From Amoebidium appalachense (Eukaryota; Protista; Ichthyosporea): DNA of 64,000 bases. Both the position numbers and the translations under genes were made by a program. Where the stretch lies: NCBI GenBank assembly GCA_963693365.1, contig CAVNZM010000007.1, positions 10,103,962 to 10,167,961 of the forward strand, in the 5' to 3' direction. Below, one piece after another: positions 1-64,000 of the stretch. The notes below the pieces were generated by a model. The model saw nothing but the letters and a program-made list of their open reading frames with translations. It was not told the DNA's origin and ran no database searches. The number at the start of each line of letters is the position of its first letter. Positions within the stretch are counted from its first letter, which is position 1.

Positions 1-129
1 GAGGTGTGTGTCATGGTTTCCATCCAGCATGTGATACATACAAAGAAACACACACACACACACATCTACACACACGTACCCACGCACACACACACGCACT
101 CTCTTACACACGGACACACACATACATAC

Positions 130-274
<145 letters not shown>

Positions 275-504
275 CACCCACCTTCTTTCCCCTGCCATCG
301 GTACTGGTTTCGGCTTCTGCTATAATCATTACGTCTGCTTCCCCCCCCCCCCCCCCCCCCCCCCCCCCACCCCCCCCCCCCCCCCCCCCTCTCCTGCCCT
401 CTCCGTCATCCCCATAACCTACGGCAGTTACCGCACGTTTGAGCATCATTTTTCTGTCTCGTTCTTTACCTGTTTTCTTCCGGTCCCTCTCATCCCGCAT
501 TGTA

Positions 505-763
505 GTGGCTGTAAACATCCGAGGGGGATGTGAGTTCCGTGCATTTGCCTGTGGTACGGCTACTCCCCACCTCCCCCTACCCACATCCATGTCCTGCGTC
601 TCACCCTTTCTTCTACCCCATTTTTTGGGGGGGGCACATGTGCGCAGACACACGTACACATACACACGCACAAACCCACACACACACGCATGTACATGCA
701 TAGACACACCTGCACATACACACGCGCTCCCGCGCGCACGCGTACATACATACATACACACAT

Positions 764-856
<93 letters not shown>

Positions 857-986
857 CACAGACAGCGGAGGGCCAACCACAACATCATCAACCCAACATG
901 CAGCAGGGTGTGTGTCCCCCCCCCCCCCCACCAAAAAAAAAAAACAAAAAAAAACAAACACTATCATTAAAAAAAAAAACACACAT

Positions 987-1065
<79 letters not shown>

Positions 1066-1205
1066 ACCACCACCACCACCACCACCACCACCACCACCAA
1101 TTTTTCTGGAAGCATTTGCACTGCATGTGCACTTGATAGCGCAAGCACACTGCTCATCATATGGCACCAGCACTCCCTTTGATCTCAAAGGTCCTTTCCC
1201 TTCTT

Positions 1206-1242
<37 letters not shown>

Positions 1243-2649
1243 ACCTGCCATGAGTCCAACTTGCTCTGTGTGTTTGTGTTTCCGTGCAAGTCTTCCTGCC
1301 GACATATGTGTAGTAGATGTTGGTAGCAGGTGGAGCATAGCCTGACCTATTCATCTCCATGTGAGCTCATGGGGTGGTTTTTACTGATACTGGTTGGTGG
1401 TGGCCCACAGCCTACAACGGCAGCCTGCCTGACCAGCAATGGAGATGGTATCACCCCCACCCCACACAAAAAAACAAAAAAAGACAAAAGGAGGAAAGAA
1501 AGAAAGAAAGAAAGAAAGGAAGAAAGAAAAGAAACAATGCCTCCACCATCCGCATGTGTAACTCCACTGTGCTGGGGTCTAGAGCCATCTAGTGCAATGT
1601 CGAGCGTGAACACATAGCCCTTCACGGCCTTCCCTCACTCTTAGCAAGACAATGCTTATGACACACCCGCATAAACACACGCGCACCCACATGCACACAC
1701 ACACACACACACACACATGCACATGCACATGCACATGCACGAATGTGCACACGCGCACACACAACATGCGCAACACACGAGGCCGAACATAACCAAGCGC
1801 CTGCAAGGTGAAGGCACCTAATAACCGACATGTGTACGTGTGCAGGGCTAATGGGCCTAACGGGCAGCCGGCAATGAACGGTGACCAGGTGAGTGGGTGT
1901 GGTGGTGAGTTGAGCCGGTTATGTAGTTGTGTTTGGCCAGGCGGAAAGGGAATTCATGGTGGTGGCTGCAGGCTTCTGATTGGCTGGTATGATGTATGGG
2001 CCTGTGCTGGGCGCGTGGCAGCAGAGTTGTGATTGGCTGGGATGGTGCTATGGGCTATATTAACATGGTGTGGCTGGTGGCAGCGGAGTTGTGATTGGCT
2101 GGGATGGTGCTATGGGCTATATTAACATGGTGTGGCTGGTGGCAGCAGAGTTTTGATTGGCTGGGATGGTGCTATGGGCTATATTAGCATGGTGTGGCTG
2201 GTGGCAGCAGAGTTCTGATTGGCTGGTGGGTATAGGAGGAACAGCCTGCCGACGAGGAGGTGGCTGACGCAGATGAAACTGAGCAAGGGTAGGTGTCTGG
2301 GCCCCGGGGGGCGGGGTGGGGGGTGGGGGGGGAGGGGGGGGGGGATAGGTTGTGGTGGTGATTTGTGTGTGTAAATGGTGGTGGTGGTTGGGGGGGGTGG
2401 GGGGGGGGGGGGGGGTTCTGATCCGGTAAAATAGACGGTAGAGGAACGTTCTGAGTTCTTTCCTCGTTAGCAGTTAGTCCGTGTGTGCTCAGCCTGGCTG
2501 GCAGTGATGCACTCGCAGTGATGACATGGGCATGATCGGGGGTTGGTGGTGGTCGTGGTTTTGGGGGTGTATATGGGCAGGTGGGTAGGTGGACGTTGGT
2601 CTCTTTTTTCCCCTTTCTTCTTCTTCTTCTTCTTCTTCTTCTTTTTTTT

Positions 2650-2707
<58 letters not shown>

Positions 2708-3861
2708 AATTGGGTGTAACAATTGGGGGTGCAGAGACGAGGAGTCTGAGCCAGCGGCCAAGCGAATTCGATTGGATAAACAGGCAGAGACCATGGTGGG
2801 TGGATGAATATCTTGTATCACATCATCGCACACACACTAGACAGATAGATGCACACAGATGTGGGCAAGTGCATGCGCACGATCCTGCTTGTCTGGTGCT
2901 GTAGAGGGAGGGACGGGGCCGGGGAGAGAGGGGGAGGGGAAGAAGGGGGGGGGGGGGGGATGGGGAGGGGGAGGGGGGGGGGGGGGGGAGCAAGACAGGG
3001 AGAGAGGGCGGGGAGGGGGGAGGGGTTTAGCACAACGTTTAGTTGAAAGGTTTGGCTTGTTGGCTCTCCCCAAAGTACCGTACATCGTGATGGTGACAAA
3101 ACATGGCAGGCACTAACATGTGCACACAGGAGACGGAGGAGGGGCAGGATGAGCAGGAGATGGAGGAGGTGGGGGAGGCACAAGATACAGAACAGCAGCA
3201 GGAGCAAGGTGGGTGGGTGGGTGGGTGGGTGGGGGGGTCTCTGTTTGTGTGAGCGGGTGGGTGGGTGTCTCTCTGTTTTCTTGTGTGTGCCTCTTTGTGT
3301 AAAGATCTCGGCGGCAGGTTGAGTGTTTTTTTTTTTTTGGGGGGGGGGGGGGGGGGGTATGTGTGTATAAACTGGCTGGTGTGCCGGCTTGTGTGCAATA
3401 ATGTAACAGAATGTGGTGAGTCGATAGTGGTCGTGGTGGTGATGGTAGTTGGGCACTAAGATAATCTGTGCTGCAGAAGCAGATGGGGACCTTGAGCAGA
3501 TGCGAGTGCTGGAGGCAGAGAGGGAGGCAGACGAGAGGATGGTCAACATGATGGCTGCTGATGGTGCGTGTGACTTGCAGCCAATCAAATGGCACAATGT
3601 GGCTGCCTGAATCTTGACTTGCACTGGCTCACTAGATCGAGAGTACCTACCCAATCACGCATCCTGCAAAGATTTGTGATCATGGCCGCCTGGATCCCCC
3701 GTCCACAGGGTCGAGCACTCGATATCCCCCCCCTCCCCCAACCCCCCTTCCCGCCCCTTCCCCTCACGGTTACCGGCTAAACAATCCCTGGCTACCCACT
3801 CACCGACGGACGTATACCCAGAACACACCCTCACCTTCCCCCCCCCCCTCTCCCCCCTCCC

Positions 3862-3914
<53 letters not shown>

Positions 3915-4054
3915 ACACACACACACAGAGGAAGAGGAGGAGCGACAAGAAGAGGAACAGGAAGAGGTAGAACAGGCCCCAGCCGAGGAGACACCCATGG
4001 CAGAGCCAGAGCCGGCCCCAGAGCCAGAGCCGGCAGAACAGCAAGGTGGGTGCA

Positions 4055-4091
<37 letters not shown>

Positions 4092-5026
4092 TGGTTATGG
4101 TGGTGGTGGTGGTGAGGAGAGGGGGGAGGGGGGGGGGGGGGGGGGATGGGTGCGCTGTGCAAGGGCACCCATGCGTGATATGTGGGCAGGTGCATACATG
4201 TTTGTGTATGTGTGTGCGCGTGCATGCAAGTGGGCTCAGGTCGTACTGTCTGGTGCCGTTTCCTTCATGCCCGAGTGTGTGTGCTAGCAAGCAAACCACC
4301 TGCATCGCCTCTCTTCGGTCCAAAGTGCCCCCGTGAAAAGTCCGTTTGCATGTGCACCATCCCTTACACTTCATGTGCTTGTCCCTGCATGTGTGTGCAC
4401 ATAGCCACATGCATGTTTGGCAGCATGCAGTGTATGGATACCCACACGGGCTAAGTGACTTGTTTGGTGCAGGGGCAGAGGAACAACCACCAGTAGTCGA
4501 GGAGCAACAACAAGAGGTGCCCATTCCCATCCACCGCCCGCCCGCCCCCCTCCCCACGCCTCGCTCCCTCCCTTGGGCGTTCCTCTCGAGAGCTAACCAA
4601 CCTGCCTACACATCCCCACGCAGAATTCACCTATCATATATAAACAAGAATGAAGTCCAAAGAAATGCATGCAAACACACATGAGGAGAAGTGCAAATAG
4701 ATGTTTACAAACACGCCACATCCCATGCACCTTACCGAATACGCCATGCCTGTCTGGTGGTAGAGTCTCTGCAGTCGCATTGATGACATCTAAGTGCAGC
4801 CCCAGTTATCCTCCCCCTCCCCCCTCCCCCCCCCCCCCCCCCCCCCACACACACACACGCACACACCCTCCGTCTCCCCCCTCTTCTCTCCCCTTCTCCC
4901 GCTGTGGGAGCCTATTGCTCACCCTCCCCATCCTCCAGCCCCCCCACCGCCCGAGCTTGAGCAGGCACCAGCACCCGTCCAACCACCACCAGCAGAGGAG
5001 GATTCGGATGATGACTCGGATGGGGT

Positions 5027-5078
<52 letters not shown>

Positions 5079-5207
5079 TTGGTGGTGGTGGTGGTGGTGG
5101 TTTTGGGGGGGGGGGGGGGGGGGGGGTTGAATGGGTGGGTGGGTGTGGGGGTGGATGGGTGGTGGGTGGTGGGTGGGTTGACTTTCTTCCACGCTTGCAT
5201 CTGTATC

Positions 5208-5281
<74 letters not shown>

Positions 5282-5327
5282 TGTGTGTGTGTTTGTGTTT
5301 CTGGTCCGCCCCGGGTGGGTGTGTGTG

Positions 5328-5372
<45 letters not shown>

Positions 5373-5461
5373 GCTGTTACTGGTTACTAACGGGTGGTGT
5401 GACACAGGGCCACCTCCTTATCATCAAGAATTCGGATGCAGAGGACAGCGACAGCAACTAG
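505..5461 (+). CDS. 3' part of a multi-exon gene encoding an acidic, low-complexity protein of unknown function (partial; exon set approximate)
   Basis: Short AG..GT-bounded exons with coding-like E/Q/D-rich content: ~2236-2288 (EEQPADEEVADADETEQ), ~2734-2794 (DEESEPAAKRIRLDKQAETM, NLS-like), ~3130-3207, ~3477-3562, ~3929-4045 (EEEERQEEEQEEVEQAPAEETPMAEPEPAPEPEPAEQQ), ~4473-4516, ~4939-5025, ~5408-5461 ending in TAG. No recognisable domain; the 5' end probably lies before the window. Confidence 0.5.
2015..2225. repeat. Intronic minisatellite, ~62-bp unit, ~3.5 copies
   Basis: GCAGCAGAGTTGTGATTGGCTGGGATGGTGCTATGGGCTATATTAACATGGTGTGGCTGGTG recurs at ~62-bp period with few substitutions. Confidence 0.9.
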
Positions 5462-5561
5462 AGGGCATGGTGGTAGCATGACCCCATGTATGCATGTACC
5501 TACCACTGACAAGAATGATTGTGTGTGGTGGCTGTTTTGATTGTTTTTACCTTTTTTTTTT

Positions 5562-5610
<49 letters not shown>

Positions 5611-5899
5611 GGGGGGGGGGGGGGGGGGGGGGGAGGGGGGGGGGATATATATCTGCCCATAGCAAATCAGGGCACCTGTAAAAGCTGTCTATGCAGGAAA
5701 CAAAAAGGGGTGCAAAAGGGAGTGGGCACGAAAGTGGACAAGATCGACTTAGCAGGCATGGTGGGTGGGATGGGAATCGTATGCTTGCACACACGGGGTA
5801 CCACTGCAGTAGTGTTACAATGTGCCAGGTATGCCATCCAGGCCCAAGTTTTGATATGGGCCATGGAAGGTGCGTGGGTAGTTGAGGGTGTGTGTGTGT

Positions 5900-5949
<50 letters not shown>

Positions 5950-6604
5950 TGATAGACAATGTAGTGGATGAAGTATCTGGATACACACACAGTATGTACA
6001 TGTCAAGGCCATACGAGTTATTCTGTCGACATGATAAGTGCACTATCCATATGCCACGTGTGCGTACACATGCTGGCGACATAATGAAAGCACCTTGCTG
6101 ATGCCACTGTGCCGTCCGTATGGATGGTCAGTACATATGGCCTGTGCAGACACGTGCGCTGTGCATGTCGACATAATAGTAGGCCATGGCCATCAGAGTA
6201 CACGCCTTTAAAGTTTTGACATGTGCATGCAGTCGACATGATATAAACACACCGAGCATATGCCTGTGCACATATGCATGTTGTCGACAAATAAGCACAC
6301 CTTGATCAAGCTTGGTATACCACCATGCATATTTTATAGCACTAAAAAATAAAGTAGGAATATGCATGGGCATGCTGTCTATCCACATGATCACTGCAAG
6401 CCATATCTTCTACAAGTATTAGCCTGTTCACACATGCATGCCGTCATCATCGGCTAACACTGGTGTGCATATATGCCATGTATTCCTGCAGGGTGTACAT
6501 GTCGAAATTTTATCAATATGATGTGCAGTCAACTTAGTCCATACGTATATATGTGCATGTTGCATGCACATGCGTGCGTTTCGAATTCACATATCATTGC
6601 ATGC

Positions 6605-6644
<40 letters not shown>

Positions 6645-6990
6645 ACACACACACACCCAAAGAAATAATATTATTTATAATAGAAATAAAACTACCTTAG
6701 GCCTACAGTAGGTCTAGCTGGTTACGATGCATGTCACTGGTGTAGCGGCTGCACATGCACGAGAATATTGTATGCCCGTGTGAGAGTTAATGCACAAATC
6801 GAAACAGTCACTTGCATTCGGATCTGGCCATTTAGTCTGAGATTTCACGTGAACATTACGTGTCACCAGCAGCACAGCTGCCTGGTGTCTTTACCCATGC
6901 AAACCAACATGCATGTGCATACGAACTCTTACCAATATCTAATCAGTCACAAGCACATCGCAAATATTGGGCTCCACTCCCCCCCCCCCC

Positions 6991-7023
<33 letters not shown>

Positions 7024-7039
7024 ACACACACACACCACC

Positions 7040-7096
<57 letters not shown>

Positions 7097-7680
7097 CCAC
7101 TTAATCTTACCAGCATCCGTGTCATGATCTTAGAGTTTTCTAAATAGCTAGCTTATTCTAAATTGATGGAAAATCCCACGGACAAGAACAAACCCCAGGG
7201 TGACGAAGCTAATTCTTTCGTGCTCTAATTTTCGTGCACCATCTCTCGAGCGCAAATATCACAACTGCATATATATATCTCATATCTACACATGCAATTC
7301 CAGCATATATACACCTGCATCATTCTACATTTCGATAATCTAACACCTGGCCTTACCATCCCTGCTAATCATATAATCTGATGCATGCTTTTACAAACTA
7401 TGTGTCTGCAAGCAGCATATTTTCACCCGAACCCCAACACGTGATCTGGAGCCTATCACATGCGGCCACGTGTGCAAACACCATACACCACAGTCATTCC
7501 AAAAAATCTGTTCGTTCATAACAAACCTTCGTGGTAACACCCCCCCCCCCCCCTCCTTCGGAGGAACAAAAAACCCTCCAACAAAAAACAAAAAAGAGGC
7601 AAAAAAAAGCTCCCCGCTATATACGTTACTAACATGGAACGGGGACACTCGGGACGGCACCCACAACCCATGTCTCACCA

Positions 7681-8297
7681 TTAGGGAAGGGATGCAAGGG
7701 CAGATTTGACTTCTTCGTCCAACCGCCGCTGAGCTTCTGTTTGCGTTGGCTGTGCGTGTGTGCGTCCGTGCGTGCGTGCGTGTGTGTGTGAGTGTGTGTG
7801 TGTGTGTGTGTTTTGCGTGTAGAGTGCTAATATGGCAGGGTTGGGGTTGAAATAAATAAGGGGGGAGGACGGAGGGGGTTGAGGTGCTATATCTTCACAG
7901 AGTTTGTGCATGTGTGTGAAGGTACATGGGTGGACATGTGAATGGGTGCACACAGACGCAATATGAAAAGAGTTGACCTGTACGTGCTATGAGCAATATT
8001 CAGCATTCTTGAGATGTTGGTTTCCCCATCCACATACACACTTCACTCAACAAGCCCATGTCAGCCCCATTATACACATATCATAAAAGTAAACCGCACA
8101 ATCACCACCTACCCCATATATATCCTCACACATACATGTGCCAACAATCCCGTACACGTACACGTACATGCAAAGGCATGCAAGCTCACACATGCACATG
8201 ATGTCATCCCCCCTTGCAGCCCCCCCCCCCTTCCCCCAAGCCCCCCCTCCTCCCCCCAACCCATCACGACCACCACCCCGCCTCTCTTCTCCCCCCC

Positions 8298-8328
<31 letters not shown>

Positions 8329-8486
8329 AAAACAAAAAAACAGATGCACCCACCAGGTCTAGTGTGGCCTGGTACCATTGCCGTGCATCTGCCATGCGGC
8401 CCATTGCCTGATAGCAGCGGGCAAGGGCAAGACAATTGCGCTTGAAGGGCCCACGCTCATGCGCTGTGTGTGCGTGTGTGTGCGTG

Positions 8487-8560
<74 letters not shown>

Positions 8561-8617
8561 TCATGTGAAAGGTATAACCAGCCAGTAAATAGGACATAAG
8601 GCAGGAAGTCGATATGT

Positions 8618-8648
<31 letters not shown>

Positions 8649-9031
8649 GGGGAGGGCAGGAGGGTGTGTGGGTGTGTCGGCCGGGGGGGGGGGGGGGGGG
8701 GGGGGGGGGGAGGTCAGTGAGTAGTATGCCGTAAGAGGTAAAGAGCACAATAATGAAATGCACGGTGAAGCACACTAAGTATCTATTACACTTGTCAACA
8801 CATGAAACGTCGTCCAATGGGCTAAGCAATCAGCCCGTTGGATCAAGAAGTGCTGCAGCACGATAAGAAAAAATTCTGTTCCTTTAAAACAATCAGCTTG
8901 CTCTCCCTCCCTCCCCCCCCCCTTCCCTCCCTGCCTGTGAGTGTGTGTACATGTGTGAACGTGTAGGTGTGTGTGTGTGTGAGGGGTGGAGTGTGTGCGT
9001 GTGTATGTGCGTGTGTGCGTGCGTGTTTTCT

Positions 9032-9097
<66 letters not shown>

Positions 9098-9377
9098 GGG
9101 GCACAAACAGGCACTTCCCCGACAAACACACACAGATTTATGTGTGTGTTTGTCGGGGAAGTGCCTGTTTGTGCATGGTCCTACCTTGCATGAAGTATCT
9201 TACGGCCTCTTCATATGTTGTTGTCGGCACCTTCCCAAAGATGGCTGTGAACACAGTCAGATGCCACGCAACCTACCCCCCCCCCCCCCCCCTCCCCCCT
9301 CCCCCCCCCCCCCCCTCCCCCCCCTCCCCCCCCCCCCCCCTCTTCCCCCCACCCCCCCTTTTTTTGGAGGGAGATTG

Positions 9378-9408
<31 letters not shown>

Positions 9409-9499
9409 AATGTACACCTGCCACAAACACTACCCAAAACGAGGCTCTCCCTTCTTCCATTGTCTTCCTTGCCCCTCTGCACCCCCCCCAGCCAACCCC

Positions 9500-9530
<31 letters not shown>

Positions 9531-10054
9531 AAAAAAATTTAAAAAAACAAAAAAAAACGCATCCCTGTGCCAACCACAATAGTATATCAATGCATGGAAA
9601 CCTCCCCCCTCCCCCCTCCCTCCCTCCCTCCCCCCTCCCCCCCCCCCTTCCAGCTTCCTCCCCACCCACCGCCCCCTCTCCCTTACTTTCTTTTTAACAC
9701 CATTACCACCACAACAACCACCTCTTCCTCCTGGCATACCCTTCCACTCAGCAGTCTGTTAATTTGTTAATTTGTCCATAGGTGGCAAGAGTCATGACAC
9801 AAAGAACAAGGGGGTGGAGAGGGATGGAGAGTAGTGGTGTGTGGGTAACCGGCGACGAGAAAAAAATGCAAAGACGTGCGGCGGTTGGGGTTGGAGGCTG
9901 TAGATTGGTTTTTTGGCGCCCCAGGTGAGGGGGAGGGAGGGGGGGGAGGGGGGGGGGGGGGAGGAGGAGTCACCGTTTGCTACAGTTCTCTCGAGCCAAC
10001 CGACACCGGCCACCCGATAGCACCAACAGCCAAGAGTGTGGTAGTTGGCACTCT

Positions 10055-10148
<94 letters not shown>

Positions 10149-10731
10149 GGGGAGGGGGGGAGGGGGGGGGGAGGTAGAGGGGGGGCAGGATGAGTGTGCA
10201 ATACATCTTGACACTATCGAATGTGTGTGTGTGGCTCCTCATCAACTTGCTAAAACCATGGGGTAAAAGTGATCAGGGTATTACACATATAAGATGCAAA
10301 TCTCAAAGAACAAAACAACACCTTACATTGTGACGTAGTAACAGTGGGCCTAGAGATCACCAAATAGGGCCTCGTGTGTGTGTTTGTGTATGTGTGGTGT
10401 GTGTGTGTGTGTGCGCGCGTGCGTGTGTGTGTGCTTGTGCCTGTGTTTGGGCTTTTCTTTTTTCTTTTCTTTTCTTTCTTTTTTTGGGGGGAGGGGGGGA
10501 GGGGGGGTTAGCACATACGTCGGGGATGAGTTGTGTGCCACGCAGGGCATGGTCTCTGATCTGGTGGGCACTGGCCACCTTCTCTCTGATTGGTAGATAG
10601 TCACCCTGTGGGTGGGTGAGTGGGTGGGTGGGTGCGGGGGGGGGGGGGGGGGGGGGGTAGAATGTGTCTCCGAATACAGGGAGGGGGGAGGGGGGGGAGG
10701 GGGGAGGGGGGGGGTGTTCCTAGTACGAAAC

Positions 10732-10775
<44 letters not shown>

Positions 10776-10973
10776 GGGGAAGGGATTAGAGTATTGGAGG
10801 GGAGGTGGGCGGCAAGACCCAAAAACAGATAAGACACACGGGGCCCCTCGCACCGAAAACAGAGCGGGATTACAAATCACCTTGAAAGCATGCTGGCACT
10901 TTTTAGCCTTTTGGTGAGTAAAGGTACAACATCCGCGCGTGTGTCAATGTTTCCCAATACATGATACAGCCTA

Positions 10974-11006
<33 letters not shown>

Positions 11007-11296
11007 CCCCCCCCCCCCCCCCCCCCCCCCCCGCCTCCCTCCCTTTCCCCCCCCCACCCTCCTCACACCCCTAACGCTACCCCCCCCCCCCCCCCCCCCC
11101 CCCCAAACACACACACACATGCACACACACAAAATCACACACGGACACACATCAATACACACTACCCGACCTTGCCTTGCAACCCACATACAGACCACCC
11201 TCCAGGCTCTATCAGAGCCACCCCTCCATGTTTTCATCAAAATGAGTAACCGTTTGAATTTGGTGGAAGCAGGTTGCGGGTGTGTGTGCGCAGGAA

Positions 11297-11349
<53 letters not shown>

Positions 11350-12300
11350 CGCGCGTGCGGCGCGCGCACGCGCGAATGTGCGTGTGCGAGCACGCATCCG
11401 TGCATGCATGCCCAGAGATGGAGCGGTGTAGTCTAGTCAGCCGGGACTAGCCCAAAAACCATTCGGGTTGGGGCTGACTAGCCCAGCCGGAAAACTAAAC
11501 GGGTTGGGCTAGGGGTGTTTGGGCTGGGACCCCCCTGTAACCCCCCCCTCACCCACTATGTAGCAACCCCCCAAGAGACCAAAACCCCTCCTAAAACCGC
11601 CCTCCTTCTATGTCGTTTGCGCAAACAGACTCTCCATGTATGGTAGTTCAGTCAGCCCAACCCAACCCATTTCCAGCCCGAAAAGTTTGCGGGTTGGGCT
11701 TACCCAGCCCAGACCAGCCCAAAACCCGCCGCACCATCTCTGTGCATGCCTTTGTGTGTAAGTGTTGGTTTGTTGGGGTGGAAGGGGGAGTGACAGTAAA
11801 GTGCATCAATATATTCACAACCATTGAACAACCCTCTCAGCACAGAAACACTCTCTAACTAAGGCATTTTTTTTGTTTTTGTTATTCCCTTTTTTTTTTG
11901 TTTTCCTTTTTTCTTCGAGAGGGGGTTTTTTTCTGGGGGGGGGGGGGGGGGTTCTATACGACTGTGCCAAGAGAGATTGCCAGCCAGGTATGAGCCCAGC
12001 CACAGTCCTGGTCGATGGCAAGGGCCTGTCTGGCCAGTGCCACTGCCTGCGTCATCTCGTGCTGCTTGGTGGCTGCATCGGCTGCCTCTGTGGCTAAGCC
12101 ATATAAGTATCGGGGTGGCATGTTTCTATTGGTCTAATAGATCTATCTGGGACTGGAAGGTCGGAAGGAAAGGCGGAGGGGCCGGGGGGGGGGGGGGGGG
12201 GGGGGGGGGAGGGGCCAAGGGGAGGAGCAGAGAGGAAGAGAGGGAGCTAGGAATGCTACGAAGCAAAGAGGAAGAGGAGGGAGGAGGAAGGGGGGAGGGG

Positions 12301-12331
<31 letters not shown>

Positions 12332-12660
12332 AGTGTGTGTGTGTGTGTGTGCGTGTGTGTGCGTGTGAGAGAGGGAAAGAGGGAGAGAGCAAGAGAGAGA
12401 GAGGGGCGGGGGGAGGGGAGGGGGGGGGGGAGGGGGGGAGGGAAGAGGAGAGAGAGAGAGAATGAGAGTAAGGGAAAGAAAACGAGCGAGAGAGGATGAG
12501 ACAGCAACGGAGCAAGACAATAAGGCCCGGAGTGGGTGTACACCTGTGCGCGTGTGTCCGCAGGGGAAGGGGAGCGGGGGGAGGGGGGGGGGCTAAAATA
12601 CTCGAGTTAACCTAACACACAATAATCTGAAAAAATAAAACTTTTTTTTTTGGGGGGGGG

Positions 12661-12691
<31 letters not shown>

Positions 12692-13142
12692 ATAGGGTAG
12701 GGAAACGGGGGACATGCGCATGTCCCCGAGAAAGCCGTGTGGGGGGGGAGGGGGGGGGAGGGGGGGGGGAGGGGAAGGGGAGGGGGTTTATCGTTAGCAA
12801 GCGAGGGAAAAGGGGGGAGGGGGGAAGGGGCGGGGGGGGGGGGGGGGGGGGGGGGGGGGAGGGCGAGGGGAGTACGCACCCTCTCCGTGTTGCTGTGGCA
12901 GAAGAAGACGGCAAGAAACAATTGGACGGTAATGTTAGTGGCCCGGCACAGAGGTGTGAAGGTTGGGGAAAGAGTGGGGGGGTGTGGGGTTAGTTGGAGG
13001 GTTGGGGTTGGGGGCATGCCGGAAAGGGGGAAGGGCCGCCGAGGGGAAGGAGATGGGGGGGTGTGGGGGGAGGAACAGAATGAGAATCGTTCAAAAAGTG
13101 GGCGGGAAAGAGAGGGGCGCAGTTCAAGGGTTTCTTTTTTTT

Positions 13143-13173
<31 letters not shown>

Positions 13174-13804
13174 GGGGAAGGGGGGGAAGGGGGGGAATCA
13201 ACCCTTCTTGGGGCGGGGGGAGGAGGGGATGGGGTTGGGAGGGGGAAGGGGGGGTTGGGGCGGAAATGAGGCAGGAGTGGTTCTACGGAAGAGTGCGGCT
13301 ACAACTTGAGACCTCGACTTTGCTGAGTATATGTTGGTATGCTAGAACCTTGGGCTCCCAGTAGCAGACATGTGAGTAAACGTGCACCCCAGTCTGCCAC
13401 CCACTAGTCCTTTGTTCACGGTATCTCACATGTTCCCTACTGCCATTTCACATAATACACAGCCACACAGCCACCAAAACCTTCATGGTAGACTAAGTGG
13501 CTAGGTGCCAACAACCACTTGCACGTGTGCACACAGTACTCACCCAGGCCGACCGGGCCAACCTCCAAACAAAGTCTGCCTCCTTCCCATGTGTAGCAGC
13601 CAAAGACTGCAGCAGCCTCCTCTCCTCCCCAAACCTATTCTGCTCGTAGAGGCTATCTGCCTGCGCGTGCGCAGAGAGAGTGAAAACATTTTCAAGGGAA
13701 CATTGTCAAGCAAACAAAGTTGGGTGAGGCTGACACGGAGTCACAAACAAGATGCTGTCGCAGACTGCCAGCCACTCTCTTACCTCGCTGTATACGTCCG
13801 CCAT
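7681..13804 (-). CDS. RMDN1: Regulator of microtubule dynamics (RMDN1/FAM82B-like) TPR protein, ~8 exons, ~225 aa
   Basis: Exons spliced by hand with GT..AG sites: 13804-13784 (MADVYSE), 13660-13544 ([10 protein letters not shown]...[11 protein letters not shown]), ~12130-11960 (..[31 protein letters not shown]; acceptor uncertain), 10605-10519 ([29 protein letters not shown]), 10055-9974 ([27 protein letters not shown]), 9244-9185 ([20 protein letters not shown]), 8463-8354 ([22 protein letters not shown]..), 7749-7681 ([22 protein letters not shown]). Colinear with RMDN1 motifs as I recall them (WRLARA, AHKWYAI, GxWCY, STYExAL). Confidence 0.88.
9101..9174. other. Perfect 34-bp inverted repeat with 6-nt loop in an RMDN intron
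   Basis: GCACAAACAGGCACTTCCCCGACAAACACACACA-GATTTA-TGTGTGTGTTTGTCGGGGAAGTGCCTGTTTGTGC; the arms are exact reverse complements. Confidence 0.95.
11413..11742. mobile_element. hAT-type MITE (330 bp) in an RMDN intron
   Basis: TIRs CAGAGATGGAGCGG / CCGCACCATCTCTG (13/14). 8-bp TSD TGCATGCC at 11405-11412 and 11743-11750. Subterminal AGCCC/GGGCT repeats. An 8-bp TSD with CAG ends is typical of hAT. Confidence 0.85.
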
Positions 13805-15127
13805 GCTGAATCGCTTGTGTGCTTAAACGAATTGCTGGTATGTACTAGTCCACTAAGACCGTCTGCTATTGACCTTTGGTAAGTTTCGTGTTTGAACCTT
13901 GGCCCGGTTATTTTGTCACAAGGATTCTTTCCGGCAAACACGGCAAATAATGAAGACGGTCAATGCGGCTATGAGCCTTCCTGTTTCCGGTATTCTCAGC
14001 CTAAGTTAGCTGCCTAACTGAACATTAGTAAAACAACGAAGAGCTTGAGAGAGTGTTTTTGCCAGACCAGAAGTTACAAACTACACACTACGGTCACATC
14101 ATCAGACTCGGCGTTCTATGATGTTCACCGTTGGTACTGTTGGTGCCCTTTTTGGGGTCATACAGTGACTCATACTCAACATGATCGCATCTTTTTGGTT
14201 TTGGCTTGTCTTCTGATTGGGCGCCCCTCTTATGCATAATCAATCTGATTTATGAGTCATCAAGAAGTGTCACCAGCGGAATGCAAAAGGCAGAAATGAT
14301 TCCATTTAAACAGGAATTGTCCTACTCCCCATAAATGAATAGCAACAACAAAAAAGAAGTATCAAGTGCCTGCTATTTTCATATAGAAATTATATAGAGC
14401 TCAGTTTTAATGGACATAAATGTGTCGGAAAGACCGGCTTTTTATTTTATTCTAATTATCATCAGATTATAAAGTTTCATAACCGCCGGAAGTATTTTTC
14501 AAAGAATGTGCAAGAGGTTACTCTGATTGGTGTTTTGTTAGAAAGCCTGGTGATTGGTTCAAATGGTATCATCCAAAAGCGTTTTGGTTCGTAGCCATCG
14601 AACCAGCGCAGGGTTTGAATCAGAATTCTAAAGCCCTGTGCTCAAACTGACTTGCAACTTCTCACTGCCGCCTCGAGCTCAGCCTCAGCTGCCAGGTGCA
14701 GGTGGCACATGATCAAACAACTTCTTGTACAGCCGCTAGCTATAGGGCACGCTCCACGGAACCACGCGCCTGTTCTACACGCACTGTTCATCAGAAAGGT
14801 AAGGTATCTGGAGTGCAGCCTCTTATACAGTAGTAGCTACAGCTCCCCTCTCAGGCAGCTCGTAGTAAAGTTTTTCAAGGAGGTGAACGAAAAGCAGGGC
14901 AGCACTGATCGTCTTGTCGTGTATACTACATGTACTTAATAAGCTTACGAGAGTACTTACGTACGTACTTCCAGATCTAGAGGGCAAAGAAAGTCGACGT
15001 CAGAACGTGCCAGGCCTGCGCGTGTGTACAGCTAACCATGGCAATAATTCCTGTTACTTCGTTCTCCCCCCCCCCCCCCCCCCCCCCCCCCCCCACCGCC
15101 ACCGCGGCGCCAGGGCCTTGGCAAAAG

Positions 15128-15159
<32 letters not shown>

Positions 15160-15207
15160 CCCCCCCCCCCCCCCCCCTCTCTCCCACCCACCCTCCCTCC
15201 CTCCCTC

Positions 15208-15274
<67 letters not shown>

Positions 15275-15330
15275 GAGTCTCTCTCTCTGCTCTCTGTCTC
15301 TGTTTCTCGACTCTTTCTCTGCCTCTCTCG

Positions 15331-15387
<57 letters not shown>

Positions 15388-15409
15388 TGTTTGTGTGTGT
15401 GTGTCTGTT

Positions 15410-16117
15410 TGTTATTTTGTGTGGGTAAACGGAGAAGCAGAGAGCACAGATGGGTGTTATGTAAAACACAACACAAAGACACACGGGAAAAACACAACCG
15501 GAGAGGAGGAACGATTTCTGGAACCATAGGAAGTGAATACGACTGCTTGTGATTTATTTCAAGATGAGGTCCCTTTTATACTTGGGAATGTGAAACGATA
15601 AACCAATCAAAAGAATGAAAACTATGAGTGTAAAATATATCGAATAAAATGTCTGTCGACATTTAGAATATAAAACTCAATCCTCTAATGAAAGAAACTT
15701 CTAATAAAAGCACGGAAACATTTAATAAAATGAAACCACTTATGTAACTATTAATTCATAACATATATTTATACATGTTCTTATCATAACACGTCTAAAT
15801 ATAATTTTTCCTAATAGTTGAAGAACATAGCACAATGCTACGTCGTGGGAAAGGAATGAGAAAGGAATGTAAGTTACTATATTTGGGAAAATACAAACGA
15901 GATATGATTGGATGACATATATAGATTTTGACGCAAACGACAATACGTGTGCGCGAGCTAAGTATGTCGATACGTACACAGATCTAAGATGTCGTGTACA
16001 CGGAAACGGAAAAGAAAGAAAGAAATGAAGAAAGGAAAAGGAAACAAACTACAACAACTAATAAATAAATACCAAACTCAACTTCTAAGTCTTGCTGAGA
16101 ATTAAGTGAAGATGACA
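15410..16117 (-). repeat. Copia 3' LTR
   Basis: Direct repeat of 21790-22497, preceded on the minus strand by a polypurine tract. Confidence 0.95.
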
Positions 16118-16598
16118 TCCCCACTCAAGGGTTGGAAGTTGGGTTCTCGTGAAGTTTGTTGATGTGACTGTTGATGTTAAGACTTTCACACATGTAGAAG
16201 TAGGTGCCGTGAAGTCACAGTCAAGTTTCCCCACTCGAGAAGACAATGGAGAAGACTTGAAGGTGCAAGCCGGGGAAGAAAACCAAAACGGAAGAAGCAC
16301 ACAACGACGGTTGCCTCTGAAGACTCGGAAGATGACGGTAGCCAATGACGTGATATATAAATATATATAGAAGAAACAACTAGTGTATGTGTGACGTGTT
16401 GGTGGCTAATGATAAATACATTATATATATGGTGGTATATAAATAAACGACGGATGGTGGAGAAGAAATCCCCACTGAAGATGCACACACTGAAGATCGA
16501 TGAAGACAGCAGTAGACTTTCGTTGGGAGGTGTCTCTACACGGTGATGTGTAGACCACTGGCCAGGGCCCCAACCTACTTGAAGACCACTGTAGATGA

Positions 16599-16645
<47 letters not shown>

Positions 16646-16646
16646 C

Positions 16647-17992
16647 TTAGTCATGAAGACTGAGTGAATCACGGTGTTGCTCGTGGGAGGGCCCGGGCAG
16701 GGGCTTGGTGAAGATGTCAGCCACGTTGTCTTTGCTGGACACGTAGGTGACGACCACATCCCCACTCTTGATGTAGTCCTTCGTGTTGTGGTAACGGACT
16801 GCAATGTGTTTGGTCCGGTGCTTGATGCTGTTGGTGTGCAGGAGGGCAATGGTGGACTGGTTGTCACAGTAGACGGGGGTGGGGTCGGTCATCGGGTAGC
16901 CGAGTTCACGGAGGAGATCACGGTGCCAGATGACGTTTTGAACAGCAGCATTGATGGCCAGAAGCTCAGCCTCGGTGGTGGATGTTGCCGTGATGGACTG
17001 CAGCTTCGAATACCATGTGATGGGTATGCCCTTGAAGAAGATGACGTATCCGGTGGTTGAACGACGGGTGTTGGGGCAGTTGGCAAAGTCAGCATCAGAA
17101 TAACACTCCAGCAAGGGGGTGTTGTCGTCGGAAGCAGACTTGTCGTAGTGAAGGCCGAGGTTGGAAGTGCCGATGAGGTACCGAACTACACGGAGTAGAC
17201 ATTCCCATGCAAGTTTGGTGGGGTGGGCACTGAATCTACCGAGGTAGCCGATGGCAAGGAGGGCACGGACGGAGGAGGACATCACCACGGGGGAAGAGGT
17301 GTCACCGTAGTCAACACCGTAGACTTGAGTGAAGCCCTTTGCAACACCACGAGCTTTGATCTTGGTGTCACCGGCTGAGTTGAGGACTTTCTCAGTCACA
17401 ATCCACTTGAACTTGATGATGTTGGCACCAGGGGGGGGATCAACAATGGTGAAGACATCCTTGGTGATGAAGGCTTGGTACTCGGAGGTGAGGGCAGCTA
17501 TGACGGCATCACCGTTGGGACCGTTGCAAAGCTTTTGAATTCCCTTGGGGAGCTGGTCAATGTTGATGGTCGGTGCTACGATGCTGACCAGTGCCGTTGG
17601 AGTCTTGGTGAGACGTGTAGACCGACGAAGGTTGGGCTTGGGGGGGTCCTTGAGGGGGGTGGTGGCCGGGTAGGTGGTGGAGGCCGGGATAGGGGCATGG
17701 AAGCCAGGAATAGGACCGGTGGTGAGGGGGGCATCGGTGTCCACAGGGCTGCTCGTGGCCGAGTGGAAGGTGGGGGACCCAGGACGAACCGGAGTCATGT
17801 AGCCGGGTTGATGCACAGCAACGGGGGGGGCCGGCAGCAAGGGTTGTTGGCCAGTGGGGGGGGGGCTCGGGGGAGGCACGGGTTCAACCGGGGCTGGTTG
17901 GTTGTGCCAGGACGGTTGGGAGATAACCACAGACGGAGTTTCATCGTCGTCGTCGGAGGGGGGGTCCAATGTCGGCAGATCGGGTTTGGGGG
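16647..17992 (-). pseudogene. pol: Copia pol 3' part: Pro-rich linker, RT N-terminus fused in frame to RT C-terminus, RNase H
   Basis: KWIVTEK..KARGVAKGFTQVYGVDY..SPV..LLAI joins directly to GYLGRFSAHPT, with no D(V)xxAFL or YVDD motifs. RNase H motifs YSDADFA, RRSTTGY, STTEAE, YCDNQS, RTKHI, ADIFTKPL are present. Confidence 0.93.
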
Positions 17993-18076
17993 GAACGTGT
18001 TGGAAGATGGTATCGTTATCCAGTCCGATCGCATGAATCAGATCATGATTGGCTGGTGGCCTGCGAGATCTTAACC

Positions 18077-18149
18077 GATCTCGTAGCTCAGTTGGTAGAG
18101 CACTCGACCGGAGATAGAGGGGTCGCGGGTTCAAATCCCGTCGGGATCA
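18077..18149 (+). tRNA. tRNA-like gene, 73 nt, anticodon GGA, short variable loop (atypical; may be tRNA-derived rather than functional)
   Basis: Acceptor GATCTCG/CGGGATC; D arm GCTC-AGTTGGTA-GAGC; anticodon arm CTCGA-CCGGAGA-TAGAG (one mismatch, C33); variable GGGTC; T arm GCGGG-TTCAAAT-CCCGT; discriminator A. A and B boxes are intact and a TTTTT terminator follows at 18152-18156. Confidence 0.8.
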
Positions 18150-18534
18150 TCTTTTTCTCATCCTCTTCTCGCTGGGGTAAAAGCCAGCACGCCTTTACTG
18201 GCGTCATCACAACCATCGGCAGTGGTTAGGTTGTGATCTCAAGGCTAGCAAGATCGCTAGGTTGGAGTGCAGACTTACGCTCACTCCACAATATGTGTAT
18301 GTTAGCTTTACAATTGGTTCCGTGTACACAGACACACGCTGACACTCGATCACCACATGCACATCTGCATAGTTGAGGAATGTTGCCAATTGTGTTTTGA
18401 CTGCAAACGATTGGTTCACTGGTCCCAGAGATCTCTAAATGAAAGTAACCAATCCGATTAGCGCCTGGCATCCGGATTACATTCCAGACTGCTGCCCCAC
18501 GGGTATATAAACCACGGCTCTGCCAGGTGCAGAA

Positions 18535-18607
18535 ATGGAGTTCAGTCATGGAGTTCAGTCATGGAGTTCAGTCATGGAGTTCAGTCATGGAGTTCAGTCA
18601 TGGAGTT
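18535..18607 (+). repeat. 13-bp tandem repeat ATGGAGTTCAGTC x5.6 in the TRIM LTR (second copy 19185-19257)
   Basis: Seen directly; starts ~24 nt downstream of TATATAAA at 18504-18511. Confidence 0.95.
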
Positions 18608-19339
18608 AACACACTGAAAGCAGTAAAAAACGGGTCAGCGCCCAAGCGCGCCACGACGACCCTAGTCACAGCGGACTCTACTTCCAACAGGGTTATGGGC
18701 CCAGACACGACACCGCGGCCTCTAACTTCATTAGAGACTTTCGCTTCCACAAACTCCATCCGCAGCAGCCTGCGACATCAACGTCAAGTATTCCACTTCA
18801 TTGGCGGGGCACGCACCACAGTGGAATGCACACCCCGGTCTACCCTGCAAGCAGCCACACTCACTCTCTCTTCTCTAGTGGTGTGTACACTTCTCCAATT
18901 GGGTAGGGGTGTTGGAGTGCAGACTTACGCTCACTCCACAATATGTGTATGTTAGCTTTACAATTGGTTCCGTGTACACAGACACACGCTGACACTCGAT
19001 CACCACATGCACATCTGCATAGTTGAGGAATGTTGCCAATTGTGTTTTGACTGCAAACGATTGGTTCACTGGTCCCAGAGATCTCTAAATGAAAGTAACC
19101 AATCCGATTAGCGCCTGGCATCCGGATTACATTCCAGACTGCTGCCCCACGGGTATATAAACCACGGCTCTGCCAGGTGCAGAAATGGAGTTCAGTCATG
19201 GAGTTCAGTCATGGAGTTCAGTCATGGAGTTCAGTCATGGAGTTCAGTCATGGAGTTAACACACTGAAAGCAGTAAAAAACGGGTCAGCGCCCAAGCGCG
19301 CCACGACGACCCTAGTCACAGCGGACTCTACTTCCAACA

Positions 19340-21713
19340 GAACGGAGACCTGATTGGTGCTGCCCGTGAATTTCGACTCGTCGAAGATCACATCACGGCA
19401 GATCTTGATTTGGTTGCTGGCAAGGTCGAGGATCTTGTGTGCCTTGGAGGGTAGGTCCCAGCCGACGTAGGTGCCGACTCTGACGGTTGATGCCAGCTTG
19501 TTCCTCTTTGACCGGGGAACATGGACATAGGCAGGGGAGCCGAACACGTGGAGCTGGGAGACGTCGGGTTTGAAGCCGTGGAAGGCCTCGAAGGGAGTGT
19601 TGCCGTTGGCAGCAGATGACGGTGTGACGTTGATGATGTAGCTTGTATGCTTGAGAGCAGCAACCCACAACTTGGGAGAGAGAGGTTGGTCCTTGTCGGC
19701 ATGGAGGAAGCAACGGACTGTCTCTTGCAGTTCTCTCATCTTCCGTTCAACAACACCATTGTGTTGTGGTGTGTCGACGGGGGCAAACTCCATGATGATG
19801 CCTTTCTGCTTGCAGTAGGCCTCGGTGTCCTTGGAGGTGAACTCAGAGCCGGAGTCAAACCGAAGATGGGTGACGATCTCAGGTGTCTGACGTTCGATGG
19901 TTTCAACGAGAGACTGAATGTGGCTGAGGGTTTCACCACGGTTGTAAAGGGGGAACACGGTGGTGTAACCGGTGGCATCACAAACACACACCAGAGCAAC
20001 CTTGTAGCCTCCGTAGGAAGCACAGGGAGCTTCGAAGAAGTCCAGGTGCCACTTAGCACCGGGAATGGTGAACTTGGAACGGGTGCCGGGAAAGGGGGCC
20101 TTGGTGGTCTTGCCAGACATGCAGCCGAAGCAGTCACTGTTGTCGGGTGACTTGAGGGAGGGGGGCATGCCGATGACAAGCTCATCCTTGGCCATCCTGG
20201 TGACGGTGGAGAGGGCACGGTGGCCGAGACGGTTGTGCCAAAGGGTGAGGTCGTCGGGTGGGTGAGTCCTTGCTGTGTAGGCTTGGACCCCCGGGTGTTT
20301 AGGAGTCTCAATCACATAGTCAGTGATGTAGTAGAGACCGTCGAGGGGGGTGAGATCTGTAATAATGTCACCATTACGGCTGTAGAGGAACGACGGGTGG
20401 TTGTCTGTATCGTCACAATGACCTAGGAGGCCGGCAGCTGATGCCATGGAGGGAGACACGAGGAAAGACGGTGCCTCGGGTACGTAGTAAGCATTGATGC
20501 TGCACGGTGTTGGGTGGCCGTTGTAGTGCAGTGTCATGTTGATGATGCCACGTTGTTTGGCATTGACTGTGCCGAGGCCGTGAATGGGGGTGGGAGGACA
20601 CGGGGTAAGGGAGGAGAAATACTCCTTGATGGGGCAGATGTGTGCATTACAAGCACTGTCCCAGACGGGGTCGTTACTGTCAGGTGTGCCGGTGGAGGAG
20701 ATGAGTGCAAATTTCACACTCTTGTCACCTTTCTCCTGCTTGGCACGACGAGCAACTGTGCAGCCAGGCTCCGGGCATGCTGTGATGTGGTGGGGCTCAT
20801 GGCAGTAGGAACACTTCACACTGTTGGTGTTGTGTTGTCGGTTACGGTTGTCCCTGTTACCACGGTGGTAAGGGGAAGTTGAACGGGGGCCGGGTGACTT
20901 GGAGGGAGGACGAGGATCACGGGAACGGGACGGGGAACGGTGAGGTGTATGCTCACGTCGAGGAATACGGTTACGGAGGTCACCGGGGGGAAGCACTCTG
21001 CTCTGGAGTGCACGGAGGGGACGGGTGTTGACGGTTGCACCTGTGCCTGCGTCGATGAGGCCGGCACGGATTTCAGCTCCTCGGATGTCACTGATGAGCA
21101 TGTTGAAGGACGGGTAGGCCTTGTTGTTCATCCAGTAGTCGGAGCAGAGACGTTCAATGTCGGGGCAGACCAGGGCTGTGTTCTTCCGGATGTGGAGGAA
21201 GAACTTACGTACGACATCCTTGTGCTGGACGGGTTCGTCGAGGCAGGCAAGTGTCGTAGCCAGACGTTGGAGACGGGTGAGGTATGCTGTGACGTTGGGG
21301 TAGTCTCGTAGTTCAAGCTCCTCGAAGGTGACTTGAATCTGGGTGACTCGGGCCTCCTTCCCTGCTACATACGCCATACGTAGGTTGTGGAAGACTTCAC
21401 CACCGTGGACACCGTCTTGCATCCGGCCGGAGTCGTAGAGCTCGGTCGGGTGGACGGACTGGTTGAGGATCTGGTCGAGGACGTCGGAAGCTTTCTTGTA
21501 GGAGTCCTTGGTGGTGTAGCCTAGCCACTGGTTGGCTTCAGCGCCGTCAACCCACTGTGGCCTCTTGATAGCGTCAACGAATTTCTCGGCAATGGTGGTT
21601 CTAATGAACCGGTGAATGAGTGGCTCCCACTCGAAATAATTAAGACGTTTCTCGTCTCGTTTCTCGGACGGATTCCATATTGGAAGGTTGATATACGACG
21701 GTTTGTCAGTCAT
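19340..21713 (-). CDS. gag-pol: Copia Gag-protease-integrase part of the polyprotein (interrupted at 19339 by the nested element)
   Basis: Zn knuckle CSYCHEPHHITAC; protease WDSACNAHIC; HHCC region LWHNRLGH..CFGC; integrase HLDFF/RFDSGSEF/PQHNGVVERKMR; C-terminal GTYVGW..RDVIFDE. Confidence 0.95.
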
Positions 21714-21789
21714 GATTGAAGCAGTAAGACTGAGAGATTTTCGCGGTTGTAGCGAGATTGTGTGTTAGCGTGCAAAGGGGCCGTAAACC

Positions 21790-22497
21790 TGTTATTTTGT
21801 GTGGGTAAACGGAGAAGCAGAGAGCACAGATGGGTGTTATGTAAAACACAACACAAAGACACACGGGAAAAACACAACCGGAGAGGAGGAACGATTTCTG
21901 GAACCATAGGAAGTGAATACGACTGCTTGTGATTTATTTCAAGATGAGGTCCCTTTTATACTTGGGAATGTGAAACGATAAACCAATCAAAAGAATGAAA
22001 ACTATGAGTGTAAAATATATCGAATAAAATGTCTGTCGACATTTAGAATATAAAACTCAATCCTCTAATGAAAGAAACTTCTAATAAAAGCACGGAAACA
22101 TTTAATAAAATGAAACCACTTATGTAACTATTAATTCATAACATATATTTATACATGTTCTTATCATAACACGTCTAAATATAATTTTTCCTAATAGTTG
22201 AAGAACATAGCACAATGCTACGTCGTGGGAAAGGAATGAGAAAGGAATGTAAGTTACTATATTTGGGAAAATACAAACGAGATATGATTGGATGACATAT
22301 ATAGATTTTGACGCAAACGACAATACGTGTGCGCGAGCTAAGTATGTCGATACGTACACAGATCTAAGATGTCGTGTACACGGAAACGGAAAAGAAAGAA
22401 AGAAATGAAGAAAGGAAAAGGAAACAAACTACAACAACTAATAAATAAATACCAAACTCAACTTCTAAGTCTTGCTGAGAATTAAGTGAAGATGACA
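21790..22497 (-). repeat. Copia 5' LTR
   Basis: Direct repeat of 15410-16117, followed on the minus strand by PBS-like GGTTTACGGCCCC. Confidence 0.95.
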
Positions 22498-22535
22498 CTG
22501 TTTGTGTGTGTGTGTGTGTATGTGTGTCACACGGT

Positions 22536-22573
<38 letters not shown>

Positions 22574-22599
22574 CTCACTCACGCCCTCCCCCCCCTCAT

Positions 22600-22671
<72 letters not shown>

Positions 22672-22794
22672 TCTCTCTCCCCCCCTCCCTCCCCATCTCC
22701 CTCTCCCTTTCTCTCTCTCTCTCCCTTCCCCCCCAGCCTCTCTCTCTCGCCCTCAGAGTCTCTCTCTCTCTCTCTCTCTCAGGTACAGATCTCT

Positions 22795-22861
<67 letters not shown>

Positions 22862-22864
<3 letters not shown>

Positions 22865-23107
22865 CACACAAAGTCTGCCTCGAGCTCCTTCCCATGTGTA
22901 GCAGCCAAAGACTGCAGCAGCGTCCTCTCCTCCCCAAACCTATTCTGCTCGTAGAGGCTATCTGCCTGCGCGTCCGCAGAGAGTGAAAACATATTCAAGG
23001 GAACAATGTCAAGCAAACAAAGGTGGGTGAGGCTGACACGGAGTCACAAACAAGATGATATCGCAGACTGCCAGCCACTCTCTTACCTCGCTGTATACGT
23101 CCGCCAT
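22862..23107 (-). pseudogene. Duplicated RMDN1 exon 1 and truncated exon 2
   Basis: 23107-23087 encodes MADVYSE|GT. 22965-22862 encodes [35 protein letters not shown] (6-bp insertion), then runs into (GA)n with no donor. Confidence 0.85.
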
Positions 23108-24369
23108 GCTGAATCGCTTGTGTGTTTAAACGAATTGCTGGTGTGTACTACAATGGTCCACTAAGACCGTCTGCTATTGACCTTTGGTAAGCCTTTCGTG
23201 TTTGAACTTTGGCCCGGTTATTTTGTCACAATGATTCTTTCCGGCAAACACGGCATATAATGAAGACGGTCAATGCGGCTATGAGCCTTCCGGTTTCCGG
23301 TATTCTCAGCCTAAGTTAGCTGCCTAACTGAACTTTAGTAAAACAACGAAGAGCTTGAGAGAGTGTTTTTGCCAGACCAGAAGTTACAAACTACACACTA
23401 CTGTCACATCACCAGACTCGGCGTGGCCATGGCCACGCCGTTGTTCAAAAGTTTACTATGTTCACTGTTGGTGCCCATTTTGTGGTCATACTCATCATGA
23501 TCGCATCTTTTTGGTCTTGGCTTGTCTTCTGATTGGGCGCCCCTCTTATGCATAATCAATCTGACTTATGAGCCATCAAGAAGTGTCACCAGCGGAATGC
23601 AAAAGGCAGAAATGATTCCATTTAAACAGAAATTGTCCTACTCCCCATAAATGCATAGCAACAACAAAAAAGAAGTATGAAGTGCCTGCTATTTTCATAT
23701 AGACCTTATATAGAGCTCAGTTTTAGTGAACATAAATGTGTCGGAAAGACCGGCTTTTTATTTTATTCTAATTATCATCAGATTATAAAGTTTCATAACC
23801 GCCGGAAGTATTTTTCAAAGAATGTGCGAGAGTTACTCTGATTGGTTTTTTGTTAGAAAGCCTGGTGATTGGTTCAAATGGTATCATCCAATCCAAAAGC
23901 GTTTTGGACTTTTGGTTCGTATCGAACAAGCACAGGGTTTGAATCAGAATTCTAAGCCCTGTGCTCAAACTGTGCAACTCAGTCTCACTGCCGCCTCGAG
24001 CTCAGCCTCAGCTGCAGGTGGCACATGACCATACAACTTCTTGTACAGCCGCTAGCTATAGGGCACGCTCCACGGGACCACGCGCCTGTTCTACACGCAC
24101 TGTTCATCAGAAAGGTAAGGTATCTGGAGTGCAGCCTCTTATACAGTCGTAGCTACAGCTCCCCTCTCAGGCAGCACGTAGTAAAGTTTTTCAAGGAGGT
24201 GAACGAAAAGCAGGGCAGCACTGATCGTCTTGTCGTGTATACTACATGTGCTTACGAGAGTACTTACGTACGTACATCCAGATCTAGAGGGCAAAGAAAG
24301 TCGACGTCAGAACGTGCCAGGCCTGCGCGTGTGTACAGCTAACCATGGCAATAATTCCACTAGTACTTC

Positions 24370-24407
<38 letters not shown>

Positions 24408-24455
24408 ACCACCACCACCACCACCACCGCCGCGGCGCCAGGGCCTTGGCAAAAG

Positions 24456-24528
<73 letters not shown>

Positions 24529-24560
24529 TCTCTGTCTCTGTTTCTCGACTCTTTCTCTGC

Positions 24561-24600
<40 letters not shown>

Positions 24601-24717
24601 TTGTGTGTGTGTGTGTCTGTTTGTGTGTGTGTGTGTATGTGTGTCACACGGTGTGTATGTGTGTGTGTCTGTGTGTGTGTGTGTGTGTCTCACTCACGCC
24701 CTCTCTCTCCCTCATGT

Positions 24718-24791
<74 letters not shown>

Positions 24792-25572
24792 CCCCCTCCC
24801 CCGTCTCCCTCTCCCTTTCTCTCTCTCTCTCCCTTCCTGTTGTTTTGTACGGGTCTAAGGGAGCAGACTGCACAGAGGTGTCAGGTAAAACACGACTAAC
24901 ACAATAAAGAGAGGGCAATCGGAGTTGTTCACGACACATTGAAAGATTTCAAACAACAACTGATCCTTTATTGTGCTCTCGGTTCCTTTTGTACTTGCAA
25001 CTTATCATCTTATCTCAACTAAAGGGGGAGAACCAATCGGTTCTATCAGATGATAGAAAAACACATTCCGACAGAGCATACGCATTCCAACTTCCGACCT
25101 AACTAAAGCTTAGAAACTCTTACTTAAATAACTTAAATAATTATACATCTTGTCACTATTAATACACATATATATTTATACTCGTCTCTATAAAGAAACT
25201 CATTTAAATACATATATTTCCTGATAGTCGACACTCTCAAAGTGAAGACACATTACGATAAACCGAATTCCATATATATCTATTGTGTCCAATCATGACA
25301 CGTATATTAATAGACAGGAATGCACAACACGATCTATAGATAACATGTACTCGCTCGCGACTATTGGCGAGTCATCTTATTGTGAACTAAAACTAAATCT
25401 CTTTGAAATAAAACAAAGACAATGAATGTAGCTAGCCAATCACGCTACCTCTCAGATAAACAGAGGAGAGCAAACACAAATAAAATACAATAAGTTCTAT
25501 CAGGCAAGAGAGCCAGGTGTGCACAGATCTACAGATATCTGTGCACACAGAAACAAGGGAGAGAGAGAGATA

Positions 25573-25659
<87 letters not shown>

Positions 25660-25750
25660 AAGAAAAGAGAAAAGGGAGAGAGCACAAAAAAGGAAAGCAG
25701 ACACGAATACAAACAAAGCTAAAATACATACCTACCACCTACTGAGGCGG

Positions 25751-25794
<44 letters not shown>

Positions 25795-27024
25795 AAAAGG
25801 GACACCACCCGGAACTTTGTCGTCAGAACTGCGTCACAGCCGATCTGCTTCGGTTTGATTGGGCTTCACTTATCTTTATCGGATCAATTACAGGAAATGG
25901 ATTTCATTGGGTCAAGGGTCGATTCGGATTTATTGCTCGGCGATCGCTTGACTGATTATGTTTTAAACCGGCAGTAGTTTGTAACAACGTTATAAAAATA
26001 ATACACTGGAAAAGGTCATGCGACTATGTACCTAGTATAAGCATTGATTGGATTATCTTCTCACCATATACGGTGTATGACTGCTTTCACAATGATATCG
26101 AAGAAGAAAAGACCATAGATGCAAATTAAGTAGCCAAGATTGCCTACAATATCAATATTGTAGAAAATACGGCTATTGGAGTAATAAATGTTGGTTTGTA
26201 TATACTTGATAGTTGGTTCAGTCGACTTCCCCATGGTACCACCTGACGCTACGGTAACGTTGATCACCCGGCACTGGCAATTGAGCCACTCCCCCTTGCA
26301 GTGGTCTAATAGAAATGGCTCATAGGGCGAAGTACAAATATTTTCTTAAACTTTTTTGGGCGGCAGACGTATGTTCTGAGTCAAGACTGCTGTTCTGGCT
26401 CATTTGGGACTCACCCTCCGCCGCTATATAATAGACGCACGCTGGTGTCGCTAGGTTTATGATCCCCCTCAGCCTCAGAGTTGTCTCTACCCAAAGGAGA
26501 TAGCTGATTGCTATCAGACCTTTGGGATTCACACTTCAGTTATTTATTGAATTTACATTTGCTTTCACAGGGGTGTGTGGGGTTTAAGGGGATCTGAGCA
26601 CCGGCCCTACATAAATTCTGTTCGCATTTCCAAGGGCGTCAGACACAGCGTTTTCAAATCTTTGACTGCATGAACTTTTTGTGTGAACTTTTTGTGTGTT
26701 CTCTAAACGCAGTTAATTTATCAGTATAGCCCTTCAGCCCAGTCACCAGTGTGTCGAGTGCTCTGTCAACCACCTGCGGGCGATCACATGTAGATTGTTT
26801 GGCTGTTGCGGTTAATGGATTTTACGGTGCAACGAGAAGATGGTGTCTCAGATGTTGAGCACTTGGGTGGCTCCCACTGCCCCCTCCGCTCCCGTTGAAC
26901 CCAGGCCTAGGTCTGTTGACCCGTCCCGTCCCGATCCCTTTTCCGTTAAATCTGTGATCTGTGATCGAACTGAAACAGTGTTTAATATTTGCAGACTACG
27001 CTTGACTCAAGGGCGGTTGAATAG

Positions 27025-27079
<55 letters not shown>

Positions 27080-27529
27080 GGTGTGTGGGTGTGTGTGTGT
27101 TGTGTGCGTGTGTGTGTGAGTGTGTGTGTGTGTGCACGCGCGCGCGTGTGTGTGTCGTGTGTCTTGTGTGGTGGAGAGGGAGGAGGGGGGAGGGGGGGGA
27201 GGGGGCGCCCGGGGGGAGGGGGGGGGGGGGGGGGCTTATTGGTCCAGATATATAATATAGCAAAAGAAGTACACACTTATGCCTCATCACTCAAAGTCAA
27301 ACACACGAACCCTCAAAACCTGCAGACATACCGTGACGCCATTTATGTGCACACGCACACACACACTCATGCGAATGTGCGTTTTGTAGACACGAACTGT
27401 GACACATGAACACGTGCACACGCGCACATACATGCATACAAACTTGCCGGCTCCACACAACAAGTACACACACATGCACCATCTTGTGTTTGCACTTATG
27501 CTAACAATCTTTTTAATTCCCCGCAACAG

Positions 27530-29558
27530 TGCTTTGCAGCCAGACAAACATTGTCTCCCTCCATTGCGACCATTCCAGACGGCAGCTGTAGAGGCGATTT
27601 CGTCTTCACCAGCTAGAGATGTGATGCTCATCGCTCGGACTGGTTCGGGTAAGAGCATGGTATTCATAGAAGCATTAAGGCGCGCAAAGCAGACGGATAA
27701 CTTGGCCTTTGCTGTTATGGTTTGTCCACTGAATTCACTATTGTTGGATCATCAGCTTGCTGTGTCCAAGTATGGCCACACATACAGACTGTTGGCTGGG
27801 GACAACGTAGGTGACACCGAAATCGATGAAGCCAAGAGGGCACTCAAACGTGGAGAAGTCGATTTTATTCTAACAACTCATGAGCGACTCGATAACACGT
27901 CGTACGGAAAGGGTAGCAAGAGTGGCGCCGTCATAAGCATCTTTTCGCAACACGGCAACAAACATTGTGCTCTGGTTGTGTTAGATGAAATACAGCAAGC
28001 AACGGAGTGGAAGGATTTCAGGCCGGCCATCAATTATGTGGCCCAATCCATTGGCATCTGGGCTCCACTTGCACCTATTTTGTTGCTAACAGGCTCTCTT
28101 CCAAAAGGCGATGTATCGCTTTTTGTGAAGGTTTATTTCGGCCGCAGCAAAGACCCGTTGATAATCACCATTTCATTGGATCGACCAAACGTATATTTTG
28201 GCATTCTCGCAACCAATCCAAGTGATCCTGTGGACCCCGTTTCCTATTTCGACATATTGTACCTGCGTATGCGCGGTGTTTTGCGGTCGGGTGGGACGGT
28301 TTTGGTTTATGTGCCAACCAGGGCGGATACTTTGAGGGTACGGCGTAGAGCAGAGCAAGTTCTAACTGAACAGGAAGGATTGCCGCTGGAAACGGTTAAG
28401 GTACAGGTCTTATCTGTGCACAGTATCAACTCACAGAAACACAAGGAAACCATCCTGAGTAAATTCAAGGATGGGTCGGCCCGGGTTGTTGTTGCCACTG
28501 TGTGTTTTGGGCTAGGGGTTGATTACCCTTCGGTTGGGTTTGTTGGCTGCCTTTTTGTTCCGGAAACGGCGAGCCTTCTCCTACAGATGTTCGGTCGGGC
28601 AGGACGAGATCAAGGAGTGGCAGAGGCATGGGTGGTCACTAAAACGAACAGTTTGAGTAAGCGCAGCAAGGTGGAGAAGGAATATCAGGAGATTCTTACG
28701 AAATGTGTGGGAACCCTCGAGCAAGCAGCGAAGGATGCGTCTGTTCTGTTGGGCCCCCAGCAACAACACTTGTGTGTGCGTAAGGACCTTTTTGGCTCGC
28801 TTCTCGCTTCTCCTGAAACCGTTTCTGCCGACACATTCATAAATAAGATAGCTCAGGTAACTGTGGGTGACACTGGTGTGGATCCGGAGCGGCTGCCAAA
28901 CCCGGCCTGTTGCTCCGTGTGCAGTCTATTTGATCTGCCCAGTTTTCGATGTCAGCAGGTTCTAATAAAAAAACCAATCGTCCCATACTCTTGGTTACCT
29001 GAGTCAACAACACTGCCTTCCCCCTTGCGTGTCTATCCTTCACAGGCCGCCACGTCTGACGACATTTTTGCAAGCATACCAATAGTTCCTATTCAGACAG
29101 TGCAGGAACCCACGGCACGTAGATATTTGGAACGGAATGACTTCAAAGACCTTTTGGTGTACATGGAGGATGTATTCGAGAAAGGCTGCCAGGATCTTGC
29201 CCGCAGGCGAAAAGACTACTCACCCGATTTTTTTGTCAAAAAGAGTTCCCATGTACATATGCTTGCACATGCTGATAAATATCTCTCGGGAGACATGATT
29301 CTGGTGTGTGGTGACAAGGAGTTCAAGTGTGTATTAGAAGATGCGTTCAAGAGTCTTGTGTTTCCAGAAATGCTAACGAGCTCTAATCCTATAGCCTGCT
29401 CATGTGCATCAGAGACAAAGTGTCGAACAGCCAGATGTACATGCAAGAAAATTGGGGATAACTGTTCAGAAGTTTGTGATTGCAAAGTGTCAGCGTGCGA
29501 AAATCGTAAACTCACTATAAGAATTCTAGTAGGTTCAATAAATAATGAAACTTTATAA
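27530..29558 (+). CDS. RecQ-family SF2 helicase with RQC Zn motif and C-terminal CXC (tesmin/CRC-like) domain; 5' exon(s) not resolved
   Basis: Motifs: I ARTGSGKS, Ia CPLNSL, II LDEIQ, aromatic loop WKDFRP, III LTGS, LDRPNV, V VATVCFGLGVD, VI QMFGRAGRD; CVR..CCSVC; C-terminal CSCASETKCRTARCTCKKIGDNCSEVCDCKVSACEN. One long uninterrupted frame after a CAG acceptor at ~27529. Confidence 0.92.
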
Positions 29559-29585
29559 TAGGCTAGACTACGTGTAATCTCCACT

Positions 29586-29631
<46 letters not shown>

Positions 29632-29806
29632 ATGCAGTTGCTGCTTTGTATGGATGCATAAAAACGTGCCTTTTGGTTGTCATGTGTGTGTGTGTGTGTG
29701 TGTGTTTTTGCGGTGGGGGCGGGGAAGGGAACTTGTGGGATGAGGTGGGGTGGGGCGGGGAGAGGGGTGGAGGGGGGGGGTGGGGCGCGGCGGGTGGTGG
29801 TGGTTG

Positions 29807-29851
<45 letters not shown>

Positions 29852-30225
29852 GCAGCAGCCAGTGTTTTTCATTTCTTTGTAAAATGCTGTATTTTGGTTT
29901 ACTGTTTGTTAGTACTGTGACCGAGCGTACTCATGTGTATGCTATGAATATGCTATCTGATAATGTTGAAATGTCTTGTCCACTCGTGTGTGGACCACCT
30001 CATAATTCTGTTGCATACTACTCATTACTAGGTTTTAGGTCTCGACATTTTGTACATAGTTGACTAATTGAGTGCACGTGTTGTAAAGTAGAGTTAAGTG
30101 ATTGAAGTATGCTGGCCCTAAGTATATTTTAAATAGTAGATTGAACCCAATCACATGCTAGAGTATGTGCTGCTAGTTACTAGTAAACTAAGTTACACGA
30201 ACAGACAAATGGCCACCGCTTTCAG

Positions 30226-30268
<43 letters not shown>

Positions 30269-30416
30269 ACTCTCCCGGGCAAATAAAGAAAAGGCCTTCA
30301 AAAGGAGAAAGGGAGAAAAAGACACGGCACGCACACAAGCAACCGCACACAAACACACACACGTGCGTGCGCGCGCACACACACACACGGGTCCTTCTCC
30401 GCTCCATCTGCATTTG

Positions 30417-30752
30417 CTATGCCATAGCATTCATCCAGTTGTTCAGCTCTGGGTCCTCCCGCTTATTGATGGTGACAACGCTCTCCTGTAGCCAACTTAG
30501 CCACCCATCCATATCAAGAGGGTGAACCTTGTTTGCACCCTCCAGTGGGCGACCGTCGCAACAAGCGTAGCAGTGGGGTTCATTGGGATTCTTTTTAGAA
30601 TTATCATCGAGCAGGTCGCTTGCTATCCACCGTATCAATTCTGCTCGTTCCCTCCACCGATCCTCCTTGTATTTGTTGCCTTTCGTCCCCTTGGTTTCCA
30701 TCTCTGCGGCACTATCTGTGAGCACATACACTTAACCAAGCAACAGACATGC

Positions 30753-30785
<33 letters not shown>

Positions 30786-31020
30786 TACCACCACACACAC
30801 CCACCCACCCACCCACACGCACCCCAATTATAACAAAAAAAAAAAAATACACTAAACCAAGCAACCGACATGCAACCCCCCACTCACACACAAGCAAAGA
30901 AAAGAAACAAACAAACAAAAAAAAAAAAAAAAAAAAAAAAACTCCCACCCACACTTGCATAGAGACTCGCACACACGCACACTGTGGCGCACACACATCC
31001 ATGGAGATGGGCGACATATG

Positions 31021-31076
<56 letters not shown>

Positions 31077-31372
31077 AATACGTGACAAGAAAAATTTAGC
31101 AAGCAACAGTAAAACACTAACAATACAAAAGTTAAAATTCCTATCTACAAACATTTGGCTGCTGTATTAGTGTCCCAGATAATGTACATACTCTCCGGCA
31201 CACAAGCGCACAAGCACGTCACCAGCGTGCCGCCATCCACTACTCTATTTTGGCACTGATATTTCTTTCCTGTGTCTCATCACACAGGGAAGTAAACGTG
31301 CTCATTGTTTATTACATAGTGTGTGGTGTTTTCGCCTGCTCTCATGCACACACATGCACAGGCACAGGCACA

Positions 31373-31432
<60 letters not shown>

Positions 31433-31754
31433 CACACACACTCTCTCTCTCTATCTCCCTTTGTGTGTGTGTGTGTGTGTGATTTGCGGGGAGGGGGGGG
31501 ATCCAAGGAAACATTACCAAATATGCGAAGCGCCGACTTCAAAAGGGCCTGCACAGCGTACATGAGCCTTATCGTATTTGGGTCTGTGTTGCCATCCATC
31601 TGTCCTTTGGCCCTGCCCATCAGCTCCGTGAAATAGGCATGTGTCAACTCCTTGTGCTCATCCAATGCAACACCCCTGCCTTCTCGGCCTTGTGTGTTGA
31701 CCGTCCTGCTCTTCAGCATGTTCAACACCAGCGGTAGCTCCCATCGTGCCTGAT

Positions 31755-31804
<50 letters not shown>

Positions 31805-32952
31805 CGTGCGCGTGAGTGTGTGTGTGTGTGTGTGTGCGCGCGTGCGTGTGAGTGTGTGCGCGTGCACCAATGTGTGCGCTAGTGTGCGCACCGGCATCTG
31901 AGTGTGTGTGTGCACTCGAAAACGGATGACATGTGCCAGGAGGAGGAGGAGGAGGAGGGGGGGGGGGGGGGGGGGGGGGGTATCGTGAGTATGCAGAACA
32001 CATAAATAGATAAGCATACAGGGAGAGCTGAGGTTGGATGTCAGTTAGATAGATAGGTGCATAGATAGATCGAGGGGAAGAGATTGCAGGGAAGAAAAGG
32101 TAGAAAGGTCACAGATAAACGCATGACCAGGGGTGGGGGGTGGGGGGGACTCAGTAGTGCATATGTACCCAACTTGAAAAGAATTGGAAAGAGCAGAACG
32201 ACTTACCAGGAAGTTTGCCAAGTTCCGGAGACTGTTGCCTGCATATTTTGGCTGGTTTCTCTTCCATTGCAGAGGGATAGAATAGAACAGCAGCCTGGTA
32301 AATCAGAAGGTTAGTTACACTTTGTTTTATACCTGTCATGGAGTATGTATCGGATTCACAACAGATCAGACAAGATTGCGGAGTCAAGCAGCGTGTATAC
32401 AAACAATAATCTACAAAGGGCATTTTTCTCATTACGTACAACAGGAACTACCACACATACACATACAAACACACACACACACGCACACACAACACTCACA
32501 CATGCACACATCATATACACACATACTGATGAATACGAAATGCACCCACCGTGCACAAACAAACAACACCCAACGCAGCACATCATCCCCGCCTGCTCAC
32601 CGACCCACGCGCACCCGCACATGAATGTATGAATAGACTCGCACATATCACCTACCTCCAAAAAGCAAAAGGGTAAGCCCCCCCCCCTCCCCCTCCCTCC
32701 CCCAAAAAAAACAAAAAAACAAAAAACAAATAAGCACGTGCATACAACATGCCTGTATACATGCGCATCCTTCCAGAAACACGTCCACACACACGATTAC
32801 ATATCCACATACATGCTGGTAACAAGCTTGTAATGCCGTGTGTTCACAGAATCAGCAACGCTATATCTAGTAATACATGTAAACAGTTTGCAGGCATATG
32901 CTCTCACATGTACATGAGCGGATGAGCCCAACAAAGCGGGTGTGTGCATGTA

Positions 32953-33001
<49 letters not shown>

Positions 33002-33079
33002 GCGTGTGAACAAGTGTTGGGTGTCTGTGTGAGTGAGTCTGCGAGCTAGCGAGCGATTGAGCGGCGCGCGCGCGCGCCC

Positions 33080-33137
<58 letters not shown>

Positions 33138-33286
33138 TTGAGAGAAGGGGGGGCGCGCGCGCGCGCCCGTGTGTGTGTGTGTGTGTGTGTGTGGTTGAGA
33201 AAAGGGGGGGGGGGGGGGGCGCGCGCGCGCCCCGTGTGTGTGTGTGTGTGTGTGTGTGGTTGAGAGAAGGGGGGGAGGGGGGGAGA

Positions 33287-33328
<42 letters not shown>

Positions 33329-33599
33329 TACCGGGAGCAGTGCAGAGTTTGCGTGACCTGTCAGTCAAAGGAGTTTCCATGAACACCAGGTTGAACTGAG
33401 AGCGATTGGTGACATCACCTGTGCAGCACAAACGAATACATAAGCATTACAGCACAGCACTCAGCGTATGGCGTACCACACGAGCATGAGCAGTGTTGCA
33501 AGCAGGTGTGCAGTATGTTTGTAGGCCAGCACGTGCTGATGTGTTGCGAAATGTGGGACACTTTACATCTACTTAGGCAAGAGAGAGAAGGAGAGAGAA

Positions 33600-33638
<39 letters not shown>

Positions 33639-35072
33639 GAGGAGGGATGAGGGAGGGAGAGGGAGGGAGAGGGAGGGAGAGAGGGAGAGAGAATGAGAGA
33701 GAAGCAAAATGGACACTCCGCCTCATCAGGTGGTAAATCTGTGTGCAAATAGTATGTGTATCTTTAAAATGTGCCGTGATAGATTATTCCTTGTCCGGTT
33801 TATCTTTAATTCTACTTTTTGTCCCGCCCGAGGATACATAGTTCTTCGTGTCTCTAACCAAGTAAAAACAGCAGTATGGAGCATTGTGAATCAGTAATTA
33901 GGAGGAATGTGTTGTATGAGTGTGTGCACGTGCATTTATACATGGTTGGTATGCTTTGGTGTTTCTAGCATGGGCGGGCATATGAATGCATCAGAGCATG
34001 GAAGACAAACTCACCGAGTGGAGCTCGCTGTCCTTGCGGTTTTGCGGAGGAGGGGGTTGGATACGGAATGGTCGTGGGTTGCGTGTTACCAGTTGTCAAG
34101 CCTGTGAGTAAGATGAAACCAAAGATGAGTCGTTGGTAGGGGAATACATGGGACATATATATGCAACTACAACCGTGATGTGTAACCAGGTGGGCATGCT
34201 CAACTTCTTGTGTGTGTGCAACATCCAAGAAGCATAGAAAATGTATGGACGAAAATTCTCTCTGTAGAGAGACTTAAACGGGGAAAGCATCCTCACTCAA
34301 TAGATGTTATTATACATACCTTTTCATAGGAACACCAAGACTCCATAGTGGACCAGGAAAAGCTATGCAAGTGATAATGGGCAGAGGGATGCGAAAGTCC
34401 ATGACAGATGAGCAAGGGAACTCGTGAGCACAGCTGCAGGGGCAGCAACACCACTCACAAGTAAACCATTAAAAAGTTATATGCTTCTATAGACAAACAC
34501 GCTGTTGTTAATTATATCATACAAGCAATCTCACCTTCACGCGAAGAAGCACAGTCATCCAAGTCCATAGGCACTGTTTCGACCGAACGGGGTAAAAGCA
34601 TGGGCTGCGGGTGGCTCTGTGCCTGTAAAACCATTGAAGCAGTGTTCTGTTCCGGCGGGATGCACGGGAAATAGTGGTCGAGAATTATCACGTCTGGACT
34701 GTCACCATCATCACTAGAACGTATGATGTACACCTCCACCGCCTCTATTGCGTCAGGTGATTTCGGCTCGAGTGGAACATAAGAACTGATGCGGCATTGT
34801 GTGCCCCCAGACGCAGTAGTCACCCTCACTTGTCGGCCGTACGCACCGTACTCGAGCGCGTTAAACTGGAAAAGTTTGGCAAGGCAACGAACAAAGGAAC
34901 CAGTGCCACGATTCGGAAAAATGGTATTTACTTCTGACGCAGTGAAAGCGCGTTCAAGCATAAATTTCTTAACATCGGGTATTTTAGTAACCCTCACGTT
35001 GTCTGTAGCCAACCCGAAATTCTCCCTGGCCCAGGTAACGAGCTTTTGATTGCTGCGCAGTTCTTGCGCCAT
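30417..35072 (-). pseudogene. Multi-exon Academ-type (DUF6589-like) transposase, probably inactivated
   Basis: Exon pieces: 35072-~34535; ~34102-34016 LDNW*HATH (DN motif followed by a stop); ~32940-32910 LCWAHPLMY; ~32447-32332 ..DLL*IRYILHD; ~32294-32207 LLFYSIPLQWKRNQPKYAGNSLRNL; ~31750-31520 RTVNTQGREGRGVALDEHKELTH (N-x2-G...D-x3-E motif); ~30714-30417 last exon. Family assignment is from recalled motifs, not a search. Confidence 0.68.
33526..33736 (-). mobile_element. Old, diverged MITE of the Academ family inside a transposase intron
   Basis: CCAGCACGTGCTGATGTGTTGC..ACATCTACTTAGGC at the left and GGACACTCCGCCTCATCAGGTGGTAA at the right mirror the family ends. TSD is degraded. Confidence 0.65.
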
Positions 35073-35832
35073 GTTTAAGTCATATGCTTACATGCACAAA
35101 TACGGGCCATTCGAATCACTTCTTGTGGTTAACACCTGTCACGCCTGCCCAAATGGTCATGCTGAAACTAGCTGCTATGCAATATGAACGAACACGCACA
35201 GCAAAATAGTTACTTTTCTTTTTTAAAGGAAAATCTGCATAAAAAATATTGGCAAGAAAGCGCGGAGAGAGAAAAGAGTAAGCAATAACTCCTTCGCGGT
35301 CCGTACACCAACGAAAATAAAATAAAACACGAACGAAACAAAAGTGGTTTGAATTCGCCCCGCGCGAAAGGAACGGTCACAGCAAGATGGAAAGTAGGCA
35401 TCATGATCATCCGGCACGGCGGGACGTTTACAAATGGTCAGAAGTCACGGCAGCAGAGCACCGCCAAGCCTTGTGTGTGATTGGATCCTTGCCTTTTTAA
35501 AAGTTGCTTCGAGGTAGGGGTACGACCGAACTCTGCACGCGCGCAGCCAAAATCAAATTTGCCACTACCGCGCGATCTGATTGGGCGTAGGTCACGAGGG
35601 GGTGGCAATGACGTAGAAGTTTTGCGTGTTGCCGCCTAAGTAGATGTAAAAAACGTAGCACGTGCGGCAACACGTCAGTACGTGTTAGAACACATACATA
35701 CTTCAAGACTCTTGCTGTCCTACGTAGTGACGTATTCCAACACTTCCCCCCCTGCATCTCTCTCCCGCCCTGAGTCTCTCTCTCTCTCTCTCTCTCAGGC
35801 ACAGATCTCTTCTCCCTCTCTCTCTCTCTCTC

Positions 35833-35918
<86 letters not shown>

Positions 35919-36063
35919 GACTCGGATACTCCCTCCCCCCCCCCCCCCCCCACCACCCACCCACCCACCCACCCATCCCTATTTCTCTCGTCGCTCGAGC
36001 TCTCTGCATGGCACACTCCCTCCCTTTCCCCCCCTTTTCCTCTTTATTCTCTTTCCCTCTTCT

Positions 36064-36101
<38 letters not shown>

Positions 36102-36583
36102 CACCCATCCTATCCCCCTGAGCTCACTCTCTCTCTTGCTCACCCCTTCCCTCTCCGTCCAAACGAGCCCCTCTCTCCCTCCCCCCCCCCCCCCCCCCCC
36201 CCCCCCCACCCACCCACCCACCCACCCAGCACTCCCTCCCTCCCTCTCTCTCTCTTCCCACCCCGCTCTCTTGGCTCGTATGTCAGGCTGACACTGTTCG
36301 CTCACAAGAAGGCTTCCCTCCATGTTCAAAACCCTTCAAACCCTCGGTGGGTATATTATCCATTTTCCCTCCTCCCCTTGGCGTGCGTCTTCTGCGGTCC
36401 TCAGTGCTGTCCCAGAACCAACCTTTCCCCTCCGGAATGAGCTTCCATATGGATAGCTGCCAGCCGGGAAACTTGATGATTCATGATGAATCATTCTGGA
36501 TTCGCGAATATGAGTGGTTTACGGTCTTGACTGACCTTGTGAAACACACCGGCCACGAACTTATAAGACACACATACGCAACA

Positions 36584-36622
<39 letters not shown>

Positions 36623-36753
36623 AACACACGCACACTGGCACACACACACACACACACTACACACACACACACACACTCAGTGCCACACACACACACACAC
36701 ACTCAGTGTCACACACACACACGCGCGCGCGCGCACGCACGCACACAACACTG

Positions 36754-36838
<85 letters not shown>

Positions 36839-37115
36839 GTGTCACAAGTTAATAAAAACACATACATGCCCGAGCAGTGCCACACACACAAAAACGCACA
36901 GTATTACAACACAGACAAAAACACATGCATACATGCGCGCGCACACACCACTGCGGCACACACCTGGTACGCGCGCACTCAGACACGTGGCACCAGCGAA
37001 ACTGTGTCCTAGATCCCTATCGAATACCCTCCCTTGTTGTCTTTCTATTTTGTGGGGGGGGGGAGGGGGGGGGGTATAGGCCGGGGGGGGGGGGGGAGGA
37101 GGGGAAAGGAGGGGG

Positions 37116-37146
<31 letters not shown>

Positions 37147-37630
37147 AGGGGGGAAGGGAGGGACCATGCCAATTCAGGGCATCCTGGTCTAGATCTATAT
37201 ATGGCATATAGCCGAAACTGGAGAAAAACTTGACACCCCCGCCCCCCTGTATGTACACCGAGGGGCCCGTCTTTATCATTGAGAAAGTCCCACATGGGCA
37301 ATGGGGAGCCGACATACAATAGACTGGGCTCTGTACTTCTCTTCGTATGGCATAGCTATGCCCACGGCGCTCCGTCTTTGCCCTGCCGGAAGCTGTGACT
37401 CAACGAGCTTTCGTCATTTGTACCCACTAGCCAAGGCATTCCGCGATATCCCTTGGCCAAGTCACGGAATCGGGATTGCACACTCTGCAGGCTGACTTTG
37501 CAAGCTAGGCTAGTATCCAAGGCTATGTACCCACTGGCTTACCGTAAGTGGCCGGGCACTACTACGCCGCGTGTCGCCTCCGGCAACAAAAAAAAAAAAA
37601 AAAAAAAAAAAAAGCCGCAGGGAAGACAGC

Positions 37631-37746
37631 CTAACACGTACTGACGTGTTGCCGCACGTGCGACGTTTTAACATCTACTCAGGCGGTCTATTTTAAGTAA
37701 AAAAAAAAAAAAAAAAAAAAGGAGACACCGCCTCAGTAGGTGGTAG
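37631..37746 (-). mobile_element. Academ-derived MITE (116 bp)
   Basis: CTAACACGTACTGACG...CCGCCTCAGTAGGTGGTAG; perfect 9-bp TSD GAAGACAGC (37622-37630, 37747-37755). Confidence 0.9.
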
Positions 37747-37868
37747 GAAGACAGCGGCAGAGTGACTAAAGCGAATATTAGCGGCCTAGGCCCACATACG
37801 CCCTGCCGCGCGCAGATTACGTAACCGGAGTCAAGGAACAGGGCATGGGTAAACTTTAAAGTGCCTGC

Positions 37869-38012
37869 TCATTCGCTAAATTGTGATCAGCTTTTTAACT
37901 TTTCTATGTTGATTGGCTAGATCTGCATCATTGATTTTCATTCATTCGCTAAATTGTGATCAGCTTTTTAAATGTTCTATGTTGATTGGCTAGATCTGCA
38001 TCATTGATTTTC
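37869..38012. repeat. ~72-bp direct tandem duplication
   Basis: TCATTCGCTAAATTGTGATCAGCTTTTTAA..TTCTATGTTGATTGGCTAGATCTGCATCATTGATTTTCA occurs twice. Confidence 0.9.
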
Positions 38013-38106
38013 ATCAGGTTCGGCCAAGTTCGGCCCTGTTCGGCCCTCAAAGCCGCGGGGTCGTCCGTGACACGCGGCAAAACTGAGCGAAGATCAGAAA
38101 GAAAGC

Positions 38107-38157
38107 ACTGCCGTGTTGCCGCACGTGCGACGTTATACATCTACTTGAGGCGGCTTT

Positions 38158-38190
<33 letters not shown>

Positions 38191-38221
38191 AAAGGGGAGA
38201 CACCGCCTCAGTAGGTGGTAG
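38107..38221 (-). mobile_element. Academ-derived MITE with one end 9 nt short
   Basis: ACTGCCGTGTTGCCGCACG...CCGCCTCAGTAGGTGGTAG; 9-bp TSD AAAGAAAGC (38098-38106, 38222-38230). Confidence 0.85.
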
Positions 38222-39007
38222 AAAGAAAGCCAAACTTTAGTACACCGACATGCACTTAAGCCTGCATTGATAGAGTTCCTTTGAAACGCTTTCAGTGAGC
38301 CTAATGGTGTCATAGAAAACTCTTGCAGCAAACAGAAGCGCTGCTGGCTGTTTATAGGCCTGGTGTGGCCACAAGCTTGCTAATGCACTTGCTTGAAGTT
38401 TGAAAGGTAGAGCTAAAACCAGAGGAAACACATTGGCGTAAGCAAATTCGAGGAGGGCTAATTTCAGATATAAAGGCGGACGTGCTTTAGTACTAAACCA
38501 CTTACCCCTCCACCTGCGCGTCGCTTTTCTGTACCTGGTCTTGGAGGTGAGTGCGTGTGGATACGCTAAAAGGCCTACGTATTCTCTAAAACATCATGTT
38601 ATTAAATAGGAGCAATAGCTCTCGTGTATCCTCCTCCTCCCCCTCCCCCTTCCCCCCCACCCCACCCCCAAACAACAACCAATACCACGCCGCTGCAAAA
38701 ATATAGTTTTTGAGCTGGCAACTCCGGAGGGCCTTACAGCCACACCAGGTGCACTCTCACTGTAATGCAAATTCTATCCCGACTATGTCCTGGTAATGCT
38801 TAGACTGTCTGAGCTTACACTTAGCGTTGTCAACATACACTAGAACACACACACACCATATCATTCATACACGAGACAAAACCATATCATTCGTATGCAT
38901 ACGCCCAATAAGACCACCTATCTACACACGACAGTCACACAGCTTTACATATGTGTACAGCGAGATCTATTCCGGATAACCCCGCGAGGACTCTAGCCCG
39001 CGTCCAA

Positions 39008-39750
39008 TCACACCCCTGCCTTGATTTTTGTGTCCTTCTGCTGACCATAGAACACAGCCAACTTCACCAACTGCTCCGAATAGAACTCCCCCACCCTCTC
39101 CCTCCTTAGTCCCTGATTACTCCCCAGCTCCAAACACTCGGTGTCGTGCCTTTCCTTCAACTCTGCAAGCAATTGTTGTGCCTTGCGTTCGTTTGCCTCC
39201 TTGTCCCACACCAACCACGAGTTACGCAGTGCTTTTGCCTGTTTCTCCACCTTTTCTCGCTCTGCATTTTGCCTCTTAGCCATGCTTAGGGTCTCTGCCA
39301 ACTCCACATCCACGAGCCCTGCAAGTTCGGCCTTTTGCAATTCCTGCAATATGACACGCTCGGAGTAAAGTTTCTTGTCGTAGACCCACGACCGCATGGT
39401 GTAGAAGCGCCCACAGCACTGCGCACTAAGTTGCGCTAGGCGGGCCTCCCCTTCTTCCTGCAGGTGGACGTGAGGTTAGGCGTTGCTGGCGTGCATATTG
39501 ACAATGTGACAGTGATGTACGATTGAAAGACACAGATGCATGTTGTGCCTCAGAGAGCTTTTGTGGGGGGTGGGTAGGCAATATTGGGCCCATTTAAAGC
39601 GTATGTGGCATGGGGGTGCTGCAGGTTCGCGTGAGAAGAACGGAAAGTATCTGTGCTCGCAGTGTAATGCTAGCAACGGTGTGCGTGATGTGTTTAAATA
39701 GTAGCAAACAAGAAGGAATTTACTATGAACCACCGGAGGATAACCGGGGA

Positions 39751-39781
<31 letters not shown>

Positions 39782-40369
39782 TGGCTCTGCGTGCACCAAA
39801 TTGAAGTACGGGGAGGGGTCATGTTCACCGTGACAGGGGGACGCTTATGTGCTTTCTAAGGTGGGACGAGCCCAAGACCCAGCCCACTCGTGCTGCGTTC
39901 GTGCTTGTGGGGATGTGTGTGTGGTTGTGCATCTGTGTGCACCTTGAACGAGTGCACATTTGGCTGTCTGCACTTGTACATATTTGCAAGTAGGCGTATT
40001 TGCACTAGTACCACCCCTCACCTGCTTCTTCTTCATAGCCTCGTCCTCCCTCCCCACCACCAGCTTGGACACCCATAGATAGCCCTTGCGCAGGCCCCCC
40101 CACGTCTTGACCTCCCAGGCCAGTGCCTTGTATTCACGGTTTATTCTCGTATTCTCGGCTTCGTATTCCGCCTGCCATTGTGCCCGCTCCTTTTCCAACT
40201 GTGAACGGGTGCTCTGAAGTGCACTGCAGCACAAAGGTAAAGTCAGCTATCTCCATTACTACTTTTTCTACAAACTCACCCGTCGAGCAGAGCACCCCAC
40301 CCCCCCACCCCCCTCCCCCCGGCCAAACCACCAAAAAGCCTCCACCGGCCAACACCACTACCACCTCCC

Positions 40370-40420
<51 letters not shown>

Positions 40421-40772
40421 CCCCCCAGCCCCCCTCCCCTCCCAGCCCCCCCCCAAACCCCGCCCCATCAACCCCCTGGGCGCCCGCGCGCGCGAAATAA
40501 ACAGCAAGAGTCAGGGACACCTACTTAGCCAGTGTAGGGCTGGCAGTGGCTGGAACCTCTCCCGACGTGCTGATGGGAAAGTTCACGAGGGGAGGCAGGT
40601 AGCGGTGGCCAGGCCAGTCTTCCACTCCCTCAAGCCCCCCCTCTGGTACCTTGCCTTCTCCTGAGTCCTCTTCACCCATAAAAAAAGGGTTTGCCGAGGG
40701 TCGGTCTGCGTCTAGCTCTGAGAAAGACCCTATGGAGGTAGGTGTTGCGGGGTTTGCTGTTCCGTCTATCAT
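39008..40772 (-). CDS. Hypothetical coiled-coil protein, 3 exons, ~300 aa
   Basis: Exons 40772-~40525, ~40224-40022 (ALQSTRSQLEKERAQWQAEYEAEN..MKKKQ|GTGAG) and ~39457-39008 (EEGEARLAQL..KAGV*) join in frame through GT..AG sites. E/K/Q-rich helical composition. Confidence 0.6.
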
Positions 40773-41364
40773 TTTTGATGTAGGAACGTGCTAGACCAGC
40801 ATGTGTGTTTCAAAAGTTACAAAAACTAAAACAAAAAGTAGGGGCGGGTAACAGCTAGCTGTGCAGTACTGTAATTTGTATGCTCGTAGACTATTAGAAC
40901 TACTTGGTTGTGTCTTTTGGAGGTTCAAACATTGGAACATTTGTGAGTGAGCCTTGGAAAACCCGTTGCAGTTTAATTTTTTTGTGCGGTGCCGCAGCGG
41001 AGTTTTTTCGCCTGTGAACTTTGATAGCCGGCAATACACATTTTATAAAATATATGCGCAAAAACAGTTACAGTTTACAACGAGATATTCTCCAATGGTA
41101 TACCTTATACAGAAGTTAAATTTCTAGTGTGCTATAATGTCAGCAGCTAGATTGCCTGAAGCACACTGCATGTTTTGATTGGGGATGGTGCGATTACGTC
41201 ACGCTGACAGGTTGCACCCTCGTTTCCCAAGCTCCCCCCCCCCCCCCCCCCCCCCGCCCCCGCCCCCGCCCCCGCCCCCGCCCCCGCCCCCGCCCCCCGC
41301 CCCCGCCCAAAAATTTCGAGGTGGGGAAGGGGGGGGGGGGGGGGGGGGGGGGGGGGGATTTTTT

Positions 41365-41395
<31 letters not shown>

Positions 41396-41947
41396 GGGAG
41401 GGGGGGGGGGGAATCCGAGTCTGCAGTGTGCTTGCCATTAATTTACGGTGTCATTATTAATAAAACAGCTGCAGCATGTGAAAGTGACCTGCAATCACTT
41501 CTACACATTATTATTATGGTATTTTGACTACGTAATGATATCATAGGTATTAAAAAGGCGAATGTCGCATGCATGGATGTATACGTAGTGTGTGCTTGAC
41601 GTGTATGTGGTTGCGTGTGTGCATGTTCATGTGTGTGTGCCGTGTGTGTGCATTGAATGTGACAGCATACTCTACATACACCGTGACATTACAGTTAAAC
41701 TGTAAGTAACATTACAATCATAAACTACCACTCTGACATGCTGAACATTACTGGAAGTTAAATGTTACAACTAACACCTAACAAACTGATTCTTAAGTTA
41801 CTGTATTGACTAAGTCTTGGCATCATGATGCCAAATCCCATACTAATCGAACCTACTAGACATGCCCTACGTTTGCCACCTGACCCCAAAGCAGCTGGCA
41901 GCCACAATAACAATTAGAAAAATAAAAAACTACGTGGAGGGATTGGC

Positions 41948-43373
41948 TCACTTCCACCTATTATCCGTGACACTAAAACTGAGCAGGCGGATGCCAAAAG
42001 CGGTGACCAGAGCATACAACATGGCCTTGCACCTACAGCATTGCATGTAAGTATGACACAGATGGGGAGGGATTGCTAAAGTCAGTTGACAGACGCTACA
42101 TTGTGCACTGGCTATCGTGCTCGGGTATGTGTGATAATAACTGGGGTGGAACGCTTGCGGATGGTGCGGGTGCTGGCTAGGGGGAATCACCCCAGACTGT
42201 TGGGTGCTTTGGAATTCATCCGCCGAATCGGTTGACGAACTGGTGGGATCATGCTCCTGAGGGGCAACACCTGTGTTGGTGCTTGCACGTGAAAGGCCGC
42301 TGGGCTTGGCCTTCTTTGACGGGGCAGTCTGTGAATTACTCTGTGACTTCAGCCCACGTTTCGTGTTTCGTGCTCTCTCGCTTGCTTTCTCCGTAACTGT
42401 ACTAGCAGCGGCTTCCTTAGCCCTCGCGATTTCCTCCCTCACCTCGGCGGCCACCTGACTACGCAAACGTCTTTCCTTCTCAATGTGTTCTATTTTTGAC
42501 TTGATTTGTTTCAATGTTTTGGAAAGGATGGCATCCAGCCCCACACCCTCCTCGTTGCCCTCCAATGCTGCATGGTAATGTGCAAATATGTCCTCCTCTG
42601 TTGCCGGCAACTTTTGTTCCGCAAGCGAAATAACAATACTTTCAATCAACGCGGTCTCCGCATCCGACCATCTACCCGAACGTACCTCCTCGCCCACAGA
42701 CACATAATACTCCAAACCATTCTGATCTGTGGTTCGTGTTTGCGTGAATCGTGCGCGCCGCCTTTGCGTTGGAACCGTGGCAGTGGCCTTGCCCCTGGTG
42801 GCTGTTGTGTTGGCCGTATGGGTGGTGTTGGACCCATCACCACTTCTCAGGGAAAGGTTCCCCCCTTCGCCGGATAAATGCAGCTGCATGGTAGACGGGC
42901 GACCTGGACGGTTTGGCTCTGGCCGCTGTCCATGACTGCATGTGTATGTGCGTTTGTGTGTGCGTGTGAATGCGCGCGCACGTGTACACATGTGTGTTTG
43001 TGTGTGCGTGCGCACACGTGCTCTGTGGGTGCGTGCGTGCGTGGATTCGTGCACCTGTGCATCTATCCACACACGTGTATGCATGGACCATGATGCGCGG
43101 ATGCATTGTGTGTGTGTGTGTGTGTGTGTTGGGGGGGGGGGGGGGGGGGGGAGGGGGGGGCTGTGTGTGTGCGTGCACACGTCATGCGTGTGTGTGTTTA
43201 AGTTTGTGTATGGTGTGCGGGTGTGCAGGTGGTGAGCAGTGGGGAAGGTGGGGGGGGAGGAGGAGGGGTTAGACATCATGAAACGACGGATACAGGAGGG
43301 GGAGGGGATTGGGAGAGGGGGCTTTTCTTTCCCCCTCCCGGGGGGGGGGGGGGGGGGGGGGGAGAGGGGGAAA

Positions 43374-43413
<40 letters not shown>

Positions 43414-44460
43414 ATAAAGAGAGGGACAAGCAGAAATACCTGGATTTGGCCAAGTTAAGGTTTCGATTATAAAGTACCAAGTGTGGGCAAATAGAGGATG
43501 CAAAAGAAGAAAAGTAGCAAATGCATATCATACGGCTCACCTGTTGCCACAATTCTCACACCTGCATGCCTGGGTGCATGCCCGCTTGTTCTTTGCGCAT
43601 ATGCAACGCTCATGCCCATCGTATGCCTGCACTTTTCCCCCGCCGTTCTTAAAACCACAAAAAAAACGTGTTCTATCCTTACTGTTTCTATTACAGCTGC
43701 AGCCCTTGGCGGGCAACCCACCGAACGTGTCAGTTGTGTTAGCGTTAGACGCCAACTCCGTCGAGTTTTCCGTGTCAACTGAGTGTGATGTCTGTGTTTG
43801 GTTGTTGTCCGAGATTTTGTTCGCATGCGACAAGCGAGGTATTACCACTGAGTAATGATCTGCTGCACCGTTAAGTGATACGGGTATGGCAATGTTGGGT
43901 TCGATGACGGTGGGTGGAGTGACCGCAACTACACCGTGATTGGCAATCGTGCTAAAAATGGTTATTGGTATGCGGAGTGCGTTGGCTAAGCCCAGCACCA
44001 TCGCGTCACCGGCTGCAGAAGCAAAATGGGCGCGCCGAGGACAGCGGAAATCATCAGCTACGTATGCGAGGGTCACCCTTGAAAGGAATCCTTGGTATTC
44101 TGCTAGATTTCGCCGCCATTCGTTTACCATTAGTTCGCGTAGCCGTCCAATCGCCTCTATAGGCTCCATATTAGCTGTAAACCCCAATGTGTTGAGGTGT
44201 TCACGGGTAGCTACATGACCGCTTTGTAGATACTGATTGATATAATGCCACACCGAATGAAACAAACAGTTGCCGTCAGCGGGTGTTTCCATAAGCTCCA
44301 TTCTCCAGGCACCCAGAATTTGAAGAAGGCGTTGTTGCTGGACCTCAGGTGGCCCGGATATGTCCCTGTGTTGCACATCACAAGGAAGAATAAGCAAAGA
44401 CAAGAAGTGGGAGGGTGACGTAGGGCAGTGGTGGTGGGGTGGGTGACAGTGGGGTGGGAG

Positions 44461-44495
<35 letters not shown>

Positions 44496-45772
44496 AAGAG
44501 AGAGAAAGACAGATTATGGGGAAGGCGGAAAGGCCGAGGAGCAGAACAAGGGAAACCTTGGCGTGTGTGTGTGTGTGCGTGTGTGGGTGGGTTGGGGTTG
44601 GGGGGGGGGGGTTGGGGGGGGCATTAGATTATTAACAATTCTATAAGTGAATAAGAGTGTGTGCGCTCGTGGCTGCGAGGGAGGGTGCATGCGTGCATGC
44701 ATGGGTGCGTTCGTGTGTGCAGGTGTGTGAAAGGGGAGGGGTGTGTGTGTGGGGGGGGGAGGGGGTTAGGCACTCTGAAGGGGGCCGGGCAGGTGTAAGG
44801 GAGTACTGATGAAGGAGGGGCTATGAACGGGGGGGGGGGGGGGGGGGGGGGTAGGGATGCAGATGCTTTCAAATAGGTGGAAGAGAAGCAGGGAGCTTCC
44901 AAAAAGGTAGGATGGAAGATATAGGTATACTATTAGAGAATAATGAGAATTAGGGGAGGTAAGAGGTAATGGAGGACTTGAAAAGGAGGGACGAATGGGC
45001 AGAGGCCCTCCTGAGGGAGGAGAGGGGGGGGGGGGAGGGGAACAGGACAGGCATAATAAGTGGGCCTGGGGAGGCAGGTTGTCTGACAAAAAACTGGTGT
45101 CACTTGGGTTGGAAGGAGAGATGGATTGATACGTGCAAGGAAGTAAGGAGGTGGAGCAGTTGGGAGGAAGAATTGTGGGAAGGAGGAGAGGGGGAGGGGG
45201 ATGCAGAAAAGGGGGCGGGGGGGGGGGGGGAGGGGGGGGGGGGGAGGGGAAAGGGGGATGGGGGAAAGGGGAGGAGGCCCTGCAGGGAAAGGGGGGGAGA
45301 GGCGAGAGGGAGGAGCGGGGGGCGTTGGAGGGGAAGGGGGGGGGGGGGGGGGGGGGGGGGGGGTTCGGCAGGAAGCACCTGGCAAGCTGTATGTCTGCTG
45401 CCACGGCCTCGTCAAAGAACACTAGAGTGAAGAGCAGATGATCCGGGTCCTGTGCTGCTAAAGCAAACCCTTCGGAGCTGTGCACAGACCCAATCAGCTT
45501 GCGCATCGCACGCCGGGCGTTAAGCTTGCGGCCTGCTAGGCGCACACATGTTGACACGTTGAATGAACCGGGGCTCTCGTCACTTGACCCCTCATCGTCA
45601 TCGTCAGAGCCATCACTGTCGAAAGACCCAACCTCCATACCACACTCAGGCAAGGAACGGTTGCCATTATTGCCATAAGCTGCAGAGTGAACACAAAGAC
45701 AGGGTGAGAGAATAGCTGGTCAATGGTTGCCAGGTCTATAAAGAACCCACTCCCAACCGAGATCCCCCATCC

Positions 45773-45809
<37 letters not shown>

Positions 45810-46226
45810 ACACACACACAACATACATACACACACACATACACACACACACACCGCCCACACCCTCCCCACCCCCCCTCTTGCTCTCGGCCCCCCCCCC
45901 CTGCCCTAATTCTCCACTTCCCCCTTCTCCCTCTCCGTCCCACCCTCCCGCCCTTCCTCTTTACCGACTGCCCTCCTCTCTTTGCCCCTCTCTTTCTGTC
46001 TTTTCCGCCATCCCTCCCTCTACCCTTTCTCCCCCTCCCTCCTTCCCTCCAACCCTCCCACCCACCCATCCTTCCCTCCCTTTCTCCCTACCCTGACCTC
46101 TCCCCCTTCCCCCCTCCCCTGTCTTTAACATACACACACAGGCACACACATACACGCCCCCCCCCCCCCCCCCCCCTCTCCCCTTCTCTGTACCCACCCA
46201 CCCACCCACCCACATTACACACACAA

Positions 46227-46275
<49 letters not shown>

Positions 46276-47196
46276 CAACACACACACACACTCACTACAC
46301 ACACACAGGCACATACACACACAGACAAGCACACACCCACAGGCATACACCGTGACACACAGAAACTCTCTACCCACTATCCTGTACTGCCTCTTGACTA
46401 ATTGTATGCTTAAAGGGGAAGGGAGGGAAGGGGGAAAAGCGGAGGAGTGGGCTTTAAGTGGGTACACTGCACAGAATGGTCACACAAAACATATGGAACA
46501 CGTTGCCACACATACCCTATCGGGTGATAGCAACATATAAGAGGCAAGCCAAAGCAGAAAAGGCAGCATGCCATGCCAAACAGATCATGGGAGAGGCACA
46601 AAGGTCCATAAGATTAAGTGCAAGGGAAGGCCTGAGCGGTGAAGGCATTGGTATCCACAAGATGCAAAAGGACACACCTAACGTATTACATAAAAAACAA
46701 CTTCTAAAACGGAGGAACCACCTGTAAGGCCCAGAACAGAGAGACAGGGGAGGGGAGAGAAAAAGTGGAAAAGAGGCAGGGGGTGGTGGGGAGAGAGGGG
46801 GGAGGGGGGGGGGGGGGGGGGAAGGGGGGAGATCACCTGATGGACTCCCTCCGCTGTAGATGCATCTATCCGGCCGCCATGACGGGTTTGATGCCACACC
46901 CAATCCCTGAGGAAGGGCTGGGGAGGGCACGTGCCAGCTTCGACAGAGTCCTCATGATCCGCTATGCAATAATCAATGTACCGTGCAACGAATGGCTGTT
47001 CCAGCTTGGCATGATCTTTAGACCAAGATTTGTTTTCCTTAATGACTTTTTTGTTCACCCCATCTGGGTTGTTTGTTGAACCCGCTGCAGCCAAAAGACA
47101 AAAGGCGAGGATAACATGAACGAGAATCCTCAGCAAAGCCCAATGGCCTTGCCCACGTCCAATGCGGACGCGAGCATGTTTGTAACCCATGCTCAC
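41948..47196 (-). CDS. Multi-exon gene or remnant: OTU-like cysteine protease + CXC domain + Myb/SANT-like helix region + C-terminal Cys pairs; 5' part degraded
   Basis: TPADGNCLFHSV...ADHYSVV (OTU catalytic Cys/His). GCSC..C..CICAKNKRACTQACRCENCGN|GTGAG at 43540 splices in frame to ~42936 (..GRWSDAETALIESIV..KTLKQIKSKIEH..CSVC..CCRC). Upstream pieces at ~45680-45390 and 47196-46838; stops in 46720-46450. Confidence 0.65.
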
Positions 47197-47553
47197 ACAA
47201 AATATGTACTGTCAGTTATGATCGAGCATTAAAGGGTGTTGTCTGTTTTTATTATTTTTATATGAGCCTACTGCAATATGATAAGGATGCTAGCGCTGTG
47301 TCACACCTGTCAACTGCCAGTCCAGGCTGTGACTGCCCGTTCAAGTACGCCACCACCTGCACGTGGTTGACGTGGTCTTGCTTAGCCCGCCTTTCGAGTT
47401 TATTCCTCGAATCAGACGCCACCAACGATGAGCCACAAAAACGGGTCAGAAAACGGGTCAGGAACGATTCGAGCTGATTCGACCCATAATAGTTCGAACC
47501 GACCCATTTATGCCCCAAATAAATTTGGCACCAAATAATTTGGCACGAACCTG

Positions 47554-47714
47554 GTGACGTAAAATGTGGCACGAATTTATTTGGCACCAGCCCGCTAGCG
47601 GAGCACATCCAGGGGTATCCCCAAGCTCCTGTCGGTGCCTGGGCGACATCCTGCCCCATTTTCACCGTTTTGCAGGCTCGTGCCAAATAAATTTCGTGCC
47701 AAATATTACGTCAC
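47554..47714. repeat. ~40-bp inverted repeats (MITE-like or transposon end) with extra TTTGGCAC copies upstream
   Basis: GTGACGTAAAATGTGGCACGAATTTATTTGGCACCAGCC vs GGCTCGTGCCAAATAAATTTCGTGCCAAATATTACGTCAC. No clear TSD. Confidence 0.65.
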
Positions 47715-48834
47715 ACCCTAGGAGCTTGGGAATTGAGGGTAGCACCCGCTGACAGCTTGGCCGTTCATCCCATTGGCCAAATTTGCACCACTTTTCAGAG
47801 CCGTGGCTGCCGTGTGTACCCCCCGTGGTCCGGTGGACTGGCCGGCTCAAATAGTTTGAAAGTTTGGAAACGTTTGTTGTTGTTTCAACCCGGAAGTTTG
47901 GAGCGTTATTTTCGTGTGTTTCGTAAGTGCTTCGGCCGCTTGCTTGCTTACTTCTTTCCTCTTGAATATTTGTATAGAACCTCAACTTCATAATCGGTTA
48001 GCAATGAGGCCATTCCATTCCCTCCTGATCGTGGTGCGTATCACTGTGCCAGCGCATCGTCTCTAGACAAAATAGAGCATGCCATGACTCAGAGGTGAAA
48101 TAATTGCCGTAAACAAGTATATGTGGCGATGGGGTCGGAGACCCTCAAGGAATTCTTGGCTTAATGTCAGCATCAGCTACCCATTGAACCAGTACTTTAG
48201 TTAAGGGCATGTCGTATACCTGCACGCATGCACGGTACACAAGCCGAACTGTACCAACAAACTGCTACTTTAAACAGAATATATATTGAAAGAGAAACGT
48301 TAACCCTACGGCAACCCTTTAGTCACAGTGAATGGGTGACGGCGGTTGGAGGGGGCGGGGGCGAGAGGGGGGAGGGGGGGGGGGGGGGGGGGGGAGGGGG
48401 GAGGGGCTCTATAGCATTCTTAAACCTGCTTTTTTTTAACCTTGCGAAGTTGGGTCACTAAGCGCTAGGTTCTTCACAAACCATTATCGATAAGCTGTTT
48501 CTAAATCCGACAATACTCAACCATTAGATCATTACATAATATCTTAAACAACATACTGCTTGCGCGAAATCAAAACTTGGGCAGCTAAAACATCACAACC
48601 CAGTAAATGTGCACTTTTCTGTATCTATGGGTGGAAGGCGGGGGGGGGGGCGGGGGGAGGGGGGAGGGGGGGGGGACAAGGCAGCTACATTCTGGCTCCG
48701 GGTTGACAACGCGCGTGTTCAAGTTTTAAAAAAATCCAACTGCAAACCTCTCTGTGTGCGGTTCTAAATCGATGGCCCACCCATCAATGCTTCTACTTTT
48801 TAAAACACACCTACCCAGATAAAGTGGCCCCCCT

Positions 48835-61705
<12,871 letters not shown>

Positions 61706-63017
61706 CTTGCTGCTGTTGCCTTGCCCTGCTTATTATAGTCCTTTCCCAAGCTAAAGGTCCTCAGAATCTTTCCAGCTAACAGGCAGCAAGACACAACACA
61801 GACCACACCATATTTGGCGGAGCCCGCCTCTTGTTGTCAGAACTGGTCGGTGATGGTTCTCTCAAGACCTGTCTCTGGAGTGGGGATTTGGGAGCATTTA
61901 TCAAAATGCATGAGTAAAATTTCAATATGTTCGTGAATTTTGACAAAAGGTGGCCTTGAGAGGTTGAAGGTAAGACTCTCAGTCTAGGTAGCACTGAGTT
62001 TGCGCAAACTAAGGTGCGCTCCGAGCCAATCGCTTTCTCATCCGACTCCTCGTGTGCATTCGTGAGCCAGCGACTGACGGAAACCCAAAAAAAAAAAGAG
62101 AGAGAGAAAGAAAAAGAAAGGGATGGGGGAGGGGGAGGGGGAGAGAGGGAGGGGGGGATAGTGTTAGGGATGTAGGTTTTGCTAGATATTTCAATGACAT
62201 ACTGAGGTGCGTGTTCATCTGTTTGAGACCGGTGTTGCATGAGCTGGAGGAGTTTGTTACCTGGTAGTGCTGGGTGTTGGCTGGTTTTGCGTTTGAACTT
62301 GACACCGCCATAGAACAAAGTAAATATACTCGAAATAATACCAAAAGTGCTGCCTCAGGCAAAACTGCAATGATATGGCACTTGGGGATGTGATACGTAG
62401 CCCCTTCAACGGTGCGGCTTCCTACAACTAATCTGGTTGCACGCGGGGAGCTCGAGCACTGTGTTCGTTGAAATCTAGGCCCGTTGGGATTACAAGGATG
62501 GCAGGAACCCAAGACATAACTGGTAAGGGTACTGTTTGTATCTGTTTTCCCCGAAGCTGCCTTCGAGGGTACGTAGAACACTTCGTTTCACGGCGTCCTT
62601 TGCGGATTTGACAAGGGAACAGAAAAATCTCCGAGAGTGTAGCACTTAATGCGAGAAGCCTGATAAACGAAAACATACATGTGGGAAAATTTGTAGTAGG
62701 TGAGTGGGGTAATGCAGGTTGTGTTTGTAATGGCTTCAGTCGTACAATAAATCAATGACCCGGGTGTTAGCGTGTGCATGTGCAGATTGAGGAACGGGTG
62801 ATTCAGCCACATTCCGAATCGCACAAGTTTTGGAAGTGATTCTAAAACGAATGACCGAATATTTTATTCCTTTATTAGCCTTTGCCCCGTGGGTTCGCTA
62901 TACACAACTTTCCATATCTTGCTTCTGATACTGTATTTCACTTGTGCGTTCTCCCGTTCTCTCTCCTCTAGGGTCACGTTATTTTTCTCTGCCCCTCTCC
63001 CCCTCTCCCCCCCGGCA

Positions 63018-63049
<32 letters not shown>

Positions 63050-63171
63050 CTTCCTTCCCGCCCCGCCGCTGGTCCCGAACGAAAATGCCGGCTCGTTCGA
63101 TTTCATCCACCTACACACACATACACACACAGGGTCACCCCACTGCACTGCCTCCCCAGCCTACATATTGC

Positions 63172-63282
63172 CTACCACTTACTTGAGGCGGTGTCTCCTT
63201 TCTTTTTTTTTTTCTTTTTTTTTTTAGCCGCCTGAGTAGATGTATAACGTCGCACGTGCGGCAAAACGTCAGTGCGTGTTAG
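63172..63282 (+). mobile_element. Academ-derived MITE (111 bp)
   Basis: CTACCACTTACTTGAGGCGG..(T)n..GCCGCCTGAGTAG..CGTGTTAG; 9-bp TSD ACATATTGC/ACATACTGC (63163-63171, 63283-63291). Confidence 0.88.
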
Positions 63283-63300
63283 ACATACTGCCTGCCACAG

Positions 63301-63334
<34 letters not shown>

Positions 63335-64000
63335 ACAGACTCCCCCCCCCCCCCCCCCCCCCCCTCCCCCCAGCCTATCCTAGTGCCACGCGTGTAGCGT
63401 TGCGTGTGGTTGTGCGCATGCGCAGACTCAGGCCAGCCTGGTGATAGCCTGTGACACCAGTTGTTGTCTTGCGTGTATCGTGTCACGGTCACAAACATTC
63501 TTTGTCACCGTGTGTGTCTGATTGGTCGCGACTGCACCTCTCACCCGGAGGGGGGTAAACGGGGTCACCTCTAAATCGTTATACAAACATGATATGCAAA
63601 CTGCTGTGGCACACACTGTGGTCTCTTTCTTTTATCTATTTTACTTCAAAAACTAATAGAAAAAGAGTATGATATTTTAATGACACTCTATGTGTACCCT
63701 TGCTCTTTTTTCTAATCAAACTAATATTGGCTGACGCACGTGTCATGGACTCATTTCCTGCCTTGTTATTCTCCGATTGGCTCAGCAGCACATCTGTGTT
63801 TTGATTTGTTCATTCGGTATCACCTGTATTCCAAGGGAAAATCCTCGAACGATCGAATTCGAACGCTGTGGTTCGTTCCATAAATTCAGAGAAGTAAAAA
63901 TAGACACAGAGAACTTACGGACGCGCTCAAATGAGCCTCACTGCGTTTTTCTTGTCTCTTTTCTCTCTTATCTCGCTGCTTGAGCATCTCACCTGCGCAT

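Follow-up and report, generated by a model that had tools for sequence, protein, structure and literature searches.

A non-coding LTR element with a tRNA-like gene at one end only and its possible hybrid origin

The gag-pol frame of a Copia element in Amoebidium appalachense is interrupted by a non-coding LTR element that carries a tRNA-like gene near its left end and no copy of that gene at its right end. The locus raises the question of how a tRNA-like gene came to lie in one end only of an LTR element and what the gene may do there. All coordinates below refer to the window, the 64-kb stretch of DNA that was analysed. Contigs from 4 of the 24 runs listed (X1, X7, X10 and X11) were compared with it, and the depth of these contigs is not to be read as copy number.

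Results

A single recent insertion with a TRIM core

The whole element occupies positions 17998-19339 (1342 bp) of the forward strand, and a single pair of GAACG target-site duplications (TSDs), located at 17993-17997 on the left and at 19340-19344 on the right, encloses all of it. A match between two such 5-mers has a chance of about 0.001 when computed at local composition, and the 9-bp inverted repeat between the 17998 end and the 19339 end has a chance of about 3e-6. Half or more of the sequence words are contained in 20 of the 24 runs listed; no RNA run figures among these, which carries no information on expression. The empty insertion site is present as a joint in three of the four runs compared (X1, X10 and X11). 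The element plus one TSD amounts to 1347 bp, a multiple of three, and by this arithmetic the pol frames of the host Copia stay in register once the insertion is removed. Taken together, the TSD pair, the presence of the empty site and a host frame that stays in register establish that we are dealing with a real and very recent integration.

Two copies of a short LTR of 430 bp were delimited by repeat comparison. The 3' LTR (18910-19339, +) begins directly behind the polypurine tract with a TG end of its own, has a 7-bp inverted repeat and lacks the tRNA-like gene. The 5' copy (18261-18689, +) is devoid of the first T, which is replaced by G, and is otherwise exactly identical to 18911-19339 (no differences in 429 bp), leaving little time for later rearrangement. 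At 18511/19161 and 18517/19167 both copies also show identical letters that are in the minority, from which it follows that they stem from one copying round. An earlier note on this DNA had placed CCAAT and TATA motifs and a 13-bp array downstream of the tRNA, and we found them there: CCAAT at 18449 and TATA at 18504 in the 5' short LTR, and the array with 5.6 copies in each short LTR (18535-18607 and 19185-19257). The array lies directly behind the TATA box and differs in length among copies, as seen from a joint 18540>18591 in X1. The same run contains head-to-tail joints of short LTRs (18689/18910 and 19340/18909, with one letter between), which represent either tandem LTRs or the junctions of two-LTR circles.

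Between the LTRs lies a non-coding interior of 220 bp (18690-18909, +), which starts with the primer-binding site (18690-18704, +) and ends with the polypurine tract (18901-18909, +). In reverse complement the primer-binding site reads as a CAT-loop arm: it can pair with the initiator tRNA-Met along the anticodon arm, the arrangement of half-tRNA priming. Two Helenus interiors begin with the same 12 letters. Altogether, the non-coding Copia-type LTR element of the earlier note, with TSD, 9-bp terminal inverted repeat, primer-binding site, polypurine tract and 220-bp interior, was recovered in every part.

The contigs revealed further interiors. Loose ends occur behind 18702 (X1, X7 and X11) and before 18887 (X7 and X11), positions at which other interiors depart from the present one and rejoin it, and a second set is found behind 18730 (X10) and before 18732 (X1 and X10), while contigs of 61 nt bridge 18730/18732 in X7 and X11. 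The longer interiors, represented by at least 255 loose letters in X7 and X11, have the LTR end, primer-binding site and polypurine tract in common with the core. Interiors of greater length are thus bounded by the short LTR as well, and the one of 220 bp is likely the product of a deletion with its joint at 18730/18732. In X7 and X11 contigs run unbroken through the purine tract into the short LTR, and in the multi-copy form the 430-bp LTR sits directly behind the purine tract. The core at 18261-19339 thus displays the canonical features of a TRIM (a miniature retrotransposon with terminal repeats), namely a short non-coding interior, two LTRs, a primer-binding site, a polypurine tract and several copies. 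Its helper was probably a Copia element that shares the short LTR and the primer.

A left-only extension with other neighbours on both sides

The remaining 263 bp of the element (17998-18260, +) have no copy at the 3' end. The tRNA-like gene starts 79 bp inside this extension. The earlier note had assigned the gene to the 5' LTR; its cloverleaf, its A and B boxes and the T5 run behind it are real, and the gene is located in the left-only part, outside the repeated LTR.

The extension was directly observed next to other sequences on either side. On the right, a 400-nt contig of X11 starts at 17998 and fits the window with its first 263 letters only, and an X7 contig departs from the window sequence exactly behind 18260. 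The X11 depth of 1.66 in the bin 18240-18323 equals the contribution of the 21 bases up to 18260 alone, so no X11 contig crosses the junction. No contig across 18260/18261 was found in X7 or X11, both shallow runs in which rare forms would be missed, and no listed contig spans the whole stretch across the junction. X1 and X10 are deep runs, in which a further 154 loose ends and 7471 pieces exist beyond those listed and the listing of joints is incomplete. Among the joints listed for the four runs, none leads from the purine tract to 17998. On the left, three other flanks all meet the same start at 17998: two from X1, namely a joint 17846>17998 and an unrelated loose end, and one from X11, a loose end in which 30 of 30 letters are those of the 3' untranslated part of the host Copia (16379-16350). 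Counting the window itself, three of the four left flanks of the tRNA-bearing end belong to copies of the host Copia family; this may point to a target preference, with the bias that only flanks matching the window can be recognised.

The start of the extension is fixed and LTR-like and precedes the tRNA by 79 bp, which renders a second LTR likely and a SINE unlikely. We conclude that the extension is likely the first part of an LTR of 400 bp or more that belongs to a second, tRNA-bearing family, a conclusion drawn from contigs and flanks. The 400-nt contig and the several flanks, which stop short of an interior and a far end, suggest an LTR. The donor family looks young and multi-copy. Scans for exact patterns retrieved no loci from metagenome contigs and none from viral contigs.

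At the right end of the extension, a run of hairpins (18158-18260, +) follows the T5 run, the last of them reaching precisely to the junction. These 103 bases had a z score of -3.26 and were matched in stability by one of 200 shuffles; they are one of five pieces tested, the others yielding z scores of -0.7 to -1.5. A 6-bp direct repeat marks the ends of the extension (17999-18004 and 18261-18266), and no microhomology is present at the junction 18260/18261. The point of the switch is within one base of the start of the short LTR, the TG end of which is left incomplete.

The tRNA-like gene

The 73-nt sequence at 18077-18149 (+) is the only tRNA gene that ARAGORN reported in the 64-kb window. 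It was recognised by Rfam family RF00005 with 57.4 bits (E 5e-11), and when positions 17000-20500 were compared with Rfam at E values up to 1, no family except tRNA and no ribozyme was obtained. Its stems are paired at 7/7, 4/4, 4/5 and 5/5 positions, and the predicted fold is a cloverleaf (z -1.63, with 14 of 200 shuffles as stable). An A box at about 18084-18095 and a B box at about 18128-18138 are intact and fit the consensus of these boxes. A run of five T residues at 18152-18156 (+) is a putative Pol III terminator.

With its full cloverleaf, the sequence is nonetheless likely a pseudo-tRNA. It has a GGA anticodon, a variable loop of 5 nt, C33, A73 and one mismatch in the anticodon stem; the short variable loop, C33 and A73 are at odds with a serine tRNA under the isotype rules. 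In eukaryotes, serine tRNAs do not normally have G34 (PMC8266599). A functional tRNA-Ser gene was rejected, as anticodon, variable arm and discriminator disagree (G34 and C33, the 5-nt loop and A73, respectively). A family of such sequences would inflate the tRNA counts of the genome through false tRNA-Ser(GGA) calls. Self-priming was likewise dismissed, there being no complement of at least 10 nt at the primer-binding site of either the element or the host Copia.

What the gene does may be judged from Helenus, a group of TRIMs whose dominant fungal type is tRNA-bearing, half-iMet-primed, mobilised by Copia and bounded by 5-bp TSDs, and was described in rust fungi (Kojima 2024, PMC10886601). 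By eye, all 26 complete Helenus LTR consensus sequences in part 1 of the 11-part supplement have a T4 run within about 15 nt behind the tRNA-like part (PMC10886601). The immediate terminator, put forward in the earlier note as distinctive, is therefore shared with these 26 LTRs. In the home family of the extension, the tRNA-like gene would, by analogy with the proposal for Helenus, probably provide an internal promoter for Pol III, followed by a terminator that is leaky, and would serve neither in decoding nor as a primer. A more tentative alternative, put forward in the earlier note, is that the gene gives rise to a discrete short RNA or, when bound by TFIIIC, forms a barrier to silencing, in either case without driving the transcript of the element. 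The T5 run immediately behind the gene, which exceeds the T4 run of the 26 Helenus LTRs in supplement part 1 by one T, would suit such a role, as would the complete cloverleaf and the position of the gene far from the 3' end of the LTR, unlike in those 26 sequences. However, a T run at this place is the rule in the Helenus LTRs of that supplement part, the author of which reads the tRNA part as a promoter (a proposal there too), and the strong fold behind the T run gives the impression of a stretch that is read in single-stranded form.

The host Copia and its surroundings

The element resides in a Copia copy of opposite orientation (15410-22497, -) that is delimited by identical LTRs of 708 bp and a 5-bp TSD of its own. 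The insertion interrupts its single gag-pol frame, separating a gag-protease-integrase portion (21713-19345, -) from a part for reverse transcriptase and RNase H (17990-16650, -). Pfam families for protease, gag-pre-integrase, integrase and SH3 were detected upstream of the insertion and part of RVT_2 downstream of it. The reverse transcriptase (16650-17990, -) is internally deleted and covers profile positions 2-71 of 244 of RVT_2 only. Judged by its sequence, with identical LTRs, an open frame and a deleted reverse transcriptase, the host is a young defective copy. Relatives of its pol are 24-48% identical (37 matches), and the Atlas placed it in generic Copia clusters.

The primer-binding site of the host (21776-21789, -) differs from that of the TRIM at the three anticodon-facing bases. 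Its letters match half a tRNA-Tyr(GUA) if one G:U pair is allowed, a mode of priming listed for a rust-fungus Copia. It is unlikely that the host Copia served as helper, since it has no LTR sequence in common with the element, a different primer-binding site and a deleted reverse transcriptase.

A repeat of 1.9 kb (87.6% alike) flanks the host at 13563-15390 and 22862-24688. Further along the window there are a long uninterrupted RecQ-like helicase frame (27390-29555, +) and a frame for an OTU-like protease (43540-44628, -), each with distant relatives only; both are possibly parts of DNA transposons. A three-exon gene with GT-AG introns (40772-39011, -) is identical to P0079, which was its sole match, and contains no Pfam family.

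Discussion

Origin of the one-sided element

We hold with moderate confidence that the 1342-bp non-coding element in the Copia gene is a hybrid, in which a TRIM with 430-bp LTRs and the first 263 bp of a tRNA-bearing LTR were joined before integration. A joint made by integrase would not give an incomplete TG end. The one TSD pair around the whole, the position of the switch point, the incomplete TG and the identical LTRs thus favour a join that preceded integration. Template-switch hybrids with intact TSDs have been published, as sections of PMC1950507 and PMC13570524 report. What counts against a hybrid is the 6-bp direct repeat, which equally permits derivation of the short LTR from a long LTR by deletion, together with the lack of microhomology at the junction, the low depth of X7 and X11 and the incomplete joint listing for X1 and X10.

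The hybrid may have formed as follows. The TRIM RNA would have been made from the Pol II-type promoter in the 5' short LTR. Its packaging and copying would have been due to an autonomous Copia with the same LTR ends and primer, and not to the host Copia. If both families were present in one particle, a plus strand starting at the left end of the tRNA-bearing LTR may have stalled at the hairpin that ends at 18260 and then switched to the first base available next to the purine tract of the TRIM. Alternatively, two cDNA ends may have been joined with the loss of one base. The TG...CA ends are related in both families and integrase would accept the hybrid product, so that a Copia integrase could have inserted the joined parts as one piece. 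In the present copy the tRNA-like gene would be a dead end. Both daughter LTRs take their U3 from the parental 3' LTR (PMC10886601 and, in the passages concerned, PMC1950507); as the 3' LTR is free of the tRNA here, this copy would not transmit it.

Among the competing accounts of the junction, the one that survives best, although we consider it unlikely, assumes a subfamily with a long, tRNA-bearing LTR of 692 bp at both ends, i.e., a true Helenus-like TRIM, the short 3' LTR of which arose by plus-strand transfer between co-packaged forms or by deletion between the 6-bp repeats. The repeat at the ends of the extension would explain the missing T, and the terminal inverted repeat is better in the long form (9 versus 7 bp). 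On the other hand, contigs of X7 and X11 never cross 18260/18261 and the extension continues into other sequence, and a joint from the purine tract to 17998 does not figure among the joints listed for the four runs, the latter being a weak point in view of the incomplete listing.

A nested origin appears distinctly less probable still. Here, the tRNA-bearing LTR would have come first and made the TSD, the TRIM would have entered it at 18260, and the remainder would have been lost through a deletion whose endpoints lay in LTR ends that resemble each other. Nesting is common at this locus, where the element itself sits within a Copia, and the ends of both families are alike. This order of events requires, however, that the terminal T was lost and that the deletion was exact to the base, both after a very recent insertion, given the absence of differences between the LTRs, and no inner duplication remains.

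Insertion of an independent tRNA-derived SINE at the tip of the TRIM 5' LTR is highly improbable. The extension does occur with unrelated flanks, and this is the origin proposed for Helenus (PMC10886601); yet 79 bp of LTR-like sequence with an LTR-type start, which mirrors the right end of the element over 9 bp, precede the tRNA, this start is common to all flanks seen, and neither a tail nor an inner duplication is present. The earlier note had named two observations that would speak for a SINE, copies with the 430-bp LTR only and the tRNA segment with unrelated flanks; in the contigs, a multi-copy form has the 430-bp LTR directly behind the purine tract and the tRNA segment has other flanks on both sides, and the fixed LTR-like start makes a SINE unlikely nonetheless. 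An assembly error that joined two repeats at 18260/18261 is equally far-fetched, as the matching 5-bp TSD and the register kept by the host frame are consistent with a single real insertion, despite the lack of a listed contig across the stretch.

Comparison with related elements

The hybrid that we favour has counterparts in several known systems. The earlier note had regarded a tRNA-only, half-iMet-primed element as an unreported type; this type is already published as the dominant fungal Helenus type (PMC10886601). With Helenus (TRIMp3), the element shares its non-coding nature, two LTRs, primer-binding site and polypurine tract, a tRNA-like sequence with conserved A and B boxes and, as in the fungal Copia-linked type, a 5-bp TSD combined with an anticodon-loop primer-binding site. 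For Helenus, Pol III transcription has been proposed and not validated in that work (PMC10886601). In contrast to Helenus, where the tRNA is present in both LTRs and hence inherited, it is found here on the left only; the present copy, lacking the tRNA in its 3' LTR, therefore falls outside Helenus. Further differences concern the repeated LTR, which here comprises 430 bp with CCAAT and TATA motifs whereas the longest Helenus LTR has 323 bp, the size of the element (1342 bp versus 311-1263 bp in Helenus), the location of the tRNA, which in its home LTR is close to the start instead of the end, and the T5 run in place of the T4 of the LTRs in supplement part 1, all of these compared by description.

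The core at 18261-19339 corresponds to the canonical TRIMs or SMARTs (TRIMp2) as characterised in sections of PMC13570524. For sugar beet, the same sections report TRIMs that are chimeric, their LTRs having come from a second family, and template switching; unlike in these, the donated piece here is a partial LTR that includes a tRNA-like gene and makes up the end that was integrated. Among Triticeae Copia elements, complex insertions that arose by template switch resemble our case in that two parents were fused before integration, with a single flanking TSD as diagnostic feature; however, in the cases treated in the passages of PMC1950507 the joint lies in homologous R regions and three LTRs are present, whereas here unlike LTRs were joined without homology. 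Like the element studied here, the Cassandra TRIM bears in its LTR a gene for a small RNA that has a promoter and a terminator for Pol III, but according to the pertinent part of PMC7215508 this gene is 5S and not tRNA, resides in both LTRs, and priming is from a tRNA 3' end. According to the citations in PMC10886601, Drosophila copia and yeast Ty5 also have a primer-binding site complementary to the iMet anticodon arm and, by that account, are autonomous and without a tRNA-like gene. No left-only tRNA/TRIM hybrid and no Helenus beyond Kojima's list were encountered in the literature covered, which included parts 1 and 10 of the 11 Helenus supplement parts and neither Repbase nor Dfam.

Implications

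The kind of element is thus already published, and the find opens no new class; what we describe is an unusual one-sided hybrid of a known kind. A range extension for tRNA-bearing LTRs is possible. We raise only with reserve the wider interpretation that a tRNA-derived Pol III promoter module has been caught moving between unrelated LTR families by a template switch of reverse transcriptase, a SINE-free route to TRIMp3, with the donor being a family of tRNA-bearing LTRs that is active and has a new layout (T5, a folded tail and a tRNA close to where the LTR starts) in a eukaryotic lineage outside the Helenus list. If the hybrid is true, the element would be a dated and testable example of a small-RNA promoter grafted onto an LTR without a SINE, the insertion of which is the origin now assumed for Helenus and Cassandra. 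As the donor family looks young and multi-copy, it may be used to test whether the tRNA parts of such LTRs drive Pol III transcription.
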